Notes under the pieces: generated by a model
Seen by the model: the letters and a program-made list of their open reading frames with translations, nothing else
The model's database searches: none
What the model was told of the DNA's origin: nothing
Assembly (NCBI GenBank): GCA_038065275.1
Contig: JBBTRH010000009.1
Coordinates: forward strand, 1-50,248
Length of the DNA: 50,248 nt
DNA from: Patescibacteria group bacterium
Lineage (GTDB): Bacteria > Patescibacteriota > Patescibacteriia > SBBC01 > CAIJZX01
Direction of reading: 5' to 3'
Program-made: the position numbers and the translations under genes
Shown here: positions 1-50,248 of the stretch, in pieces
How the letters are laid out: each line of letters opens with the position of its first letter
Position numbering within the stretch: position 1 is the stretch's first letter

Positions 1-194
1 GGATACCCCTCTTTGTCCAGCGCCTGTTTCAACTGCTCCGGCTTCACCGAGTCGTCATGCTCGATCGTGAGCAGGCGTTTGCCGGTGTTGACCTCCGCCT
101 TCGTCACCCCCGGCGTGTCTTCGCAGATGCCTTCCATGACCATGGCGCAGGAATGACAATCCAGTTTCAAGACTTTGAACGAGGTCGTGGTCAT
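1..194 (-). CDS. Heavy-metal-associated (HMA/CopZ-like) domain protein, C-terminus cut by window edge
   Basis: Minus-strand ATG at 194. Hand translation is MTTTSFKVLKLDCHSCAMVMEGICEDTPGVTKAEVNTGKRLLTIEHDDSVKPEQLKQALDKEGY, with a CxxC (CHSC) metal-binding loop typical of HMA domains. Confidence 0.75.
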   Translation of the reverse strand, partial: MTTTSFKVLKLDCHSCAMVMEGICEDTPGVTKAEVNTGKRLLTIEHDDSVKPEQLKQALDKEGY

Positions 195-196
195 GT

Positions 197-1207
197 TTAG
201 ACGGCGTTAATTGTTCCGGTAAACATCCCCATGCCGCAAGAGAAAGTGTACTGGCCGGGCGCGGGGAAAGTGGCGACCAGCGGCGTGGTCGTATCGGGCG
301 TCAGCTGGGTCTCAATTTTAAGTTTCGGGATGCGGAAGATGCTGGTACAGCCGAGGCGTCCGATGGCGGCTAAATTGATGGTCACCGGCTGGCCGGCGGC
401 CACGGTCAACTCGCTCGGCACATAACCGGTGCCGCGGATGTTGATGGTCACATTCGTGGCCGCCACCTCGGCTGCATTCGACTTCTCCCCGCCGGCTAAC
501 GCCCAGGACAACGCTTTTACTTCATTCTGAACGGTGTACGGCGAGTCAACCATCACCAACGCGCCGTTGACGGTGTAGATGCCGAGGACGACGACGATGG
601 TCGCGGTCGCCCAGACCAGTTTCTGCTGGACTAAGCCCGCGCCTTTGGCCAGAATCCCGACCAGGAAGAACAGCGGCGCGGTGCCGAGGACGAAGGCGAA
701 AAGAATGGCCGCCCCTTTGACGGCGCTACCGGTGGCGACCGCGGCGGCTTCCATGGCGATGGTCGTGCCGCAGGGAATAAGGACGGTCAGCAGGCCGAGG
801 AAGGCCGGCGCCACCCAAGAGTCGTTCTTTGTCTGCCGGCGGATGAAGCGGCGGATGCCGGCCGGCGGAGTGATGGCCAGCCACGGCAGCCAGCGCGGGA
901 AGATAAGCCGGATGCCGGTGACGAGGATGAACAGACCGGCGATTGATTGTAGCCAGACGCTGACCGCCGTCGACAGCTTTAAGGTCGACCCGACCGCGCC
1001 GAGACCGAGACCGAGCAGGGTGTAAATAGCAATTTTCGCCGTCAAGAACGCCGCCACTGGCAACACCAGCGCGGTCCAGCGGCGCATTTGTCCGGCGCCG
1101 GCTAATTGTTGCTGAGCCAGTAATCCTAACAGCAACCCGCCCTGCACGGCCATGCAAGTCAGTCCGCCGGTGGAAATTCCGGTGATAAAGGCGGTCAGGG
1201 GGGACAT
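197..1207 (-). CDS. Multi-pass membrane protein (TauE/SafE- or DsbD_2-like) fused to a C-terminal cupredoxin-like domain
   Basis: ORF 197..1267. The likely start is the internal Met (MSPLTAFITGISTGG...) at 1207. The body is hydrophobic with multiple TM segments. The C-terminus ...YTFSCGMGMFTGTINAV resembles small cupredoxin-type metal-binding domains. It sits directly downstream of the HMA gene. Confidence 0.6.
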   Translation of the reverse strand: MSPLTAFITGISTGGLTCMAVQGGLLLGLLAQQQLAGAGQMRRWTALVLPVAAFLTAKIAIYTLLGLGLGAVGSTLKLSTAVSVWLQSIAGLFILVTGIRLIFPRWLPWLAITPPAGIRRFIRRQTKNDSWVAPAFLGLLTVLIPCGTTIAMEAAAVATGSAVKGAAILFAFVLGTAPLFFLVGILAKGAGLVQQKLVWATATIVVVLGIYTVNGALVMVDSPYTVQNEVKALSWALAGGEKSNAAEVAATNVTINIRGTGYVPSELTVAAGQPVTINLAAIGRLGCTSIFRIPKLKIETQLTPDTTTPLVATFPAPGQYTFSCGMGMFTGTINAV

Positions 1208-1447
1208 ACGTACTACACACTGTAGTACCAGTGGCGCAGGTCTGTCAACGGTCGGATCTTTTCCCAAACGTCAACCAGTCCGTCCCGCGGTCACCGTCCG
1301 TCCGCGACCCGGGCTTTAGACTTGTCAAAAATGTTCGCGGGCGGTATACTGTGCCTGCTTTCCGTTAATCCCGTTAGATATTTTCTATCGCCGATAAACA
1401 GCATATGACCAGTCAGCCGACACTATTCGCGGGTAATTCATAACGGG

Positions 1448-3289
<1,842 letters not shown>

Positions 3290-3358
3290 GCGGTGGACAA
3301 AAGTCGGCCTGGGTGGTAGAATAGGGTCAAGCTCGCTCGTTACGTAACAACGGAAAAA

Positions 3359-4381
3359 ATGCAAACCCTCAGTCTCATCTTCTCCTACGTCGGGATTCTC
3401 CTCTGGCTCTTCGGCCTGTACCTGGCGGCTTTTTCGCACCTGCGCGGCATTCTCGGTCGGGCGGCGGCGGTGATATGGCAGAAAAAGTATTTGTGGTTGC
3501 TGGCGTTTTTTGCCGGCATGACTGCTTACGGCGGCGAGGTGAACTTCCTATTCCGCCGGCTGAACACCGTCGCCTCCCTGCAGGGGTTTCTCGAAGGGGT
3601 GCGCCAGGCGTTCCTCGGCGGCCAGGTCGATCGTTTCCTGAACGCGACCTCAACCTTGTGGACGAATAACGTCGGGCGGATGACCGGTTACTTGGCGGTG
3701 ACAATCGTCATCTTCTTGGTCGTCGGCTGGCTGATTATCATGTCCCAGGCGGCCTTAGTCCGCATCGTCGGTCGCGGGCAACAGGGGAAACCGACCGGCT
3801 TGGTGGACAGCCTGTCCGTCGGCGCGGATAAATTCTGGGCCCTGGTCCAGCTGAACATCATCGGCCTGCTGGTCGGCTGGGCGGCCTGGGTCATCTTGAC
3901 CGCCGTGCCGGCGGCCATCTTCCTGATGAACACCATCACGGCCTGGTCGGTGGCGGCCTACGTCGGATCATTGCTGTCGATCGTCATCAGCGCCGCGGTC
4001 ATTTTCCTGGTGCAGTTCGCCACGGCGGGCATCGTCCTGAACGACGCTAAACTCATGCCGGCCATCGTCGCCAGCTGGCACCTCTTCACCCGGAACGTCG
4101 TCGCCAGCGTCGAGATGGCCATCGCCATTTTCACCGTCAACCTGACCGTTTCCTTCCTCATTCTCGGCGAACTGATGTTTTTCGTGAGCGCCTTTACCCT
4201 GGGCGGGTTCCTGGCCATCGTGGTCATCATCGTCACCCTCTACGCGATCTTGAGCGCCTTCAGTTTCAGCGGCTGGACAATTTTCTACCTCCGGCTGGTC
4301 GAGGGCAAGGCGGGTAGCAAGCTCGGCCAGTGGACCACCCAGCTAGCCAATTTCGCCGGTCAGAAGCGAGCCATAAACTAG
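3359..4381 (+). CDS. Hypothetical polytopic membrane protein
   Basis: 340-aa ORF that is strongly hydrophobic throughout. I recognise no family. Confidence 0.6.
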   Translation: MQTLSLIFSYVGILLWLFGLYLAAFSHLRGILGRAAAVIWQKKYLWLLAFFAGMTAYGGEVNFLFRRLNTVASLQGFLEGVRQAFLGGQVDRFLNATSTLWTNNVGRMTGYLAVTIVIFLVVGWLIIMSQAALVRIVGRGQQGKPTGLVDSLSVGADKFWALVQLNIIGLLVGWAAWVILTAVPAAIFLMNTITAWSVAAYVGSLLSIVISAAVIFLVQFATAGIVLNDAKLMPAIVASWHLFTRNVVASVEMAIAIFTVNLTVSFLILGELMFFVSAFTLGGFLAIVVIIVTLYAILSAFSFSGWTIFYLRLVEGKAGSKLGQWTTQLANFAGQKRAIN

Positions 4382-4544
4382 AACCCATCCCAAAAATCGC
4401 TGGCGAGCCACAGGGACGGAATTTCGTGGCGAGGCGCGAGTCGGAGGACGAAGAATACCAGCGGTATTTTGAGTCCGAGACGAAGCGCCGTAGCCCGAAA
4501 TTGCGACCCGTAGCGCCGGAATGGATTTTTGGGATGGGTTCTAG
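4378..4544. repeat. 167-bp palindromic element with perfect 21-bp terminal inverted repeats (CTAGAACCCATCCCAAAAATC)
   Basis: 4378-4398 is the exact reverse complement of 4524-4544. The outer CTAG could be a palindromic 4-bp target duplication. The left end overlaps the TAG stop of the 3359..4381 gene. Confidence 0.7.
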
Positions 4545-4675
4545 TCCTTGAAAAACGGTGTGGCCGGTGCTACCCTAGCACCAGCCCGGCGTTGACGGGC
4601 GGTGCTGGGCAAGCACTCCGGCTGGCTTTGATATTTCGGTCAAGCGAGAAGCGGCGATCGCAATGGGCTCTTAGC

Positions 4676-4747
4676 GCGCACCTAGCTCAATGGTAGAGCT
4701 CTCGTCTTATACACGAGTGGTTCCAGGTTCGAGTCCTGGGGTGCGCA
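4676..4747 (+). tRNA. tRNA-Ile (anticodon TAT)
   Basis: Hand-folded cloverleaf: gcgcacc/ggtgcgc acceptor, gctc-aatggta-gagc D arm, ctcgt-cTTATac-acgag anticodon arm, ccagg-ttcgagt-cctgg T arm. No encoded CCA. Flanked by a 9-bp complementary leader/trailer (ggctcttag / ctaagagcc). Confidence 0.85.
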
Positions 4748-4756
4748 CTAAGAGCC

Positions 4757-4850
4757 TAGGCGGCTGTCTTACTTGCCCCGCACCCGAAGCAAAGCGGAGT
4801 GGCGCGGGGTACACGGCCGGTCCATGGTTCGAATCCATGTCCGCCCACCA
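4757..4850 (+). pseudogene. tRNA-like 3' fragment (T arm, acceptor 3' strand, CCA) preceded by a CTTG-CCCCGCAC...GCGCGGGG hairpin
   Basis: A good T arm (catgg-ttcgaat-ccatg) is followed by tccgccc-acca. No matching 5' acceptor strand or D arm could be folded. The hairpin at 4772-4809 belongs to the CCCCGCAC family seen in other broken tRNAs. Confidence 0.4.
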
Positions 4851-4981
4851 ACAGACGATCATCATCCACCCCGTACGGCGGGGCAGGCACATGGGTGGTT
4901 GCGACCGGTCGTAACTTGTCCCGTCGCATGGGATGACCGGTCGAGTTCCGGCTTGCGCGAAGCCGGCCAACGCCTCGGCCC

Positions 4982-5048
4982 AAGCAGGTTTCTGGCGAAC
5001 GATAGTTAAACGAACCGATGGTGATTCGGCTAGGCGTTTTTTCTGGTG
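4982..5048 (+). repeat. Left copy of a 67-nt direct repeat ending in a hairpin, a T-run and TGGTG
   Basis: aagcaggtttctggcgaacgatagttaaacgaaccgatggtgattcggctaggcgttttttctggtg. It matches 8598-8664 with 5 mismatches by hand alignment. Confidence 0.8.
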
Positions 5049-5226
5049 CTCTAATCATATACTTTGCTCGAACTTGCTTTAAAAATTCCTGAAACCTTCT
5101 AATCACACAACGCCTCCGCGCCGTCCTTGTAATTTACAAAAAGCCCCCTGGGCTTGCGGGAAAAAGAAAATTGATGTATTGTGGCGATTAGTCAAAGGCC
5201 GTTCTTTGACAAAAAAGGAGATAATC

Positions 5227-6237
5227 ATGAAGAAGAAAACCGTTACACCCTTGCTCGGACAGGTCTTGCAGGAAATTGCTCCCCGCATCGGAGCCACCGT
5301 AGTTATGGAGCCTAAATGGAAGATCGTCGGCCAGATCATCTATCGGAGCGGACAAAAACGATACTTTAGGTATTCGAGCCTCGATCTAAACCCCCTCGGC
5401 GCCTCGGAAGTCGCCAAGGACAAGGACTACGCCAACTTCTTTATGGAAAAGATGGGGTATCCGATCGTACCTGGGAGCAGGACGTTTTACTCTAATGAGT
5501 GGGCAAAAGCGATTGGCTCGCCTCGCCGCAACATCGATGCTGCGTACCGTTATGCGGAAAAGCTGGGATTTCCGGTCATCGTCAAACCAAACAGCGGTAG
5601 TCAAGGTGCTGGTGTGGCCCTAGTCCATACTAAGCGGGAGTTTTACCGAGCGGTACGCGCAGTGTTTAAACGAGATCGGGTGGCACTCGTTCAACAGCCA
5701 GTGAAGGGCAGAGATTACCGCTTGGTTGTCCTGGACGATAGAGTAATTTCCGCTTATGCGCGGATACCGCTCAATGTAGTTGGGAACGGCACCTCAACCA
5801 TCAAGCGGCTCTTGCGGGAAAAGCAACACCGCTTTACTGCTTCGAGCCGCGATACAAGAATCAAGCTGGATGATCCGAGAATTGCGGAAAAACTCAAGCG
5901 TCAAGAGTTGAGTCTACGGTCGGTTCCGGCCAAGGGCGAGTGCGTTTACCTCTTGGATAACGCCAACTTATCCGCGGGAGGAGACGCGGTAGATGTCACG
6001 ACCACGGCCCATCCGGCGTTTAAACGAATCGCCGTCCGAGTGACTAAAGACATGGGGTTGCGCCTCTGTGGCGTTGACCTCATGATTGCCGGCGACATCA
6101 CCCAAAAACCAGGCCGGTACTGGATCCTGGAAATTAATTCTGCGCCAGGACTGGACCATTACGCCCAAACCGGACAGGCCCAGGGAAAAATCGTCGAGGA
6201 CCTGTATCTCGAAGTTCTCAAGAGCATGGAGAAATAG
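5227..6237 (+). CDS. ATP-grasp family ligase (RimK / cyanophycin-synthetase-N-terminal-like)
   Basis: ORF 5179..6237. I prefer the start at 5227 (MKKKTVTPLL), preceded by AGGAG. Motifs include VIVKPNSGSQGAGV, a DYRLVVLD-type central strand and ILEINSAPGL. Confidence 0.75.
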   Translation: MKKKTVTPLLGQVLQEIAPRIGATVVMEPKWKIVGQIIYRSGQKRYFRYSSLDLNPLGASEVAKDKDYANFFMEKMGYPIVPGSRTFYSNEWAKAIGSPRRNIDAAYRYAEKLGFPVIVKPNSGSQGAGVALVHTKREFYRAVRAVFKRDRVALVQQPVKGRDYRLVVLDDRVISAYARIPLNVVGNGTSTIKRLLREKQHRFTASSRDTRIKLDDPRIAEKLKRQELSLRSVPAKGECVYLLDNANLSAGGDAVDVTTTAHPAFKRIAVRVTKDMGLRLCGVDLMIAGDITQKPGRYWILEINSAPGLDHYAQTGQAQGKIVEDLYLEVLKSMEK

Positions 6238-6246
6238 CCAATCCAG

Positions 6247-6277
6247 CGCCGAAACATTGTTCGTTTCGGCGTTTTTC
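6247..6277 (+). terminator. Intrinsic terminator after the ATP-grasp gene
   Basis: gcgccgaaac-attgttc-gtttcggcg stem-loop followed by TTTTT. Confidence 0.7.
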
Positions 6278-6482
6278 TATATACTATGAGTATGAAGTCC
6301 CTGACTCGACACAAAGTATCTGTCCGCTGTCGGTTTCTGACCGACGAAATAGAATCAAAACCTGGCCTGGCTTCGTGTAAAACACCCCTTCTCCCGACCG
6401 ATAGGGCCGGCGTTCCTTTCTATATTTGTCTCTCGCTCTGTCGGGCGGGCTCTTATTTCGGCTATTTATCTCACTAGACATC

Positions 6483-7205
6483 ATGGAAAACATTATTAAC
6501 AATATTCAACGATACCTTACAAAAAGAAATCTTCTTTTCATCGCGATTTTTGCGGTGGTTGGATTTATCGCCCTTCAGATTCCAGTGGCACAGTTGGAGG
6601 GATCAAAGGTGAAGTTTACGATCTATGACACGTTCGCGCCGATCGCTGGCGCCTTCATCGGAAGTATCCCCGGAGTCATAGCGGTATTTCTGATGCAATT
6701 TTTCAACTTTCTGGCGCATGGAGCCCATATTGAAGATGCGGGGACGATCATTCGTTTTTTTCCAATGATTTTCGCGGCCCTCTACTTCGCAAAAAAAGGA
6801 AGATTCAATTTAATCGTTCCCGCAATTGCGATCGTGGCTTTCGTAGCCCATCCTATTGGCAGAACTGTCTGGTATTTCGCGCTTTTCTGGACCGTTCCTA
6901 TGGTTGCGTATTTCCTTCGCGATCGATTCTTGCTCGCGCGAGCGCTCGGATCGACATTTACTGCTCACGCGGTTGGCGGTGCTTTATGGATTTGGACATT
7001 TTCGCTTCCGGCGCCTGTCTGGAATTCACTTATTCCCGTAGTAACCATAGAACGCACTCTGTTTGCCATCGGAATTGCCGGATCTTTTCTGCTGGTCAAT
7101 AACCTCCTCTGTCTCGCAGAAAAGAAACACGTTCTCAATCTTAGCTTTCGCGTTAACCAGAAGTATCTGATTTATCCTCTTCGTGATTACTATGAACCCC
7201 GTTAG
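6483..7205 (+). CDS. Hypothetical integral membrane protein
   Basis: ORF 6426..7205 with likely start MENIINNIQ at 6483. About 6 hydrophobic segments. The stop codon TAG lies inside the TIR of the element at 7197. Confidence 0.6.
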   Translation: MENIINNIQRYLTKRNLLFIAIFAVVGFIALQIPVAQLEGSKVKFTIYDTFAPIAGAFIGSIPGVIAVFLMQFFNFLAHGAHIEDAGTIIRFFPMIFAALYFAKKGRFNLIVPAIAIVAFVAHPIGRTVWYFALFWTVPMVAYFLRDRFLLARALGSTFTAHAVGGALWIWTFSLPAPVWNSLIPVVTIERTLFAIGIAGSFLLVNNLLCLAEKKHVLNLSFRVNQKYLIYPLRDYYEPR

Positions 7206-7273
7206 AAATCTCAAGGATTAGCTAGTGGGGCAAAAAATATAGAGTGGCTATGACACACAAATTTCTAACGGGG
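7197..7273. mobile_element. MITE-like element, CCCCGTTAGA family, copy a (77 bp, TSD TGAA)
   Basis: ccccgttagaaat (7197-7209) is the reverse complement of atttctaacgggg (7261-7273). TGAA directly flanks both ends. Confidence 0.75.
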
Positions 7274-7809
7274 TGAAGCGAAAACGCGAACCCTCACGTA
7301 GAACCCGCTTTGTCGCTTTTGTCGCCGCGAGTGCTGACGGGCGAATCTCACTCACCAAGAAAACCTTACCGGACTGGACAAGTAAAGAGGATTGGCGTTT
7401 TTTTCAAAACTCGCTGGCGCATATTGATGCGGTTATTGTCGGTCGGAATACCTACCAAGCCGCCGCTACTCGTCTGCGCAAGCGAAGCACTTTCGTTCTT
7501 TCAAGTCGTCTGAAAACGGTGCGACACAGAGGGGCAGTCACCTTTGTTAATCCGGCCCAGGTTGATCTGGCGGAACTTCTTCGGCCGTACAAAACTGTTG
7601 CGGTTCTTGGCGGAGGAATTGTGTATCGCACCATGCTTGAGAGCGGCCTGCTCGACGAAATTTTTGTTACCGTCGAGCCGTTCATCTTCGGCCGTGGAAA
7701 AGAAATGTTCGTCGGCGGTACTCGGACGACGCAACTCCGCCTCTTATCGGTGCGGCGGCTCAATCGCTCCGGAACGATCCTTCTTCATTACCGGATTAAT
7801 CGTAGCTAA
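7273..7809 (+). CDS. RibD C-terminal domain / dihydrofolate-reductase-like reductase
   Basis: 178 aa with a GTG start. FVAASADGRISL...DAVIVGRNTY...VLGGGIVY resembles the RibD_C/DHFR-like fold family. Confidence 0.7.
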   Translation: MKRKREPSRRTRFVAFVAASADGRISLTKKTLPDWTSKEDWRFFQNSLAHIDAVIVGRNTYQAAATRLRKRSTFVLSSRLKTVRHRGAVTFVNPAQVDLAELLRPYKTVAVLGGGIVYRTMLESGLLDEIFVTVEPFIFGRGKEMFVGGTRTTQLRLLSVRRLNRSGTILLHYRINRS

Positions 7810-7815
7810 GTATCT

Positions 7816-8520
7816 ATGATCATCAAACAAATTAAAACGCGTATTTTTGAGGAAGGAGAAGATTTGATCGGTTTTATTACTGACCACTTTCGGCACTTGA
7901 AGGAAGAATCTATTGTCGTCGTAACCTCAAAAATCGTTGCATTATCAGAGAAGAGGACGGCGATTATCGAGAACGCTCAGACAAAAGAGAAACTTATTCG
8001 CGCCGAAAGTGAATTGGCTATTCCAACCAAATACGTCTGGCTCACCGTCAAGGACGGCATGGTAATGGCATCTGCGGGGATTGATGAATCCAACGCGAAT
8101 GGCAAGCTCATACTTTTGCCGCGAGACAGCTTCAAATCGGCTCGCTTTCTGCGAAAAGCATTACAGCGGAAGTATGACGTGAAACGCCTCGGTGTCCTCA
8201 TCACCGATAGTCGCACTATCCCCCTTCGTGCGGGTGTAACTGGTGTAGCTCTTGGCTATGCGGGCTTTCGTGGTGTAAAGGACTATCGCGGCACCCCGGA
8301 CATTTTTGGAAGAAAGTTTAAATTTTCTCGCACCGATATTGCCGATGGTCTTGCTACTGCCGCGGTGTTAGTGATGGGTGAAGGCAATGAACAACAACCG
8401 TTAGCGCTTATCGAGAAGATAGCGGTGGAATTTTGTGACAAGATTCATCGTAGCGAGCTACACATCGACATTCAAGACGATATGTACCGACCTCTCTTTG
8501 CGAAATTGCCAAAACCTTAA
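7816..8520 (+). CDS. CofE-like gamma-glutamyl ligase family protein
   Basis: 234 aa. VVVTSKIVALSE...ASAGIDESNA...VLITDS...GVALGYAG...DELA-type motifs match my memory of F420-0:gamma-glutamyl ligase (CofE) family proteins. Confidence 0.7.
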   Translation: MIIKQIKTRIFEEGEDLIGFITDHFRHLKEESIVVVTSKIVALSEKRTAIIENAQTKEKLIRAESELAIPTKYVWLTVKDGMVMASAGIDESNANGKLILLPRDSFKSARFLRKALQRKYDVKRLGVLITDSRTIPLRAGVTGVALGYAGFRGVKDYRGTPDIFGRKFKFSRTDIADGLATAAVLVMGEGNEQQPLALIEKIAVEFCDKIHRSELHIDIQDDMYRPLFAKLPKP

Positions 8521-8597
8521 ATTTTCAAAGAGCGTGTGGCAATCATAATTTACGAAACAAGGACGGCCCGACAGTCCTTCCATGACCGGCTTTGCGT

Positions 8598-8664
8598 AAG
8601 CAAGTTTCCGGCGAACGATAGTTAAACGGACCGATGGTGATTCGGCTGGGCGTTTTTTTTGGTG
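8598..8664 (+). repeat. Right copy of the 67-nt direct repeat
   Basis: aagcaagtttccggcgaacgatagttaaacggaccgatggtgattcggctgggcgttttttttggtg. The final TGGTG is the CCA end of the minus-strand tRNA-like gene at 8660. Confidence 0.8.
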
Positions 8665-8786
8665 GGCGACAGAGTCCCGCCGTATGGCGGGTTAACCTTC
8701 ACAATACCTGCCCCATATATGTCGAGCGCAACGAGACCTATACGGGATCAATGTGGCGCTCAAACCCGACTGAGCTCATATCCCGC
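8660..8786 (-). pseudogene. Aberrant tRNA-Val-like gene
   Basis: On the minus strand: gcgggatatgagctcagtcgggtttgagcgccacattgat...tgtgaaggttaa-cccgccatacggcggg-actctgtcgcccacca. The D arm and anticodon stem resemble the adjacent tRNA-Val. About 40 nt are inserted in the anticodon loop. The T arm is replaced by a 6-bp tetraloop hairpin. The acceptor strands are not complementary. Confidence 0.5.
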
Positions 8787-8838
8787 TGGTGGGCGACAGA
8801 GGAATCGAACCTCTGACCTCCACAATGTCAATGTGACG
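8787..8838 (-). pseudogene. tRNA-Val 3' fragment (anticodon arm to CCA)
   Basis: cgtcacattgacattgtggaggtcagaggttcgattcctctgtcgcccacca. There is no D arm or 5' acceptor strand; unrelated sequence takes their place. Confidence 0.7.
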
Positions 8839-8871
8839 CCCCGCCCGCTTCGCCTGCGAAAGAAAATCTCT

Positions 8872-8948
8872 TGGTGGGTCCGAGAGGAGTTGAACCTCTG
8901 ACCTCCACAATGTCAATGTGGCGCTCTAACCAACTGAGCTACGAACCC
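8872..8948 (-). tRNA. tRNA-Val (anticodon GAC)
   Basis: The reverse complement folds as gggttcg ta gctc-agttggtta-gagc g ccaca-ttGACat-tgtgg aggtc agagg-ttcaact-cctct cggaccc ACCA. Confidence 0.9.
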
Positions 8949-9173
8949 ATCAGCAGATTTCCTTTAATCTGAAATTTGTGGCTAAATGTACTCGCGAAGC
9001 AGGCGGGCGGGTCTAACTGCCGACAGCTGTCGGCATCCCGCCTGCCTTATTTGTTTTACAGGGGCGGGACAGCTGAGCTAACTGCCCCCCAGCGGGATAC
9101 GAGTTGGAAAGGATTATTACTTTGATAACAGAAACACAGAAACGAGGGTACCATACAGTCCGGCCGACATCAA

Positions 9174-9274
9174 CCCCGTTAGAGGCGAACGTAATTCGCC
9201 AGCTTAGCCGGTATTATTCAGGATGCTAGGAAAAACAGTAATGCAACTGGTATCAATATTCGCCTCTAACGGGG
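9174..9274. mobile_element. MITE-like element, CCCCGTTAGAGGCG family, copy b (101 bp, TSD TCAA)
   Basis: ccccgttagaggcgaa (9174-9189) pairs with ttcgcctctaacgggg (9259-9274). TCAA is present on both flanks. Confidence 0.8.
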
Positions 9275-9348
9275 TCAACCCAGCCCCATTTTTCGAGTAA
9301 AAAGTGGAGCTGAGTGGGCTGGATGTGCTATCATATATCCATTGGCCC

Positions 9349-10122
9349 ATGACCAAACGTAAGACAACAGCAGGTGTGCCGTGGTTGACGGTCGGCGCGA
9401 CTGGCGCGGTCATCCTAGCCATCGCGGCGGTGGCACTTATGCTTCGTCCGAAGCATATCCTGGCCCCGACGACGAACATGACTGATCCGTCGGCCGTGAC
9501 AATCACGACTGATGACGGCGTTCAACTGGCCGCGACCGTCAAGTATCCCGTCCGCGATTCGTTGTCTCCGGCCGTCATCCTGCTTCACCAATACGGCCAG
9601 GACCGGCATCAATGGGACCCATACCTCCAGTCATTTCTCGCCGCCGGCGCCGGAATCGCGGTGCTAAGCTATGATATGCGCGGCTTCGGGGACAGCCGGA
9701 TCGCGAATATCCCGGCCGGTCAGGCGGAGCACCTGGACAGCCTGCCAAATGATCTGCCGGCGGTCATCGCCTACCTTAAGCGGCAACCGTCGATTGATCC
9801 GGAAAAAATCAGCGTCATCGGCGCGTCCATCGGCGCCGACGTGGCTTTTGTCGGCATTGGTAGCCGCCTCGGGTTGTACCGGGCCGTCTTGCTCTCCCCG
9901 GTCGTGCGCGGGACGGCACTTGACGGCCATCAGGTGAGCGACTTCGCGCCCGTCGGAGTATACGGCCTGTCCGACGACAAAGAGCAAGGCGACCTGAAAA
10001 CATTCATGGCCAAGGTTGGAAACCCGAAACAGGATAAAATCGTACCCCGCGGCGGCCACGGTGTTGAACTGCTGACCGTCGCCGGCGTGCTCGACGGCAT
10101 CATCGCATGGATCAGCCGGTAG
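9349..10122 (+). CDS. Alpha/beta hydrolase (dienelactone hydrolase / S9-like), N-terminal TM anchor
   Basis: ORF 9304..10122 with likely start MTKRKTTAG at 9349. It has a nucleophile elbow GASIG, an LLHQYG oxyanion region and a C-terminal GGHG. Confidence 0.7.
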   Translation: MTKRKTTAGVPWLTVGATGAVILAIAAVALMLRPKHILAPTTNMTDPSAVTITTDDGVQLAATVKYPVRDSLSPAVILLHQYGQDRHQWDPYLQSFLAAGAGIAVLSYDMRGFGDSRIANIPAGQAEHLDSLPNDLPAVIAYLKRQPSIDPEKISVIGASIGADVAFVGIGSRLGLYRAVLLSPVVRGTALDGHQVSDFAPVGVYGLSDDKEQGDLKTFMAKVGNPKQDKIVPRGGHGVELLTVAGVLDGIIAWISR

Positions 10123-11048
10123 GGCCGCAAACGTTGGTGGCGCCGGCCAGCCAGGCCCCGACACGGCTTGATGTCTGGCTGGTTCGCCATGCCGACCTGT
10201 CACGGTCGAAACTCCAACAAGCGATTAAGGCCGGCCGAGTGACGGTCAACGGGAAACCGACGAAATCCCATCACCTCATCCGCCCCGGAGACGAAGTGGC
10301 GGTGCGCGATTTGACCGCGCCGTTGCATGCCGAACCAGCCGCGCCGCCGCCGGACACGCCGACGGTGGTCGATGAAGATGATAACTACCTGGTCGTGAAC
10401 AAACCGTCCGGTCTGGTTGTCCATGGCGGCCCGGGCATCCACGAAGCCACGCTGACGGATTGGGCAGTCAAACACGCGCCGCCGGTGGCCGACGTCGGTG
10501 ACCAGCCGCAGGTCCGTCCGGGCATCGTCCATCGGCTCGACCGCGATGTGTCGGGCCTAATGGTCATCGCCAAGACCCAGGCCGCCTTCGCCGACTTAAA
10601 GCGCCAGTTTCAAGCCCACGCCGTCGTCAAAGAGTACCTGGCGCTGACTCAGGGCCGGATCACCGCTGCGTCGGGCCGGATTGATTTTGCCATCGCCCGC
10701 AGTCCAAGTAAATCCGGCTTAATGGTCGCGCGGCCGAAGAGCACCGAGGGAAAACAGGCCGAAACATTGTTCCATGTCGAGCGGTTCGTCAAAGGAATGA
10801 CCCTGGTTCGTATCCGCACGCTGACCGGCCGGACGCACCAGATCCGCGCCCATTTCAAAGCCATCGGCCATCCACTCGTCGGCGACCCGCTGTACAAAAT
10901 CCGCCGTTTGAAAGTGGAAAAACATCCGGCGCCGCGCCTCGTCCTCCACGCCGAGCACCTGGTTTTCGATGACTTGACCGGCCGCCGCCGCGACTATCGA
11001 TCGCCCCTGCCCGCTGATTTAGCGCAGTTTTTAGCAAGGATTTCATAG
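10107..11048 (+). CDS. rluD: RluA-family 23S rRNA pseudouridine synthase (RluD-like) with N-terminal S4 domain
   Basis: 313 aa with the HRLDRDVSGLMVIAK catalytic motif, the GRTHQIRAH motif, and an S4-like N-terminus (RLDVWL...SRSKLQQAIKAGRVTVNG). Confidence 0.9.
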   Translation: MDQPVGPQTLVAPASQAPTRLDVWLVRHADLSRSKLQQAIKAGRVTVNGKPTKSHHLIRPGDEVAVRDLTAPLHAEPAAPPPDTPTVVDEDDNYLVVNKPSGLVVHGGPGIHEATLTDWAVKHAPPVADVGDQPQVRPGIVHRLDRDVSGLMVIAKTQAAFADLKRQFQAHAVVKEYLALTQGRITAASGRIDFAIARSPSKSGLMVARPKSTEGKQAETLFHVERFVKGMTLVRIRTLTGRTHQIRAHFKAIGHPLVGDPLYKIRRLKVEKHPAPRLVLHAEHLVFDDLTGRRRDYRSPLPADLAQFLARIS

Positions 11049-11060
11049 CTGAAATGTCAA

Positions 11061-11086
11061 AACCCCGAGCGTGACCGCTCAGGGTT
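11061..11086. terminator. Hairpin between convergent genes
   Basis: aaccccgagcg-tgac-cgctcagggtt lies between rluD (+) and the 11104..11838 ORF (-). Confidence 0.5.
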
Positions 11087-11103
11087 CCGACATACTTCTG
11101 AGG

Positions 11104-11838
11104 CTATCCGTTGTGAATTATGAACTGAAACTTAGCCTGGTCGTCAACGGTCGCTTTCCGCAATCCGGTGACGAGGTTGGCGATCTGCCTCCACCCGCAT
11201 GACGTCCAGTAGTTATCGGTGTCCACCCAAGACGTCCCATTCACCCAGACATCGCGCTGAGCCAGGAACGTTCGGGCTTGCTGCACATCACGGAGCATGC
11301 CGAGGTCGTCCGGTAGCATCAGGCCGGACTTGCGAAGCCCGGTGAAGTGGGCGAAGCGCTCGAACATCTGCGGTAGCTGTTCCTCGGTAGCCATACGATT
11401 CTCGGTTCCCATGAGCAGGTCGTGAACCGTCCAGGGCTGGCGCTCGATTAGCACCCAGGTGTTCCACAGCCAGACCGCGGAGAACCTCTTGGACTCGATC
11501 AGGTCAATCCGACGCCGCATCCATTCCGGCCACGATTCAATCCGACAGGCCTGGTCATGGTGATACTCGGACATGTCAGCAATCGCCTTGGCCTCCCAGA
11601 AACGGATCTGGACTGCCTGCATCAGATGGGCGTACTGACTCTCAATGCCGTTGGGCATTGATGCGACCATGTCAAGGACGGAATGCGTCCGCTTACAGCG
11701 CGAGCACTTGATGGCGTAGTCCTTGACCAACAACTGGTCGCAGAGTCGATCGTTTCCGAGGATCGAGCGAAGGTGGCAACAGCGAATATCTTTTCCAATG
11801 ACGAACAGCATGGGTGAAGCCGCTGATGTGCGAGACAT
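11104..11838 (-). CDS. Hypothetical protein
   Basis: 244-aa ORF with no recognisable motif. It is the only long ORF in this interval. Confidence 0.5.
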   Translation of the reverse strand: MSRTSAASPMLFVIGKDIRCCHLRSILGNDRLCDQLLVKDYAIKCSRCKRTHSVLDMVASMPNGIESQYAHLMQAVQIRFWEAKAIADMSEYHHDQACRIESWPEWMRRRIDLIESKRFSAVWLWNTWVLIERQPWTVHDLLMGTENRMATEEQLPQMFERFAHFTGLRKSGLMLPDDLGMLRDVQQARTFLAQRDVWVNGTSWVDTDNYWTSCGWRQIANLVTGLRKATVDDQAKFQFIIHNG

Positions 11839-12155
11839 GCGGGGCTCCTTTGTAGAAGTATGTCGTGAAAGGTACGGCGTCGCAGTTTGCGACCAGGCAA
11901 CCTAGCACACTTTACAATTGTTGTCAACCCAGGGGTTGAATGGAACGAGCGGGGTTTACTAAGCTCGCCCGGGTCGGATAACGACGCCTTGACCCAGCAC
12001 CACTTTGGCCAAAACAAGAGACTGTTCCCTCGAGCACTAATTACGGGTTAAACATGAGTTATAAATATCCCATGAATTAACCAAAGTGGTGCTGGGTTGA
12101 CCGATCCCACGGTCTCTGATAGAGTCCAGTAGCAATTTTTCATCTTCACCTTAGT

Positions 12156-12473
12156 ATGTCCGAGAACAAACAACAACTCACCGACTTGAAGCCCGGCCAG
12201 ATCGTCCGCGTCCACCAAGCGATCAAAGAAGGCGACAAGACGCGGACCCAGATCTTCGAAGGTTTGGTGATCGCCCTCAAAGGCGGACATGGCGTCAGCG
12301 GAACAGTCACCGTCCGGAAAGTTTCCGACGGAATCGCGGTCGAACGGATCTTCCCGCGCCACTCGCCGTTGTTTTCGAAGGTTGACGTGGTTCGCACCCT
12401 GAGCGTCCGCCGCGCCAAGCTCTACCACTTGCGCCAGCCAAACGCTCGCCAGCCGCGGGAAAAAAAGACCTAA
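12156..12473 (+). CDS. rplS: 50S ribosomal protein L19
   Basis: 105 aa. GQIVRVHQAIKEGDKTRTQIFEGLVIALKGG...RKVSDGIAVERIFPRHSP is the classic L19 signature. Confidence 0.95.
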   Translation: MSENKQQLTDLKPGQIVRVHQAIKEGDKTRTQIFEGLVIALKGGHGVSGTVTVRKVSDGIAVERIFPRHSPLFSKVDVVRTLSVRRAKLYHLRQPNARQPREKKT

Positions 12474-12520
12474 CACAATTTTCATCGGGCAAGCGCGTCA
12501 AAACTTTGCCAGCAACTGGT

Positions 12521-12607
12521 GCGGCCGTGGCGGAACTGGTATACGCGCTAGCTTGAGGGGCTAGTGGTCGCAAGACCGTGGAGGTTCGAGTCCTCTCGGC
12601 CGCACCA
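12521..12607 (+). tRNA. tRNA-Leu (anticodon GAG)
   Basis: gcggccg tg gcg-gaactggtata-cgc g ctagc-ttGAGgg-gctag, long variable arm tggtcgcaagaccgt, ggagg-ttcgagt-cctct cggccgc ACCA. The leader caactggt pairs with accagttg (discriminator, CCA and trailer). Confidence 0.9.
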
Positions 12608-12962
12608 GTTGTTTAGAAAGTGCTAGCTTGCCTGCCCGCCGTAGCTCCGAGCGAAGGCGGAAGGGGCTAGTGGTCGCAAGACCGTGGAGGTTCGAGTCCT
12701 CTCGGCCGCACCAGTTGTTTAGAAAGTGCTAGCTTGCCTGCCCGCCAAAGCTCACCAGAGCGCTAGCGAAGGAGAGCGTCGGCGGGAGGGGCTAGTGGTC
12801 GCAAGACCGTGGAGGTTCAAATCCTCTCGTCCGCACCATTTGCGCATGTCATCGCATGACTGGTCGAGTCCTCTCGTCCGCACCAGCTGTTTAGAAAGCG
12901 CTAGCTTGCCTGTCCGCCGTAGCTCCGAGCGAAGGCGGAAGGGGCTAGTGGTCGCAAGACCT
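12608..12962 (+). repeat. Tandem array of about 3.5 tRNA-Leu 3' fragments, each with a hairpin inserted in the anticodon loop
   Basis: The unit is gttgtttagaaagtG-CTAGC-TTG-[cctgcccgcc...ggcgg(g)a]-(A)GGG-GCTAG-variable arm-T arm-acceptor-CCA. Unit ends fall at 12713, 12838 and 12885, and the last copy is truncated at about 12962. None of the copies has a D arm or 5' acceptor strand. Confidence 0.8.
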
Positions 12963-12984
12963 TGTCCCGCCACGGCGGGATCGT

Positions 12985-13016
12985 CCGCACAAACCGTGAG
13001 GTGCGGTTGTGTTTTT
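12985..13016 (+). terminator. Intrinsic terminator closing the tRNA-Leu region
   Basis: ccgcac-aaaccgtgag-gtgcgg followed by ttgtgttttt. Confidence 0.6.
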
Positions 13017-13042
13017 CGTCCATGGTCTGCTACGATAGCGGT

Positions 13043-13321
13043 ATGTCCGAGGGCCAACACATCGATAGCGAAGACGCTGAACGACCAGGCGTGTTGGCGG
13101 TGAAAACCGAGAATAACCACTTTATTGTCACTGTTCGCTGGGTTGACGGCGAAAAATCGGAACTCCATTTTCCCACTCGCGGTTTTCCGGTCGTGACCCC
13201 GGACACGGGCGATCCACTTGGGCGCTTAACCGGCGAGCAGGCGCTCGAAATTATTCGCCGCGTAGCGGCGGGCAGTATGCGCTCCGAATTCTCCTGGGCT
13301 AAACACATCAAGCGCGAATAA
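13043..13321 (+). CDS. Hypothetical protein (92 aa)
   Basis: ORF 12962..13321. The upstream part overlaps tRNA-derived repeats, so I prefer the start MSEGQHIDSED at 13043. Confidence 0.45.
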   Translation: MSEGQHIDSEDAERPGVLAVKTENNHFIVTVRWVDGEKSELHFPTRGFPVVTPDTGDPLGRLTGEQALEIIRRVAAGSMRSEFSWAKHIKRE

Positions 13322-13397
13322 ACCCCGGCCTCATCCGCGACGCAGAGTCAGGATGGTTTGACGATTGATTATCCGGCTGAACCTTGCTACAATGCGC

Positions 13398-13446
13398 CCG
13401 CCTTCGTCCCGACCGCACAAGTGCGTCGGGACTACGGCGGGCAGGC
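13398..13446. repeat. 49-nt hairpin repeat CCGCCTTCGTCCCGACCGCACAAGTGCGTCGGGACTACGGCGGGCAGGC, copy 1
   Basis: By eye it is identical to 14114-14162 and 37719-37767. It is followed by a second hairpin, cgcccgccgaagacttgttcggcggcag. Confidence 0.85.
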
Positions 13447-13546
13447 CCGCCCGCCGAAGACTTGTTCGGCGGCAGGCAGGTGGTTAGCCCGCCCCGCTCG
13501 CTTCGCTACAAAGATCGAAACTCGACATGATAACTGTGTGAAACCT

Positions 13547-13631
13547 GGGGATGTAGCTCAGTTGGTTACCCCGAACCAATGCTCGCGTTAGCTCGCATGG
13601 TACGGGGCAAGGAGCGCAAAACTTAAAACAG
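13547..13631 (+). pseudogene. tRNA 5' fragment with a 43-nt hairpin in the D loop
   Basis: ggggatg ta gctc agttggtta [ccccgaacc...ggtacggggcaag] gagc g caaaacttaaaaca. It then runs directly into the intact tRNA-Val with no 3' half. Confidence 0.55.
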
Positions 13632-13708
13632 GGGCTCGTAGCTCAGTTGGTTAGAGCGTCTCGTTTACACCGAGAAGGTCCTCCGTTCGAATCGGAGCGG
13701 GCCCACCA
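13632..13708 (+). tRNA. tRNA-Val (anticodon TAC)
   Basis: gggctcg ta gctc-agttggtta-gagc g tctcg-ttTACac-cgaga aggtc ctccg-ttcgaat-cggag cgggccc ACCA. Confidence 0.9.
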
Positions 13709-13729
13709 AGGCATGCTACAATACTGAAC

Positions 13730-13984
13730 ATGAAATGGCTCATCTCCCTGATCGTTATCGCCGTCGGCGCGTTCATGGTCATCAAGACGCAATGGATCTA
13801 TGATTTCACCGGTCCGATCGACTGGGCGGAACAACATCTGGGGACGGAGGGCGGAACGCGGTTGTTCATCAAGTTACTCGGCGTGCTCCTTATTCTCGGC
13901 GCTTTCCTCGGCGTGACCGGCATCCTCGGCAACTGGGTGCTAGCCATCTTCGGTGGGTTTGCCCAGTCATCGTCGGTGCAGTAA
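13730..13984 (+). CDS. Small membrane protein (84 aa, 2-3 TM)
   Basis: MKWLISLIVIAVGAFMVIK...LLGVLLILGAFLGVTGILGNWVLAIFGG is a hydrophobic small ORF. Confidence 0.5.
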   Translation: MKWLISLIVIAVGAFMVIKTQWIYDFTGPIDWAEQHLGTEGGTRLFIKLLGVLLILGAFLGVTGILGNWVLAIFGGFAQSSSVQ

Positions 13985-13987
13985 TTA

Positions 13988-14022
13988 CGGGCCGTTAGTT
14001 CGGCGGTAGAACACCTCATTTG
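13988..14022 (+). pseudogene. tRNA-Ala-like 5' half, broken after TTTG of the anticodon loop (outermost copy)
   Basis: gggccgt ta gttc-ggcggta-gaac a cctca tttg, then tcccgcac... The break position matches the next copy. Confidence 0.55.
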
Positions 14023-14037
14023 TCCCGCACTTTTGGA

Positions 14038-14215
14038 GGGCTGTTAGCCCCGATGTCCGGCGAAGCCGGAATCGGGATCCCGACCCGACATTCTGATGGA
14101 GGCGTCGGGACTCCCGCCTTCGTCCCGACCGCACAAGTGCGTCGGGACTACGGCGGGCAGGCTCGCCCGCCAAAGACTTGTTCGGCGGCAGACAGTTGGT
14201 AGAGCGTCCGGTTTG
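14038..14215 (+). pseudogene. tRNA-Ala(TGC) 5' half with two hairpin inserts in the D arm, broken after TTTG
   Basis: gggctgt ta gc[63-nt cccgat...gtcgggac, 14049-14111]tc[ccgcc...ggcaggc plus a second hairpin, 14114-~14193]agttggta gagc g tccgg tttg | tcccgatt... Confidence 0.7.
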
Positions 14216-14230
14216 TCCCGATTCCTAGAA

Positions 14231-14476
14231 ATGTTTTTCCTCTACATTCTACAGTCGAAAACAGACGGATCATATTACATAGGTTCTTGTGAAAATATTA
14301 CAACGAGGTTACTGTTGCATAATCAGGGAAAGGTGCGATCGACAAAACGCGGATCACCCTGGATGCTGGTATATCAAGAAAGTTTCACCACACGATCAGA
14401 GGCATATGCAAGAGAACAACAAATAAAATCATGGAAAAAGAGAGCGGCCATCGAAAAACTCATTAAACATTTCTAG
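14231..14476 (+). CDS. GIY-YIG nuclease domain protein (81 aa)
   Basis: MFFLYILQSKTDGSYYIGSCENITTRLLLHNQGKVRSTKRG...WMLVYQESFTTRSEAYAREQQIKSWKKRAAIEKL has the GIY...YIG, R and E motifs of small stand-alone GIY-YIG proteins. It is AT-rich compared with its flanks and is bracketed by the 16-bp inverted repeat attcctagaaatgttt / aaacatttctaggaat. Confidence 0.85.
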   Translation: MFFLYILQSKTDGSYYIGSCENITTRLLLHNQGKVRSTKRGSPWMLVYQESFTTRSEAYAREQQIKSWKKRAAIEKLIKHF

Positions 14477-14504
14477 GAATCGTGGATCCTCGATTGCGCC
14501 TGGT

Positions 14505-14580
14505 GGGCCGTTAGCTCAGCTGGTAGAGCGTCCGGTTTGCATCCGGGAGGTCGCCGGTTCGAATCCGGCACGGTCCACCA
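14505..14580 (+). tRNA. tRNA-Ala (anticodon TGC)
   Basis: gggccgt ta gctc-agctggta-gagc g tccgg-ttTGCat-ccggg aggtc gccgg-ttcgaat-ccggc acggtcc ACCA. The G3:U70 identity pair is present. The leader gcgcctggt pairs with accaggcgc. Confidence 0.92.
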
Positions 14581-14593
14581 GGCGCAATCGGGA

Positions 14594-14717
14594 CATCCGG
14601 AAGGTCAGGAGTTTCTGGCGGAGCCGGACCAGGCTCCGCCTGGCGAGCCCGGTAGGGTCCACCCGAATTGTCGGGACATCCGGAAGGTCAGCGGTTCAAT
14701 TCCGCCACGGTCCACCA
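14594..14717 (+). pseudogene. Two successive tRNA-Ala 3' remnants, each starting at CAT of the anticodon loop
   Basis: ...aatcggga|c-at-ccgga-aggtc-agg... (14594-~14665, degenerate). ...attgtcggga|c-at-ccgga aggtc agcgg-ttcaatt-ccgcc acggtcc ACCA (14677-14717). Confidence 0.7.
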
Positions 14718-14721
14718 AAAC

Positions 14722-15071
14722 TGGTGCTGGGTTTTTGCCGAAAACCTGCAACTCGCTACTTAACCCCGCACTATGCCTCGTTACACTCGGCAAATGCGGG
14801 GCAAGGAGGCAGTATCCGTCGCTCACCTGGTGACCCGAGGAGGACTCGAACCTCCAACCCGCTGCTTAAGAGGCAGCTACTCTACCAATTGAGCTATCGG
14901 GCCAGGTGAGCGACGGATTAGATGATCGTCAGCTGCTCCTTGCCCCGCACCGGAGTGGAACTACTGGTGCGGGGTACCAATTGAGTCCCGACGCCTCCAT
15001 CGCGATGTCGGGTCGGGATCCCGATTCCCGAAGTTCGCCGAGCGAATTCGGGACATCGGGGCTAGCGGGCC
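14722..15071 (-). pseudogene. Disrupted outer tRNA-Lys-like gene enclosing the intact tRNA-Lys
   Basis: Minus strand: ggcccgc ta gc[76-nt insert 14985-15060]tc aattggta [ccccgcacc...ggtgcggggcaag 14939-14974] gagc a gctg(a) ... intact tRNA cassette ... (g)cctc[cttgccccgc...gcgggg]ttaag tagcg agtt gcagg ... No proper T arm or 3' acceptor. Confidence 0.55.
14828..14903 (-). tRNA. tRNA-Lys (anticodon CTT)
   Basis: ggcccga ta gctc-aattggta-gagt a gctgc-ctCTTaa-gcagc gggtt ggagg-ttcgagt-cctcc tcgggtc ACCA. Bracketed by 12-bp complementary flanks (14816-14827 / 14905-14916). Confidence 0.9.
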
Positions 15072-15114
15072 GAAGGAGAGTAATAAATTATCGCAAAACG
15101 TGGCAAAAAGCAAG

Positions 15115-15215
15115 CCCCGTTAGAGGCGGTTGAGATTTTGTTTTTGAAAATCTCACCAACCGAGTTGATTAACCAGCTCGTTCCGTAGACTATAGTTCTT
15201 CCGCCTCTAACGGGG
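15115..15215. mobile_element. MITE-like element, CCCCGTTAGAGGCG family, copy c (101 bp, TSD CAAG)
   Basis: ccccgttagaggcgg (15115-15129) pairs with ccgcctctaacgggg (15201-15215). CAAG is present on both flanks. Confidence 0.8.
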
Positions 15216-15259
15216 CAAGCACTCGTAGAAAAATACAATCGTATCTTTCTTTGGCGGCA

Positions 15260-15775
15260 TTATTCGCCCAATAATTCGGATATAACTTGTTCTTTACGGT
15301 ATACCGCACTCTTTTGTTCAACGCTTTCGCCGGCTTTCTCTTTCAATTGTTCCATTTCTACATCAGTAGTGATACCGGAATATTTCTGAAAGAGTGTTCC
15401 CGCATCACGAGCGGAGAGATTAACATCGCCATCAACCGAACCTTCGTAGGTATAAGGGCCCTGATATTCGTAATCCCGATCGAAGTTTAGCGTAACTCTC
15501 GCGAGTTTATTAATGACTACTCTATGACCCTTAACCCTTCCGATGATTGTCTCAGCTGGGTACATATCTTCTTTCAGCTTACCATTATCGTCATACCACC
15601 AAGCGGGAGGCCCATTCTTTATCCATTTTAGGGATCCGTCCTTACCCAGCTCAATGAAACGCTCTTCGCGTTTATTTGAAGCTTCCTTTTCTTTCCATGT
15701 CATCCGTTCACCTGCTTTTTCCATATCCTTAATTTCCTTCTCTGACAACGGGCTTGTTTCTGGTGAATGAGGCAT
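15260..15775 (-). CDS. Hypothetical protein (171 aa), AT-richer patch
   Basis: The only long ORF in a visibly lower-GC segment. No recognisable motif. Confidence 0.5.
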   Translation of the reverse strand: MPHSPETSPLSEKEIKDMEKAGERMTWKEKEASNKREERFIELGKDGSLKWIKNGPPAWWYDDNGKLKEDMYPAETIIGRVKGHRVVINKLARVTLNFDRDYEYQGPYTYEGSVDGDVNLSARDAGTLFQKYSGITTDVEMEQLKEKAGESVEQKSAVYRKEQVISELLGE

Positions 15776-15963
15776 ATAGTTGGAGATTAATTAAAGAAAA
15801 ATTTTCTTTTACCAAAATGTGGTTCGGGCCGATGGATTCGGCGTGGCTCACCACAGGTATTTTTCTCCGGCTTGCCCCGCACCCATGTGGTGCGGGGGTT
15901 CCTTGGCGGTCCTTCGGCAGGCTCAGGACAAGTTTTTGAACGATCGCGGCGGAATCGCCGGCC

Positions 15964-16221
15964 CTACCCCAAAAGAGCAATCTCTTTTTCAGAAACTACG
16001 CCCTTATCGATAAGTACTTGAGCGAGCCTGTCTTGACGGCTCTTGAGGATGGTCAATTCTTGGTGCCATGCCTCGGTGAACTTTAAGTAGCGATCAACAG
16101 AAGATTGGAGGTCAGAGAACTTATCCGTTACCCGTTCCTCAATGGCCATCACATCTTTCTTTGTCGCAAAAACCCGCTTTTGAGCTTCAACGAGTTTTAC
16201 GATATCCTGGTCGGTCAACAT
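15964..16221 (-). CDS. Hypothetical coiled-coil protein (85 aa)
   Basis: Charged, heptad-like sequence in the lower-GC patch. Confidence 0.45.
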   Translation of the reverse strand: MLTDQDIVKLVEAQKRVFATKKDVMAIEERVTDKFSDLQSSVDRYLKFTEAWHQELTILKSRQDRLAQVLIDKGVVSEKEIALLG

Positions 16222-16284
16222 ATTGGCAGACTAGGTTAATAATCATGCCCTGTCAATAGGTTTCGTAAGTGTAGCAGGGCTCGA

Positions 16285-16362
16285 ATGGTTCGACAAGCTC
16301 ACCGCGTCGCCTGCAACCCGCTGCTTAAGAGGCAGCTGCTCTACCAATTGAGCTATCGGGCC
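16285..16362 (-). pseudogene. tRNA-Lys(CTT)-like gene with an insertion in the T loop and no 3' acceptor strand
   Basis: ggcccga ta gctc aattggta gagc a gctgc ctCTTaa gcagc gggtt gcagg [cgacgcggtgagcttgtcgaacca]ttcgagc cctgc, followed by non-complementary sequence. Confidence 0.6.
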
Positions 16363-16365
16363 TTA

Positions 16366-16404
16366 GTGCCTGGGATCAGAATCGAACTGATGACGCCAGC
16401 CTCT
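16366..16404 (-). pseudogene. tRNA-Phe 3' remnant (anticodon stem 3' strand to acceptor)
   Basis: Plus strand gtgcctgggatcagaatcgaactgatgacgccagcctct matches the 3' part of the intact tRNA-Phe, then diverges in the anticodon loop. Confidence 0.7.
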
Positions 16405-16530
16405 TTTTACCCAGCACCGGACCTCGAGCTTGCCGAGAGGGATTGGTGCTGTGGCAGGGCGGGATTCATCCCGCCCAATTCCCTGGTGCCTGGAGTCAGA
16501 ACCCCGCACCAGCCGTGTTCATCTCGCCGG

Positions 16531-16602
16531 TGCCTGGGATCAGAATCGAACTGATGACGCCAGCCTCTTCAGGGCTGCGCTCTACCACTGAGCTACCCAG
16601 GC
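16531..16602 (-). tRNA. tRNA-Phe (anticodon GAA)
   Basis: gcctggg ta gctc-agtggta-gagc g cagcc-ctGAAga-ggctg gcgtc atcag-ttcgatt-ctgat cccaggc A. The acceptor helix is extended by the flanking ccggt/accgg. Confidence 0.9.
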
Positions 16603-16659
16603 ACCGGGAAGACGAACCTATTATCGTGTATTGTAAAGCAGTAAATAATTAACTCTCAA

Positions 16660-16790
16660 ACGGCTGGTACGGGGCAAGTCGAACCGCTAGTTTACCCCGA
16701 GCCGTGTCGAGGGGCCAGCCTCTTTCCGGCGAAGCCGGATCCGGCCATCTGGCCGGACAGGGCTGCGCTCTACCACTGAGCTACCCAGGC
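16660..16790 (-). pseudogene. tRNA-Phe copy with a 33-nt hairpin between G34 and A35 and a degenerate 3' part
   Basis: gcctggg ta gctc agtggta gagc g cagcc ctg[tccggccagatggccggatccggcttcgccgga, 16725-16757]aaga ggctg, followed by hairpin repeats where the T arm should be. Confidence 0.65.
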
Positions 16791-16812
16791 AAGAAACCAG
16801 GGAACTGCACGG

Positions 16813-16938
16813 GACTCTACCACTGCCAGCCCGCCGTAGCGTCAGTGACGGCGGGAGTCCCGACGCCTCCATTGGAATGTCGGGTCGGGATCCCGATTCC
16901 CGATCGCTAGGCGCATCGGGAATCGGGGCTACCCAGGC
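16813..16938 (-). pseudogene. tRNA-Phe 5' fragment with two D-arm hairpin inserts
   Basis: gcctggg ta gc[71-nt cccgatt...gtcgggac, 16857-16927]tc[ccgccgtcactgacgctacggcgggctggc]agtggta gagt... The insert positions match those in the Ala fragment at 14038. Confidence 0.65.
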
Positions 16939-17042
16939 AAGATTCCTTGAAGCTATCCCACGATATAGCAATCAAAGTTTTTTTTCAAGGCCACCGAATG
17001 AGGCGTCCATGATGGACGCCTCACAACCTCGACTTGAACAAT

Positions 17043-17384
17043 TTACATCGCTGGAGTCACCGGCGCGCTGGGCGCAGTCGGAGTTGCCGGAGTTGCCGGC
17101 GCACCGCTCATTTTCAAAGCGTCTTTTAATGATTTACCAGCCTTGAATTTCGGCACGGTCACGGCCGGGATTTGGATTTTCTCGCCCGGTTTCTGGGGGT
17201 TGACGCCCATCCGCGCTTCGCGCCGCTTGGCCATAAACGTTCCGAAACCGGTCAGGGTCACTTCACTGCCCTCCTTGAGAGTGGAGGTGACGACTTCTTC
17301 AAAGGCGTTCAGCATGTCTTCCGCCTGTTTCTTGGTGACGCCGATTTTTTCGGCGACTTTTTCCGCTAATTCGACTTTGTTCAT
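17043..17384 (-). CDS. hup: HU-family DNA-binding protein with a Pro/Ala/Thr-rich C-terminal tail
   Basis: MNKVELAEKVAEKIGVTKKQAEDMLNAFEEVVTSTLKEGSEVTLTGFGTFMAKRREARMGVNPQKPGEKIQIPA is a canonical HU/IHF fold sequence. Confidence 0.92.
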   Translation of the reverse strand: MNKVELAEKVAEKIGVTKKQAEDMLNAFEEVVTSTLKEGSEVTLTGFGTFMAKRREARMGVNPQKPGEKIQIPAVTVPKFKAGKSLKDALKMSGAPATPATPTAPSAPVTPAM

Positions 17385-17444
17385 TCCTCTCACCTCCCTT
17401 CGTATTTCACGATCCGCCTCAGGCGGAGTCGATCGAGTAAATTA

Positions 17445-18230
17445 TTAAACCGTGACGGTGCGCACAATCGGTTCGATGCGCATGCCGGTGTTGCCATCGA
17501 CATCGAGGAGCACTGCGTTGAATCGGACTAAACCGTAGTCGGGGATTTCATTCGGCGCCGGCCGGCCGGTCAGGAAGCGCTGGAGCGCCAGGTCCTTGTC
17601 GACGCCGAGCGACGAATCGCGGAGGCCGACCATGCCGACGTCGGTGATGTAGGCTGTGCCATGCGGCAGGATTCGCGCGTCGGCGGTGGGGATGTGGGTA
17701 TGCGTGCCGAGCACGGCGGCCACCTTCCCGTCAAGATACCAGCCGAAGTTAACTTTCTCGCTAGTGGCTTCGGCATGGATGTCGACAATGATCGTGTCGG
17801 CCGCTGGATGGTCGCGCCACCAGTGTTCCAGGGCGACAAACGGATTTTCCACACCCTCAAGGGATATCCCGAATTCGCCGATAAAGTTTACCACCAGGAC
17901 CGTTTTTTGGCCAACCGTAAAGGTTTTTTGTCCGACGCCGGGGGTGCCGGCCTGGAAATTCATCGGCCTGACCAGGATGTTCGGTTCGACGGCGTAAAGC
18001 TCATTCGCTTCCGGCTTAGCGAAGGTGTGATTGCCGCCGGTGGCGGCTTGCACGCCGGCCTCGGTCAGATCGCGCAAGGTGCTGGTAGTCAGGCCGGCGC
18101 CGTGAGCGATGTTCTCGACGTTAGCGATCACAAAATCCACCCCAAGCTCCTGTTTCAATCCGGGCAAGAGCTGAGCCACAGCCTTACGACCGGGCTTACC
18201 GACGATATCTCCAATGAATAATATTCTCAC
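17445..18230 (-). CDS. ymdB: YmdB-family metallophosphoesterase (TIGR00282-like)
   Basis: (V)RILFIGDIVGKPGR...VIANVENIAHGAGLT...GGNHTF...THTHIPTAD. A GTG start at 18230 is preferred over the upstream ATG. Confidence 0.85.
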   Translation of the reverse strand: MRILFIGDIVGKPGRKAVAQLLPGLKQELGVDFVIANVENIAHGAGLTTSTLRDLTEAGVQAATGGNHTFAKPEANELYAVEPNILVRPMNFQAGTPGVGQKTFTVGQKTVLVVNFIGEFGISLEGVENPFVALEHWWRDHPAADTIIVDIHAEATSEKVNFGWYLDGKVAAVLGTHTHIPTADARILPHGTAYITDVGMVGLRDSSLGVDKDLALQRFLTGRPAPNEIPDYGLVRFNAVLLDVDGNTGMRIEPIVRTVTV

Positions 18231-18312
18231 AATGTTTGCCCTGACACGCACCCGAACCAAAGCGAGTGGTGCGGGGCGACGATATCGCTGATGAAGAGGA
18301 TCCGGACCCCAA

Positions 18313-18338
18313 CCCCTCCCCTGAATTCAGGGGAGGGG
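18313..18338. repeat. Perfect 26-bp G/C-rich palindrome centred on GAATTC
   Basis: cccctcccctGAATTCaggggagggg sits immediately downstream of rny. Related GAATTC-centred palindromes occur at ~25216-25242 and 38300-38323. Confidence 0.7.
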
Positions 18339-18356
18339 CGCCGGGGTGGGGTGGTA

Positions 18357-19886
18357 TTAACGCGCATACTCGATAATTCGCTTTTCACGAATAATCGTCA
18401 CCTTAATTTCTCCCGGGTACTGCAGTTCAGCTTCAATCTTGGCGGCGACGTCGACGGCCAGCTTGGTAGCGGCGTAGTCATCGATCTCCTCCGGGCGGAC
18501 GAAGACGCGGATCTCGCGGCCGGCCTGGATGGCGAAGGCGCGTTCGACGCCCGGGAAGCCTTTGGCCACCGATTCCAGCTCGTCGAGACGCTGGACGTAA
18601 TTCTCGTAGGTGCCTTTGCGGGCGCCGGGACGGGCACCGGACAAGGCGTCGGCCACTTTGACGATCGCCCCTTCAAGCGTTTTGGGGTGTTCTTCATGGT
18701 GGGCGACCGCGATGTAAGCGATGTCCTCGGAGAGTTTGTACTTCTTCATGATCTCGTACCCGATCTGCGGGTGGCCGCCCTGGACTTCGTGGTCGATCGC
18801 CTTGCCGATGTCGTGGAGCAGGCCGCCCTTTTTCGCCACCGCCACGTTGGCGCCGAGTTCCTCGGCAATCAGCCCGGACAACAGGCCGACTTCAACGGCG
18901 TGGCGGAGTTGGTTCTGGCCGTAGCTGGTCCGGTACTTCAAGCGGCCGAGAATCTGGACCAGCCGCGGATCAAGTCCGGCCACGCCGACTTCATAGGCCG
19001 CTTCCTCACCGGCTTTCTTCATGTCGTTGGCCATCTCTTTCTTGACTTGCTCGACCGTCTCTTCGATTCGGCCAGGGTGGATCCGGCCGTCGCTCATCAG
19101 CTTTTCCAGGACGCGCTTAGCGAGGTGCCGGCGGATGGGGTTAAAACCGGAAATGACGATCGAATCCGGCGTTTCGTCGATCACCAGCTCGACGCCAGTC
19201 AGCGCTTCGAGCGCCTTAATATTCCGACCTTCTTTGCCAATAATCCGCCCTTTCATGTCCTCGCTGGGGAGGTCGACGACGGTGGTGCTCGTTTCCGAGG
19301 CGTGCGATGAGGCGATGCGCTGCATGGCGGTCGAGAGGAGCTTGCGCGCCTCTTTTTCCATCTCCTCATCACCGGTGGCCTGGAGTTTGCGCAAGCGGGC
19401 CAAGAGCTCGTCCTTCATCTTCAGCTCGACGTTGTCCATCAGCACCCGCTTAGCATCATCGGGTGAAAGCTCAGCAATCTTCTGGAGCTTGGCCATCTGG
19501 TCTTCGCGGATTTTCGCCACCTCTGATTTCAGGGACTCCAACTTCGCCGCGCTTTCCGCGGTCTCTTTCTTCTGCTGTTCAATCTCCATCAGCTTCTGAT
19601 CAAACTGCGACTCGCGTTTCTCCAGCCGCTCCTGCAACCGGTTGAGTTCGGTGTGACGGTTGGCTTCCTCGCGCTTGGCATCGTCGATAATCTTAATCGA
19701 CTGATCCTTGGCTTTGAGGAGCAGTTCGCGTTCTTTTGATTTGGCCTCGTCGAGGATGACTTGGGCGCGGGCTTCAGCCGATTCGGCTTCGCGAACGGCC
19801 CAAGCGCGACGGAGAAAATATCCGGCGATGATGCCGGCCGGAATGCCGACCAGCGCGATTAGCGCCCATAATGCGGTAATGGACAT
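18357..19886 (-). CDS. rny: Ribonuclease Y
   Basis: 509 aa with an N-terminal TM segment, a long coiled coil, a KH domain (GRIIGKEGRNIKALE) and an HD domain (LLHDIGKA...HHEEHP). Confidence 0.95.
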   Translation of the reverse strand: MSITALWALIALVGIPAGIIAGYFLRRAWAVREAESAEARAQVILDEAKSKERELLLKAKDQSIKIIDDAKREEANRHTELNRLQERLEKRESQFDQKLMEIEQQKKETAESAAKLESLKSEVAKIREDQMAKLQKIAELSPDDAKRVLMDNVELKMKDELLARLRKLQATGDEEMEKEARKLLSTAMQRIASSHASETSTTVVDLPSEDMKGRIIGKEGRNIKALEALTGVELVIDETPDSIVISGFNPIRRHLAKRVLEKLMSDGRIHPGRIEETVEQVKKEMANDMKKAGEEAAYEVGVAGLDPRLVQILGRLKYRTSYGQNQLRHAVEVGLLSGLIAEELGANVAVAKKGGLLHDIGKAIDHEVQGGHPQIGYEIMKKYKLSEDIAYIAVAHHEEHPKTLEGAIVKVADALSGARPGARKGTYENYVQRLDELESVAKGFPGVERAFAIQAGREIRVFVRPEEIDDYAATKLAVDVAAKIEAELQYPGEIKVTIIREKRIIEYAR

Positions 19887-20110
19887 GGGACAGAGAGGTT
19901 AGGGTGGGTAAAAATCCGCGGACGCGTGAACGGCCGATCTCCACAGTCGACATGGAGAGAAGATTGACCGCGTGTATTGACGGCCTCAGCGGGAAAAACA
20001 TAGACCTGCGCATTCTAGCACAACGGCCATCTGGCGGCAAGAGTTTGCCCCGCCGACATTTGTTTTCCCGGCCTAGCCGCGGATTTAAACCCTGTGATAC
20101 ACTGACCGAT

Positions 20111-23100
20111 ATGAAGCCGTGGCGAATTGTGAGCGTCGCTATCCTCGTGGCGACTTTCGTCGTCATTCGCGGCAGTGCGCCGACTCGGGCCAAGGTGCCG
20201 GCCTGGCAACCGAACGAACACCCGCGGTTGATCGCCAGCCCAGCCGAGCAGGCGGCCATCGTCGCCAAGTTGACGGCGCCAGGCACGCCGTCGAACCTGA
20301 TCTGGTCGTCATTCCTGACCAACAGCTTTAAGAACAACTCTCGGAACTACGCCGACGGCGCGTTCCAGTACTGGGTTACCGGTGACGCGACCATCGGCAA
20401 CCAAGCGGTGGTGGCGGCGGAGTCCTGGATTGACAGTCTTCCGAACGGCATCAACCCGACGGGGAGTTCGTTCAATGATTCGTGGTACAACTACCTCGAC
20501 CTGTTGTTGACCTATGATTTTACCTACGACCTAATCGCGGCCCAAGGCAAAAAAACCAAGTTCATCGAATACATCGCCCGGCAAGGCGCGGAGTGCGACG
20601 CGGCGGGGCCGGGATACGCGCCGGGAAACATGAACACGCTTTGGATGTACTGCGAATATGCCAGCGCCATGCTCCTCGAAGGCGAGAACATCTCGATCAA
20701 CGCGGTCGATGAACCGGTATCACACGGCTTACCGAACAGCGCCCAGCCGTTGTCGTACGTCATCAATGACAGTAATTTCAAGATCACCAACGCTCCGGGT
20801 CAAGCCATGGCTGACTACACCGAGAACGTCGACTACGTCTACCGCTACGTTTCGGGTTGCGGCGCGCGGTGTATCGACTGGAGCCCGACCGGGACCGGGA
20901 CGAAAGAACCGGCGACGGGCAGTATCTACTACGTGACGTACGCTTTTACTCCCCAGGTCGCTAACTGGAAAAGCTCGGCCCGTTCAGCCATCGAGTATCA
21001 CCTGAACTACCAGTGGCACGACGGCTACTACCAGGGCGGGCTCAATCCCTACGGCAGTCTGGTGACCGAAGAGTTGCCGGTGTTCATCGAAATGCTCCGC
21101 CGCGACACCGGCCTTGATTACAGCCAAAACTTCGATGTCAAGCGCATCGTCGACATGTACATGTATTCGAAATTGCCGAGCACCAATACCGGCGTGCCGC
21201 GGCGGTTCAACACGATCAACGACACCGGCGGTTGGACCAACTACGACGCCGACGCTTGGAGCTACCCTTCGCCGACGTTTCCCAACTACAAGTCGTGGTT
21301 GCGGCCGTTTGTTGCCTGGAGCACAAGCGCGTACGCCAATGACCCGGACGGATACGGCCAGCGTTATGCCTGGCTTTGGACGCAAGCCTACCGGAACCCT
21401 GACGGTACCATCAGGTACACCCCCGTGCCGGACTGGCGCGAGGCGCTGTGGATCAACGATGCCGTCCTAGCGCCGTACATCAACACGACGGCCGCCCCGT
21501 CGGCATCGTGGCCGACCGTCCGGTACTTCCGCGGGAAAGAAATCATCTACGCACGCACGGACGGTTGGAATACGCCGGACCCGAATGCCACGCTGATGTC
21601 GGTCGTCGCCGGAAACCATAACTACCAGAACGAACACGACCAGGGCGACGCCGGTTCCTTCACTTTCTTCAGCGCCGGCGACGACTGGGCAATCGACCCC
21701 GGCTACGGCGACGCGGACACCGGCGACGGACTTAACCTCTACGACCACAACAGCGTCGGCATTGACGGCGGCGGGTACAACATCAGCGGCGCCTACAGCG
21801 TCCCCGCCGCCACGGCCAACTTCGGCGGCTTCGCCCACTTTGATGATGTGGCGCTCTCAGCCGGCGCCTCGACCGCAATCGCCAACCTGACGAATGCCTG
21901 GACCTTGACCGCGACTCCCTACGTGCAACGCGACCTCCGGTACACGACGATGATCAGCGGGGCCGAGCGACCGTACCTGATCGTGGCCGACGACATTCAG
22001 AAAGACAGCAGTACGCACAGCTACGAATGGTACCTGCACACGGGCATCGGCAACACCGCCAGCATCAGCGGAAACCGGGCGACGATTACGGGCGGGCGCG
22101 CCGGCGCCGCCATGGACCTGTACTCGCTCGGTCCTGAATCCGTTACAATCACGAGCGCGGACTCTTACGTGGGCAACCTCGGAACGCACAAGCGCCTCGT
22201 GGTCAAAGCGTCGGGCGTACAGCAGGCCCGATTCCTGCATCTCCTCATCCCCGGTAGTCCGGGTGCCGTTAAACCGACTATCACGAATAGCGCGGTTATC
22301 GGCGGGACGCAGGCGGTGGTCAGCTGGCCCGACGGCACCGCCGATACGGTTCTCTGGCGCTACACCGGATCTTCGATCACCAGTACGAACGGCATCGACT
22401 CGGACGCAAAGCTCACGGTCGTCCGGAGCTCCGGCAGTTCGACGACGGGACTCGTGGCGGTGGCTGGCCGAAGCGTCCAGCGGGACAGCGCGCCGCTCCT
22501 CTCCGTCGCGGATGGCAGTGCGCCGGTCACGGTCAGCGCGTTCGGCGCAACAGCCGCGCTCTACGCGACCGATGCGGCGGTCATCCGTCTGGCGCTACCC
22601 TTTGTCACGGCCGCCACGGTCGAGGACGGCGCCGTTTCGATCCCGGTCTACAACGACGGTACCGCCGCCTTCATCAACGCCGGACTGCCGCTGGCCGAGG
22701 TTCGACGCGGCAACGGCGTTCGTTTTGCTCAGGACTTCAACAACAGCTACGTCGGCGACCTGTTCCGCTTCAACCTTTCGCGCCATCCGGCCGAGCAGTT
22801 CGGCGTCGTCAACGGCGCGCTGGAGTTGCGGGAAACGCCGTCCGAATGGCCGAGTTTTTCCAAGCGCGACAGTACGCCGTGGCGGCGGACGGGAATTTTC
22901 CCGACTGTCATTCCCCCGCTTGATCACGCGGACGCAAACTTTGCGTGGCGGTTCAAATTCTCCGACGGCAACGCACAAACGAAAAAATTCAGCGCTTATT
23001 TCCGCGTGCGCGACCGCAATCCGGTTGACTGGATCACTAATCAGGACTACGTCCGCGTCGAGTTCAACGCCATGGAGTCCAATACCGCCAAAAACCAGGT

Positions 23101-23725
23101 TACGGTGGGTCAACGAATTAACGGTGCCTGGGCGGCTATTTCAGACAACGACGTGCTGACCGCATCGCTCCCCTCGGTATCGCCGGCGCTCAATGATACA
23201 AACTGGCACACGGCCAACGTCAAGCTGCTAGGCAACGACGTGACGGTAACGGTTGACGGCGTCACGGCGATCGCCGGTACGTTGCCCACCGCGATCCCCA
23301 CCGCCCCGGCGTCCGGGTACACCCAGTGGAAAGTTACCGGCCAGTCGTCGGTGCTTCTCGATGACGTATTGGTCACTGCGATTGATCGCACTCCGCCGGT
23401 CGCTCCAACCAGCGGCGACCTCCGCATTGCCCCCGGCGGCGCGGGAACCGTGACCCTCACGTACGGACACGGCAACTCGACCGATGCGCAGGGGATCACC
23501 CTGTATGAAAGTGCCACGCCTATCCAGCCAGCCGATAACCCCGTCGGACTGCCGGTGGTTGGTAGTTCCACTTCGTCGTTCTCAACGCTGACATTCTCCG
23601 GCGCCGACCGGACGAAGTACCACGCCCTAACTGTCACCGACCCGAGCGGTAATCGAAGCCAGCTTCTTCCCCTGACCGTCGATCTGACACCGCCGTCGAT
23701 GGTGAGTGACCTCCAGGCGCAGTGA
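20111..23725 (+). CDS. Large secreted protein with heparinase II/III-like (polysaccharide lyase) core and C-terminal lectin/FN3-like modules
   Basis: ORF 19904..23725. The start at 20111 (MKPWRIVSVAILVATFVVIRG) gives a signal-like N-terminus and avoids overlapping rny. NHNYQNEHDQGDAGSFTFFSAGDDWAIDPGYG resembles the heparinase II/III C-terminal motif. Confidence 0.7.
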   Translation: MKPWRIVSVAILVATFVVIRGSAPTRAKVPAWQPNEHPRLIASPAEQAAIVAKLTAPGTPSNLIWSSFLTNSFKNNSRNYADGAFQYWVTGDATIGNQAVVAAESWIDSLPNGINPTGSSFNDSWYNYLDLLLTYDFTYDLIAAQGKKTKFIEYIARQGAECDAAGPGYAPGNMNTLWMYCEYASAMLLEGENISINAVDEPVSHGLPNSAQPLSYVINDSNFKITNAPGQAMADYTENVDYVYRYVSGCGARCIDWSPTGTGTKEPATGSIYYVTYAFTPQVANWKSSARSAIEYHLNYQWHDGYYQGGLNPYGSLVTEELPVFIEMLRRDTGLDYSQNFDVKRIVDMYMYSKLPSTNTGVPRRFNTINDTGGWTNYDADAWSYPSPTFPNYKSWLRPFVAWSTSAYANDPDGYGQRYAWLWTQAYRNPDGTIRYTPVPDWREALWINDAVLAPYINTTAAPSASWPTVRYFRGKEIIYARTDGWNTPDPNATLMSVVAGNHNYQNEHDQGDAGSFTFFSAGDDWAIDPGYGDADTGDGLNLYDHNSVGIDGGGYNISGAYSVPAATANFGGFAHFDDVALSAGASTAIANLTNAWTLTATPYVQRDLRYTTMISGAERPYLIVADDIQKDSSTHSYEWYLHTGIGNTASISGNRATITGGRAGAAMDLYSLGPESVTITSADSYVGNLGTHKRLVVKASGVQQARFLHLLIPGSPGAVKPTITNSAVIGGTQAVVSWPDGTADTVLWRYTGSSITSTNGIDSDAKLTVVRSSGSSTTGLVAVAGRSVQRDSAPLLSVADGSAPVTVSAFGATAALYATDAAVIRLALPFVTAATVEDGAVSIPVYNDGTAAFINAGLPLAEVRRGNGVRFAQDFNNSYVGDLFRFNLSRHPAEQFGVVNGALELRETPSEWPSFSKRDSTPWRRTGIFPTVIPPLDHADANFAWRFKFSDGNAQTKKFSAYFRVRDRNPVDWITNQDYVRVEFNAMESNTAKNQVTVGQRINGAWAAISDNDVLTASLPSVSPALNDTNWHTANVKLLGNDVTVTVDGVTAIAGTLPTAIPTAPASGYTQWKVTGQSSVLLDDVLVTAIDRTPPVAPTSGDLRIAPGGAGTVTLTYGHGNSTDAQGITLYESATPIQPADNPVGLPVVGSSTSSFSTLTFSGADRTKYHALTVTDPSGNRSQLLPLTVDLTPPSMVSDLQAQ

Positions 23726-23818
23726 CGCGGCTGATCGGCTTATGGCCGCGTGCTCTGGCGGGAAGAAAAGACGCCCGTGGGGTGAACCCGACGGGCGCGG
23801 TGAAAAAGGAAGGTACGG

Positions 23819-24109
23819 CTACGCGTAGTACTGGTGAGCGCTCCGGAGAGCATCGAGAATCTCCGGACGATCCGCGGCGGGCTTCGTCAGGGTCATGACG
23901 ACCCCCTGAAGCTCGTTGCGGATATTCTGGCGCTCGGCGACCGTGAGCCTCGGACGCAAGGCCTTAAGCTGATCGGCCTCCCGCAGAAGCTCGGCCTCGG
24001 TCACCTGCCGGTCGGACGGAGTCCGAGCCCGCAGGCACTTCACCGCCGCGAACTGCAACACGGCGGCCGGTGTGGCCGGAATGTAACCGACTGCTACCCC
24101 AGTTTCCAT
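23819..24109 (-). CDS. Hypothetical protein (96 aa)
   Basis: ORF 23819..24301. The start METGVAVGY at 24109 follows a GAGAGG-like RBS. The upstream part looks non-coding. Confidence 0.4.
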   Translation of the reverse strand: METGVAVGYIPATPAAVLQFAAVKCLRARTPSDRQVTEAELLREADQLKALRPRLTVAERQNIRNELQGVVMTLTKPAADRPEILDALRSAHQYYA

Positions 24110-24564
24110 CGTGGAAACCTCTCTTTTGCCCCACGCAAGCGGGGCACCCGGTTCATGCATCGTGAACGATGACGGAGGGCGGTTGAGCCGCAATGGTTGG
24201 ACCGAAGGCTTGGCCCCCTTCTTGGTTGAGGTGTGGTGGTGAAACGAACGTGCTGATAGAGGAGGAGTGGGTTCACGTACAGCGTGGCCGCTACGCTGCA
24301 ACCCTTCGGGCAGACCGACAGGGGTTTAGCCCTGCTTGCGTGAGGTCTCGTGGCCCACTCCGAAAACTCGAAGAACAGCGAAGCACTGCCCATTGGTGTA
24401 CCCCACCGCTGAATGGTTGTCAAGCGGCCGGGCAGAAAGCCCATGTCTTAGCGGTAATGTGATCCACTAATCCTACCCCCCGCACCACTCTCTCGCCCGC
24501 CTTGCTCGCTCGGGTGCGGGGTACTGGCGATCTTCACTTATCACGCCAGTGGCTCCGGGAACAG

Positions 24565-25161
24565 TTATTTCTTGGTAATAACCTGATCGATCAACCCGTA
24601 CTTTTTCGCCTCCTCGGCGGTCATGAAAAAGTCACGGTCCGAGTCTTTTTCGATGGTCTTGAGCGGCTGGCCGGTGTGCTTAGCCAGGATGGCGTTCAGC
24701 CGGTCTTTGATTTTCAAGATATGCTCGGCGCGGATTTTAATGTCCGTGGCCTGGCCTTCGGCCCCGCCCATGACCTGGTGGATCATAATTTCGGCGTTCG
24801 GCAGGACGAGGCGCTTGCCCGGTGCGCCGGCGGCCAGCAACACCGCGCCCATTGAGGATGCCATGCCGACGCAAATCGTCGAGACGTCCGGCTTGACGAA
24901 CTGCATGGTGTCGTAGATGGCCAGGCCGGCGCTGACCGATCCGCCCGGCGTGTTGATGTAGAGCTTAATGTCTTTTGTTTTGTCCTCGCTGTCGAGGAAC
25001 AGAAGCTGGGCGATGATGACGTTGGCCATGTGGTCATCGATCGTGTCGCCGGCGAAGATGATGCGCTCCTTCAGCAGGCGCGAGTAAATATCAAAGGCCC
25101 GTTCGCCGTAGCCGGTTTTCTCGATGACGGTCGGGATAAGGAATTGGTTGGTGGGGTTCAT
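24565..25161 (-). CDS. clpP: ATP-dependent Clp protease proteolytic subunit
   Basis: 198 aa. [11 protein letters not shown]...[20 protein letters not shown]...[11 protein letters not shown]...IMIHQ shows the Ser-His-Asp ClpP signature. Confidence 0.96.
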
Positions 25162-25252
25162 AATGCGGTGATGCTAGCAAAAGATGCGAGCTTTGGCTAG
25201 AGGGCGGCGGGTTTTCCCCACCCCCCCGAATTCGGGAGGGGGCGACGGAGCG

Positions 25253-26254
25253 CTAGCGGAGTGGGGGCGGGGATTCAACCCTCCACCCCCTCTGCGTCTT
25301 TACTAACTTCCCCCTCACCTGAAATCCCGCCGCCTTCGGGTGGCCGCCGCCGCCGAATTGTTTGGCCATCTCGGCCACGTTGACGTTCGAGGTGGTGCGG
25401 AAACTCCCCTTGATCATCCCCCCCGACTCTTCCTGCAATACCAGCGCGACCTTGCCTTCGCTCAAGCTGTTGAGGAAGTTGGAAATGCCGGTGGTCGCTT
25501 CCCCGTCAACCCCGCAGTCTTCGAGATCCTGGAGCGTGACCACCGTGGACACGACCCCCGTCGCTTTGTTCAGGTTCAGCCGCGATAAGGCTCGTCCCCA
25601 GAGCTGTAGCGTGCCGATCGACTTGTTGCGCCTGGTGGCCTCGGTAATCGTGCGGTGGTCGGCACCCTTGGCCAGTAATTCGGCCGCGATTCCCATCGCT
25701 TCTTGGGTGGTGCCGAGGTTGGAAAAATGGCCGGTGTCGGTCAGAATACCGGTCAGGAGACTGGTGGCCACGCGGTGGTTGAGCGGCACCCGCAGGTGCC
25801 GCAACAGGCGGTGCATCATCTGCGTGGTCGAGCTGGCGTTGGTGTCGACGTGTGAGTGATCGACGGCGCGCTGTCCGCGGTGGTCAATCGTGGTCGGGTG
25901 GTGATCGATGTTGACGACGATGGTCTTGGCCGGATCGCGCTTGATCAACTCGTCGGCCAGCGGCGTCCGCTTGATGTCGCCGGTATCGAAGATGATGACC
26001 AGGTCGTAACTATGCACCGCCGCTTCCATCTCGCGCATGATGCGATAGTCCTTCGTCAGGTAGTCAAACATCGGCGGAATCGGGTCGGGCGAATAGCAAA
26101 AACAGGTTTTCCCGTAGTGATGCACCACGTGGCACATGGCCAGCAACGCGCCTACGCTGTCCCCGTCCGGGCCGGTGGTCATGGTCAGGAGGATATGCTG
26201 GCTCCGTTTGAGCAAACGGTCAAGTGTTTGAGCGAATTGGGTGTCGGTGGCCAT
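25253..26254 (-). CDS. nrnA: DHH/DHHA1 phosphoesterase (NrnA-like oligoribonuclease / pAp phosphatase)
   Basis: ORF 25253..26398 with likely start MATDTQFAQ at 26254. Motifs are DGDSVGA, FDTGD, NIDHHPT and GGGHPKAAG. Confidence 0.85.
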   Translation of the reverse strand: MATDTQFAQTLDRLLKRSQHILLTMTTGPDGDSVGALLAMCHVVHHYGKTCFCYSPDPIPPMFDYLTKDYRIMREMEAAVHSYDLVIIFDTGDIKRTPLADELIKRDPAKTIVVNIDHHPTTIDHRGQRAVDHSHVDTNASSTTQMMHRLLRHLRVPLNHRVATSLLTGILTDTGHFSNLGTTQEAMGIAAELLAKGADHRTITEATRRNKSIGTLQLWGRALSRLNLNKATGVVSTVVTLQDLEDCGVDGEATTGISNFLNSLSEGKVALVLQEESGGMIKGSFRTTSNVNVAEMAKQFGGGGHPKAAGFQVRGKLVKTQRGWRVESPPPLR

Positions 26255-26505
26255 GGGTAAAGTAAAGCCAGCTACTTTAACGTGCATTAGCTTACCGGTC
26301 AAGGCCAAATACCCAAGACGACCTCCCCGCCAAAAAACACCGCTCAACCACCCTTTTTCGTTTGTCGGTTGGTAGCAGTCATCGTTTTCAATACGCACCC
26401 CTCCTTAGGAAGGAGGGGTGTTTAATAGTGTTCCGATCACCAAGGAATTACTGAGGGTTGCCCTGTCCTGTAAAACATCGCCTGACCGGGGGGAGGTCGG
26501 CGTTT

Positions 26506-26982
26506 TTACGGCAACTGCGGCGTTGTCGGAGTTGTTTCGGAGACCTGTTTTCCGGCGTAGCCGGATCCGGCTCCGCCGGACTTCGCTTCCCGCTCAAGCC
26601 GTTCCGTCTCAACACGGTCGGCATCAAGGCCGAGGCCCAGACCATTGTCCGCCGCGACCGTGTCCAGGACTTTTGTTATCACCGCCGCTCGTTCGCCGGA
26701 TTCGTCAATCAGGAAAGTCAATTTGGGGACGAACTTCATGACTAACTTTTTGTTAAGCACCGACTGGACATCGCTTATCCGAGAGGTGAGTGAGTCGAGA
26801 ACGTCCTGCTGGTGGAGCGCCGGCAGGACCGAAATCCACACCTTGGCGCTGGCCGCGTCGTCAGCCACGTCGACTTTGCTGACCGTCACGAACGTCCCGC
26901 TGGGGAACTCAATCTCGCGGCTAATGATGGTCGCTACTTCCCGTAGCAACAGGGAGTTCAATTGCTCAACTCGCTGGCCCAT
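26506..26982 (-). CDS. rbfA: Ribosome-binding factor A with C-terminal extension
   Basis: MGQRVEQLNSLLLREVATIISREIEFPSGTFVTVSKVDVADDAASAKVWISVLP. It overlaps the end of infB, as in typical infB-rbfA operons. Confidence 0.88.
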   Translation of the reverse strand: MGQRVEQLNSLLLREVATIISREIEFPSGTFVTVSKVDVADDAASAKVWISVLPALHQQDVLDSLTSRISDVQSVLNKKLVMKFVPKLTFLIDESGERAAVITKVLDTVAADNGLGLGLDADRVETERLEREAKSGGAGSGYAGKQVSETTPTTPQLP

Positions 26983-28849
26983 GGACCGGATCAGTCAGCT
27001 TACGCGGTTTTGATTCGAGGACGCTGGCGACCAGGGTATCGCCGACAGCGATGGCCGACTGGCCGGCCACCTTCAATCCACACTCGTTTCCGGCACTGAC
27101 TGTCTTAGCGTTCACCTTGTTCTGTTGGAGCTGGGCGATGGTCCCCGTGGCAACGGTTTTCCCGCCGCGAACGGCGTCGACGGACGCGCCCAGGGTCAGT
27201 TCACCGTCAACCACCTTGCCGCCGACGACCTGGAAGGTGTTCTCGTTACGGAAGATGGCCAGGACGTTTAACCGCCCGAGCTCCCGGCGTTCGACCAACG
27301 GCGGCAACATTGCTTCCAGCCGGGCGGTCAGGTCGTCGATCAGGTCGTAGATGACGTTGAACGTTTTGATGTCGACCGGGATATTCTTGCTCCGGGCCAA
27401 CTGGTCGGCTTTCGGCGAGACGGGGACAGCAAAGCCGTAGATTTTCGCTTGGCCCCCGGCGGCTCGCAGTACGTCCGCTTCGGCCACGATGCCCAGGCCG
27501 CGCTGGACGATCTCGACCGCGACTTCCGGGTGGGCAAGTTTCTTGAGCGACTCGGTGATCGCTTCCGCCGAGCCGAGGGTGTCGGTTTTGAGGAGGATGA
27601 ATAATTTCCTGACCGACGGCTTTTTCTCATCATCGCCGGCCGTTGATTTACCAATCGTCGGTTTAACAACCGTCTTTAGGTGGTGACGCAGTTGATGTGA
27701 CTTTACCTTCTTCTTCAATTCCTGGGCGTCAGCGCTCGAAACACGAATGATGTCGCCGACTTGCGGCGCCGCTTTCAGGCCGAGAATCTGCACCGGCATT
27801 GACGGTCCGGCGACTGGCACGGCCTGACCGCGATCATTCTTCAGCGCCCGCACTTTCCCCCACACCTGACCGACGGCGATGTCGTCGCCGACCTTTAATG
27901 TGCCGGTCTGGATCAACACTGAGGCAACCGGTCCTTGTTTCGGATCGACATGCGATTCGATGACGGTTCCGATCGCGGCGCGCTTCGGGTTGACCTTCAG
28001 TTTTTCCGCTTCCACATCCGCCAATAGCAGAATAGCTTCCAGTAAATCGTCAACTCCCTGTTTTGTTTTGGCCGAGACTTCAACCACCGGCACCTGGCCG
28101 CCCCAGCCTTCTAAGAGCACGTTGCGCTCCGCTAGCTCCTTCTTCACCTTCTCACTATTGGCTTCCGGCTTGTCGACCTTGGAAATAGCGACGAGGAAGG
28201 GCAGTTTAGCATCGGTAATGATTCGCAAGGCCTCGTCGGTTTGCGGTTTGACGCCGTCATCGGCGGCCACGACCAAAATGGCCACATCGGCTACCTTGGC
28301 GCCGCGGGCGCGCATTTGGGTGAAAGCTTCGTGTCCGGGCGTGTCGATGAAGGTGATCGTGCGATCAGCACGATCATCCTGAGCGTCGCGAAGGATCCCT
28401 CGCGGTGCTCGGGATACTGGCTTCCCCTCCGGTGAAACCAGTATCTGGTAAGCGCCGATTTTCTGGGTGATCCCGCCGGCTTCATCGGTGGTAACGGTAG
28501 TTGAACGGATGGCGTCAAGGAGCGACGTTTTTCCGTGGTCAACGTGGCCGGCCACCACCACCACCGGCGGCCGCGCCACCAGTGTCACGCCGTCTTCCTC
28601 TTGCAAATATTCTTCGATCGTCGTGCCGACCGGCGCCGCGACGTCCTCATCGGCACTGTCAAGTTCAACTTTCTTGCCGAGATCTTCGGCGATGATCGAG
28701 GCGGTATCGAAATCGATCTCTTGGTTAATCGCCGCCATGACGCCGTTTTTGATCAGTTCGGCGGATACAGCGGTGACCGGTAGGTCAAGCCTGGCCGCGA
28801 AGTCGCGGACCACAATGGTGGATGGGATTTTGATAGTCATTTCGGCCAT
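26966..28849 (-). CDS. infB: Translation initiation factor IF-2
   Basis: 627 aa with G domain motifs GHVDHGKTSLLD, DTPGHEAF and NKVD-like (SKVDK), plus conserved C-terminal domains. Confidence 0.96.
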   Translation of the reverse strand: MAEMTIKIPSTIVVRDFAARLDLPVTAVSAELIKNGVMAAINQEIDFDTASIIAEDLGKKVELDSADEDVAAPVGTTIEEYLQEEDGVTLVARPPVVVVAGHVDHGKTSLLDAIRSTTVTTDEAGGITQKIGAYQILVSPEGKPVSRAPRGILRDAQDDRADRTITFIDTPGHEAFTQMRARGAKVADVAILVVAADDGVKPQTDEALRIITDAKLPFLVAISKVDKPEANSEKVKKELAERNVLLEGWGGQVPVVEVSAKTKQGVDDLLEAILLLADVEAEKLKVNPKRAAIGTVIESHVDPKQGPVASVLIQTGTLKVGDDIAVGQVWGKVRALKNDRGQAVPVAGPSMPVQILGLKAAPQVGDIIRVSSADAQELKKKVKSHQLRHHLKTVVKPTIGKSTAGDDEKKPSVRKLFILLKTDTLGSAEAITESLKKLAHPEVAVEIVQRGLGIVAEADVLRAAGGQAKIYGFAVPVSPKADQLARSKNIPVDIKTFNVIYDLIDDLTARLEAMLPPLVERRELGRLNVLAIFRNENTFQVVGGKVVDGELTLGASVDAVRGGKTVATGTIAQLQQNKVNAKTVSAGNECGLKVAGQSAIAVGDTLVASVLESKPRKLTDPVHGPAS

Positions 28850-28863
28850 AAATGCTCAGCGAG

Positions 28864-28941
28864 TCCCGTTAGAAGCTAATTTCCCCCGCGTCCTCTGATC
28901 GGGCAATAAAGTAATTTTTTCCGTCGCCGCCTCTAACGGGA
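28864..28941. mobile_element. MITE-like element, (T)CCCGTTAGA family, copy d (78 bp, TSD CGAG)
   Basis: tcccgttagaagc pairs with gcctctaacggga. CGAG is present on both flanks (28860-28863 and 28942-28945). It lies 15 nt upstream of the infB start. Confidence 0.7.
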
Positions 28942-29114
28942 CGAGTGTACAAGAAAAACTCTATTACGTCAACGACCGTTGTGTTTCTGTTATCCACGCA
29001 CCAAGAAGACCACGGGTTTACCCGTGGATGAATTGGTCTTCTGGTGCGGGATGTTCGCCCCTGGCGAAGTTTACGGTACCACGGATTTATCCGTGGGGCT
29101 CCATTTGCCGAATT

Positions 29115-29214
29115 CCCCCGTAGGGGCGGGTTTCTCCCACCACCCCGCGCCTTCCTTCCCTCGACAAGCTCGGGACAGGCAGGGCAGGAGAACATAACCC
29201 GCCCCTACGGGGGA
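29115..29214. repeat. Hairpin element with perfect 18-bp inverted repeat CCCCCGTAGGGGCGGGTT
   Basis: 29115-29132 is the reverse complement of 29197-29214, with a 64-nt loop. It lies in a hairpin-rich non-coding stretch of about 500 nt. Confidence 0.7.
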
Positions 29215-29461
29215 TGCAATAAAAACACCGCGACAAAAACCGGATCCTCGGGTGGTCTGGTTTTAGTGAAAGAGCGGATAGAGCGTCTTTGATTCTACCG
29301 CATGGTACAGCTCGATGGTTTTCAAAACCTGACTCGCGGCCGCACTGCGCAATGATAAGGCGACTTACGAACCGGCCGACAGATGCTATCACGTCGCGAT
29401 AAGTTGACTTCCCTAGTAGGGGGGGTATCTTGGTAATAGCTTACTAGTTAAGACTTTACAT

Positions 29462-30178
29462 ATGTCAATTGAAGACGAAAATAAGCATGAATTATTTGAG
29501 ACGTCCTCCCTTGAGGAACGTGAGGAGTCTAAAGGGTCAGGGAGTGAACCGGCCAAAGGGCGGACAATAAAGTTACCCTCACGACCGATAGCCTCTGATT
29601 ACGATAGAAAGAAATACAAGGCTACTGAAAAAGATTTTGAGGCAAAGAAAGAACGTTTAGGGGCCGCTCGTACTAACCTCGAACACACAGACATCGGATA
29701 TGGACCGCTCGGCAATCCTCCGAAGGAACACTTAGAAAAAGTTGATAGAGCTTCCGTTCGTCGTTTTGTTGCGGAAGAAGAGTATGAGTGGGCTAAACAA
29801 CGCCTCGAACATCTGTATGAATCTGGACGTCAAGAAGCGCTGGAATTAAACGGTAAACTTGATGAATTGGCGAAGGAACACGGTAAGGATTCAGATGAGG
29901 TTAGGCTATTCATCCATAAGCGGTTAAGCGATGTACTCGAAGGCGAGGGGGAGGTTGCGTTATTTGTACGTGAGCTTCCAAGCAAGAGCCCACAGGAGCG
30001 CGAAGAAATTCTTTGGTCACTTATCGCTTTGAGGAAAGATCTAGTGGCTCAACATCAAGAAGCGGCGGAAAAGGCTCGAGGCGACTATTATAGCAGTGGA
30101 CACTATGATGCCGAGAAACTTTATGCGAGAATAAAGACCATCGACAAGAAAATAGAAGTCCTTCAAAGCGATCGATAA
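29462..30178 (+). CDS. Hypothetical charged/coiled-coil protein (238 aa), AT-richer patch
   Basis: Long ORF followed by the hairpin aaaaaccggatcctcccggggtccggttttt. Confidence 0.5.
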   Translation: MSIEDENKHELFETSSLEEREESKGSGSEPAKGRTIKLPSRPIASDYDRKKYKATEKDFEAKKERLGAARTNLEHTDIGYGPLGNPPKEHLEKVDRASVRRFVAEEEYEWAKQRLEHLYESGRQEALELNGKLDELAKEHGKDSDEVRLFIHKRLSDVLEGEGEVALFVRELPSKSPQEREEILWSLIALRKDLVAQHQEAAEKARGDYYSSGHYDAEKLYARIKTIDKKIEVLQSDR

Positions 30179-30251
30179 TTTCAGGGGATTTATCCCTAAG
30201 AAAAACCGGATCCTCCCGGGGTCCGGTTTTTGGAAAGGGCGAGTGGAGGAG

Positions 30252-30773
30252 TTATTCGGCGCCCTCCTCGTTGCGCTTATTGACGAGGTACACGAGATTC
30301 GCCAACGCGACGTTCCAGTTTTCCCCCCCATCGTTACAAGCATCGCTGAGGCTAAAGGGGGCGCCCCTGTCTCCGAAAGCCGCTCGGAGTCCCACGTCAT
30401 TAAACCATGTGACGTCGGCTCCGTGGTGGTAGCTGTCGGTGCAGATGACCACGGGAATACCCCTGGCCACGCACCAGATTACAACTGCCAGTCCGGCTGG
30501 GGGCGGGTCCTGCTGGAGCTTCCTGACCGTGGCCAGGTCCAACCCCGAATGACCCACCCGGGGATAGAAGTGTAGGTCGGTGATTACCCCCGATAGGGTG
30601 TCCTTCATTGCCTCGAGTCTTTCGAAAACGAACTCGAGGGGCACCATGTCCATTCGGAACGACTCCATCTCGATATCGAGATGGGTGCCGGAAATTGCTC
30701 CCGCGACTGCCCGCTGTGCCCGCACCATCTCCTCGGGCTTGTCTTCGATCAACACGATCTTCATCTTCTTCAT
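30252..30773 (-). CDS. Hypothetical protein with CheY-like receiver-type N-terminus
   Basis: MKKMKIVLIEDKPEEMVRAQ... is receiver-like. I cannot assign the C-terminal part. Confidence 0.45.
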   Translation of the reverse strand: MKKMKIVLIEDKPEEMVRAQRAVAGAISGTHLDIEMESFRMDMVPLEFVFERLEAMKDTLSGVITDLHFYPRVGHSGLDLATVRKLQQDPPPAGLAVVIWCVARGIPVVICTDSYHHGADVTWFNDVGLRAAFGDRGAPFSLSDACNDGGENWNVALANLVYLVNKRNEEGAE

Positions 30774-30962
30774 CTTATTCCTCCTGTTTTAAGGTACAGC
30801 TGCCCCGGTTGCCTTTACATCTGTTTCTCAGCGTGACCCAACATGATATTCCTAATCTTCATTAATGTCAATGCTTACGACTAAGTTTGTGTGTAAAACT
30901 TGACTTTTTAAGCATTTGGTGCTAATATTAGTACAGTAATTTTTGTCGCAGATTACGTCATA

Positions 30963-31697
30963 ATGGTTACTGCATCTTCCGCAATAATAAAAAATCTCGG
31001 CTTTACCGAGCCCCAAGCAAAGGTCTATTTCGCGGCCATGGAGCTTGGGTCAGCCACGATTCAGCAACTGGCCCACAAATCCGGAGTCAAACGAACCACC
31101 ATTTACACCTTTATTGACGAACTGCGGCAGAAGAACCTCCTGACCGAGACGCGCAAAAAGAAGCGGAATTATTTCTCGGCGGTTCATCCGGAACAGCTCG
31201 TCGCAATCGAACGCGGCCGACTCGGGGAACTCGAACAGCTCCTGCCACAACTCGTGGCGTTTTACAATAAAACGGACGTCAAGCCGCGCGTGACGTACTA
31301 TGAAGGACACGACGGTATTAAGGATGTGTTCGCCGACACGTTGAGGGAAAAGAAACCGATTATCGGCTGGGTGGATATGGAGAAGACCGAGGAAGCAATG
31401 TCCGCGTACTTCGCCTTCTACACTCCGGAGCGGGTGCGTCAGAATATTACCTACCAAGCGATCGTCCGGGACACGCCAGCCGCTCGAGAAGCGGCGAAGA
31501 AAAATGTCGGCGCGTTGCGTGAGTATCGCTTTGCCCCCGGCAAGGAATTGACCACGGAAGTGAACGTCTATGGCCATAAGGTCATGCTCGTCAATTTCAC
31601 GAGTCGTCCTCCGTTTGGAATCATCATCGAGGATCCAGGCATTGCTGCGACCATGCGCTTTGCCTGGCAGTTGGTCTGGGATCGGTTGCCGGATTGA
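30963..31697 (+). CDS. TrmB-family transcriptional regulator
   Basis: LGFTEPQAKVYFAAMELGSATIQQLAHKSGVKRTTIYTFIDELRQKNLL is a TrmB-type winged helix, followed by a C-terminal sensor-like domain. Confidence 0.75.
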   Translation: MVTASSAIIKNLGFTEPQAKVYFAAMELGSATIQQLAHKSGVKRTTIYTFIDELRQKNLLTETRKKKRNYFSAVHPEQLVAIERGRLGELEQLLPQLVAFYNKTDVKPRVTYYEGHDGIKDVFADTLREKKPIIGWVDMEKTEEAMSAYFAFYTPERVRQNITYQAIVRDTPAAREAAKKNVGALREYRFAPGKELTTEVNVYGHKVMLVNFTSRPPFGIIIEDPGIAATMRFAWQLVWDRLPD

Positions 31698-31753
31698 CAA
31701 AATCCCGCTTAGCTGAAGAGGGGTCTCTACGCGCCGCGGAGCAGGGGTGGTCT

Positions 31754-32503
31754 TTAAAACGCCCGATCTTTCCCGACAATCACCTCGAGCTTGCGCCGCA
31801 CGACTTCAACCGTGGCCGGCGTCTTGACCGTTACCTGGCCGTCGAGGGTCAGGTTGACCGGTCCGGCCGGCGAGGTGAACTTCGCTTTGGTGATGGAGAA
31901 GACGCTTCCGCCGGACGAACGACGGCCGGGTAGCCAGCCCCTGGCTCCCCGACCCGGCGTCACGATCAATTCCAGCCGGCCATCATCCGGCTGTCCGGCG
32001 GTTCCGGCTGGCGGGAAATTGGCGGTCATCAATGACCCGGCCGGATCAAGGGAGGTCACGCGATACTGTCCGCCGCAGTCGACCGTCACGTCCGCCGGCG
32101 CGACCAGGTTAAACAGGAAGTAAACGGCATTGGCCCGCCCCAAATCGAGTCGGCGGAGAATCCGGCGCGATAAAACGTCGCAGGCGACGACGCCGTCAGG
32201 GATGCCGAGGGCGCGAGCGATCGTCTGCTGCGGCCCGAGCGGAATAAGCCCGAGGGTTACGTCGCTGTCGATGATCTGCGGCAGGACCTTGGTGATCGTC
32301 TCGTCATTCCCCACCACGACCAGCGTGGCCACGCCGCGCTTGATCGCCTGGCGCGCCGCCTCCTGGATATTCTTCAGGATGGTCATCTTCTCGATCTTCC
32401 CCTGGATACCAAGCGTGGACAGTCGGTTCTCGATCTGTCCGATGTCGTGTTGATACTTCCGCTCCTGCAGGAAGCTGTCGAAAAGGTAAGCGTACATCGG
32501 CAC
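31754..32503 (-). CDS. Diacylglycerol/lipid kinase catalytic-domain family protein
   Basis: 249 aa with a TLVVVGNDETITKV (GGDGT-like) motif and overall YegS/BmrU-like layout. Confidence 0.6.
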   Translation of the reverse strand: MPMYAYLFDSFLQERKYQHDIGQIENRLSTLGIQGKIEKMTILKNIQEAARQAIKRGVATLVVVGNDETITKVLPQIIDSDVTLGLIPLGPQQTIARALGIPDGVVACDVLSRRILRRLDLGRANAVYFLFNLVAPADVTVDCGGQYRVTSLDPAGSLMTANFPPAGTAGQPDDGRLELIVTPGRGARGWLPGRRSSGGSVFSITKAKFTSPAGPVNLTLDGQVTVKTPATVEVVRRKLEVIVGKDRAF

Positions 32504-32511
32504 CGGGCCGG

Positions 32512-32895
32512 CTACTTGCCGGGTTTCGCTTCAACCGTTTCGTGACCGGCCATGCTGACCTTGCCGTGCAGGATCGCGCCGTGCGCCACGGCGATGGTCT
32601 GGGTGTCGACGTTGCCGAAAATTTTGCCGGTGGCCAGGATTTCCACCCGGCCGCTGCAACTGACCTGGCCGCGGATCTCGCCCGCCACGACCACGTTGGC
32701 GGCTTCGACGTCAGCCTTCACGACCGCCTGTTCGCCGACGCGGAGGTTCTTACTCGTTTTCAGGGTGCCGGCCACATGGCCTTCGATCACGACGTCGCCG
32801 GTGCCGACGAAATTCCCCTCGACCTTAACGGTGGCGCCGATGATGGTTTCGACGTCTTTGACGTCAGCCCCACTGTCACGTTGAAACATAGCCAT
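32512..32895 (-). CDS. Bactofilin-family cytoskeletal protein
   Basis: ORF 32512..33021 with likely start MAMFQRDSG at 32895. The repetitive beta-helical pattern is VKVEGNFVGTGDVVIEGHVAGTL...VVAGEIRGQV...ATGKIFGNV...HGAILHGKV. Confidence 0.8.
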   Translation of the reverse strand: MAMFQRDSGADVKDVETIIGATVKVEGNFVGTGDVVIEGHVAGTLKTSKNLRVGEQAVVKADVEAANVVVAGEIRGQVSCSGRVEILATGKIFGNVDTQTIAVAHGAILHGKVSMAGHETVEAKPGK

Positions 32896-33053
32896 AAGGG
32901 TGTGTGCGAATAATGAACTTGTGACGGTAGTGTATGGCGTAACCGACCGGGTGTCAACGGATGCTCCACCCTGCAACACAGCACCACTGAACACTTTTGG
33001 TGTACAGCAGACGACGATCAATTATTGGTCGATATTTTTTGGGAAGTGATATT

Positions 33054-36000
33054 CTATTTTCCCGTCGGTATTGTGAGTTGCCAACCGACACGTAGGAGTT
33101 GCGGCTGTGATTCGAGACTCGGGTGCGCGGCGACATTTGCCGCCTGGATGTCAGTCCACTGCCGTCCATCTCCAAACAACTCTTGAGCGATCTTCCACAG
33201 GGAATCTCCGGCTTGGACGACGTAGGTCGTCGGCTGTTCGTAGCGGAGAATGACATTGGTGCCGGGACCGGCAGCGGTCTTGGTGAAGGCGGTGATGCCG
33301 GTGGGGACGCTCGGTCGTCCGTTGCTGTTCACAGTCACCAGCGATACGGTGTGCTTGCCGACGGACAGCGATGACGGGGGCGTGATGGTGGTGATGAACC
33401 CGAACGATGGCGGCGCCGATGACGTCGTATTGATGGTTTTTACCACTGTCGCATCAATGAGGATCTTGACCGTCGCATTGACCGGAGCGACAGCCCCGAG
33501 GGTAATCGACGGTTGCGCCCCATCGGTGACGTTGCGCCAAATCACGGTCGTGCCCACGCTCCCTTTGGTGACGGTAATGGTCAATGGCGCTGATTCCTCG
33601 CTCACCCGGCCATTCACATCCTTGGCCCGGACCACGATGGCATGGGTGCCAAGGCTCAGAGCCTTGCTCAAATCAACGAAGTACTTTCCGTCAGGCCCAA
33701 CCAAGACCGTTCGGACCAACACCCGATCGACGACTACGAAAATGGTGCCTCCGGCTGGGCCGGTACCGACGATGGTGGGAGCAGTATCGGCCGTTAATAC
33801 TAATTCCGCTGAGTTAGAAATCGTCGGGGTGGCAACGGTTGAAGCCGGTGGCGTTGGAGCTGGAACAATCGCGGTGGTAGTGGTAAAGGTGGCGTCAGCG
33901 TCATTGGTTGAAGTGCTACCCACCGATAAGACTTCGTAGTGATAGGTCGCGCCGGGCGTCAAACCGGTCAAGGAGACGGAGTGGCCGGTGACCAGGGTCG
34001 AGTCGCTGACTTCTAAACCGTAATCCGTAGTCGACCCGTAGCGGACTTTCGACGTGGCCGGTTCATTTGTCGTCCAGGTGACCGTGACCGCGGTTGAGCT
34101 GACGGCGGTGACTTGAACGTTCGTAATTAGTGTGTGTACCCCGGCCGCGGTGGCGAATGACAAATCGGCCGACAGGGCGGTATTGCCGGCTTGATCGCTT
34201 CCCAGGGCGCGGGCATGGAACGTCGTATTGTTTGCCAGTCCGGAAATGGTCACCGTGTGTGCGGTCGTCAGCGTTGAATCGAGCGTCGTCGTGGTTCCGT
34301 AAGCGCTTGTCAGACCATATTCGATTTGCGCGGTCGCCGGTTCATTGGTGGTCCAGTTCAAAACGGCGGCGGTGGTTGTCGGCGCGGCGGTAAAACTGCT
34401 GATCGCCGGAGCGACCGTATCTTTGACTATTGTAAATGCGTCATCAAGTTCAGCGCTAAGAGTATCAAGAGCGACGACTTTCACGGATACGTAATTTGTA
34501 CCCTCTTGCAGACTGGCGGAATCCACGCTCCAGTTAGTGGCATAGCTGTCAGTATCGGTCGTGAAGATGTTCGTCCAGTCCTTCAGGAGCGTTCCCGTCT
34601 TCCCCGATCCGCTGTACACGGCGTATTGAGCGTAGTCGAGTTGCGGGCCGGTCGGAGCCTTGGCAAAGTCGACGTCGTACGTTGTGCCGCTACTCTTGCG
34701 CGGCGTCAGATCGCCGGTTTGGTTATCGGTGATACTCGGCAGGGACGTGTTGACGGTGACGCCATTCGAGGAAGTTGACGATCCGGTGTTCCCGGCATTA
34801 TCAACCGCCCGCACCGACACGTAGTACGTCGTGCCAGAGGCAAGCGACAAGCTTCCCTTCGTGACTGTGGTGCCGGTACTGTTGTCGGTCCAGCCCACAA
34901 CATCGATGCCCCCCGGCGTTGTGCCGATCGCGTACTGGTATTTCTGGAGACCGGAAGTGGTGTCGGTTGAGGCGGTCCAATTGGCGGACAATGTCGTTAA
35001 GCTTGTCGTATAGGTCGCATCAGCGCCGGTGCCGTCGTTCACCATGGCCGGTGTCGTCGGATTGGCGCCGTCAAAATAATACGGTCCGTAATTTGTGCCG
35101 CTACCGTTGGCTGAATCTTCGGCGTTGAAAGACTGCACGTGGAGATACCATGAATTACTGTCGCTCGTGGCGGCCTTATTGAGAGTCGTGCCGGCATCGG
35201 TGCACGTCCCGCCCGGGCATTTCGCATTCGCATCGCTCCAGGTACTCTCGGATCCGGTAAAGGAATGTGCGGCGTTCGTATCCCAGACGTAGCGGTAGTA
35301 CTGGACGCCGCCGGCTCCCCAACTTGCGGCGTTGGTGAAGGGAAACACGCCTGATGTATACCAGGTCGAAGCGGAGCGTGTGCTTGTCACGTTCGGCGTT
35401 GCCGACAGGGTGTACTTTGTCGCGGCTGACGTCAAACTCGTTTCATCCGTGTTGCCATTCCGTGCTTTTGCCTGGAAACTGTACTGCGTGTTCGCGGTCA
35501 GGCCGGACTTGGGCCATGAATTCGTCTGCGTCCAGCCGGAGTTCGTCGCCGTCACAGATTCTTGGAAGTACAGACCTGACGACCCGCTCGACAGGTTTGT
35601 CAGGGTCCCGCTTGCGGAAACGGCGATGCTCGTTGTGCCAACAGTTCCAAAGATAATACCCGTCGGCGTTTCAATAGACGCGTACGCGGACGCGTCCGGT
35701 CCGTCGGTATTCCCCTGAGCGTCCGTGACGTTCGGGTGCCGCGTGTACTGCGTGTTCGCGGACAGCCCGGTTTCGGCGCAGCTCTGGCTATTGGCCGCCA
35801 GGTTGGTACAGCCGGTGACATTGGCGTGGCTGGCGTCATGCACGTCGTAGCGGGTTTCGGCCGTGGCGTTGTCCATCCAGGTCCAGTTGACCGTGCTCGT
35901 CGTGTTGCCGCTATGGCTCGTCCCAGTCGGCGCCTGCGGCGGCAGGGTGTAAGTCACGCGCAACTGCGGTTTGTTTGATGCGGCGTCGACGGAGTTGATG

Positions 36001-36914
36001 GCTCCGAAGCTGATACTCGAACTCTCGCTCAGAGCCAAAGGCAAAATATCGGAACCGGTCAGGCGGGTTTGAATTTCCGAATCGGCCGTAGCGCCGAGGT
36101 CCACGGTCTTGACGCCGGTCGTATTCCAGTCCGCGGGGGTGGCGTAGGTTGTCCCGGCCGTCGAGGAGTTCCACAATCCGCCAGCCGTGGTACACGATAG
36201 CGCGTCAAGCCCATCGGTGTTTGAACGAATAATACTGGGGGTACTAGCGTCAAATGCAGTCGCGACGTTCACGATCAGTTCGCTGTTAGTGATTGTGGCG
36301 TTGTCCGGGATCGAGGTCAGGCTGAACTTCATGGCGGCGCGTTTGAAGGTGCTCACCCAGGGACAGGGATTGGCACCCTGGTTATCGGAGTATGCTGAGA
36401 GCGTCGTGGCCGCGGCGTTGTCGCAGCTGTAGGAAGTCACGGGCGGTACGCATTCAGGATCGACGCCGTCCTTGGTAATGTATTTTATAGCTGTTCGGTC
36501 CCAGGTTGGGTTCAGCGTGACGCTGGCGGTATACGCTTCAGCTTTAGTGGGTCGGAAAATTTTCCACACGCCGTACCCCAGCGCATAGAATTGCAAGGCG
36601 ACAAAAATGACCGTGGTCATTACTAGCATCACCGACGCACGCATCCGTCGGAGGTATCCATTGTACGATTCCAAGTAACAGCCGTTGTCGCTCCGGATGG
36701 CCGCCTCCTCGAAACCCTTCGTGGACGTAACCCGGAAATGAAGCGGTAGCTCGAGGAGAAAAGACAACGTTACTAACGGGATGACCGCGAAAGACAACAC
36801 CACAAAATACCCCAGTTGGAAGATAGCTGGGACTCGAGACGTGCCTAGTGCCGATCGCAAACGGGAGGTAAATGCTACAACTTGCTTCCGTCCGCTGACG
36901 AGCCAACTTACCAT
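33054..36914 (-). CDS. Very large cell-surface protein (N-terminal TM region, many FN3/Ig-like repeats, C-terminal LysM)
   Basis: 1286 aa, rich in Thr/Ser/Ala/Asn repeats. It has repeated modules WTTNEPAT...YG...T.H.V..SGL...T.YH. The C-terminus YVVQAGDSLWKIAQELFGDGRQWTDIQAAN...WQLTIP is a LysM motif. Confidence 0.8.
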   Translation of the reverse strand: MVSWLVSGRKQVVAFTSRLRSALGTSRVPAIFQLGYFVVLSFAVIPLVTLSFLLELPLHFRVTSTKGFEEAAIRSDNGCYLESYNGYLRRMRASVMLVMTTVIFVALQFYALGYGVWKIFRPTKAEAYTASVTLNPTWDRTAIKYITKDGVDPECVPPVTSYSCDNAAATTLSAYSDNQGANPCPWVSTFKRAAMKFSLTSIPDNATITNSELIVNVATAFDASTPSIIRSNTDGLDALSCTTAGGLWNSSTAGTTYATPADWNTTGVKTVDLGATADSEIQTRLTGSDILPLALSESSSISFGAINSVDAASNKPQLRVTYTLPPQAPTGTSHSGNTTSTVNWTWMDNATAETRYDVHDASHANVTGCTNLAANSQSCAETGLSANTQYTRHPNVTDAQGNTDGPDASAYASIETPTGIIFGTVGTTSIAVSASGTLTNLSSGSSGLYFQESVTATNSGWTQTNSWPKSGLTANTQYSFQAKARNGNTDETSLTSAATKYTLSATPNVTSTRSASTWYTSGVFPFTNAASWGAGGVQYYRYVWDTNAAHSFTGSESTWSDANAKCPGGTCTDAGTTLNKAATSDSNSWYLHVQSFNAEDSANGSGTNYGPYYFDGANPTTPAMVNDGTGADATYTTSLTTLSANWTASTDTTSGLQKYQYAIGTTPGGIDVVGWTDNSTGTTVTKGSLSLASGTTYYVSVRAVDNAGNTGSSTSSNGVTVNTSLPSITDNQTGDLTPRKSSGTTYDVDFAKAPTGPQLDYAQYAVYSGSGKTGTLLKDWTNIFTTDTDSYATNWSVDSASLQEGTNYVSVKVVALDTLSAELDDAFTIVKDTVAPAISSFTAAPTTTAAVLNWTTNEPATAQIEYGLTSAYGTTTTLDSTLTTAHTVTISGLANNTTFHARALGSDQAGNTALSADLSFATAAGVHTLITNVQVTAVSSTAVTVTWTTNEPATSKVRYGSTTDYGLEVSDSTLVTGHSVSLTGLTPGATYHYEVLSVGSTSTNDADATFTTTTAIVPAPTPPASTVATPTISNSAELVLTADTAPTIVGTGPAGGTIFVVVDRVLVRTVLVGPDGKYFVDLSKALSLGTHAIVVRAKDVNGRVSEESAPLTITVTKGSVGTTVIWRNVTDGAQPSITLGAVAPVNATVKILIDATVVKTINTTSSAPPSFGFITTITPPSSLSVGKHTVSLVTVNSNGRPSVPTGITAFTKTAAGPGTNVILRYEQPTTYVVQAGDSLWKIAQELFGDGRQWTDIQAANVAAHPSLESQPQLLRVGWQLTIPTGK

Positions 36915-37043
36915 AATCTGTAAGGATTTATATTTCTATTTTCATTTGTATTTTAGCATAAAACAAGTACTTCTGTCAACTCATGAGTTGTAATTATGTA
37001 GGTTGTAATATATAGCTAATGAGTTACACTAACCAAACTCTAT

Positions 37044-37199
37044 ATGACATATAACCCGGAAGTAAAAAAAGATCTCGTAAAAGTGCTAGTAATATTTCTG
37101 TTTTTTTCAGGTGTATTAATGGGATTAAAAATGTACGACACTAAAACAAGTGAAATACTGAAAATTGGCGAAAAAATATTGAGAACATATATTAAATAG
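37044..37199 (+). CDS. Possible small membrane peptide (51 aa)
   Basis: Hand-found ORF MTYNPEVKKDLVKVLVIFLFFSGVLMGLKMYDTK... in an AT-rich intergenic region. It has no other support. Confidence 0.2.
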   Translation: MTYNPEVKKDLVKVLVIFLFFSGVLMGLKMYDTKTSEILKIGEKILRTYIK

Positions 37200-37257
37200 T
37201 TTTACGAAGCATAAATCAATATATTACCTGTTTTTGTTCATAGTTTACATTAACCAC

Positions 37258-37329
37258 GCCCTTGTAGCTCAAGGGATAGAGCAAGCCCGTCCTAAGGGCG
37301 AGATGCAGGTTCGATTCCTGCCGAGGGCA
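37258..37329 (+). tRNA. tRNA-Arg (anticodon CCT)
   Basis: gcccttg ta gctc-aagggata-gagc a agccc-gtCCTaa-gggcg agat gcagg-ttcgatt-cctgc cgagggc A. One A:G mismatch at the top of the anticodon stem. Confidence 0.75.
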
Positions 37330-37350
37330 TAGGTGTAAACAAGAATAATA

Positions 37351-37478
37351 AGCTCGTCCTAAGGGCGAGCGTAGGGTTCGCCAGGTCACTCGACCTGGTG
37401 TCCGGCCTACTGACCGGACGATTCATGGTGGGGGTAGAGGCGAAGGCAGGCGGGGCAAGTCCTGCCCACAGGGTACCA
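37351..37478 (+). pseudogene. tRNA-Arg(CCT)-like 3' remnant with hairpin inserts
   Basis: agctc-gtCCTaa-gggcg agcgt aggg-ttcg[ccaggtcactcgacctgg][tgtccggcctactgaccggacg]attc... ends ...gggtacca. Confidence 0.35.
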
Positions 37479-37491
37479 AAAGCATAATAAT

Positions 37492-45849: not shown

Positions 45850-46053
45850 ATGGAAATTTCTGCGTTGCTCATTTGGCATTACTACGACGAAGAAGGCAAG
45901 CTCGAGTCGCATTCGATCACGGACTTCACAGGGAACCGAGAGCAGCTTCGTAAGTGCGCCAACGCTGATGATATCAAGCCTGGCGGTGATCGTTACGACG
46001 CTCGGATTCCACGCAAGAGAAGCGTCTTGCAACAGATTGTTCTTCTTCCGTGA
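45850..46053 (+). CDS. Cassette ORF: hypothetical protein (67 aa)
   Basis: Strong RBS AAGGAGG 7 nt upstream. Confidence 0.45.
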   Translation: MEISALLIWHYYDEEGKLESHSITDFTGNREQLRKCANADDIKPGGDRYDARIPRKRSVLQQIVLLP

Positions 46054-46112
46054 CTCGAGCGGTTTCAAAAAGCGGACGTCTTATGGCGCCCGCTTTTCAT
46101 AACGACAAAATT

Positions 46113-46179
46113 TCCCCTAACGTTCGCGCGTCATACGCGGCGGAGCGAAGCGGAGTTGCGTATACGCGCTGTTAGTCGA
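46113..46179 (+). repeat. attC-like site F
   Basis: tcccctAAC gttcg cgcgt-C-atacgc ggcggagcgaagcggagtt gcgtat-acgcg ct GTTagtcga. Confidence 0.75.
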
Positions 46180-46218
46180 TGTATTTCTTTTCTTTTTCAG
46201 TGATACCCGTTGAACAGG

Positions 46219-46689
46219 CTACTTTGCCGTGACACAATTGATGCACTGCGGGTCGATAAACAAAAACGCACTGGAGCCGTCGTTCCGGAACGTTCCTTTG
46301 ATAGCAACAGTTTTCCCTGTTTGTGCCACCTGATAAACGTCTTGGACACCATTCATGTAAATCGTTCCGGAGGACGTTACAAACGCAGGTCCAATCGCAG
46401 GCATATATGGAACATTGCTGTTGGTCGCAGGTAGGGCAGTCATTGTTACAACGCCTTGGACAATCACAATCTTTCCATCCAACTCAACGCGTTGCAATAA
46501 AGCCTTTTCAGCGCTCAGCGTTCTCAATTGTGCTTTCTGGTCGTTTGTATTCGTCGATGCGGAATTCGATTGATTTGTGTGTTGAACAGCCGATTGTTTA
46601 GACCGCATGGGCCCAAACAATAACCCTGCCAAGGCCAGTAGAATCAAGAGCGAGAGGAAAGTAATAGTTCGTTTTGACATGATGCTCAT
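46219..46689 (-). CDS. Cassette ORF: hypothetical secreted protein (156 aa)
   Basis: Signal/TM-like ITFLSLLILLALAGLLFG. Confidence 0.55.
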   Translation of the reverse strand: MSIMSKRTITFLSLLILLALAGLLFGPMRSKQSAVQHTNQSNSASTNTNDQKAQLRTLSAEKALLQRVELDGKIVIVQGVVTMTALPATNSNVPYMPAIGPAFVTSSGTIYMNGVQDVYQVAQTGKTVAIKGTFRNDGSSAFLFIDPQCINCVTAK

Positions 46690-46791
46690 TTTGGTGGGTG
46701 GGGAGGAAATCGGTTTTTGGGTAGCGGATGATGCTGTGTTTACTCACATCAAGAGGTATTCGATGCAGGTTTGCCCAAGAAAAGAAATATT

Positions 46792-46852
46792 TCGACTAAC
46801 GTCCGGGTATCATACGCCCGTACTCATATGGCGTATATACCCTGTTATCGGA
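46792..46852 (+). repeat. attC-like site G
   Basis: tcgactAAC gtccg ggtat-C-atacgcc cgtactcatat ggcgtat-atacc ct GTTatcgga. It differs from site D by one loop substitution. Confidence 0.75.
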
Positions 46853-46957
46853 TGTATTGCTCTTTGGCGTTAGCCTTCTGGCGATTAGCCAATACGCAAA
46901 ATGCTTTTAGAAGAGGGGGGACAAACACGCGGTTTGTCCCCACAGTAGAGCGTAGTT

Positions 46958-47122
46958 CTAGTCGTCGCCGAAAGGACTGGTGTCAGCTTCCCGGAAACAC
47001 GGTTCGCAGTAAAGTCCATCGGGACCAAACTGTGGCTTTCCGCGATCGCAGACCTGAGTATAGTCTGTACTTCCACACTCAACACATCGCCCGTCTCTCG
47101 TCCGGACTTCTTGCGTACCCAT
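46958..47122 (-). CDS. Cassette ORF: zinc-ribbon-like small protein (54 aa)
   Basis: Hand-found frame MGTQEVRTRDGRCVECGSTDYTQVCDRGKPQFGPDGLYCEPCFREADTSPFGDD, preceded by GGAGG. It has CxxC...CxxC. I prefer it over the listed 80-aa ORF 46885..47127. Confidence 0.5.
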   Translation of the reverse strand: MGTQEVRTRDGRCVECGSTDYTQVCDRGKPQFGPDGLYCEPCFREADTSPFGDD

Positions 47123-47184
47123 GGCACACCTCCGTTTTGATTAGTTTACGCTCTTCTAAAAGCATTTTGTAAAAGAGCAATATT

Positions 47185-47361
47185 TCCGATAACGTTCGCG
47201 CGTAGAGGAAGTTGGCTGACCGCCCTGTGGTACACTTGCTTACCACGGGGCGGACAGCCGATTTGTGGTAAGCCGATAGGCTCAAACACATCCTTCTAGT
47301 AGATGTATATTACCAGTAATGTTGCTTAATCGAAAGACCTCCTCTACGCGCTGTTGTACGA
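47185..47361 (+). repeat. attC-like site H (long, 177 nt)
   Basis: tccgatAAC gttcg cgcgtagagga ...interior homologous to E... tcctctacgcg ct GTTgtacga. Confidence 0.7.
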
Positions 47362-47460
47362 TTTGATGCTTTGCCGTGTAATTGACAAAAAGTTACTTCT
47401 TAAGTAAGCTGGGGCGCTCGTTCCTGTAGAGATCAAAGGCACAAACCTGAGGAGGATGTC

Positions 47461-47955
47461 GTGAGAAGGAAGCTAGTTGTTGGTGTCATGGGGCCTGGCC
47501 GCGTGGCAACGGATAGGCAGATCGATGTGGCCTACAAGGTAGGCCGAATGATCGCAGAAGCTGGTTGTAATCTGCTGAATGGTGGAGTTGCTCACGGTGT
47601 CATGGACGCGTCTGCCAGAGGAGCTGCTGAAATAGGAGGCGTCGAGATCATCGGCGTGACTCCGCATAAGCAGCCGTCTGAAACCCACCCCGTTTCGGAG
47701 CACGTGACTATCCTGATCGAGACGACGTTCGGTGAAGGTCGCAACCTGATCAATGCCAGGTCCAGCGATCTGGTCATCGCCATCGGAATGTGTCCGGGGA
47801 CTGCCAGCGAAGTCTGCTTCGCGATCAAGGCAGGGAAGCCCATCTTCCTAATGGATTGTCCCTCGGAAGCTCACGACTTCTTTCGTGCTCTTGGTGGCAA
47901 TGTGCAGATCGGAATCATAGAACACATCCGGTCGATGCTCATGGAACGTGCCTAA
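47461..47955 (+). CDS. Cassette ORF: TIGR00725/LOG-like (SLOG superfamily) Rossmann protein (164 aa)
   Basis: (V)RRKLVVGVMGPG...LLNGGVAHGVMDASARGA...VIAIGMCPGTASEV. GTG start after GAGGAGG, with an upstream TTGACA-17-TAAGCT. Confidence 0.65.
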   Translation: MRRKLVVGVMGPGRVATDRQIDVAYKVGRMIAEAGCNLLNGGVAHGVMDASARGAAEIGGVEIIGVTPHKQPSETHPVSEHVTILIETTFGEGRNLINARSSDLVIAIGMCPGTASEVCFAIKAGKPIFLMDCPSEAHDFFRALGGNVQIGIIEHIRSMLMERA

Positions 47956-48025
47956 TGCTCGTTAGAACGAGAAGCCCCAGCCGTCTTCCAGGCCGCGGGC
48001 TTCTTTCTTTTATTAAAGCATCATT

Positions 48026-48084
48026 TCGTACAACGTCCGCGACTATACGAAGTACTTATATTTCGAATAGTCGCTGTTGTACGC
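48026..48084 (+). repeat. attC-like site I
   Basis: tcgtacAAC gtccg cgact atacgaagtacttatatttcgaat agtcg ct GTTgtacgc. Confidence 0.75.
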
Positions 48085-48092
48085 TGTTTCAC

Positions 48093-48557
48093 TCATTGCC
48101 AACCGTGTTCACTGTAAAAGGTTTTGTTTTTAATACCTTCGAGAGCCTGTCTGATGTATGGAATGATGTTGTCAGGCAGACTATCAAGATCAAACCATGA
48201 TAAATCATCACATTTATCTGGTTCTTTAATTTGAGGCTCACCTTGCCATTGTCGAGCAATAAAAAAGACATCAACTCGGTGATTATTTTCAGAATCGCGC
48301 GAATCCCTTTGCATGACATGAGCGACTTCCAAATCACCGGGCTTTAATATTATTCCCGCCTCTTCCATAGCTTCTCGGACGATGCATGACGTAAAAGTCT
48401 CACCTTCATTTACATGGCCGGCGACCATACTGTACTTACCATCTTCGTATCCTGTGTTGAAACGCCGGAGTAGAAGCACCTTGCCATCCTTCACTAATGT
48501 GAGATATGAAGCGGGAATGAGTTGATGTCTTTTTTTCTTTGCGTGATTACTAGTCAT
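48093..48557 (-). CDS. Cassette ORF: NUDIX hydrolase (154 aa)
   Basis: Nudix box AGHVNEGETFTSCIVREAMEEAGI. Confidence 0.85.
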   Translation of the reverse strand: MTSNHAKKKRHQLIPASYLTLVKDGKVLLLRRFNTGYEDGKYSMVAGHVNEGETFTSCIVREAMEEAGIILKPGDLEVAHVMQRDSRDSENNHRVDVFFIARQWQGEPQIKEPDKCDDLSWFDLDSLPDNIIPYIRQALEGIKNKTFYSEHGWQ

Positions 48558-48696
48558 GTTTGATTACTTGAGGCAATGAGTGAAATGGCGTACAACGTTT
48601 CGGGCTAGCCGAAGTTGCGTAGTCCGCGTGGCGGTACAATTTTACCACCGCCTAAGCGGACAAGCAATTTGGGTGAGCGAGTTATTTCTCTTTGTT

Positions 48697-48999
48697 TTAT
48701 GTGGCAAGTTCTAAGATTTTGACTTTGTTTTTCAAAACGCTTGACAGTTCTTCTTCCTGTACCGCCAAGTCAAAGCGGGACTGCAAGTTAAGCCAAAACT
48801 GCGGTGAAGTTCGAAAATACTTCCCTAAGCGAAGAGCGGTATCGGCACTAATCGCCCGCTCTCCATGGATAATCTCATTGATCCGGCGCGGGGCAACATC
48901 AACATCTTTTGCCAACCGGTATTGGCTGATGGCGAAAGGCTCCAAAAACTCTTCCATGAGTATCTCGCCCGGATGAATTGGTTGCATTTTTTTGGTCAT
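48697..48999 (-). CDS. higA: HigA-type antitoxin (HTH, Xre family)
   Basis: MQPIHPGEILMEEFLEPFAISQYRLAKDVDVAPRRINEIIHGERAISADTALRLGKYF is a classic HigA/VapI sequence. Confidence 0.88.
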   Translation of the reverse strand: MTKKMQPIHPGEILMEEFLEPFAISQYRLAKDVDVAPRRINEIIHGERAISADTALRLGKYFRTSPQFWLNLQSRFDLAVQEEELSSVLKNKVKILELAT

Positions 49000-49019
49000 A
49001 GTAATGTAGGTTATTCTCG

Positions 49020-49304
49020 TTAATGATGATAATCGACGATTTCTACTTCGTAAGCGTCACCCTGACGCCAGTTGAAACAAATTCTCCACTGGTCATTGAT
49101 GCGAATACTGTGTTGTCCGCGCCGGTTGCCCTTGAGTTTCTCCAGGCGATTCGCCCGGGGTACTCGTAAGTCTTGAATATTCAGGGCCGCATCGATCATC
49201 CAGAGTTTTCGCAAGGCAGTTCGTTGGATATCTGGAGGCAGTTTTGGCGAATATTCCCGGTTAAATATTCCAGCCGCTTCCTTTGATTTAAAGCTCTTTA
49301 TCAT
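49020..49304 (-). CDS. higB: HigB-type toxin (RelE/ParE superfamily, plasmid maintenance system killer)
   Basis: MIKSFKSKEAAGIFNREYSPKLPPDIQRTALRKLWMIDAA...LKGNRRGQHSIRINDQWRICF. The toxin lies upstream of the antitoxin, as in higBA. Confidence 0.88.
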   Translation of the reverse strand: MIKSFKSKEAAGIFNREYSPKLPPDIQRTALRKLWMIDAALNIQDLRVPRANRLEKLKGNRRGQHSIRINDQWRICFNWRQGDAYEVEIVDYHH

Positions 49305-49530
49305 GCGATAGGGGTATAATAACGTATTACAATAATACTGTCAAGCGTTAACAGTAGCAAGAAATAACTCGCTCACCGGTTAGCCCGTGTTAGCTGATGT
49401 ATTCCTTTTCTTTTCTTCTCTTGCTAAGAGAAGGCGGGGGGAAAAATCTTTCAAATTTTTCTTTGATCGGTCTCTCTACAATAATGAAGCGGGGTCCGAC
49501 CGATTGGCCGAACCCCATCACGATCCCCAT

Positions 49531-50004
49531 TCATTTCCAGGTACCAGCCATTCTGAAGAAGCTCAACTGTTCGTGAATGCGAGGTGCAATCTCACCTACA
49601 ACCCTCAGGAATTCAGGCAGTGCGTCCCGGACTGCCTTCGTGTACCAGGCAGGAAGGGTCAGGCGATACCCATCATAGGGGCCAGTGAATTTCCAAATGG
49701 TATGGCTTCCGGGTGTGATCAGTGTTCCAACCGTTATGACCCACATGCCCTCGACGTTATCGACATCGAGAGTACCAGACACCCCCGTTTCCAGGGGCTG
49801 ATCTCCTGGCAGGTGCGCAAGTCCCGTGTAAATACCATGTAGCGGGACTTGGAATACTCTGCTCTGCCTCTCCTTTACACGGAGCTTCCTCAGGAAAGGC
49901 ATCACGATCCCGAAAATCGCCTCAACCTCCCTCCGGTAACGATCGACATTCCCCGATCCACGGATGATTTGCTGGGTATCTTCTGGCGTGCAGTGTTCTT
50001 TCAC
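49531..50004 (-). CDS. Cassette ORF: hypothetical protein (157 aa)
   Basis: Long ORF with no motif recognised. Confidence 0.5.
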   Translation of the reverse strand: MKEHCTPEDTQQIIRGSGNVDRYRREVEAIFGIVMPFLRKLRVKERQSRVFQVPLHGIYTGLAHLPGDQPLETGVSGTLDVDNVEGMWVITVGTLITPGSHTIWKFTGPYDGYRLTLPAWYTKAVRDALPEFLRVVGEIAPRIHEQLSFFRMAGTWK

Positions 50005-50187
50005 AACTTCCTCCTGGTCCTGTCTCCAGGACGCCTCTCTCGAGTTGCGGAGTGTACATCAGCCGCTTTGGCCACACTTGGTCTACCACTAATAGATACT
50101 TGTTGTCAACATACCTTGGCTAAGAAAGAAATTTGAAGGATCTTTTACCCCCCTCGGGCAGTAGCCCGGAAAAAGAAAAGGAATATG

Positions 50188-50248
50188 TCAGCTAACTCGT
50201 TATTATGCGAACTGGGGCGGGTTGGCACCCTTATTATTGCATATTTTG
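50188..50248 (+). repeat. attC-like site K (left arm only; cut by window edge)
   Basis: tcagctAAC tcgtt... Its left 9-mer is the exact reverse complement of the GTTagctga that opens this cassette at 49389. Confidence 0.55.

Follow-up and report, generated by a model that had tools for sequence, protein, structure and literature searches.

The tRNA-Leu(GAG) gene and the array behind it

The window analyzed here, 50,248 nucleotides from an uncultured, Kerfeldbacteria-like member of the Patescibacteria from groundwater, contains a single tRNA-Leu(GAG) gene, and downstream of it we found three full units and one short unit (Table 1). A full unit consists of a 14-nt trailer (S), tRNA positions 26-34 (a), a GC hairpin (H) placed between G34 and A35, and tRNA positions 35-76 (P). 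That an intact gene is followed by direct repeats of its 3' portion, as proposed in the initial annotation, was confirmed by the sequence, TRF and BLAST, as was the anatomy of the repeats, which hold 3' portions only and carry the hairpin exactly between G34 and A35. The repetition is beyond chance (TRF score 382; E = 2.5e-25 for P1 when the tRNA was compared with the window by BLAST). Some details had to be revised. The array starts at 12608 as annotated but ends at 12991, not at 12962; the shorter of the two hairpin lengths (31 nt) stands, but the longer is 50 nt (H2) and not 49 nt; and the uniform build ascribed to the repeats holds for units 1, 2 and 4, but not for the short third unit, which has its break point in the T loop and a different spacer.

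Table 1. Features of the tRNA-Leu(GAG) locus (positions are those of the window)
Feature	Position	Strand	Length	Description
Leader of the live tRNA-Leu	12486..12520	+		CAACTGGT pairs with trailer ACCAGTTG
Live tRNA-Leu(GAG)	12521..12607	+		Acceptor GCGGCCG/CGGCCGC; ARAGORN; Rfam RF00005, 52.8 bits
Unit 1	12608-12713		106 nt	S, a, H1 (31 nt), P1 (52 nt)
S	12608..12621	+	14 nt	GTTGTTTAGAAAGT, trailer belonging to the tRNA gene unit; further copies at 12714-12727 and 12886-12899 (the latter with 2 changes)
a	12622..12630	+	9 nt	GCTAGCTTG, tRNA positions 26-34 (G26, anticodon-stem 5' strand, U32 U33 G34); also at 12728-12736 and 12900-12908
H1	12631..12661	+	31 nt	Hairpin CCTG-CCCGCC..GGCGGA between G34 and A35; DNA fold -8.0 kcal/mol
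P1	12662..12713	+	52 nt	Displaced 3' portion (positions 35-76 + CCA); 52/52 identical to the live gene (BLAST)
Unit 2	12714-12838		125 nt	S and a as in unit 1; H2 (50 nt); P2, with 3 differences
H2	12737..12786	+	50 nt	Nested hairpin between G34 and A35; homologous to the L151 hairpin
P2	12787..12838	+	52 nt	Displaced 3' portion of an older type (T loop TTCAAAT, acceptor CGTCCGC)
Unit 3 (short)	12839-12885		47 nt	25-nt spacer and the tRNA from its T loop to its 3' end (22 nt)
Spacer of the short unit	12839..12863	+	25 nt	Weak palindrome GTCAT-CGC-ATGAC
f3	12864..12885	+	22 nt	Displaced 3'-terminal 22 nt of a tRNA-Leu; break in the T loop; BLAST 21/22
Unit 4	12886-12991		106 nt	S' (2 differences), a, H4 (H1 with 1 difference), P4
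S' + a + H4	12886..12939	+		Belongs to the oldest unit; H4 differs from H1 by a C-to-T change at 12913
P4	12940..12991	+	52 nt	Oldest 3' portion; 3' end CGTCCGCACA; CCA reads CA
Terminator-like hairpin + T run	12992..13018	+		Original end of the tRNA-Leu transcription unit

The segment a is identical to the tRNA at 9/9 positions, and a single S/a joint is common to units 1, 2 and 4; the S'/a joint has GC microhomology with tRNA positions 24-25. The core TAGCTTG + CYTG of a is also present downstream of tRNA-Leu in two relatives (L001 and L132). The displaced portions form an age gradient, in that the right-hand copies (P2, f3 and P4) are of the CGTCCGC type present in relatives, whereas P0 and P1 are of the derived CGGCCGC type. 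P2 matches the live tRNA-Leu at 49 of 52 positions and the live tRNA-Leu of relative L136, whose locus is clean, at 51 of 52. T-loop fragments like f3 also exist in L003 (4546-4566) and L002 (5740-5758). In P4 the T stem-loop is swapped for the palindrome TCCCGCC-AC-GGCGGGA (12965-12980), and in a Val-like pseudogene of the window it is CCCGCCATACGGCGGG that replaces the T arm; both substitutions had been noticed initially and both were verified. P4 is followed by the terminator and not by S.

The units are not tRNAs, nor are they a set of genes. None was called as a tRNA by ARAGORN or assigned to another RNA family in an Rfam search at E <= 1, and a mir-73 match in that search lay far below the family threshold and was dismissed as spurious. 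The tRNA copies are separated by 54 nt (S, a and H1), 73 nt (S, a and H2) or 25 nt, with no element cargo, and tblastn gave no GIY-YIG match in any ORF of 12608-12991. BLAST found no other copy of tRNA positions 1-25 in the window and none upstream, in agreement with the initial annotation. We saw no target-site duplication flanking G34/A35 in the array; TA is duplicated at a single joint of the corresponding locus in L132, and no such duplication was seen at other joints. The array hairpins fold somewhat better than shuffled sequences (z = -4.1 for H4). The short-unit spacer, considered as a further hairpin, folds no better than shuffles and was discarded.

In the RNA fold, the acceptor helix of the live tRNA-Leu is extended by pairing between leader and trailer (z = -4.5). 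Further out, the leader holds a degenerate inverted copy of the trailer and a, in which CAAGCGCGT is the reverse complement of ACGCGCT..TG; the resulting inverted repeat (I1) spans 42 nt and is 74% complementary. Pairing of a similar kind is found at many tRNAs of the clade, including clean tRNA genes, and therefore provides no evidence for terminal inverted repeats of a mobile cassette; the view of the leader/trailer repeat as transposon ends is weakened accordingly. The terminator-like hairpin is conserved in L011 and L132 and is the sole such site downstream of tRNA-Leu on the + strand. Since the array sits between the live gene and this terminator, it is probably transcribed as a trailer and then degraded. 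In itself, the array is probably inert.

Variation of the array between populations

The comparison of repeat number between strains that had been suggested initially showed that unit content differs between populations. All unique junctions of the array were matched exactly in Logan contigs, in runs from two studies. Unit 1 is absent in L011, X1 and X4, which also lack H1-specific words, and H2 is absent in X2 and X5. The major haplotype of run X2 has one unit; a minor X2 haplotype has a P2-type portion that remains attached to the 5' part of a tRNA (a loose end before 12795). It could be argued that the assembler threaded alleles of co-existing strains in series, as one-unit and three-unit strains co-exist in the same aquifer, the 85-95 nt repeats exceed the k-mer size, and the order of units 1 and 2 is beyond proof by 31-mer unitigs and rests on depth parity at about 5x coverage. 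In run X3, however, every unique node was found at the full single-copy depth of the flanks (4.3-5.8) and not at a fraction of it. In contigs of X5 and X6, an H1-type hairpin runs directly into an intact P (12654-12704); one unit or more is retained even in the shortest haplotypes, and three are retained in L011. An assembly artefact, which the initial annotation named as an outcome that would speak against the array, seems to us most improbable, and the unique junctions recur in independent assemblies.

Broken tRNA genes and GIY-YIG elements in relatives

In the closest relative, L132 (L19 97% identical), the same locus has the nested structure A5'[B5'[C]B3']A3'; the 5' halves are kept, and three tRNA-Leu(GAG) sequences, all different, are present. 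The outermost 3' half, A3', is orthologous to unit 4: the two share the T-arm scar and the sequence that follows downstream. In A3', a hairpin of another family fills the anticodon loop between G34 and A35; a member of that family is also present in the window at 14943. The window and L132 begin to diverge at position 3 of the old gene. Because the orthologous locus has 5' relics together with the T-arm scar of unit 4, such relics appear to have been lost or replaced in the lineage of the window. The initial annotation had taken the missing 5' halves to exclude repeated insertion and had regarded 5' halves immediately upstream as the finding that would alter its view of the array; none lie there in the window, but they are present at the orthologous L132 locus. 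The exclusion also fails on a second count, as one class of GIY-YIG element leaves footprints made of 3' portions only in relatives (L002, L151, L152 and L153).

Such a footprint consists of a live tRNA, a nuclease gene, a hairpin and a displaced 3' fragment, and was found at tRNA-Leu in L002, tRNA-Lys in L151, tRNA-Gly in L152 and tRNA-Ser in L153. In L002 the live tRNA-Leu is followed by a GIY-YIG ORF (Pfam PF01541, E = 2.6e-16; 89 aa), a palindrome and the displaced fragment AGTCCCCTCGTCCGCACCA; the three closest homologues of this nuclease all occur in the order live tRNA, ORF, hairpin and displaced 3' fragment of the same tRNA. Elsewhere, a 3' fragment lies about 130 nt behind tRNA-Leu in L003, a 5' fragment lies in front of it in L133, and TAGCTTGCCT lies behind it at a contig end in L001. 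An array of identical units, similar in kind, is present at tRNA-Lys of L002. In the window itself, a GIY-YIG gene (14231-14476; 81 aa) adjoins a live tRNA-Ala nested in an older tRNA-Ala, and all homologues of this gene that were looked up show the same nesting, with the same break point and the termini TCCCGA..TCGGGA. The nucleases are of about 80-90 aa and consist of the catalytic domain only, with no recognizable DNA-binding domain; the family is very widespread (1354 hits).

The hairpins connect the array to these elements. H2 is identical at 37 of 46 positions to the L151 hairpin, which lies between the GIY-YIG ORF and the displaced tRNA-Lys fragment, and none of 2000 shuffles scored as well; the stem architecture of the two is also alike. 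At its right end, AGCGAAGGCGG, H1 equals the terminus of the GIY-YIG element of L153. Several loci share identical hairpins, and CCTGCCCGCC, an element terminus, has five exact occurrences, all in tRNA-fragment regions (18 matches with at most one mismatch, versus 4.6 expected). A metagenome scan with the short 16-mer AGCTTGCCTGYCCGCC, which yielded at least 120 stretches, gave no Leu-like 3' part or trailer beside the match at the fetched loci, and the one hit of the H2 core in a viral scan was in a GC-rich, protein-coding region of a phage with no tRNA and was set aside as a chance match. No integrase or transposase domain was detected among the 29 larger ORFs of the window, no transposase of the RAYT, IS200/IS605 or IS630 types was found in it, and no integrase was present among the called genes of the homologous loci inspected.

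Origin of the array

Fungal mitochondrial free-standing GIY-YIG homing genes travel with part of their target gene; they replace the 3' end of the host gene and leave the native 3' end downstream. The loci of L002, L151, L152 and L153 resemble this arrangement, with a live gene restored by an element-borne 3' portion, an ORF and the displaced native 3' portion. Presence or absence differs among relatives, and GC-rich palindromic clusters lie alongside. Unlike in the mitochondrial elements, the target is a chromosomal bacterial tRNA gene, several generations are stacked, the nuclease has only about 80-90 aa and no recognizable DNA-binding domain, and the ORF is gone from the array, where the terminal hairpin alone is left. 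The array shares with homing elements the restored live gene with a displaced native 3' portion, the shared element sequence and the presence/absence polymorphism, but not the intervening GIY-YIG ORF. A second parallel is SegB of phage T4, a free-standing GIY-YIG endonuclease encoded in a tRNA gene cluster, which recognizes the T-psi-C stem-loop motif of tRNA genes and promotes the inheritance of its own gene and of neighbouring tRNA genes (PMC2330249). The T-loop break points of f3, L002, L003 and L151 would fit a T-psi-C target. SegB, however, is intergenic in the phage and neither splits nor duplicates tRNA genes. In the bacterial loci seen here, by contrast, most breaks fall in the anticodon loop, and duplicates of tRNA genes, partial or whole, are present. 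Apart from SegB and the fungal mitochondrial analogues, literature searches on tRNA-gene insertions in candidate-phyla bacteria or on GIY-YIG/tRNA nesting yielded nothing pertinent, and the GIY-YIG-linked element family behind the array appears to be undescribed in the literature searched.

Two further kinds of locus are similar in part. Small palindromic insertion repeats are known, among them the Rickettsia palindromic elements, REP/BIME, mitochondrial GC clusters and double-hairpin elements, and the array hairpins are likewise short and GC-rich, fall into several families with many copies and conserved termini (CCTGCCCGCC; TCCCGA..TCGGGA), and insert into genes, including RNA genes. In contrast to those repeats, they occupy loop positions and lie almost exclusively within dead tRNA fragments, one family shows homology to a GIY-YIG element end, and no RAYT or IS200-type transposase accompanies them; of what marks MITE- or REP-like elements we found the multicopy palindromic unit, but no target-site duplication or transposase. 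Archaea have split and intron-containing tRNA genes that are interrupted in or near the anticodon loop, canonically at 37/38. Here, too, the interruption is in or near that loop and tRNA pieces lie apart, but the break is at 34/35, there is neither a bulge-helix-bulge motif nor 5' halves with which to pair, the host is bacterial, and the pieces decay beside a complete gene.

An origin that is purely local would require neither a foreign tRNA nor nuclease homing: a microhomology-mediated tandem duplication from about position 26 to the trailer end, followed by unequal crossing-over and by the entry of unrelated REP/MITE-like palindromes. The single S/a joint in all full units is consistent with this, as are the small differences between S and S' (2 bases) and between H1 and H4 (1 base), the GC microhomology at the S'/a joint, the comparable array of identical units at the L002 tRNA-Lys, and the gain and loss of units in populations, which is expected from recombination between repeats of 52-95 nt. 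Yet P4 is followed by a terminator and not by S, so that the oldest unit is not a simple tandem copy; three clearly distinct tRNA-Leu genes lie nested in the sister locus of L132; H2 shares homology with a GIY-YIG element end; and the T-loop break of the short unit resembles those of the nuclease-bearing elements of relatives. We regard a purely local origin as unlikely.

Direct repeats of a tRNA 3' part (attL/attR), beginning in the anticodon loop or the T loop, are the textbook mark of integrase-mediated integration of prophages and islands, tandem islands included, and the outline of the array, an intact tRNA followed by 3' portions displaced from either loop (P1 52/52, P2 49/52, f3 21/22), fits that footprint. 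Elements with a tyrosine integrase would have entered the anticodon loop of tRNA-Leu repeatedly and later been almost fully deleted. But neither the window nor the homologous loci inspected hold an integrase, the 54-73 nt between copies carry no cargo, the hairpin located precisely at the break has its homologue in the end of a GIY-YIG element, and the whole tRNA genes of the nested loci are not an integrase product. We rejected this origin for want of integrase and cargo and consider it very unlikely. Less likely still is that the units form a functional RNA array, co-transcribed with the tRNA and processed to RNAs resembling 3' tRNA halves or hairpins with a regulatory or decoy role. The position of the array before the only terminator-like site, the fold of its hairpins and the fact that units 1 and 2 still have T arms and CCA intact would suit such a role; unit content, however, varies freely among closely related populations, related species have no array, the copies decay (the T arm of P4 is lost, and its CCA has become CA), no Rfam family matches, there is no acceptor helix for RNase P/Z, and the region turned up in no RNA run.

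On balance, we favor as reasonably probable that the array is a relic stack of inactivated earlier versions of tRNA-Leu(GAG), made by GIY-YIG-linked replacement elements and ORF-less hairpin modules and reshaped by recombination, with loss of the 5' relics. In this Kerfeldbacteria-like lineage, selfish elements associated with GIY-YIG nucleases of about 80-90 aa would repeatedly strike tRNA genes at their cloverleaf loops. The elements would carry in either a whole replacement tRNA gene, giving nested loci, or the 3' part with its trailer alone, giving the 3'-only footprints, and the old 3' part would be displaced downstream. We infer an order of events in which an ancestral gene A (acceptor GCGGACG/CGTCCGC; 3' part P4) was split in the anticodon stem by an incoming tRNA-Leu unit with trailer S and also received, between G34 and A35, a hairpin module representing the ORF-less terminal hairpin of a GIY-YIG element. 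The block P-S-a-H would then have been multiplied, and also deleted again, by unequal homologous recombination between repeats of 52-95 nt (P, or P with S and a), which would account both for the one S/a joint in all full units and for the population differences in unit content. The short unit (f3) may stem from a 3'-replacement event of the T-loop type. Deletion or replacement would have removed the 5' relics, the break lying at position 3 of the old gene, and the dead copies would go on gaining hairpins and deletions, as in the T arm of P4. Since units 1, 2 and 4 share the S/a joint, most of the copy number may stem from plain unequal crossing-over and not from new invasions. Some observations count against the relic stack: no nuclease gene lies within the array, and no full-length element was found at G34/A35 of a tRNA-Leu. 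A simple model of 3' part, ORF and hairpin also fails to predict the 9-nt a that separates trailer and hairpin; this segment requires a separate anticodon-stem insertion, or a hairpin-only insertion into an already redundant copy. Nor is it a given that GIY-YIG proteins of 80-90 aa, with a catalytic domain only, home to specific sequences, and their family is very widespread.

It is possible, though doubtful, that the units, far from being passive debris, are non-autonomous members of a hitherto undescribed class of tRNA-gene-replacing selfish elements of Patescibacteria, in which minimal GIY-YIG nucleases (about 80 aa) would cut tRNA genes at the loops of their stem-loops. During repair, a replacement tRNA, or just its 3' part, would be copied in along with a terminal hairpin, and this hairpin would destroy the old target site. 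The nucleases would perhaps recognize extruded DNA hairpins and not sequence. Membership in such a class would imply a rapid turnover of tRNA genes by xenologous replacement, to the point that one locus holds three different tRNA-Leu(GAG) genes in strains with 97% identity in L19.

If the relic stack is read correctly, the tRNA genes of these reduced-genome, uncultured bacteria are not stable housekeeping loci but sites that tiny nuclease-linked elements invade and replace again and again. Homing with a spare part, so far a matter of organelle protein genes and phage tRNA clusters, would come to include chromosomal tRNA genes of bacteria, the widespread stand-alone GIY-YIG proteins of 80 aa would gain a possible function, and the stacked copies would be a dated fossil record of tRNA replacement, readable between strains. 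The wreckage also has practical consequences. Some of the wrecks are called as genes by tRNA finders (16277-16362, 8787-8855 and the second tRNA-Lys in L002), and such miscalls distort tRNA counts and genetic-code inference in metagenome-assembled genomes. The array repeats also break assemblies, as in L001, where the contig ends inside a unit.

Structure and population variation of the tRNA-Leu array

The array behind the live tRNA-Leu(GAG) gene consists of four units, whose positions and parts are collected in the table. Units 1, 2 and 4 have the joint between the trailer (S or S') and the segment a in common; S and S' differ at two bases, and the hairpins H1 and H4 at one. P4, the 3' portion of unit 4, carries the palindrome TCCCGCC-AC-GGCGGGA where its T stem-loop should be, a scar of the same kind as that in the aberrant tRNA-Val-like pseudogene at 8660-8786. 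None of the array units was recognised as a tRNA or as another RNA family in an Rfam search. The initial annotation had the anatomy of the array right, and erred in its end coordinate, in one base of H2 and in the nature of the short unit. As it now stands, the array is probably inert except as a stretch of the tRNA-Leu 3' trailer.

Features of the tRNA-Leu(GAG) array and of other tRNA loci in the window
Feature	Position	Length	Composition or remark
Ribosomal protein L19 gene	12156-12473		Upstream of tRNA-Leu
tRNA-Leu(GAG)	12521-12607		One gene (ARAGORN and Rfam)
S, part of array unit		14 nt	Trailer GTTGTTTAGAAAGT
a, part of array unit			GCTAGCTTG, identical to tRNA positions 26-34
H, part of array unit			GC-rich hairpin, CCTG(C/T)CCGCC to GGCGG(A/G), exactly between G34 and A35
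P, part of array unit			tRNA positions 35-76 and CCA
Unit 1	12608-12713	106 nt	S, a, H1 (31 nt), P1
Unit 2	12714-12838	125 nt	S, a, H2 (50 nt), P2
Unit 3 (short)	12839-12885	47 nt	25-nt spacer, last 22 nt of tRNA (f3); T-loop break
Unit 4	12886-12991	106 nt	S', a, H4, P4
Terminator-like site	12992-13018		Sole such site downstream of tRNA-Leu
Nested tRNA-Ala(TGC), old 5' half	within 13985-14717		Ends ..TCCGGTTTG
Nested tRNA-Ala(TGC), GIY-YIG gene	14231-14476		In inverted repeats TCCCGATTCCTAGAAATG / CATTTCTAGGAATCGTGGA
Nested tRNA-Ala(TGC), live gene	14505-14580		Framed by TCCTCGATTGCGCCTGGT / ACCAGGCGCAATCGGGA
Nested tRNA-Ala(TGC), two displaced 3' halves	within 13985-14717
Nested tRNA-Phe(GAA) locus	16366-16940 (-)		Live gene 16529-16602; 3' half 16366-16405
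Lys-like copy	16277-16362 (-)
ARAGORN 'tRNA-Val'	8787-8855 (-)
Val-like 5' fragment	within 37690-38057		Hairpin in D loop
Nested tRNA-Ala(CGC)	37933-38007		Framed by TCGTCCCGCACC / GGTGCGGGACGA
tRNA-Arg(CCT) anticodon-arm copy	37350-37369		Partial, behind the gene
tRNA-Ile, anticodon TAT	4676-4748		Followed by hairpin (4739-4785)

The window derives from an uncultured bacterium living in groundwater, and the public sequencing runs that carry the region are groundwater metagenomes. Every unique junction of the array was reproduced without mismatch in Logan contigs (four runs, two studies). In run X3, all unique nodes were at flank depth (4.3-5.8), as expected if the four units share one genome, although 31-mers cannot prove which of units 1 and 2 comes first. 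An independent ENA assembly with an identical L19 (L011) carries the same locus without unit 1. Population differences were read from word depths at high stringency; H1-specific words were absent from runs X1 and X4, in which H2 was at full depth. The major haplotype of X2 has a single unit, with the live tRNA, S, a and H1 joined straight to P4. A minor contig of X2 reads leftward from P2 into what seems to be an intact tRNA-Leu(GAG), entering its D and anticodon arms; the anticodon stem is a different one, and P2 is there still part of a live gene. In X5 and X6, an intact P directly follows an H1-type hairpin. The array is polymorphic, and the copy-number variation of its units is real.

The same locus in relatives

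By L19, the closest relatives are metagenome-assembled genomes of Patescibacteria and Candidatus Kerfeldbacteria (76%, 66% and 62% identity). Relatives conserve the succession of rplS and the tRNA genes for Leu, Val, Ala, Phe and Lys. One relative (L136) has a clean tRNA-Leu whose 3' part matches P2 at 51 of 52 positions. The right-hand copies of the array, with the acceptor CGTCCGC, are therefore the older, vertically inherited type; P0, the live gene's own 3' part, and P1, both with CGGCCGC, are derived. A displaced 3' fragment of 21 nt lies about 130 nt behind tRNA-Leu in L003, a 5' fragment is duplicated in front of it in L133, and in L001 the contig end behind it reads ..ATAGCTTGCCT, the start of a-H. 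In L002, the live tRNA-Leu is separated from a displaced T-loop fragment by an 89-aa ORF that constitutes a GIY-YIG nuclease domain.

The most telling of the relatives compared is L132, in which L19 is 97% identical and the orthologous tRNA-Leu locus is nested. The shared upstream sequence TTTTCATCGG is followed by remnants of two genes, first the 5' part of A (old; GCGGACG..), interrupted by hairpin inserts, and then that of B (GCGCGGG..); next come the live gene C (GGGCGGG..), the 3' part of B and finally that of A (TAGCTTG, hairpin, AGGGGCTGGTGGTCGCAAGACC-TTGTCCCGCCACGGCGGGA-TCGTCCGCACA). The A 3' part, followed by the same downstream sequence as in the window, is thus the orthologue of unit 4, and the oldest unit of the array is common to both loci. 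The initial annotation had seen no matching 5' halves upstream, but such halves exist in this sister lineage; the window and L132 diverge after the first two bases of A, suggesting that the 5' relics of the window were deleted or replaced. The three Leu genes of L132 are strongly different, which points to imports and not to local copies. The hairpin in the anticodon loop of A belongs to another family, TCCCGCACC..GGTGCGGGA, also present in the window at 14943, and occupies the same position between G34 and A35; this sharing of one position by different families argues for site-specific insertion of hairpin modules.

GIY-YIG nuclease genes and a possible history of the array

The three proteins most similar to the L002 nuclease (54-61% identity) were looked up, and their genes all have the same layout: a live tRNA (Lys, Gly or Ser), a short spacer, the ORF, a hairpin and a displaced 3' fragment of the same tRNA. 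This is a 3'-only footprint, and elements of this class should therefore leave no 5' half. The hairpins of the array are element ends; the terminal hairpin of the tRNA-Lys element (L151) is homologous to H2 (37 of 46 positions, a score reached by none of 2000 shuffles, and the same nested stems), and H1 has the same right end as the tRNA-Ser element (L153). At G34|A35 of tRNA-Leu, neither a nuclease gene nor a full-length element was found in the loci examined.

The GIY-YIG gene of the window (Pfam E = 9e-17) belongs to a second subfamily. In all five contexts examined of this type, which are unrelated and come from AT-rich Patescibacteria with unrelated neighbours (L139-L150), the ORF lies 25-45 nt upstream of a live tRNA-Ala, and the halves of one older tRNA-Ala enclose the pair, with the break at G35|C36 and conserved termini, TCCCGA..TCGGGA; the window at 14197-14717 has exactly this arrangement. 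An identical 84-aa nuclease (P0070) occurs in two different tRNA-Ala backgrounds (L145, L146). The two types of context together indicate that, in this phylum, small GIY-YIG genes regularly accompany tRNA genes that have been broken and replaced. In L142 (1501-2151), two 83-aa GIY-YIG ORFs stand in tandem behind tRNA-Ile, at the contig end.

All break points seen fall in cloverleaf loops (anticodon, T or D loop). Sequence specificity is not an obvious property of an enzyme that is no more than an 80-aa catalytic domain; recognition of DNA structure by the nuclease, a speculation, would fit break points confined to loops. The closest structural analogue of these tRNA elements is provided by fungal mitochondrial nuclease genes, which travel with a replacement 3' gene portion. 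SegB of T4 is a free-standing GIY-YIG endonuclease that drives the inheritance of its tRNA region; the T-psi-C stem-loop motif of tRNA genes is part of the site it recognises (PMC2330249). New here are the setting in bacterial chromosomal tRNA genes with minimal GIY-YIG nucleases, the ORF-less hairpin modules and the stacking of several generations that vary between strains; we found no description of such tRNA-gene arrays or elements in the searchable literature.

We propose that a tRNA-Leu gene unit with the trailer S' entered the ancestral gene A and split it within the anticodon stem, and that the anticodon loop of A acquired a hairpin module. The TAGCTTG core is common to the window, L132 and L001, yet three different trailers precede it, and the a segment requires an extra step in any model. 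Given the S|a joint common to units 1, 2 and 4, and the near-identity of S with S' and of H1 with H4, the simplest origin of the further full units would be unequal recombination between copies of P. Such recombination would also delete units, producing the L011 form from that of the window via the 95-nt P+S+a repeat, and the one-unit form of X2 via H1/H4. The short unit would be a separate T-loop 3' replacement, like those of L002, L003 and L151. Loss of the 5' relics would have followed, with ongoing hairpin gain and deletions in dead copies, for example in the P4 T arm. Possibly, the displaced 3' portions once served as the downstream homology arm for homing of the element.

That the array combines purely local duplication with unrelated palindromic repeats seems unlikely to us, in view of the different trailer of P4, the nesting at L132 and the homology of the hairpins. 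Both integrases and spare-part homing nucleases are known to leave displaced 3' portions behind a restored gene. No integrase was found among 29 larger ORFs of the window, and the array has no cargo; we regard integrase attachment-site remnants as very improbable. The free gain, loss and decay of the units leave a functional small-RNA array hardly credible, and depth parity together with the junction contigs makes an assembly artefact a most unlikely source of the array.

Other tRNA debris and leader/trailer pairing

The nested tRNA-Phe(GAA) locus begins with a 5' quarter that contains hairpin inserts and a 5' half (positions 1-33), to which two hairpins and a chimeric 3' part are attached; the live gene comes next, and a T-arm remnant and a 3' half close the series. 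Like tRNA-Leu, the gene is broken between G34 and A35. Two wrecks are still called genes: a Lys-like copy with a replaced T arm, which still scores 36.5 bits in Rfam, and a 'tRNA-Val' whose 5' part is not tRNA. Such calls inflate the tRNA counts for these genomes. The Val-like 5' fragment adjoins the nested tRNA-Ala(CGC), which is enclosed by an old 5' half (..TCGCATTCG) on one side and an old 3' part on the other, and tRNA-Arg(CCT) is followed by a copy of its own anticodon arm. In the related genome L002 (822-kb contig, 6757-7160), tRNA-Lys(CTT) precedes two more units of 186 nt, each a 127-nt spacer and a tRNA from the D stem on, in parallel to the Leu array; ARAGORN calls the second copy a tRNA.

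Two hairpin modules each recur three times, identical or near-identical and almost confined to tRNA-debris regions: GTCCCGAC-CGCACAAGTGC-GTCGGGAC (13406, 14122, 37727) and CCCCGCACC..GGTGCGGGG (14943, 15875, 24478). In L132, a hairpin of the second family occupies the anticodon loop of the old Leu copy. GCGAAG(C/G) occurs in the loops of several recurrent modules, and a motif resembling it forms very stable DNA mini-hairpins.

Leader and trailer are complementary over 8-15 bp, often including ACCA/TGGT, for many tRNAs in the window and in L001, L002, L003, L132, L133 and L136 (14 bp for Ala at 14505, 15 bp for L132 Leu). A first interpretation as terminal inverted repeats is weakened by the presence of the pairing at clean, relic-free tRNA genes as well. 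More plausibly, the pairing characterises the tRNA transcription units of this clade, and suggests an unusual precursor structure or processing route. The tRNA-Ile(TAT) gene, found at the same position in L003, L133 and L136, is followed in the window by a hairpin that pairs with its own acceptor 3' strand.

Follow-up and report, generated by a model that had tools for sequence, protein, structure and literature searches.

The closest described analogue of the locus reported here is phage SegB, a free-standing GIY-YIG homing endonuclease from the tRNA gene cluster of T4/T6 (Brok-Volchanskaya 2008, PMC13096335). SegB cuts tRNA genes and drives tandem amplification of tRNA genes together with segB (PMC13096335). 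The likeness lies in a GIY-YIG gene that sits beside tRNA genes and spreads with its neighbors, in tandem tRNA-plus-nuclease repeats with truncated pieces, in the many tRNA isotypes involved, and in cutting inside tRNA genes, an activity that the nuclease at our locus may share. SegB differs in belonging to the I-TevI/UvrC lineage, in its larger size, and in residing in phages rather than cellular genomes; it also lies between genes, with no hairpin or inverted-repeat ends and no nested tRNA halves. Polymorphism between empty and gene-bearing alleles, as known for free-standing homing genes, is found here as well.

Bacterial group I introns occur in tRNA anticodon loops, some with homing endonuclease genes, examples being cyanobacterial tRNA-Leu and tRNA-fMet (PMC3984707). 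They share with our locus the anticodon-loop insertion, the possible nuclease ORF, and presence/absence polymorphism, whereas here no ribozyme was detected, the interrupted copies decay, and a second complete tRNA gene, not splicing, preserves viability. Dada elements are eukaryotic DNA transposons that target tRNA and snRNA genes (PMC3706591). They are similarly strict in the site they choose within small-RNA genes, tRNA-Ala among them, but they rely on a DDE transposase, leave 6–7 bp duplications, use multicopy targets, and bring no replacement gene. REP/RAYT, MITE, and IS200/IS605 systems resemble our locus in having short hairpin units with a terminal motif beside one gene flanked by the (inverted) motif, in ORF-less derivatives that outnumber the gene, and in the lack of target duplication; here, however, no HUH protein is present and the gene encodes a GIY-YIG nuclease in place of a transposase of the HUH or DDE kind, the units occur solely in tRNA genes or what remains of them, and some carry a tRNA. 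TIR transposons and MITEs also share terminal inverted repeats, but our locus has neither a duplication nor a DDE-type transposase, the GIY-YIG gene being its only ORF. Integration at tRNA genes, in the anticodon and T-loop regions among others, is a classic phenomenon (Williams 2002), and integrative elements (phages, ICEs, islands) target these genes, bring tRNA sequence along, and leave arrays of remnants after repeated hits. Those elements use an integrase, carry only the 3′ part of the tRNA, and leave direct att repeats, whereas here the tRNA carried is complete, the 5′ and 3′ halves of the target both stay behind, the termini are inverted repeats, and no integrase turned up in the nest or its surroundings. 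Full-text literature searches found no description of a nested nuclease/tRNA cassette design, in line with the original prediction, which knew of no described bacterial element of this kind.

The window (the whole stretch of DNA analyzed, 50,248 nt from a Patescibacteria group bacterium) contains a nest of interrupted tRNA-Ala copies around an intact one. We consider it likely that the locus represents stacked, successive insertions of a modular selfish element targeting tRNA genes. The arrangement recurs in many uncultured CPR bacteria and looks like an undescribed element that disrupts its target tRNA gene while providing a spare one. Its features, all on the plus strand, are:

13989 to 14022, plus strand: F1, the outermost tRNA-Ala(TGC) 5′ half, nt 1–35, with sequence GGGCCGTTAGTTCGGCGGTAGAACACCTCATTTG.
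14023 to 14037, plus strand: left arm TCCCGCACTTTTGGA of an outer ORF-less cassette, read off the sequence and running straight into the second tRNA copy.
14038 to 14048, plus strand: F2a, nt 1–11 of the second tRNA-Ala copy, GGGCTGTTAGC, placed by alignment to the intact tRNA.
14049 to 14192, plus strand: ORF-less hairpin units of the TCCCGA...TCGGGA type in the D stem of the second copy, at position 10/11.
14193 to 14215, plus strand: F2b, nt 13–35 of the second copy, ending ...TCCGGTTTG (G35), placed by alignment to the intact tRNA.
14216 to 14486, plus strand: G cassette, consisting of TCCCGATT, arm, GIY-YIG ORF, arm, and AATCGTGGA (PF01541, inverted-repeat arms).
14231 to 14476, plus strand: GIY-YIG ORF, 81 aa (PF01541, E = 9e-17).
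14487 to 14593, plus strand: T cassette, consisting of leader TCCTCGATTGCGCCTGGT (14487–14504), tRNA, and trailer GGCGCAATCGGGA (14581–14593).
14505 to 14580, plus strand: intact tRNA-Ala(TGC) (ARAGORN; Rfam 68.8 bits).
14594 to 14664, plus strand: Remnant A, a 3′ half from C36, with a T-loop hairpin and a decayed T stem.
14665 to 14676, plus strand: right end of the outer cassette, GAATTGTCGGGA, read off the sequence.
14677 to 14717, plus strand: Remnant B, the outermost 3′ half, nt 36–76 (repeat D4, alignment).

The five components named in the original prediction, two 5′ halves ending TTTG, a GIY-YIG gene, an intact tRNA-Ala(TGC), and two 3′ remnants, were all recovered at base resolution with coordinates within 1 nt; the inverted repeat around the nuclease gene, given there as 16 bp, proved to be 18 nt. 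The predicted inverted-repeat ends and the break between G35 and C36 of the tRNA in both generations can be read directly at the two inserts. With a slash marking the break, the inner insert (TTTG/TCCCGAT...ATCGGGA/CAT) begins TTTG/TCCCGATT... and ends ...AATCGGGA/CAT, and the outer insert begins TTTG/TCCCGCA... and ends ...TGTCGGGA/CAT. The TTTG/.../CAT junctions restore the tRNA exactly, with no target-site duplication. Cassette ends are inverted repeats (left TCC(N)CGAT, right ATCG(N)GGA) with arms of 10–21 perfectly complementary nt, and insert lengths span 15–520 bp. The 35/36 break recurs in independent CPR genomes in Ala(TGC), Ala(CGC), Pro(TGG), and Glu(TTC) genes. Other insertion positions are 10/11, about 24/25, and the T loop, and remnants of Phe and Leu tRNAs are broken at 34/35 instead of 35/36. 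Insertion targets show only a weak T-N-G^C tendency (TTTG/C, TTCG/C, TTAG/C, AGTG/C), from which sites in Val, Phe, Leu, and Pro depart; IS200/IS605- or REP/RAYT-type elements insert 3′ of a short fixed target.

These boundaries bear on whether the fragments are att-site duplications left by integrase-mediated gain or loss of islands or prophages, a scenario suggested by the standing of tRNA genes as integration sites, by the tandem 3′ partial copies that follow the window’s tRNA-Leu, and by a serine recombinase gene adjoining the nest at one related locus (L142). Pfam searches of the neighboring ORFs detected no integrase or transposase in or around the nest. The short inserts, the complete tRNA in their middle, and the inverted-repeat rather than direct-repeat ends also argue against it, and the duplicated upstream 5′ halves are not a product of integrase crossover. 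The att duplications around an integrase-bearing island that the original prediction had named as the competing outcome were thus not seen; we regard this explanation as hardly credible and as largely refuted already.

The kinship of the fragments with tRNA-Ala, on which the prediction leaned, is borne out by alignment. F1 is identical to the intact tRNA at 26/35 positions of nt 1–35, a score reached by 0/2000 shuffles; its allele has the anticodon-stem strand CCTCA and last bases ...TTTG (G35), and the same half, CACCTCATTTG, is also the outer one at L007 and L013. The second copy is split by the D-stem hairpin block, a 144-nt stretch (14049–14192) holding repeat families D3, D13, I1, and I2 and a cluster of TCCCGAY matches; F2b alone is identical to the intact tRNA at 22/23 positions, including a 19-nt exact BLAST match, and F2a and F2b spliced match it at 32/35. 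The closest relative, L033, carries the same F2a fragment with the same D-stem interruption, and the same junction CACTTTTGGA/GGGCTGTTAGC between the outer left arm and F2a. The 10/11 D-stem site is also used at the window’s Ala(CGC) locus, L036, and L065. On the 3′ side, Remnant A holds a 30-nt hairpin in its T loop (14614–14643) and matches at 31/41 positions once this is removed (10/2000 shuffles reach that score). Its acceptor strand AGGGTCC represents a different allele, and nt 14648–14663 coincide exactly with the 3′ end of Ala(GGC) as well as with the L001/L035 allele. Remnant B matches at 35/41 (0/2000 shuffles) and pairs with F2 in both the acceptor and the anticodon stem; the combined F2 and B allele is very similar to the functional tRNA-Ala gene at L065. 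The outer cassette’s left arm pairs with its partner GAATTGTCGGGA at 14665–14676, and this right end shares repeat D17, TCGGGACATCCGGAAGGTCAG, with 14588–14613. In the same window, tRNA-Leu is followed by tandem 3′ partial copies (D1/D2).

The Russian-doll nesting that had been proposed is real, but its symmetry is imperfect: the F1 stem strand CCTCA pairs with neither 3′ remnant (stem strand CCGGA), whereas F2 pairs with B, so at least three tRNA alleles are represented. Non-cognate outer 5′ and 3′ halves are frequent (as in the window and L121), which calls for extra deletions or layers. Removing all inserts does not restore the outer copies: their T stems are broken, their acceptor or anticodon stems mismatched, or their arms replaced, indicating that they are not under selection. 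We considered them as functional split or intron-containing tRNAs and rejected this, given that they are defective without any insert.

The T cassette provides an intact tRNA-Ala(TGC), which keeps the G3:U70 pair. A 21-nt inverted repeat (14491–14511 and 14570–14590, 95%; I10) links leader and trailer, which lengthen the acceptor stem into a predicted 28-bp stem. In the predicted fold of the whole locus, the outer anticodon stem closes a multiloop with the G and T stems (z = −5.5). A consensus scan placed the only terminator-like hairpin with a T run at 14713–14735, after Remnant B, and a promoter scan returned nothing useful near the nest.

Several of these features would suit inserts that are introns, transcribed with the rest of the nest and removed from RNA by self-splicing or by a hairpin-base endonuclease plus ligase so that the interrupted tRNAs function: the position in the anticodon loop is similar to that of bacterial group I tRNA introns, the paired insert ends would bring the exon ends together in the predicted fold, and the sole terminator-like site follows the outermost 3′ half. 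Nonetheless, an Rfam search of 11500–17500 at a permissive threshold detected tRNAs only, with no ribozyme and no group I or group II intron match even at E ≤ 10. The outer copies are defective after insert removal, the covarying arm pairs described below lack G-U, and a complete tRNA inside makes splicing of the outer copy needless. We therefore regard introns as very improbable.

The G and T cassettes can be separated, and each has TCCCGAT/ATCGGGA-type ends of its own. Some cassettes hold only a tRNA and others are empty, as at the window’s tRNA-Ala(CGC) locus, and further tRNA remnants are filled by ORF-less hairpin units that share these ends. At L083, an ORF-less hairpin occupies the exact position of the G cassette of other loci, which suggests that at least some ORF-less units are deletion derivatives of G cassettes. 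Of the 31 TCCCGAY sites in the window, 23 lie within tRNA clusters. Across 81 CPR loci this motif is 2.7-fold enriched in tRNA flanks, against 0.8–1.5-fold for control hexamers; such motif-specific counts replaced a generic scan for any 7-nt arm starting TCC or TTC, which was swamped by chance matches and gave no clear enrichment. The motif is 4-fold enriched near GIY genes, and the same hairpin occurs in Flavobacteria. Repeats are extremely abundant in the region, and leader and trailer palindromes flank most tRNAs. The 50-kb window has one GIY gene, yet remnants at about 8 of its 11 tRNA loci, which would require either an enzyme working in trans or a predominance of old remnants.

All genomes used for comparison are metagenome assemblies, in which repeats can be mis-joined; recurrence in independent assemblies argues against an artefact. 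Nuclease homologues have a same-strand tRNA within about 150 nt in 27/32 GTDB loci and within 600 nt in 31/32. CPR loci share the layout 5′half/T[CT]CCGAT-x-ATG..stop-x′-ATCGNGGA/TCCNCGAT-y-tRNA-y′-ATCGGGA/3′half. Upstream 5′ and downstream 3′ halves with the 35/36 break were found at L002 and L011, at L021 (Pro), and at L014 (Glu). Empty counterparts of the locus, to which the original prediction had pointed, are common among relatives. Anchoring on a neighboring membrane-protein gene followed by tRNA-Ala(TGC) gave about 42 orthologous metagenome loci, comprising about 25 with a clean uninterrupted tRNA-Ala(TGC) (e.g., L041), about 10 with remnants only, and four distinct loci with the nuclease. 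Polymorphic sites and recurrence thus uphold the prediction of a mobile unit that brings a replacement tRNA, but not as a single unit, since G and T cassettes are separable, and not as one restricted to Ala, since Pro and Glu are also hit.

The clearest case of movement is a nuclease, P0031, that is identical in two genomes (L120 and L121). The G-cassette DNA is 99% identical between them, and this tract, which we used to set the G-cassette boundaries, starts at ...TTTG/TCCCGA and ends at ...TCGAGGA/. A check for co-conversion showed that identity stops within at most 8 nt on the left and at most 1 nt on the right; the 5′ halves agree at only about 80%, and the T cassettes bear no relation to each other. 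At the level of DNA comparison, this demonstrates that one G cassette has moved horizontally, recently, by itself, and with exact ends. A second candidate, P0014 (L140 and L142), was set aside as confounded: the shared block of 601 nt takes in the whole 5′ half and ends 5 nt past the cassette end, within the 3′ half, and the differing 3′ half adjoins a serine-recombinase island. P0030 was dropped as a two-context case, its contexts being one locus. The incoming tRNA can be a foreign allele, as judged from L012 and L013, where the inner and outer anticodon-stem alleles are swapped; the likeness of the window’s F2 and B allele to the L065 gene likewise points to foreign tRNA alleles. The element does not appear to be phage-borne: the exact matches of the junction palindrome ATCGAGGATCCTCGAT in viral contigs are four unrelated coding sequences, and a search of IMG/VR found only three relatives of the nuclease, all at contig ends.

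The G cassette is compositionally foreign, with a GC content of 39% against 60% in its flanks and a GC3 of 38% against 79% in a neighboring gene. These comparisons also weigh against the nest having arisen with no dedicated mobility, as a by-product of tRNA genes duplicating locally, slipping, and converting one another, helped by REP-like palindromes that happen to build up in tRNA spacers. The repeat-rich region and the palindromes around most of its tRNAs would favor such an origin, and outer 5′ halves that are 100% identical to the inner tRNA, as at L002 and L011, could reflect local duplication. It would not, however, explain the same break nucleotide in different genomes and different tRNAs, inner and outer copies that can be different coherent alleles, or a nuclease cassette that is foreign in composition and 99% identical between genomes with differing flanks, and we find it quite improbable.

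The G-cassette arms form a perfect 18-nt inverted repeat (14219–14236 and 14465–14482; I19) that takes in the ORF’s start codon and its last codons. Compensatory changes were found in 16/22 arm pairs, with 96% of cells paired and 0/500 shuffles matching. Covarying pairs include essentially no G-U, which suggests complementarity at the level of DNA.

The encoded protein is a member of the GIY-YIG superfamily (PF01541) by motifs, conserved residues, and predicted fold alike. Y5, Y16, G18, R26, H30, and E62 are invariant among 31 homologues, and the AlphaFold2 model (pLDDT 94) has the order strand-strand-helix-strand-helix-helix. Searches of the PDB with phmmer matched 1zg2 (1.3e-5) and 1ywl (1.3e-4), the UPF0213 proteins BH0048 and EF2693. 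Foldseek ranked 1zg2 first, followed by Slx1 (7cq3_A, TMq 0.69, 32% identity). The fold match to Slx1 has a TM-score of 0.69–0.70 and an rmsd of 1.4 Å over 71 columns, with the same catalytic set, so that the best sequence and fold matches both fall among Slx1 and UPF0213 proteins. Alignment to I-TevI is weaker (TMq 0.57, 16% identity), and identity to UvrC is 14%. The nuclease is thus, judging by sequence and model, a bare Slx1/UPF0213-type (COG2827) domain and not an I-TevI-type homing enzyme, and with intact catalytic residues and a Slx1-like fold it looks active. The catalytic domain fills nearly all 81 aa, leaving no appended module that reads DNA sequence, in contrast to I-TevI-type enzymes, whose catalytic part is joined to a DNA-binding domain; homing by sequence recognition in the manner of I-TevI or SegB is for that reason unlikely in its usual form. 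The predicted homing nuclease accordingly holds as to GIY-YIG membership but not as to an I-TevI-type enzyme, and its role in mobility is a putative one. A PHROGs scan returned nothing, and the NCBIfam scan yielded no more than a weak match, below threshold, to endonucleases of group I introns. The family search (E ≤ 1e-3) yielded 6984 clusters, each at 50% identity, with best matches mostly of about 80–130 aa; in many database homologues the N-terminus is falsely extended, reading through tRNA halves. Slx1 works in repair, where together with Slx4 it cleaves branched DNA. To our knowledge, neither Slx1 nor UPF0213 proteins have been linked to mobile DNA or tRNA genes, and we know of no role for stand-alone bacterial Slx1/UPF0213-type proteins since their first structures in 2005.

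An alternative is that the hairpin cassettes are mobilized by something else, such as a transposase or recombinase encoded at another place in the genome or general palindrome recombination, with the nuclease as cargo caught between cassette arms, for example one of a repair, defence, or toxin-like nature. T-only and empty cassettes sit far from any nuclease gene and far outnumber such genes, the protein is a minimal domain with no recognizable DNA-binding module, and bacterial Slx1-like proteins have been seen as vertically inherited and non-selfish (Dunin-Horkawicz et al. 2006, PMC1564403). Against this, the TCCCGAT/ATCGGGA hairpin accompanies the nuclease gene from one phylum to another, in CPR as in Flavobacterium, and the arms reach into the first and last codons of the ORF. 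Neither a transposase nor an integrase was found in the nest or close to it, and the G cassette of L120 and L121 moved by itself with exact ends. We consider captured cargo unlikely.

Under the preferred reading of stacked insertions, three kinds of cassette would be involved: G, with the nuclease; T, with a complete tRNA of the target’s identity; and ORF-less hairpin units. These would enter a tRNA gene without target duplication, mainly at 35/36, and kill the resident copy. The T cassette would serve as a working replacement, so that a single-copy essential tRNA is not lost, and because the replacement keeps the same anticodon loop it could be hit again, giving a Russian-doll nest. This locus would record a minimum of two generations and probably three or four, the outer halves subsequently decaying and gathering further hairpin units. 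The GIY-YIG protein would be the mobilizing enzyme. Most probably it would first break the site in the tRNA gene, a cassette boundary, or the base of a hairpin, candidate cut sites including the cassette ends and the ATCGNGGATCCNCGAT junction; repair of the break would then copy the cassette in from an occupied template. Such homing-type repair is one option, and a transposition-like reaction on hairpin DNA is another. The intact inner tRNA would be exposed to the same attack, which would demand tight repression or tolerated cutting; pairing of the arms would sequester the start codon and probably keeps nuclease expression low.

We also put forward, tentatively and as a possibility that falls short of an even chance, that the locus belongs to a new class of DNA element, in which stackable, hairpin-bounded cassettes are cut and inserted as folded DNA, perhaps a hairpin or cruciform, by a minimal, structure-specific, Slx1-like GIY-YIG nuclease. 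Stem-loops of tRNA genes would be its natural targets, and the tRNA cassette would be the antidote. If so, thousands of stand-alone GIY-YIG proteins in CPR, Bacteroidota, and Acidobacteriota would be nucleases of such elements. Should specificity for hairpins or tRNA genes hold, so small a nuclease could also become a tool.

If successive insertion is correct, selfish DNA can colonize an essential single-copy tRNA gene by bringing a spare gene, with no need for splicing, and the nested hits form a readable fossil record of the process. The model implies horizontal movement of tRNA alleles between lineages and would explain why CPR tRNA loci are cluttered with fragments and palindromes that confuse tRNA finders and gene callers. 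It would also give the large family of stand-alone Slx1/UPF0213-type nucleases a role.

Dead halves of tRNA-Ala copies enclose both an intact tRNA-Ala(TGC) gene and a GIY-YIG nuclease gene in the following nest:

13730-13984, anchor gene, a small membrane protein, in the conserved order tRNA-Val(TAC), membrane protein, tRNA-Ala(TGC)
13989-14022, F1, outermost 5' piece, ending at G35 (26/35 positions matched)
14038-14048 and 14193-14215, F2, second 5' piece, ending at G35 (32/35 matched when spliced)
14216-14486, G cassette, in the order TCCCGATT, arm, ORF, arm, AATCGTGGA
14231-14476, GIY-YIG ORF (PF01541, E = 9e-17)
14487-14593, T cassette, in the order TCCTCGATTGCGCCTGGT, tRNA, GGCGCAATCGGGA
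14505-14580, intact tRNA-Ala(TGC) (ARAGORN and Rfam, 68.8 bits)
14594-14664, remnant A, 3' piece starting at C36 (31/41 matched minus a 30-nt T-loop hairpin)
14677-14717, remnant B, 3' piece starting at C36 (35/41 matched)

The original prediction of an intact gene flanked by two 5' and two 3' halves holds: both ARAGORN and Rfam call the central gene, which retains the G3:U70 pair, and the scores of the halves were reached by only 0-10 of 2000 shuffles. The proposed break between G35 and C36 is likewise borne out in both inserts by their junctions (inner, TTTG/TCCCGATT...AATCGGGA/CAT; outer, TTTG/TCCCGCA...TGTCGGGA/CAT), at neither of which was a target duplication found on reading the sequence. 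The nuclease ORF does lie within an inverted repeat as described, but this repeat is perfect over 18 nt rather than 16 bp.

The G and T cassettes are the two parts of the inner insert. The leader and trailer of the T cassette lengthen the acceptor stem to make a ~28-bp helix, and a single-strand fold of 14193-14620 gives a multiloop with a G stem and a T stem, closed by the outer anticodon stem (z = -5.5). Hairpins lacking an ORF form both the T-loop insertion of remnant A and the 144-nt D-stem insertion that divides F2 into its two segments; the D-stem units have ends of the same kind, TCCCGA...TCGGGA. Composition of the G cassette is foreign (GC 39% and GC3 38%, against 60% GC in the flanks and 79% GC3 in the neighbouring gene). 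Here the longest ORF (126 aa, within 14096-14476) begins among the hairpin units and runs on through the tRNA 5' half to include the nuclease. N-terminal extensions are also seen in many database homologues, 100-130 aa long, and probably reflect start sites mis-called in the same way.

F2 and remnant B pair well and together are very similar to the functional tRNA-Ala of comparison locus L065. F1, with anticodon stem CCTCA, and remnant A, with acceptor strand AGGGTCC, derive from other alleles that lack their partners here; therefore at least three generations, and probably four, are represented in the nest. The sole terminator-like site sits 3' of the outermost 3' half.

Nesting in the window extends to other tRNA genes:

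8700-9100, minus strand, two tRNA-Val(GAC) calls, the second (8787-8855) of 69 nt only
12521-12995, tRNA-Leu(GAG) followed by three tandem partial copies
13397-13484, hairpin-unit composite of 88 nt, 95% identical to 14113-14200
13547-13568, Val-like tRNA 5' fragment GGGGATGTAGCTCAGTTGGTTA, just downstream of the composite and upstream of intact tRNA-Val(TAC)
14983-15071, tRNA-Lys-like 5' fragment with hairpin units
16277-16362, tRNA-Lys(CTT) pseudo-copy (Rfam 36.5 bits) with 32 nt in the place of the T arm
16366-16791, minus strand, tRNA-Phe(GAA) nest, intact gene 16529-16602
~37809-38050, nested tRNA-Ala(CGC) locus without a nuclease, intact gene 37933-38007

The tRNA-Ala(CGC) locus reads, in order, outer copy GGGCCGTTAG, two hairpin units between positions 10 and 11, CTCAGTTGGTAGAGCGTCGCATTCG, the T cassette and a truncated 3' half, so that a T cassette with an intact Ala(CGC) gene is placed between G35 and C36 of the outer copy. 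Hairpins in or near the anticodon also mark partial copies of tRNA-Phe, tRNA-Leu, tRNA-Val(GAC) and tRNA-Lys. Upstream of intact tRNA-Phe lies a copy of nt 1-33 (100% identical) in which two mini-hairpins, TCCGGCCAGATGGCCGGA and TCCGGCTTCGCCGGA, stand in tandem between G34 and A35; a copy of nt 34-73 lies downstream. Each tRNA-Leu partial copy comprises an anticodon-stem piece, a 31-nt hairpin (CCTGCCCGCC...GGCGGA) after G34 and the tRNA 3' part. Near the tRNA-Val(GAC) calls, TCCCG...CGGGA hairpins split Val-like 5' fragments, in one case between nt 35 and 36 (...CACATTGA/TCCCG). Between the tRNA-Lys pseudo-copy and intact tRNA-Lys (14828-14903) lies a 1.4-kb AT-rich stretch (GC 45%) whose two minus-strand ORFs (15260-15775 and 15964-16221) gave no Pfam match. 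A twin mini-hairpin, TCCGGCGTAGCCGGA TCCGGCTCCGCCGGA, at 26551-26580 is very similar to the pair in the tRNA-Phe remnant; it has no nearby tRNA and may lie in a coding region.

Two tRNA clusters hold 23 of the 31 TCCCGAY sites in the window, which carries a single GIY-YIG gene in its 50 kb. Leader/trailer inverted repeats extend the acceptor stem of several intact tRNAs (14814-14918, 16517-16617 and 12486-12638; perfect over 17 nt for tRNA-Lys), suggesting that many tRNA genes of the window are housed in T-type cassettes. The scenario raised against the original prediction, ordinary att-site duplications flanking an integrase-bearing island, finds no counterpart here, as no integrase or transposase domains were found in ORFs around the tRNA clusters. 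The cassette system also lacks features that define a group I intron, an integrase island, a DDE-type MITE and an HUH hairpin element.

Metagenome contigs were searched for the anchor gene, and ~42 loci with tRNA-Ala(TGC) downstream were examined. Empty sites, the comparison proposed at the outset, are present: ~25 loci are clean, compact and fragment-free (e.g., L041, with Ala, Lys and Phe in 290 nt), ~10 carry remnants only (e.g., L034, L035 and L083), and four distinct loci have a nuclease between anchor gene and tRNA (L036-39, L065, L081 and L105). The D-stem-interrupted F2 copy is also found in L033, the closest relative, whose next tRNA is not preceded by a G cassette. In L083 an ORF-less hairpin with AT-rich arms occupies the G-cassette place and looks like a deletion derivative.

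The nuclease homologue P0031 is an identical protein in two genomes with different neighbours. DNA identity is 99% (three mismatches in ~290 nt) over a tract bounded exactly by ...CGCATTTG/TCCCGAAATT at its start and ...TTTCGAGGA/ at its end. Identity is only ~80% in the 5' halves, the T-cassette leaders show no relationship, and the inner tRNAs belong to different alleles. This G cassette has demonstrably moved. In a second case of near-identity, P0014, a serine-recombinase island beside the nest confounds the comparison. In L142 (837-1852) a large serine recombinase gene directly adjoins a tRNA-Ala(CGC) nest whose 3' half differs from that of L140, the two being 98% identical elsewhere; the dead outer tRNA copy may there have been the attachment site of a classical integrative island. 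Two Kaiserbacteria loci, L012 and L013, carry CCACA and CCTCA anticodon-stem alleles with inner and outer roles swapped, and therefore the incoming tRNA is not simply a local duplicate. tRNA-Ala(TGC) is identical in L001 and L035 and nearly so in L036, beside membrane proteins 47-79% identical to that of the window, and remnant A matches the 3' end of the L001/L035 allele; these tRNA alleles may have spread horizontally.

The closest relatives of the nuclease are from Patescibacteria (CPR). Of 32 GTDB loci that hold a homologue, 27 have a tRNA on the same strand within ~150 nt and 31 have one within 600 nt; it comes after the ORF in CPR and before it in Flavobacterium and Acidobacteriota. Halves of tRNAs broken between positions 35 and 36 surround the unit in L002 and L011 (Ala-TGC), L003 and L008 (Ala-CGC), L021 (Pro-TGG) and L014 (Glu-TTC). 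A single architecture is common to the CPR tRNA-Ala loci: 5' half...TTTG / T[CT]CCGAT-x-ATG...stop-x'-ATCGNGGA / TCCNCGAT-y-tRNA-y'-ATCGGGA / CA...3' half. Between loci, the arm segments x and x' vary in sequence with complementarity maintained (compensatory change in 16/22 pairs, 96% of cells paired); this pairing was equalled by 0/500 shuffles and collapses in slid registers. G-U pairs are nearly absent from the arms, which speaks for DNA-level complementarity or for copying of one arm from the other. The arms contain the start codon and last codons of the ORF, which accounts for the MF... start and ...KHF end conserved in the proteins.

In Acidobacteriota and Flavobacterium (L024, 2901-3640; L020, 2625-3310), the nuclease gene comes after an intact tRNA and before a tRNA remnant with a hairpin for its anticodon arm. 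L024 has a tandem duplication of the nuclease and remnant unit, and L020 has TCCCGATGAAAAATCGGGA in three upstream tRNA remnants. The Flavobacterium hairpin, TCCCGAT-loop-ATCGGGA, replaces the anticodon arm in tRNA-Ala(GGC) remnants adjoining the nuclease gene. TCCCGAT-type motifs are enriched 4-fold within 400 nt of nuclease genes, and 2.7-fold in the flanks of tRNAs at 81 CPR loci chosen independently of the nuclease, compared with 0.8-1.5-fold for control hexamers.

The nuclease is a bare catalytic domain in which Y5, Y16, G18, R26, H30 and E62 are invariant among homologues. Its family comprises 6984 clusters at E <= 1e-3, with best matches mostly of ~80-130 aa. Among solved structures, the closest relatives are two uncharacterised UPF0213 proteins, 1zg2 and 1ywl, then Slx1, and the predicted model (pLDDT 94) superposes best on UPF0213 and Slx1 (7cq3_A, TM-score 0.69, rmsd 1.4 A, identity 32%); I-TevI (16% identity) and UvrC (14%) match less well. 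Bacterial Slx1-like proteins were regarded as non-selfish in a 2006 phylogenomic survey (PMC1564403). The likeness to structure-specific nucleases, together with conserved sequence at the element ends and not in the target, points towards recognition of DNA shape or cassette ends rather than classical I-TevI-type homing. By contrast, the inserted tRNA and its target always share one identity, which fits homology-assisted copying. Target preference is weak, with a T-N-G^C tendency and breaks between positions 34 and 35 in the Phe and Leu remnants.

Functionally, the closest analogue is phage SegB (PMC13096335), a homing endonuclease of the GIY-YIG type that cleaves tRNA genes; it occurs widely alongside tRNAs and causes tandem tRNA+segB amplification. 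However, the cassette nuclease is of a different protein lineage and its host is cellular, and the system differs further in its hairpin-bounded cassettes, insertion inside the anticodon and full replacement tRNA. In full-text literature searches, no account of such a design was found.

The comparators all come from metagenome assemblies. Non-cognate outer halves are frequent and need extra lost layers as an explanation. The reading with the best support is a selfish cassette system whose targets are tRNA genes, in which the GIY-YIG protein would make the initiating break and the T cassette would supply a rescue copy; because that copy would itself be a target, nesting would follow.

Follow-up and report, generated by a model that had tools for sequence, protein, structure and literature searches.

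Archaeal non-canonical (bulge-helix-bulge) introns and split tRNA genes resemble the loci described here in several respects: short, mutually related inserts are spread over many positions of different tRNAs, intact genes have tRNA fragments next to them, and a mobile element has been implicated in the disruption, as in the model of tRNA gene disruption proposed for Caldiarchaeum (PMC3293823). Unlike the archaeal introns, the inserts that we report have a bacterial host, lack a bulge-helix-bulge, interrupt redundant gene copies, and are also found outside tRNAs; moreover, the protein associated with them is a GIY-YIG nuclease rather than a recombinase or a splicing endonuclease. Short GC-rich hairpins set in an AT-richer background are known from organelles as mitochondrial double-hairpin elements, yeast GC clusters, and sponge repetitive hairpin-forming elements, which occur in intergenic DNA and within genes, are kept in transcripts, and have no known encoded function (PMC2800124 and references therein). 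The present elements share this form, one or two short GC-rich hairpins, and likewise interrupt both genes and intergenic DNA, although no kinship in sequence is expected; the organellar hairpins differ in having no known fixed tRNA positions and no demonstrated autonomous relative, whereas here a nuclease-encoding version shares its ends with the short copies. A GIY-YIG nuclease gene among tRNA genes also has a precedent in phage T4, whose SegB is a free-standing homing endonuclease encoded within a tRNA gene cluster; its site includes a conserved T-loop motif, and the enzyme drives the inheritance of itself and of neighbouring tRNA genes and also promotes segmental amplification (PMC2330249; PMC13096335). 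SegB differs from the nuclease described below in that it is larger, phage-borne, and has neither an enclosing hairpin nor miniature derivatives.

Among bacterial elements, REP/BIME sequences with their RAYT and the palindromic elements of IS200/IS605 are hairpin-based, cause no target duplication, and form large miniature families. The present inserts share the hairpin-based insertion without target duplication and the many miniature copies; unlike REP and IS200/IS605 elements, they have no HUH transposase nearby, end at the hairpin base, and occur in both orientations at one site. The Rickettsia palindromic elements, reportedly described by Ogata et al. in 2000, differ from the present elements in sequence and host, and they are not known to include a master copy that encodes a nuclease or to transport a tRNA. 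Integrative elements of the kind reportedly treated by Williams in 2002, which enter tRNA genes and bring a replacement tRNA part with them, also break a tRNA gene, leave a working copy, and strand displaced fragments beside the intact gene; they depend on tyrosine integrases and span kilobases, whereas the unit found here is hairpin-bounded, measures about 390 nt, and includes a complete tRNA.

The window, by which we mean the whole 50,248-nt stretch of DNA that was analysed, contains tRNA genes interrupted by GC-rich hairpins, in places as nests of one tRNA within another (Table 1). These inserts are probably a mobile hairpin DNA family with miniature derivatives that moves at the DNA level. 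The anatomy of the elements, their positions, the absence of target duplication, their wide distribution, and their association with a nuclease gene are all read directly from the sequences.

Table 1. Hairpin inserts and tRNA features of the window (positions counted from its first letter)
Feature	Position	Strand	Details
Intact tRNA-Leu(GAG)	12521-12607	+	followed by 3-4 tandem 3' fragments; whole region 12521..12995
Outermost tRNA 5' half	13989..14022	+	nt 1-35 (...CATTTG^); break in the anticodon loop where outer tRNA-Ala is also broken
Hairpin arm	14023-14037		TCCCGCAC..; directly after the outermost tRNA 5' half
Outer disrupted tRNA-Ala(TGC)	14038..14717	+	exons 14038-14047, 14111-14113, 14194-14215, 14677-14717
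DHE copy 1	14048..14110	+	63 nt, between nt 10/11 of outer tRNA-Ala(TGC); CCCCGAT..ATCGGGA then TCCCGAC..GTCGGGA; flanks GTTAG^ and ^CTC
Type 2 compound hairpin	14114..14193	+	between nt 13/14 of outer tRNA-Ala; CCGCC..GGCGG hairpin around GTCCCGAC..GTCGGGAC hairpin, then second hairpin
Large-element hairpin 1	14216..14486	+	TCCCGATTCCTAGAAATG..CATTTCTAGGAATCG(T)GGA; loop = GIY-YIG ORF 14231-14476, 81 aa
Large-element hairpin 2	14487..14593	+	TCC(T)CGATTGCGCCTGGT..ACCAGGCGCAATCGGGA around intact tRNA-Ala(TGC) 14505-14580
Duplicate of nt 36-50 in outer tRNA-Ala nest	14594-14608
Insert, 3' part of Ala nest	14609..14676	+	hairpin 14617-14640, tRNA 3'-end remnant 14644-14663, arm ..GTCGGGA
tRNA-Lys nest	14721..15071	-	outer pieces 15062-15071, 14975-14985, 14930-14938, 14806-14810, 14721-14763
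Intact tRNA-Lys(CTT)	14828-14903		between arms of 13-bp inverted repeat TCCGTCGCTCACC/GGTGAGCGACGGA
DHE copy 2	14986..15061	-	76 nt, between nt 10/11 of outer tRNA-Lys; nested TCCCGAA..TTCGGGA hairpin inside hairpin 1
Type 3 hairpin	14939..14974	-	between nt 21/22 of outer tRNA-Lys
Type 3 hairpin	14764..14805	+	outer tRNA-Lys anticodon loop; orientation inverted relative to tRNA-Lys
tRNA-Lys(CTT) pseudogene	16277..16362	-	24-nt T-loop insert, without 3' acceptor strand; 36.5 bits
tRNA-Phe nest	16366..16938	-	DHE-bearing 5' fragment 16815-16938; 3' fragment 16366-16405
Second tRNA-Phe 5' copy	16758-16790		TCCGG-type double hairpin 16725-16757 at G34^A35, then nt 34-44 (16714-16724)
Intact tRNA-Phe(GAA)	16529-16602		inside tRNA-Phe nest
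DHE copy 3	16858..16928	-	71 nt, between nt 10/11 of tRNA-Phe 5' fragment
Type-2-like CCGCCG..CGGCGG hairpin	16825..16854	-	between nt 13/14 of tRNA-Phe 5' fragment
37.7-38.1 kb nest	37707..38057	+	Val-like 5' fragment, then outer tRNA-Ala(CGC)
Partial type 2 hairpin	37719..37767	+	between nt 13/14 of Val-like 5' fragment (37707-37718 + 37768-37789)
Outer tRNA-Ala(CGC) pieces	37808-37817, 37887-37911, 38022-38057	+
DHE copy 4	37818..37886	+	69 nt, between nt 10/11 of outer tRNA-Ala(CGC)
Arms TCCCGCACC.. / ..GGTGCGGGA	37912-37932 / 38008-38021		enclose intact tRNA-Ala(CGC) 37933-38007
Second type 2 compound hairpin	13397..13477	+	95% identical to Ala copy; then D-loop-like AGGTGGTTAG
Type 3 hairpin CCCCG..CGGGGCAAG	13569..13611	+	nt 21/22, Val-like 5' fragment (13547-13568, 13612-13618)
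Type 3 hairpin	4773-4810		anticodon loop
Type 3 hairpin	15871-15897		outside any tRNA

The first-pass annotation of this DNA, made from its letters alone, had proposed that hairpins recur precisely at fixed tRNA positions, and the four double-hairpin elements (DHEs, type 1; 63–76 nt) bear this out: in Ala, Lys, Phe, and Ala-CGC alike they lie between nucleotides 10 and 11, with the flanks ...TAG^ and ^CTCA. The boundary drawn at the time, GC|TC, was right as to position and off by one ambiguous C as to the exact junction, which is TAG^CTC because copy 4 (37818) begins with T. Three of the window copies have a hairpin 2 loop in common, and RNA folding of the inserts predicts two helices whose pairing takes in the first and the last base of the insert (z = -2.3 to -4.2). 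Simply counting CCCGAT and related motifs gave no useful information, and a generic scan for GC-rich hairpins was too noisy; when hairpins of the form CCCG...CGGG were called, 35 of the 57 calls (many overlapping) fell within tRNA islands, which make up 8.2% of the window, while other GC-rich seeds mostly had 0–15% of their calls there. The window hairpins are concentrated in the tRNA islands. An independent contig from another sample matches positions 12662–15095 with one mismatch, and the Ala and Lys nests are therefore not an assembly artefact. Identical contigs occur in 0.2-um samples of Hainich groundwater.

Two further kinds of hairpin had been distinguished. Type 2 (CCGCC...GGCGGGC) was said to sit between the D-stem and the D loop, and the copies at 14114–14193, 16825–16854, and 37719–37767 do share one location, between nt 13 and 14. 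Type 3 was assigned to the 3' end of the D loop, which is correct for the two copies at nt 21/22 but not as an exclusive rule, since other copies lie in anticodon loops and outside tRNA. Types 2 and 3 have termini other than the TCCCGA type, or a CAAG tail, and are rare in other loci; they may be mobilised by something other than the DHE machinery.

Public genomes and metagenomes were scanned for double hairpins by DNA pattern. A first pattern was too loose, about half of its matches arising by chance in high-GC coding sequence, and the left arm of hairpin 1 was then made obligatory. The resulting census comprises 165 double hairpins at 153 loci (a few contigs were fetched twice; median locus GC 0.45) which, according to record names, are spread over Patescibacteria, Omnitrophota, and Margulisiibacteriota. 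An intact tRNA lies within 300 nt of 72 of the 165 elements, compared with 24.6 ± 3.8 for random positions in the same loci. For 63 elements the two flanks, once joined, give an unbroken alignment with a tRNA: 24 are placed after nt 10/11, five after nt 12–13, seven after nt 15–16, and six after nt 20–25, with about 14 more in the T loop and about six in the anticodon region. These positions argue for sequence- or structure-targeted insertion over random decay, as had been suggested from the window, and the reported lack of target duplications extends to the other genomes, with no flanking direct repeat in 141 of the 163 copies that have full 12-nt flanks. The elements carry MITE-like terminal inverted repeats (TCCCGA...TCGGGA) without the target-site duplication of MITEs; a longer relative with these ends exists, but the GIY-YIG nuclease that it encodes belongs to no recognised kind of prokaryotic transposase.

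At the junctions, G occupies position -1 in 59% and C position +1 in 52% of cases, and A or T is found at -2 and +2 in 85%; elements away from tRNAs have the same preference in a looser form. The commonest sites in tRNA sequence are AG^CT and TC^GA. The term dyad centre may describe these sites without amounting to a rule, the preference being loose and the T-loop site TC^GA unlike AG^CT. The termini are conserved across phyla, while the loops are highly variable and track host GC content. Some elements lie in-frame within protein-coding genes, namely RNase R-like, MetH-like, RluB-like, and glycosyltransferase ORFs (identified from their translations). Intact tRNAs of the census loci are enclosed by inverted repeats of at least 9 bp in 13% of cases, against 0.7% of controls. 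An all-against-all comparison of loci revealed no filled-versus-empty polymorphism of a miniature copy, the only difference of this kind being an unrelated 1.8-kb indel.

The large element of the window (14216–14593; 378 nt), placed at G35^C36 of the outer tRNA-Ala, links these hairpins to a nuclease, whose gene is enclosed in a hairpin that shares its termini with the miniature copies. The 81-residue product of ORF 14231–14476 matches PF01541 (1.8e-16) and consists of the GIY-YIG catalytic domain only, without a separate DNA-binding domain; the expected active-site residues Y5, Y15, R26, H30, and E62 are invariant in four homologues. The protein falls within the UPF0213 group (~80–100 aa), for which the closest solved structures are 1ZG2 and 1YWL; the solved structures of this group were deposited solely as hypothetical proteins. 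Small GIY-YIG proteins of ~80 aa are the sole recurrent family within 1.5 kb of the census elements (27 independent loci versus five for the next family), an association inflated by the fact that the loci were mostly picked for carrying the element. About 30 of 32 such genes lie 2–70 nt away from an intact tRNA, in two stereotyped architectures.

A reverse test, which started from protein sequence alone and collected homologues of the window nuclease, covered the clade closest to it. Exact-match look-ups of RNase Y and of the GIY-YIG ORF under two choices of start codon gave no match in a collection where the window's own contig is not readable. At five distinct loci, two of which are repeated by three further contigs, an outer tRNA-Ala half ending in TTYG^ is followed by hairpin 1 with the nuclease, hairpin 2 with an intact tRNA-Ala, and ^CAW. 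In one copy, hairpin 2 is empty and the unit is placed at a non-tRNA TG^CA site; another locus (L252, with L253 as a second contig) has the layout of a 5' fragment with double hairpin, then nuclease, then intact tRNA. Excision restores tRNA-Ala at two loci, and at a third it gives a tRNA labelled Arg(TCG) by ARAGORN. A syntenic locus, L245, encodes protein P0018, which one source assigns to a Patescibacteria group bacterium. Between L247 and L248, which are otherwise unrelated, the 284-nt nuclease hairpin is identical at 281 of 284 positions (98.9%), whereas the tRNA halves are 76% and hairpin 2 only 62% identical and the outer flanks are unrelated; the drop in identity coincides exactly with the ends of the nuclease hairpin. 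Judged by this boundary, the nuclease hairpin has recently been transferred once as a discrete unit. Since it moves without hairpin 2, a nuclease and a spare tRNA that travel as one unit become a less simple proposition. A sharp fall from 98.9% identity inside the hairpin to at most 76% outside is homing-like, as is a GIY-YIG catalytic domain with conserved active-site residues, whereas free-standing homing endonucleases of this type also have a separate DNA-binding domain for site specificity; the nuclease would presumably cut the target or the element ends, and movement may take the form of homing or transposition.

Of the other explanations, the one that survives best, though we think it unlikely, holds that REP- or PATE-like hairpins are moved by an HUH transposase (RAYT or IS200/IS605 TnpA) encoded elsewhere in the genome, and that the GIY-YIG protein is an unrelated homing endonuclease whose presence near the same tRNAs is coincidental. 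Hairpin ends without target duplication are what IS200/IS605-type single-strand transposition produces, the type 3 hairpins have a constant 4-nt tail, CAAG, and a 5' flank ending in A in six of seven copies, and the visible part of the source genome amounts to 50 kb. Yet no HUH (Y1) transposase, other transposase, or integrase recurs within 1.5 kb of the 165 elements, and both orientations relative to the tRNA are found, even at the same site. The location of the nuclease gene inside a hairpin with miniature-copy termini, and the transfer of that hairpin as a discrete unit, also speak against an unrelated nuclease.

A second explanation, which we consider very improbable, treats the inserts as RNA introns: the interrupted genes would be transcribed, a structure-specific endonuclease would excise the hairpins, and the exons would be ligated as in archaeal non-canonical introns. 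The first-pass annotation had drawn the analogy with mobile archaeal tRNA introns, described the flanking tRNA as preserved to the nucleotide, and left it undecided whether the inserts are spliced or merely tolerated in dead copies. Such preservation is indeed seen in the outer tRNA-Ala(TGC), from which removal of the inserted segments in silico gives a perfect cloverleaf called by ARAGORN, and in the outer tRNA-Phe halves (16758–16790 and 16366–16405), which join as tRNA-Phe. It is not seen in the outer tRNA-Lys, whose T arm is decayed and which yields no tRNA on excision, in the outer tRNA-Ala(CGC), which is not restored because 5 nt on the 3' side of the anticodon-loop insert are missing, or in the 5'-only fragments. 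The exact junctions and the recurrence of the same positions across tRNA species would suit introns, and palindromic termini would make orientation irrelevant to a structure-reading enzyme. However, predicted folds contain no bulge-helix-bulge, a motif of two 3-nt bulges with a 4-bp helix between them, at the insert junctions, the helices being continuous and paired from first to last base, and covariance models gave no match to an intron or ribozyme family even at E <= 1. Nor was a group I ribozyme core detected; the inserts are 30–80 nt long, and an ORF together with a tRNA takes up the 378-nt insert. The host is a bacterium, and neither a splicing endonuclease nor RtcB was found among the scanned ORFs of the 50-kb window. 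The same element also occurs, in either orientation, in intergenic DNA and in-frame in protein genes, and its large relative encodes a nuclease, not a ribozyme; taken as a mechanism, the archaeal analogy is not supported.

The state of the interrupted genes points the same way. Most are truncated, several being 5' fragments alone, and in the window every one of them adjoins or encloses an intact tRNA with its own anticodon. In the census, taking out the one insert recreates a tRNA for only 4 of 165 copies, each with an intact same-anticodon twin 22–267 nt away. Intact twins and truncation thus favour tolerance in dead copies over splicing, and the interrupted copies are presumably not expressed as working tRNAs. 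Because the outer tRNA-Ala differs from the inner copy at diagnostic bases (T5, T16, A44, and the T-arm AGCGG/CCGCC are peculiar to it), transcripts could decide the splicing question.

Hardly more credible is the view that integrases once inserted and removed larger elements at tRNA genes and left the tRNA fragments as scars, the hairpins being secondary colonisers or terminators without targeting of their own. The tandem 3' fragments after tRNA-Leu, each of which begins in the anticodon stem and bears a CCGCC-type hairpin at G34^A35, do look like serial attachment-site remnants (another sample is one 106-nt unit shorter in this repeat region), and the anticodon and T loops are classical integrase sublocations. 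No integrase lies near any locus, however; 5' fragments are no rarer than 3' fragments; and in many genomes the hairpins split continuous tRNA at a small set of exact positions, a pattern not expected of random colonisation. Finally, the idea that hairpins arise de novo at nuclease-induced breaks, through fold-back or template-switch repair rather than copying, accommodates the variable, GC-tracking loops and the hairpins nested in hairpins but is scarcely plausible given termini conserved across phyla, a hairpin 2 loop common to three window copies, a type 2 insert 95% identical at two loci, and a nuclease hairpin 99% identical at unrelated loci.

Under the preferred reading, that of a mobile hairpin DNA family, the unit would be a hairpin with the termini TCCCGA...TCGGGA, often in tandem as a double hairpin, whose loop may be nearly empty (miniatures of 45–100 nt) or hold a stand-alone GIY-YIG gene of ~80 aa or a whole tRNA gene. 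Units would enter DNA without target duplication, favouring junctions that have G on the left, C on the right, and A/T as the next base on either side. Such preferred sites fall at invariant tRNA positions—TAG^CTCAG at nt 10/11, CAG^YTGG in the D loop, TG^CA in some anticodon loops, and GGTTC^GAAYC in the T loop—and this would explain why unrelated tRNAs share insert positions. The unit at 14216–14593 breaks the resident tRNA-Ala at G35^C36, so that the carried tRNA-Ala would substitute for the broken gene; the carried tRNA would in turn be invaded again and again, building up tRNA-within-tRNA nests. Within tRNA genes, hairpins appear to persist only where the copy is already redundant, and miniatures would survive only in such displaced copies because selection would purge hits in a sole working tRNA.

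The hairpins are apparently a selfish DNA element without earlier description: full-text searches, largely outside subscription journals, turned up neither an earlier account of the elements nor a link between bacterial GIY-YIG proteins and tRNA genes. More tentatively, and at somewhat less than even chances, they may constitute a new class of prokaryotic mobile element, hairpin-bounded, with an ~80-aa GIY-YIG protein as its sole protein and mobilising enzyme, an optional replacement tRNA, and a miniature family; this equally tentative reading could also cover the dyad sites in conserved tRNA parts, the absence of target duplication, and the translation of some miniatures in proteins. Selfish elements usually gain entry to essential genes by splicing out, as introns and inteins do, whereas here a spare gene copy is apparently brought along. 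A possible role is thereby suggested for the uncharacterised small GIY-YIG proteins of UPF0213, for which no published link to tRNA genes appeared in the literature searched. If true, the preferred reading would account for the GC-rich hairpins, the surplus tRNA copies, and the nests of tRNA fragments in genomes of uncultured small-celled bacteria, all of which complicate the annotation of tRNAs, interrupt assemblies, and may give rise to recombination. An 81-aa protein and a 284-nt hairpin are also of sizes suited to direct biochemistry.

Integron attC sites were considered for the double hairpins and rejected, as the RYYYAAC...GTTRRRY boxes are absent from them. A separate attC-like array, made up of a different repeat, is located at 41.4–50.2 kb of the window.

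The window is part of a bacterial chromosome with a GC content of ~42-64%, whose genes include those for FtsH, RNase Y, YmdB, IF-2, ClpP, ribosomal protein L19, and glutamate dehydrogenase, together with 11 intact tRNA genes (ARAGORN and Rfam). Contigs identical to it are yielded by Hainich groundwater 0.2-µm samples, and an independent assembly from another sample agrees over 12662-15095 with one mismatch; the tRNA-within-tRNA structures (nests) are thus not assembly artefacts. The first-pass annotation had described GC-rich hairpins recurring at fixed positions of different tRNA copies, and this is correct: four type 1 double hairpins of 63-76 nt (termini TCCCGA...TCGGGA), one in each of four different tRNA gene copies, occupy a single position. 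Their junction is as precise as was claimed and lies one base from the place originally given, at TAG^CTC, which is unambiguous because one copy begins with T. The inserts fold into two helices reaching the first and last inserted base. Type 2 hairpins (CCGCC...GGCGGGC) lie between nt 13 and 14 in three tRNA fragments, and type 3 hairpins (CCCCG... with a CAAG tail) between nt 21 and 22 in two, with further type 3 sites in two anticodon loops and one place outside any tRNA; these two types, sampled less well, may differ in origin from type 1. For CCCG...CGGG-stem hairpins, 35 of 57 calls fall inside tRNA islands, which make up 8.2% of the window, compared with mostly 0-15% of calls for other GC-rich seeds.

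Features of the window by position
Feature	Position	Strand	Remark
Type 1 double hairpin	14048-14110	+	between tRNA nt 10 and 11
Type 1 double hairpin	14986-15061	-	between tRNA nt 10 and 11
Type 1 double hairpin	16858-16928	-	between tRNA nt 10 and 11
Type 1 double hairpin	37818-37886	+	between tRNA nt 10 and 11
Outer tRNA-Ala(TGC)	14038-14047, 14111-14113, 14194-14215, 14677-14717		perfect tRNA when joined
Large element	14216-14593		378 nt, itself a double hairpin
Further-out tRNA 5' half	13989-14022		broken at same anticodon-loop position as outer tRNA-Ala
tRNA-Lys(CTT) pseudogene	16277-16362	-	Rfam tRNA match 36.5 bits, no ARAGORN call; 24-nt T-loop insert; lacks 3' acceptor strand
~75-100 nt element	7198-7272		
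~75-100 nt element	9175-9273		
~75-100 nt element	15116-15214		
~75-100 nt element	28865-28940		
~75-100 nt element	38532-38630		
Imperfect inverted repeat	43426-43492		attC-like
Imperfect inverted repeat	44117-44183		attC-like
Imperfect inverted repeat	44634-44700		attC-like
Imperfect inverted repeat	45067-45132		attC-like
Imperfect inverted repeat	46789-46854		attC-like
78-nt repeat	4971-5048		
78-nt repeat	8587-8664		

Every interrupted copy in the window is redundant, in that an intact tRNA of the same anticodon adjoins it or is enclosed by it. In the outer tRNA-Ala—that is, the disrupted gene around the inserts—the large element interrupts the anticodon loop at G35^C36. Hairpin 1 of this element (arms TCCCGATTCC...GGAATCG(T)GGA) carries in its loop an ORF for an 81-aa GIY-YIG nuclease (Pfam 1.8e-16), and hairpin 2 (arms TCC(T)CGATTGCGCC...GGCGCAATCGGGA) holds an intact tRNA-Ala. 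The Lys, Phe, and Ala-CGC nests follow the same plan, with inverted repeats of 10-14 bp flanking the intact tRNAs, and behind tRNA-Leu comes a tandem series of 3' fragments, every one bearing a hairpin at G34^A35. Several outer copies cannot be restored: those of Lys and Ala-CGC, another Lys copy that has an insert in its T loop, and a fragment of tRNA-Val. The TGGT(GG) end of the hairpin 2 left arm (window 14487-14593; loci L243, L245, L247, and L251 from other genomes or metagenomes) pairs with the 3' CCACCA of the cargo tRNA itself, and in several cases the cargo coincides exactly with the mature tRNA ends. At 4676-4860, a tRNA-Ile gene with the rare anticodon TAT and no encoded CCA is enclosed by a 9-bp leader/trailer inverted repeat (GGCTCTTAG/CTAAGAGCC) and followed by a tRNA 3' fragment with a type 3 hairpin. 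Window 12521-12995, at tRNA-Leu, corresponds to positions 1880-2290 of L241, a contig of a near-identical strain from another Hainich sample, which shares 99.96% identity with the window downstream of the gene and only 96.5% upstream; L241 has one 106-nt fragment-plus-hairpin unit fewer, and the recombination break and the copy-number change both coincide with the tRNA fragment array.

The element is widely distributed. Two pattern scans, one of species-representative genomes and one of metagenomes, applied without flank constraint and filtered of chance matches in high-GC coding sequence, returned 165 double hairpins spread over 153 loci (some few being one contig fetched twice), in hosts labelled as many Patescibacteria lineages, Omnitrophota, and Margulisiibacteriota including Saganbacteria and WOR-1. 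The termini are constant, and the loops vary with host GC content. An intact tRNA lies within 300 nt of 72 of the 165 copies, against 24.6 +/- 3.8 for random positions in the same loci; the enrichment check suggested in the first-pass annotation thus supports targeting, and the insert boundaries stay put. Flanks align contiguously to a tRNA across the junction in 63 copies, at positions after nt 10/11 (24), nt 12-13 (5), nt 15-16 (7), and nt 20-25 (6), in the anticodon region (about 6), and in the T loop (GGTTC^RAWYC; about 14), with both orientations relative to the tRNA. Target duplication is absent in 141 of the 163 copies with full flanks. Junctions have G before in 59%, C after in 52%, and A/T beside each in 85%, a preference that is present and looser away from tRNAs. 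An all-against-all comparison of the loci yielded no filled-versus-empty site for a miniature copy.

The first-pass annotation had likened the inserts to introns, and here the evidence says no: no bulge-helix-bulge forms at the insert junctions, intron and ribozyme families give no match even at E<=1, and removing the one insert gives back a tRNA for only 4 of the 165 copies, each of these 4 having an intact same-anticodon twin 22-267 nt away. The inserts lack features that define archaeal and group I introns. Some copies lie in frame in ORFs identified from their translations as RNase R-like, MetH-like, RluB-like, and glycosyltransferase; Rickettsia palindromic elements likewise sit in frame in ORFs.

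When every ORF lying up to 1.5 kb from an element was clustered without bias, the elements were linked to a single recurrent family, the small GIY-YIG nuclease (27 independent loci); the next-ranking families were housekeeping genes (5 loci), and no transposase or integrase recurred within that distance. The nuclease belongs to the UPF0213 group (structures 1ZG2 and 1YWL), and four homologues share without variation the residues that a GIY-YIG active site should have. About 30 of 32 nuclease genes have an intact tRNA 2-70 nt away on the same strand, in one of two layouts: a tRNA 5' fragment with double hairpin, the nuclease, and an intact tRNA (layout 1); or an intact tRNA, the nuclease with its ORF running into the hairpin, and TAG^hairpin^CTCAG... 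with the rest of a second copy (layout 2). In one nuclease clade (L129, L132, L202, and L219), the double hairpin itself encodes the ORF C-terminus (..SSPDVLAEQEVGIPI..). At L224 (also L168), whole modules made up of a fragment with its hairpin, a nuclease gene, and tRNA-Glu stand in tandem with a period of ~428 nt, reminiscent of the segmental amplification that T4 SegB is reported to promote (PMC13096335).

In a reverse test, homologues of the window nuclease (58-70% identical) were fetched through protein sequence alone, which removes selection bias. The window's Ala architecture was repeated exactly in five distinct loci, with tRNA-Ala(TGC) or (CGC), one of them syntenic with the window. 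The syntenic locus L245 encodes a nuclease homologue that one source assigns to a Patescibacteria group bacterium, so the window probably comes from this group too. Three extra contigs were repeats of two of these loci, a Nomurabacteria copy has an empty hairpin 2 and occupies a non-tRNA site (TG^CA), and the last locus (L252, with second contig L253) has layout 1. In silico excision of the ~390-nt unit restored tRNA-Ala at two loci and, at a third, a tRNA labelled Arg(TCG) by ARAGORN. A nuclease hairpin of 284 nt is common to two loci whose flanks are unrelated; its identity is 281/284 and breaks off precisely where the hairpin ends, falling to 76% in the adjoining tRNA halves and 62% in hairpin 2. 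This comparison is direct evidence that a single hairpin is a discrete unit that has moved recently. That the nuclease hairpin moves separately from hairpin 2 is not fully explained by a simple picture of a nuclease plus a spare tRNA.

In the way it works, the element resembles the double-hairpin elements of mitochondria and GC clusters (PMC2800124), as well as Rickettsia palindromic elements, and its logic resembles that of integrative elements that rebuild the tRNA gene into which they insert. The nuclease is reminiscent of T4 SegB (PMC2330249), a GIY-YIG enzyme whose recognition site includes the T-loop motif of tRNA genes and which promotes the spread of the tRNA genes next to it. Unlike MITEs, the element makes no target duplication; unlike the case of REP/IS200-type elements, no HUH transposase recurs within 1.5 kb of its copies; and its nuclease has no DNA-binding domain such as classical homing endonucleases possess. 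Our search of the full-text literature found no description of these elements. As a mechanism, we propose that the nuclease would cut the target or the element ends, perhaps reading DNA structure since it lacks a DNA-binding domain, and that conserved A-box, anticodon-loop, and B-box sequences could be targeted because the preferred short dyads lie within them. The cargo tRNA would make up for the broken gene, repeated invasion of cargo tRNAs would generate nests, and miniature copies would be mobilised in trans, surviving only where harmless. Movement may be by homing, in which a break is repaired from a filled copy, or by transposition; insertion into sites without homology favours transposition.

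Other repeats occur in the window. The low-GC region 41400-50248 (42-48%) contains some ten imperfect inverted repeats, each ~60-70 nt long, which lie 400-1600 nt apart with small ORFs between; the region resembles an attC gene-cassette array of the integron type. In the window no integrase was seen, and Rfam gave no match. A separate family of ~75-100 nt elements has 9-15-bp terminal inverted repeats of type CCCGTTAGAGGCG...CGCCTCTAACGGG, and a similar element (CCCCGTTAGAAATTT...) adjoins the nuclease locus L248. The two copies of the 78-nt repeat, 87% identical and with a T-run end, adjoin two tRNA islands.

Follow-up and report, generated by a model that had tools for sequence, protein, structure and literature searches.

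The tRNA-Lys(CTT) locus analysed here is layered, with its innermost gene alone still working, and we believe, with slightly more confidence than doubt, that this gene is a hairpin-bounded spare which replaced an invaded resident copy. The locus lies in a window of 50,248 nucleotides, i.e. the whole stretch of DNA that was analysed, which is contig C9 of the genome of an uncultured bacterium (hereafter G000; 1.09 Mb in 33 contigs, with an estimated completeness of 100%). The genome has bacterial markers (FtsH, IF-2, RNase Y and a bacterial RNase P RNA), encodes RNase III alongside the RNase P RNA, and has order-level relatives that bear the label Candidatus Kerfeldbacteria (CPR/Patescibacteria). 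We compared it with several of these relatives. G002 and G003 belong to the same genus as G000, G008 belongs to another genus than G002, and G017, G019 and G020 are from another family than G000. ARAGORN calls a set of 46 tRNA genes in G000, where Lys(CTT) is represented once. One of the other calls is a tRNA-Ile with anticodon TAT (4676-4748), an isoacceptor that is uncommon in bacteria.

The inner gene lies on the minus strand at 14828-14903, encodes its CCA and is the only Lys(CTT) gene found by ARAGORN in the whole genome. That it is intact, as the initial annotation proposed, is confirmed by the ARAGORN call, Lys(ctt), and by a score of 69.3 bits against the Rfam family RF00005 (gathering score 29), which places it among the tRNAs. 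The gene is surrounded by an inverted repeat (14814-14830 and 14902-14918), in which 17 nt are 100% complementary. The 12-bp perfect repeat described at first is thus real and in fact longer. Fourteen of these base pairs fall outside the tRNA and make up a leader/trailer helix with ends of the form TCCG...CGGA. The leader arm, atccgtcgctcacc (14905-14918, minus strand), is separated from G1 of the tRNA by one unpaired t (14904), and the trailer arm, ggtgagcgacggat (14814-14827, minus strand), comes directly after CCA.

Both arms were identified by an inverted-repeat search and by covariation across five genomes (G000, G006, G017, G019 and G020). The 14 pairs are 95.7% paired across these genomes, 8 of the 14 have changed on both sides and none has changed on one side only. 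As controls, slid alignments gave 24-39% pairing and none of 500 shuffles reached the observed score. Leader/trailer helices of such strength accompany 17 of the 46 tRNAs of G000, against 1.2% when trailers are shuffled. Because of the covariation, the shuffled and slid controls and this genome-wide excess, we conclude that the complementarity of the arms is maintained. This covarying structure is a candidate processing signal, and it plausibly acts at the RNA level, where RNase III and RNase P would process the precursor. Perfect arms could alternatively be kept by correction of one arm from the other at the DNA level. We discarded the argument that the missing G·U pairs of the Lys helix reveal a DNA-only constraint: it does not generalise, as 20 of 235 helix pairs genome-wide are G·T. 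Frequent helix ends in G000 are TCCCGC...GCGGGA and TCCG...CGGA, and by reading we found the same kind of ends on the small hairpin inserts described below and on the hairpin around the GIY-YIG gene of a neighbouring tRNA-Ala nest.

The parse of the locus and its alignment with G017, G019 and G020 delimit a cassette of ~117 nt (14813-14929, minus strand), made of a 12-nt spacer, a helix arm, the tRNA, the other helix arm and ta. The cassette interrupts an outer gene between position ~30 and positions 28-31 (gagcagCTG / cassette / CTGcctc). The proposed nesting inside an older tRNA-Lys stands, with a change of site: the cassette occupies the 5' strand of the anticodon stem, not the anticodon loop. 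It is flanked by a short duplication of 3-6 nt (CTG in G000, CAG or CAGCTG-like in the relatives). It goes back to one ancestral event and could be due to chance.

The pieces of the outer gene are all on the minus strand. Its 5' end consists of the 5' strand of the acceptor stem, positions 8-9 and the start of the D stem (ggcccgctagc, 15061-15071). The D stem is then interrupted by insert 1 (14986-15060), two tandem GC-rich hairpins of the tcccga..tcggga family, the second of which has copies at 16855-16931, 14058-14113 and 37842-37888, as well as in relatives. A piece of D stem and D loop follows (ctcaattggta, 14975-14985), which is an 11-nt exact match to the inner tRNA-Lys, and after it comes insert 2 (14939-14974), made of a hairpin ccccgcacc..ggtgcgggg (14974-14943) and caag. 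A homologous hairpin sits at the same site in G019, with a compensatory change in the stem, and a second copy is found within the tRNA-Thr(ggt) nest of contig C6. The 3' strand of the D stem, position 26 and the start of the anticodon stem (gagcagctg, 14930-14938) bring this part of the gene to the cassette. An acceptor and D arm carrying two hairpin inserts had been placed at 15071-14929, and this is where we retrieved both the pieces and the hairpins.

On the other side of the cassette, the outer gene resumes with the 5' strand of its anticodon stem and the loop up to C34 (ctgcctc, 14806-14812). Insert 4 (14764-14805), which is cttg followed by a hairpin ccccgca..tgcgggg, separates C34 from U35. 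The reported split of the outer anticodon loop (ctc|ttaa) is thus correct, with the break at C34|U35, and a hairpin occupies the identical site in G017, G019 and G020. The rest of the anticodon loop, the 3' strand of the stem, the variable region and the 5' strand of the T stem are contained in ttaagtagcgagttgcagg (14745-14763). Recognisable tRNA stops after this piece, at 14745; the T loop, the 3' strand of the T stem and the 3' acceptor strand are gone. Beyond it, at the joint with inverted tRNA-Ala debris, lie a small A/T hairpin, ggttttcggcaaaaacc, and an orphan half-arm (together 14721-14744, minus strand). The half-arm, cccagcaccag (14721-14731, minus strand), has no partner.

When the four inserts are removed and the outer pieces joined, they match the uninterrupted tRNA-Lys of G010 at 52 of the first 55 positions, with an alignment z of 22.6 against shuffles, and both the D stem and the anticodon stem are intact. 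Judged by this alignment, the outer pieces are those of an older tRNA-Lys, and the shell present in G000 represents three quarters of one gene. The presence of an older gene outside the inner one is further borne out by equivalent shells in the three genomes of the other family. The initial annotation had expected the insert-free shell to score as a tRNA and had named failure to do so as grounds for refutation. Formally this is what happened in G000, for which ARAGORN gives no call under either default or relaxed settings, because the T loop, the 3' T stem and the 3' acceptor strand are missing. The comparison across relatives suggested at the same time had the opposite outcome: the insert-free shell is called tRNA-Lys in G017 by ARAGORN at default settings, and in G019 at relaxed settings. 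In the unedited G000 locus, a search with Rfam detects the inner gene alone, even at E <= 10.

A second bracket had been described further out. Its arms are real (14795-14808 and 14936-14949, 14 nt, 100% complementary) and show no conservation in relatives: hairpin 2 is absent from G017 and G020, and the cross-pairing is imperfect in G019. We have rejected it as a conserved structure. Its arms come from two adjacent hairpins that belong to one family, and what is conserved instead is the local folding of each hairpin. By reading, we noted a promoter-like TTGCTT-15 nt-GATAAT (15087-15113, minus strand) upstream of the outer gene. It is a candidate promoter at most, for which a strict promoter scan gave no call. 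The flank upstream of the shell is conserved in G006.

The same composite is found in G017, G019 and G020, i.e. the 5' pieces of the shell with hairpins, the cassette at the same place, the hairpin at 34|35 and the 3' pieces of the shell. In G017 and G019 the shell still has its T arm and CCA end. The hairpins of the D arm vary from lineage to lineage, both in kind and in position, and are therefore later additions. A different arrangement is seen in G013, where the inner tRNA-Lys is flanked by a 5' part and by a 3' part which is split at the D arm. In that genome (L013 1470-1590) the inner gene does not encode CCA, its acceptor stem runs straight into a 12-bp leader/trailer helix, and a 3' part with CCA comes next. 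Clean single tRNA-Lys genes are present in G002, G010 and G015. We also observed that G006, G007 and G011 share a tRNA-Lys copy (L009 1600-1800, L010 1200-1480 and L006 1590-1760) whose D loop contains a conserved double hairpin of ~90 nt. In G007 this copy occurs as a tandem repeat, of which ARAGORN calls one unit a tRNA.

A third tRNA-Lys copy lies outside the composite, at 16277-16362 on the minus strand. A defective copy had been announced at 16285-16362, and Rfam indeed gives 36.5 bits to 16277-16362, which exceeds the threshold (29). Its nucleotides 1-53 are the same as those of the intact tRNA-Lys of G010. A 24-nt insert lies where the T loop begins, no 3' acceptor strand remains, and ARAGORN makes no call even when the insert is taken out. 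The copy starts 3 nt after the 3' half of a tRNA-Phe, much as Lys starts 1 nt after Phe in G010, which indicates a decayed resident gene. A Phe-adjacent Lys gene is intact in G002, G003, G008, G010 and G011, and by this synteny the G000 copy is its dead ortholog. In G010 and G011 the two genes belong to a cluster, Leu-Val-Ala-Phe-Lys, that lies on one strand and has an HU gene after it on the other strand, and G007 has kept the same five tRNAs. Compared with these loci (L005, L006 and L010), the Phe-to-Lys block of this ancestral cluster (window 14722-16790 in G000) is inverted between tRNA-Ala and HU (17043-17393).

Two ORFs between the defective copy and the composite have no match in Pfam, NCBIfam or PHROG. 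One of them (15964-16221, minus strand; P0001, 85 aa) belongs to a patchy multi-copy family with no family match, present in 11 of 41 relatives, which adjoins GIY-YIG genes in G003 (C62) and G020 (C132). We abandoned it as a marker of the composite, since the family is patchy and multi-copy and its linkage inconsistent. Between ORF171 and the Lys composite, at 15114-15216, is a MITE whose 16-bp terminal repeat, GCCCCGTTAGAGGCGG, is perfect and which has CAAG on either side.

The alleles of Lys(CTT) conflict with the taxonomy. For example, the gene of G002 is 100% identical to that of G008 and only 88% identical to that of its congener G000. The genes of G003 and G011 are also 100% identical, and the gene of G012 is 76-77% identical to those of its congeners. 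In several genomes, the live and the dead allele belong to different classes. The inner gene of G000 is 96% identical to the resident-type allele, compared with 88-92% for the inner genes of the other family. Import of the entire composite would therefore not be enough by itself and would need gene conversion in addition. We searched for empty sites in metagenomes with the promoter-like flank as query and obtained five chance matches, none with a tRNA. A scan of a genome collection with the trailer motif of the other family returned three genomes that were already known and three unrelated matches that lack a tRNA and are probably due to chance. Since these searches gave no pair of empty and filled sites, we infer the insertion of the cassette from its anatomy.

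The Lys locus is one case of a pattern that is seen across the genome. Fragments of the same tRNA adjoin 20 of the 46 tRNA genes of G000, and they show a strong polarity relative to the intact gene. The 5' fragments are found 15 times upstream and once downstream, the 3' fragments never upstream and 21 times downstream (Fisher p = 1.7e-9), and the breakpoints cluster at nt 33-36. The outer flank of the fragment is unrelated to the flank of the live gene in 18 of 22 cases, from which it follows that simple tandem duplication does not account for most nests. Within 600 bp of tRNAs, hairpins with the motifs CCCGCC, CCCGCA and CCCGAC show a 5- to 7.5-fold enrichment, and each motif has 36-102 copies. 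Generic GC-rich hairpins were dropped as a tRNA-linked class because their enrichment near tRNAs is merely 2-fold. As for the features expected of MITEs, the small hairpins have terminal inverted repeats and these copy numbers, and we saw no target-site duplication. Four weak matches to PF01797 (IS200/IS605-type Y1 transposase; best 1e-8) were considered as possible mobilisers (C2:3248-3568, C12:73259, C6:14952 and C16:1428). They were set aside, since CCCGCC and CCCGCA hairpins were not seen in the flanks that we inspected.

Small GIY-YIG genes follow the same distribution. G000 has 13 GIY-YIG matches, of which 12 are small, and 9 of these small genes have a tRNA at a distance of less than 400 bp. 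The ORF at 14096-14476, which neighbours the Lys composite, matches PF01541 (3e-16). Others are found 24-374 bp from tRNAs on contigs C1, C5, C6, C11, C12, C13, C20 and C27, where their neighbours are Val-cac, Gln-ttg, Met, Pro-cgg, Arg-tct, Tyr, Ser-gct and Glu-ttc. For the G000 genome as a whole, GIY-YIG genes thus lie next to potential tRNA targets, as expected of SegB-like nucleases. Within the Lys composite itself we found no nuclease or recombinase gene, the nearest GIY-YIG gene being that of the neighbouring tRNA-Ala nest. The relatives have 2-11 GIY-YIG matches each, one of which, in G008, is 76 bp downstream of Lys(CTT).

We propose the following scenario for these observations. In this lineage, palindromic elements would break tRNA genes at their loops time and again, and the small GIY-YIG nucleases associated with tRNAs would probably be involved. 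A hairpin-bounded spare copy of the same tRNA would then take over. The old copy would be left as a neutral shell that more hairpins may colonise afterwards. At the Lys locus, the inner gene is now probably transcribed from the region upstream of the shell, and RNase III probably frees its tRNA by cleavage at the helix, before maturation by RNase P. We infer from the arrangement of the pieces that a spare would have replaced a broken resident, and that the shell may persist by neutrality. A more specific version, which we put forward tentatively and with less than even confidence, is that in Kerfeldbacteria-like CPR the tRNA genes are cargo of hairpin-bounded mobile cassettes that home, with GIY-YIG nucleases, into the resident copy. 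In this version, a selfish element would spare its host by supplying a complete copy of the gene that it destroys, with no need for splicing (as in introns and inteins) or for rebuilding the target (as in integrative elements).

The main rival is break-induced segmental duplication, in which breaks within a gene, made for instance by a SegB-like GIY-YIG nuclease, are repaired with a tandem duplication that has one end inside the gene. Two such events would give the nested look, hairpins would later colonise the redundant pieces, and a mobile tRNA cassette would be unnecessary. This process clearly operates at some loci. A nested tRNA-Phe in G003 (L007 1600-1870, minus strand), whose inner and outer genes share 13 nt of leader and ~10 nt of trailer, looks like one of its products, and fragments share a trailer with the live gene at Leu(gag) (two fragments), Arg(tcg) and perhaps Tyr. 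Duplications with one end inside the gene would also account automatically for the polarity of 5' fragments upstream and 3' fragments downstream, and in phages SegB drives the segmental amplification of tRNA genes (PMC13096335). The unrelated flanks in 18 of the 22 cases argue against it, however, and so does the Lys locus itself. There, the inner leader has no significant similarity to the upstream flank of the shell in five genomes (own-genome p = 0.13-0.82), and the cassette owns a perfect helix that is absent from the flanks of the shell. In G017 and G020 the inner leader seemed by eye to be a copy of this flank, which would have implied tandem duplication, an impression that shuffle tests did not support (p = 0.13-0.8). 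Overall we regard segmental duplication as somewhat unlikely.

If the shell and its hairpins were kept as a structured leader and trailer that protect or regulate the inner pre-tRNA, one would understand why the composite folds as a rod with the tRNA at its tip (-178 kcal/mol, z = -7.7) and why the architecture of the shell is common to different families. One would not understand the variation of the D-arm hairpins between lineages, the lack of conservation of the second bracket, the loss in G000 of the whole 3' quarter of the shell that G017 and G019 keep, or the clean single genes of G002, G010 and G015, and we find such a functional scaffold quite improbable. We are still more doubtful that the fragments are scars of tyrosine-recombinase elements that entered the anticodon loop, rebuilt the tRNA (attL), displaced its 3' part (attR) and were later deleted. 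Many 3' fragments do begin at nt 34-36 and lie downstream, and the anticodon loop was reportedly described by Williams in 2002 as a sublocation of integration in tRNA genes. This reading leaves unexplained the 15 upstream 5' fragments and a complete inner gene with its own flanks. Moreover, the spacers are just 17-300 bp and hold no integrase, and the Lys cassette is in the anticodon stem and not at the crossover of the loop. No ORF was found between the pieces of the Lys composite, and its 5' part is upstream, in contrast to what an attL/attR element leaves. We give very little credit to the idea that the inserts are true introns, archaeal-type or self-splicing, and the shell a second functional tRNA-Lys. 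The inserts do fall in the D, anticodon and T loops, which resembles the multi-intron tRNAs of archaea, and 34|35 is also the site of the group I intron of cyanobacterial tRNA-Leu(UAA). Splicing is nevertheless unlikely, because EndA and RtcB were not found (0 matches to PF01974 and PF01139 in G000, whose completeness is estimated at 100%, with positive control genomes), because no Rfam intron family matches at the gathering threshold or at E <= 10, and because the shell has no T loop or 3' end. The inserts are also short, at 32-75 nt. A group I intron at 34|35 was rejected, as the insert there has 42 nt, when the ribozyme core alone has at least 200 nt, and no Rfam intron family was detected.

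Replacement of an invaded gene by a spare, if it is true, has several consequences. Mobile DNA in an essential gene has two established strategies, to be spliced out or to rebuild its target, and a full spare inside a hairpin would be a third. Replacement would provide a function for the small GIY-YIG proteins that abound in CPR genomes, explain the conflict between tRNA alleles and genome phylogeny in these bacteria, and provide a bacterial counterpart to the long-debated origin of archaeal disrupted tRNA genes. At a practical level, nested loci can mislead tRNA annotation, since one of the dead copies described here exceeds the Rfam threshold. A genome-wide way of breaking and replacing tRNA genes has apparently not been described so far: we found in the literature no description of bacterial nested tRNA genes with hairpin cassettes. 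Several known systems share part of its features.

Palindromes of the MITE and REP types (Correia/NEMIS, REPINs) are short and GC-rich and occur in tens to ~100 copies, nested and tandem copies included. The hairpins of G000 are likewise short, GC-rich and multi-copy. In contrast to these elements, they strongly prefer the loops and surroundings of tRNAs, the small ones show no target-site duplication, and some carry a tRNA or a GIY-YIG gene in their loop. The intervening sequences of bacterial rRNA are extended helices in loops, some with a small ORF, that are removed by RNase III. They resemble the present case in that extended helices are inserted into the loops of a stable-RNA gene, and RNase III is encoded in G000. 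The difference is that rRNA tolerates fragmentation, whereas a tRNA does not tolerate a cut in the anticodon loop; hence, an invaded tRNA gene would be lost and a spare needed.

Integrated elements also leave fragments of tRNA genes (PMC9897764). As in G000, a tRNA gene is targeted, a working gene is preserved and a displaced old fragment lies nearby (attL/attR). The spare described here is a complete gene with its own hairpin flanks, and not a 3' part fused to the 5' part of the host. Furthermore, its 5' fragments stay upstream, and neither an integrase nor a kilobase-sized element separates the pieces. In phages T4 and T6, SegB is a free-standing GIY-YIG homing endonuclease of tRNA gene clusters, through which whole tRNA genes undergo co-conversion or segmental amplification (PMC2330249; PMC13096335). 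The small GIY-YIG genes that tightly adjoin tRNA genes in G000 are reminiscent of this system. Here, however, they are found in a cellular CPR genome, the copies are nested instead of simply tandem, the modules are bounded by hairpins, the Lys composite has no nuclease gene inside, and the GIY-YIG proteins of G000 are putative nucleases. The last comparison is with the disrupted tRNA genes of archaea, which include multiple non-canonical introns and split genes and for which a model of disruption by mobile elements was proposed in Caldiarchaeum (PMC3293823; PMC4390854). Both cases have short structured inserts at several positions and fragments beside a working gene, and a mobile element is invoked in both. 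The locus described here differs in that it belongs to a bacterium with no splicing endonuclease or RtcB, in which the working gene is a separate, intact one and the invaded copy is dead.

Follow-up and report, generated by a model that had tools for sequence, protein, structure and literature searches.

The attC sites of integrons are regarded as short structures, of about 55–150 nt, that stand beside genes. Software for finding integrons caps the length of attC and requires the IntI-specific domain, so that arrays like the one described here would be missed or mis-segmented. Discrete DNA inside an attC hairpin is known from the group IIC-attC introns and the IS1111-attC insertion sequences, elements that carry a reverse transcriptase or transposase gene of their own and whose ends are characteristic.

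In the canonical attC the variable terminal structure (VTS) can be branched, and its deletion alters recombination less than 2.5-fold (Bouvier et al. 2009, PMC2727003). In the sedentary chromosomal integrons of Vibrio, toxin-antitoxin (TA) cassettes bring about cell death if excision happens too often (Richard et al. 2024, PMC13108822). The pdif modules of Acinetobacter plasmids are genes, often TA pairs, that lie between inverted sites and reassort by means of Xer recombination (PMC13141974). Here, we report an integron-like array in a stretch of 50,248 nt from a Patescibacteria group bacterium (the whole of contig JBBTRH010000009.1, hereafter the window), in which one attC, site J, encloses a complete higBA TA pair, and we relate this site to others of its kind in metagenome contigs. 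An attC of this kind, in two parts with genes between them and worked by an IntI-like recombinase that lacks the IntI domain, is apparently an undescribed variant. Full-text literature searches gave no description of such a gene-inside-attC layout, and no paper on integrons in CPR/Patescibacteria was found in literature searches.

Results

Positions 40640–50248 of the window form an integron-like cassette array that is read on the minus strand. Thirteen imperfect palindromes of the form TCnnnnAAC...GTTnnnnGA (plus strand) are spread from 40640 to the window end, and a minus-strand ORF is present in 10 of 13 cassettes. When the 9-mer after GTT was compared with that before the next AAC, cassette by cassette, 11 of 12 pairs were perfect reverse complements and the remaining one had a single mismatch, which is the signature of integron cassettes. 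The attC pattern RYYYAAC...GTTRRRY, with R-box bases complementary across the cassette, is found together with a hairpin fold at all sites. The 12 sites besides J all have a 3-nt bulge (TTC, TCC or TTT on the plus strand) and five sites have a single extra G. Relative to the ORFs these extra bases lie on the R'-L' arm, and not on R''-L'', where extrahelical bases are canonically placed. The arm with the extra bases had pointed to the plus strand as the top strand, an assignment that was overturned by the position of the recombinase and the directions of the ORFs.

The public contig L002 overlaps the window at 49385–50248 with no differences and continues into the gene of a 273-aa tyrosine recombinase. 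This gene lies immediately beyond the last position of the window and is divergent from ORF157 (49531–50004, minus strand; no Pfam or NCBIfam match), from which about 300 nt separate it. The overlap and the divergent recombinase identify site K, an attI-like junction at 50188–50248, as attI, the array as minus-read, and ORF157 as the outer gene of the first cassette, of which site J is the attC. A divergent tyrosine recombinase and an attI junction beside an array are arranged in the same way in L021, L028, L031, L036 and L057. Homologues of the recombinase with 47–73% identity lie, likewise divergent, next to arrays with J-type sites at five independent loci, which a DNA pattern alone had picked out. 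The recombinase scored 224.5 bits against NF040815 (XerA / integron integrase; cut-off 220) and 216 bits, in two pieces, against TIGR02249 (integron integrase), which is below the cut-off of 265. Aligned to VchIntIA (2A3V), its residues 12–181 correspond to 10–182 and its residues 202–273 to 246–317. About 43 residues are absent where IntI has its specific insertion and the IntI-specific additional domain is not present, while the C-terminal ...SPL is kept; the R'-L' placement of the unpaired bases may go with this missing domain. A scan of genome contigs found relatives with 56–60% identity in Nomurabacteria and Peribacteria MAGs, in five loci that end at arrays.

Site J is one attC in two parts, 48588–48670 and 49378–49397, split by a 707-nt unit (48671–49377) that holds higB, higA and a promoter-like site. 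The unit is bounded by a perfect 18-bp inverted repeat (GGTGAGCGAGTTATTTCT at 48672–48689 and AGAAATAACTCGCTCACC at 49360–49377), whose arms are 670 nt apart and which was matched 0 times when the window was shuffled with its dinucleotides kept. The outermost element on the left is an R-box half at 48588–48596 (R' on the top, that is minus, strand: GTTGTACGC), which is the start of the downstream Nudix154 cassette; on the plus strand it reads GCGTACAAC and is complementary to GTTGTACGC at 48077–48085 in the next site. It is followed by a GTTT spacer (48597–48600), in which TTT forms, in the folds, the 3-nt bulge that all sites of the array have in common, and G48597 can pair with T49388 on the plus strand only. 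The A-helix arm CGGGCTAGCC (48601–48610, plus strand) belongs to an inner stem conserved in the family and pairs with GGTTAGCCCG at 49378–49387, with one G.T pair on the plus strand. The P2 hairpin (48611–48670), which formed locally in every fold, is one branch of a three-way junction and is variable, with a few shared types. The other branch is the B helix, made of G plus the 18-nt repeat GGTGAGCGAGTTATTTCT (48671–48689) and of the arm AGAAATAACTCGCTCACC; the first 8 nt of the repeat are conserved in the family and are part of the site and not of the cargo, and the remainder is specific to higBA. At the right end, the R-box half at 49389–49397 (R'' of the ORF157 cassette, TCAGCTAAC on the top strand) reads GTTAGCTGA and is complementary to TCAGCTAAC at 50188–50196 in attI. 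The outer 9-mers of J therefore belong to the neighbouring cassettes, as in the other 12 sites.

The joined halves of J fold with a dG of -32.9 (z -5.0). Removal of 48671–49377 leaves a continuous 103-nt hairpin that resembles the other sites (dG -28.3, z -5.9), and a three-way junction is the fold (dG -43.6, z -8.7) when the 18-bp arms are kept. Taken singly, neither half forms a site, and the right half has a z of about -1. An alternative segmentation of the two halves as separate small attC sites (AAC...GTT at 48594–48683 and at 49366–49391) was rejected, as the L''/L' arms stay unpaired and the folds are weak. Concentric inverted repeats in higBA were also considered as one giant palindrome and discarded; one 13-mer stands out and the others are at chance level. 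At the edges of the insert neither a target-site duplication nor an extension of the inverted repeat was seen, and the flanks TTTG and GGTT are not a direct repeat. No cassette-type attC lies within the 707-nt unit, nor a boundary-adjacent hairpin in 48690–49359.

A preliminary description of this locus had recognised J as an attC-like palindrome in two complementary halves with higB-higA between them, and had noted that the insert lacks a hairpin of its own. Its statements about the sequence hold throughout, and the stability of the joined hairpin bears out the pairing it proposed. Its second complementary block is real and longer than given, being the perfect 18-bp repeat, which also takes in the ends GTTatttct and agaaatAAC that it had listed separately. 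What it called the left half is likewise present and is, since the array is read on the minus strand, the 3' part of J.

The enclosed genes form a HigBA module in which the toxin gene comes first and both proteins are full length. The higB gene (49020–49304, minus strand) encodes a RelE-like toxin of 94 aa (PF05015, residues 2–91 of 91, 73 bits; cut-off 27), and it is followed after a gap of 20 nt by higA (48697–48999, minus strand), which encodes a helix-turn-helix (HTH) antitoxin of 100 aa (TIGR02607, residues 1–79 of 81, 109 bits; cut-off 47.7; PF01381). A promoter-like site, TTGACA-17-TATTAT, is found inside the loop at 49316–49344 on the minus strand with 11 of 12 consensus positions, and it is conserved in homologous higBA units. 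The palindrome GTATTA..TAATAC that overlaps it could be an operator. HigB has thousands of homologues, and the few with named hosts are mostly from Patescibacteria. Exact matches to the HigB and HigA proteins came from the same population only (L001, 99.9% identical to the window) and are therefore not independent evidence.

The window also contains an uninterrupted relative of J. The site at 40650–40752 follows the pattern AAC-A-stem-GG-TTC-stem-loop-stem-TCA-CC-P2-stem'-RAA-CGTT and has an empty B hairpin (GG TTC GGCAC tcggctc GTGCC TCA CC); sites of this pattern are likewise present in L025, L028, L048 and L058. Such uninterrupted relatives show that the attC of this family is a three-way junction, the B-hairpin loop of which houses genes in the split sites. 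In uninterrupted sites this loop measures 4–26 nt. Site spans are bimodal, with 42 sites of 51–216 nt and about 54 of 338–1417 nt, in a sample that is enriched for J-type split sites and in which a few long spans may be mis-pairings of similar neighbouring sites; several stem types exist beyond that of J. In 32 of the 42 uninterrupted sites it is the strand antisense to the ORFs that has the better fold (p = 2e-4). Most of the G.T pairs are on this strand, and a tandem G.A pair forms on it at the base of B. The better fold of the antisense strand, together with the G.T pairs and the tandem G.A on it, supports a folded bottom strand as the form that is active, which is also the case in known integrons.

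Metagenome contigs were scanned for the conserved arm ACTTCGGYTAGNNCGAAACGTT, which gave 43 loci. Among these were 31 distinct split sites of the J type, enclosing 26 unrelated gene families. On the top strand their 5' part has the form TCnnnnAAC-A-CGGGCTAGCC-GGT(G/T)(A/C)GCG-[specific], followed by the gene or genes, and their 3' part the form [specific']-CGCTCACC-C-AAATT-P2-AACTTC-GGCTAGCCCG-AAA-CGTTnnnnGA. The A-helix arm is nearly invariant among the split sites, which were collected by scanning for that arm. Every inner gene points the same way as the array. These genes start 18–70 nt past the start of the B arm, except where a gene is the second of a pair and in two further sites. Complementarity specific to the gene is found in the 24 nt that adjoin the conserved 8 nt on the inside, with a mean dG of -11.2 for cognate duplexes versus -5.3 ± 2.0 for non-cognate ones. 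Compensatory changes occur even at conserved positions, as in L037 (GGAGAGCG/CGCTCTC) and L041, and an identical 25-nt B "shell" is found around unrelated inner genes. In L028, five of the seven attC sites after attI have an inner ORF. A further observation within the window is that the ORF157 cassette and the cassette at 43482–44129 have inverted-repeat ends of about 70 nt in common around unrelated ORFs.

The inner boundary in the 31 split sites is usually GCG-AGCTAAAT.../...ATTTAGCT-CGC. The boundary GAGTTAT/ATAACTC occurs with higBA only, and none of the other 25 inner-gene families has GTT/AAC there. The idea that a cassette had entered a secondary GTT/AAC site within J fails on this point, since GTT/AAC is peculiar to higBA and the same outer flanks recur around unrelated DNA with other ends. 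The second idea of the preliminary description, that the TA module uses the surrounding palindrome as its own site, is supported and turns out to be general among the inner genes. Its remark on unusual geometry is apt in comparison with canonical integrons and does not carry over to this lineage, where about 54 split sites stand against 42 uninterrupted ones in a sample biased towards the split form. Of the counterparts that it proposed to look for, further higBA units were found and an empty J was not, although uninterrupted relatives in the family exist. None of the 43 scanned loci had an empty site J; the J-type frames with sufficient upstream sequence all hold a gene of at least 238 nt. 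Nor was a joint that skips 48671–49377, or a circular junction, seen in the contigs of four runs from the same community, these being k-mer contigs and as such weak evidence of absence. The gene-in-site layout is lineage-wide in groundwater Patescibacteria and not a one-off, and it is an apparently undescribed variant of the integron.

Homologues of HigB with 86–92% identity occur in the same split-site geometry behind different upstream genes. Across six higBA contexts the identity is 79–87% for the enclosed DNA and 89–100% for both the 28-nt 5' half-site and the final 24 nt. That the arms are more conserved than the DNA between them supports selection on the arms of the split site, as does the imperfect B stem of the one copy outside an array (below). 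The outer partners of higBA are five and unrelated (ORF157, ORF201, two distant NUDIX proteins and ORF87), which ruled out co-inheritance of outer and inner gene, and three types of P2 accompany higBA across the contexts. For example, the higBA units of L038 and L054 are 95.5% identical inside and differ on both sides. One copy, in L065, is the only one outside an array. Here a NUDIX gene, a split attC and higBA have moved in one piece into a region of housekeeping genes, where they follow a GTT with which a VIT1 gene terminates at its 3' side. The left flank has only GTTAGTCGAAAT and the right flank a complete 3' half-site, which is the signature of a whole-cassette insertion at a secondary site; the B stem of this copy has three mismatches. 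The changing neighbours of otherwise identical units, together with this solo cassette, hint indirectly that the integrase excises and inserts cassettes.

Discussion

The reading of site J that we prefer, and to which we give a probability of roughly 55%, is that it is a single, probably functional, bipartite attC whose variable terminal branch carries cargo. The folded attC of this family would consist of an R/A helix (a cassette-specific R box, the 3-nt bulge and a conserved A stem of 10 bp), the P2 hairpin and a B hairpin built as GG, a TTC/TCA internal loop and a stem-loop. Together, the B and P2 branches would be the counterpart of the canonical variable terminal structure, in which any length is tolerated, and the B-hairpin loop often houses one or two whole genes, in the case of J higB, higA and their putative promoter. 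In single-stranded DNA the 18-bp B stem would bring the remote A arms together, and the integrase would recombine at the outer R box as usual. A separation of 670 nt between the arms may lower the frequency of folding, and it speaks against the single-cassette model that such a stem must compete with local folding and SSB. The single-strand mechanism is itself carried over from other integrons, as the recombinase is without the IntI-specific domain.

On the single-attC reading, ORF157, J and higBA would move as one cassette. Since neither half-site folds by itself, higBA would not be excisable alone at R boxes; being within the attC of the first cassette, it could not be removed by itself through R-box recombination. 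An excision that ends at J, or removes the first cassette, would take the antitoxin gene along, and one that starts at J would keep it. By analogy with the TA cassettes of Vibrio, the ORF157 cassette, and the attI-proximal end of the array, would thereby be made addictive. That TA cassettes stabilise arrays, as the preliminary description held, is a reasonable view by the same analogy (PMC13108822).

The single-attC reading leaves one set of observations to be accounted for. Outer gene, inner gene and P2 appear to reassort, because homologous higBA units have five partners and three P2 types, and whole-cassette recombination at R' only would not explain this. The shared 25-nt shell, the reassortment of higBA and the shared cassette ends of about 70 nt imply that some process exchanges the contents of loops. 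Candidates are homologous exchange in conserved frames, recombination of both strands and a second site-specific exchange point.

The last of these can be extended to a reading in which the B helix is a second exchange point and the inner genes are mobile modules bounded by GGTKMGC and GCTCACC. There would then be two interleaved exchangeable series, and loading of attC loops could make new cassettes. Both compartments are indeed symmetrical, each with a conserved base and gene-specific complementary ends. The near-invariant frame around 26 unrelated families, the identical 25-nt shell, the reassortment of higBA against both outer gene and P2, and the basal 2x2 internal loop of B, which is conserved and becomes a recognition-like tandem G.A on the better-folding strand, all fit such a function. 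However, a single hairpin strand exchange (attC x attC) would leave a second hairpin beside the gene, and none was seen; junctions of circles or of empty frames were not found in the loci and contigs scanned; the boundary between conserved and specific bases is fuzzier than that of the R box; and the L065 copy moved as a whole two-gene unit. We regard a second exchange point as rather unlikely. The broader proposition, that in Patescibacteria integrons attC serves as a loading bay at whose B hairpin genes are captured and swapped under an Xer-like integrase without the IntI domain, is tentative and rather doubtful. If true, it would mean two interleaved sets of modules, one bounded by R boxes and one by B boxes, in which landing in a loop makes a gene mobile. 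This would be a concrete route for the genesis of cassettes, a long-standing question of mechanism.

Another possibility is a double-stranded system like the Xer-dependent dif modules of Acinetobacter, with the half-sites as inverted copies of a site of about 28 bp, R''-A-B on the 5' side and B'-P2-A'-R' on the 3' side, and with all genes swapped by double exchange. This would account for the reassortment of both compartments, and the recombinase, which lacks the IntI insertion, is equally close to archaeal XerA and to IntI. TA pairs are typical dif modules, the orientation of sites alternates strictly, as do C and D dif modules (PMC13141974), and a near-palindrome, CACGGGCTAGCCGGTG, lies in the 5' half-site of J. 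Yet a site of 28 bp with inverted 11-bp arms and a 6-bp spacer was not found, and the P2 hairpin is on one side only. Half-site spacing differs by 3 nt at every site (AAC-A-CGGG versus CCCG-AAAC-GTT), one strand is consistently the better-folding one, stems covary while their sequence is not retained, and the near-palindrome is absent from the other stem types. As the spacing, the strand bias, the covariation and the lack of a palindrome elsewhere all indicate folded single strands, a dif-like system is improbable.

It is more improbable still, to a degree that leaves little room for it, that a one-off insertion of a cassette at a secondary GTT or of a small element with terminal inverted repeats (TIR) split and inactivated J, with higBA stuck inside. 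J taken by itself invites such a view through the clean 707-nt unit, its perfect 18-bp inverted repeat, the GTT and AAC at its inner edges and the restoration of the site upon removal of the unit. The scan of metagenomes for the conserved arm has largely refuted it: the architecture is shared by 26 families and by six contexts of higBA, its arms are better conserved than the coding DNA, and GTT/AAC is not general. The unit also does not start at G|TT and end with its own complete attC, as a cassette at a secondary GTT site would, and TIRs accompanied by a target-site duplication and a transposase are not what is found, higB and higA being the only ORFs. Finally, that the stems act in RNA, where duplexes of 14–25 bp would bracket the genes of the polycistronic array transcript for processing or stabilisation (e.g. 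by RNase III) and the DNA geometry would be a by-product, is highly implausible. Stems do flank outer as well as inner genes, and the 5' arm extends over the region of translation start, yet it is the antisense strand that folds better, and the basal internal loop of B is T.C/C.T on the sense strand.

Three rules appear to be relaxed at once in a major uncultured lineage: genes are enclosed by the site, unpaired bases are found on the opposite arm, and the integrase is without the domain by which these bases are read. The presence of 26 unrelated families in one conserved hairpin frame could show how genes join attC sites. For the biology of TA systems, J is a case in which a putative addiction module is locked physically to a recombination site and to the cassette of another gene, next to attI.

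The locus may finally be compared with the described systems. With the group IIC-attC introns and IS1111-attC insertion sequences, site J has in common that discrete DNA lies inside an attC hairpin. The unit in J encodes only higBA, and, in contrast to those elements, the stem that encloses it belongs to the site family. With the VCR-type attC and its large branched VTS, the likeness is extensive: an imperfect palindrome ...AAC / GTT..., R-box halves owned by the neighbouring cassettes, a stem with a bulge, a bottom strand that folds better than the top one, a branched apex that can be dispensed with, and a divergent tyrosine recombinase with attI (PMC2727003). In contrast to known sites of about 55–150 nt, the apex here measures 240–1000 nt with whole genes in it and the site up to about 1.4 kb. 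The unpaired extra bases are here on the R'-L' arm and canonically on R''-L'' (PMC2727003), the inner stem is here conserved in sequence, and the recombinase lacks the IntI-specific domain. Like the TA cassettes of sedentary chromosomal integrons (PMC13108822), the higBA unit is a type II TA pair, with a putative promoter of its own, within an array, and cassette loss is probably penalised in both. However, the TA cassette of Vibrio is an ordinary cassette with its own attC, whereas here the TA pair is inside the attC of another gene, in first position, and would not be separately excisable at R boxes. The pdif modules of Acinetobacter resemble the array in having genes, often TA pairs, between inverted sites of alternating orientation that reassort, and in an Xer-like recombinase (PMC13141974). 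The pdif sites, however, are double-stranded XerC/D sites, 28 bp long and with no asymmetry of hairpins (PMC13141974), whereas here the half-sites differ in spacing and structured, strand-biased hairpins stand beside a dedicated recombinase and attI.

Surroundings of higBA

The higBA pair enclosed by site J, the split attC of the window, is itself marked by a perfect inverted repeat of 13 nt (48736-48748 and 49337-49349), in which the 3' end of higA is paired with the higBA -35 region (AACGCTTGACAGT). Few or no such repeats are expected by chance, and this one could represent a second operator or a remnant. A higBA with 86% identity was found devoid of attC arms in a Kerfeldbacteria MAG (L066), where a direct repeat, about 85 nt long, lies on either side of it (L066:1870-1956 and 2640-2760) and copies the end of the Mur ligase gene located upstream, and its mode of insertion is different from that of the attC-enclosed higBA. 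The outer partner of higBA is a NUDIX hydrolase in two cases, namely the locus L005 and the solo unit L065, which lies outside any array. Genes for NUDIX hydrolases are also present as two cassettes in the window (45152-45541 and 48093-48557), and the recurrent NUDIX genes are only distantly related to one another.

Occupied and empty loops

A second gene family was found in a B-hairpin loop of the site J type, in L029 and at L005:5769-6368. The sole visible ORF is 72 aa long in a loop of 570 nt, which leaves space for a second small gene, and two-gene cargo in such loops may thus not be limited to higBA. "Empty" B hairpins with loops of 20-26 nt, one of which contains TAAGGAG, are located at L048:915 and at L058:3479 and 4542; they resemble gene-less leaders and may be scars left where inner genes were lost. 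A conserved module in L028 (3300-3470 and 6590-6750) consists of a cassette that is "empty" (GTTATGCCGC, 23 nt, GCGGCATAAC) and, after it, a site in which one A'-R' arm is common to two tandem R''-A arms.

Two attC sites of 177 nt in the window (45596-45772 and 47185-47361; 86% mutual identity) have a multi-branched apex, and in the loop of one apical branch lies GGTGAGCGAG, a sequence similar to the B arm of site J. Inverted-repeat ends of about 70 nt are common to three cassettes whose ORFs (114, 157 and 201 aa) are unrelated (43482-43550 with 44059-44129, 49389-49460 with 50126-50196, and upstream of higBA in L004), and this "shell" would lengthen the R-box helix. Assembly breaks occur at these shells.

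Repeats among the tRNA genes

Eleven tRNA genes are located between 4.6 and 38 kb of the window. The tRNA-Leu(gag) gene is followed by three extra copies of its 3' half (12521-12995), spaced by 106-153 nt, which looks like repeated integration at the tRNA. Dispersed among the tRNA genes are also an 88-nt direct repeat (13397-13484, 14113-14200 and 37718-37805) and an inverted repeat of 46-54 nt (14068-14121, 14983-15028 and 16847-16900) with 93-94% complementarity.

Relation to canonical integrons

The recombinase of the array is encoded just past position 50248, at 122-943 of the overlapping public contig L002, and in five other loci homologues of it are found beside arrays of a similar kind. 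It is IntI-like at both ends and has the C-terminal ...SPL of IntI, about 43 residues are absent at the position of the IntI-specific domain, and it scores as well against archaeal XerA as against IntI. In all 12 uninterrupted sites of the window (40650-48085) the unpaired bases, a 3-nt bulge beside the R box and, in five sites, a single extra base, are carried by the R'-L' arm, distal to the ORF stop. The arm carrying the unpaired bases is thus the opposite of that prescribed by the canonical attC rule. Folding is still better on the antisense strand.
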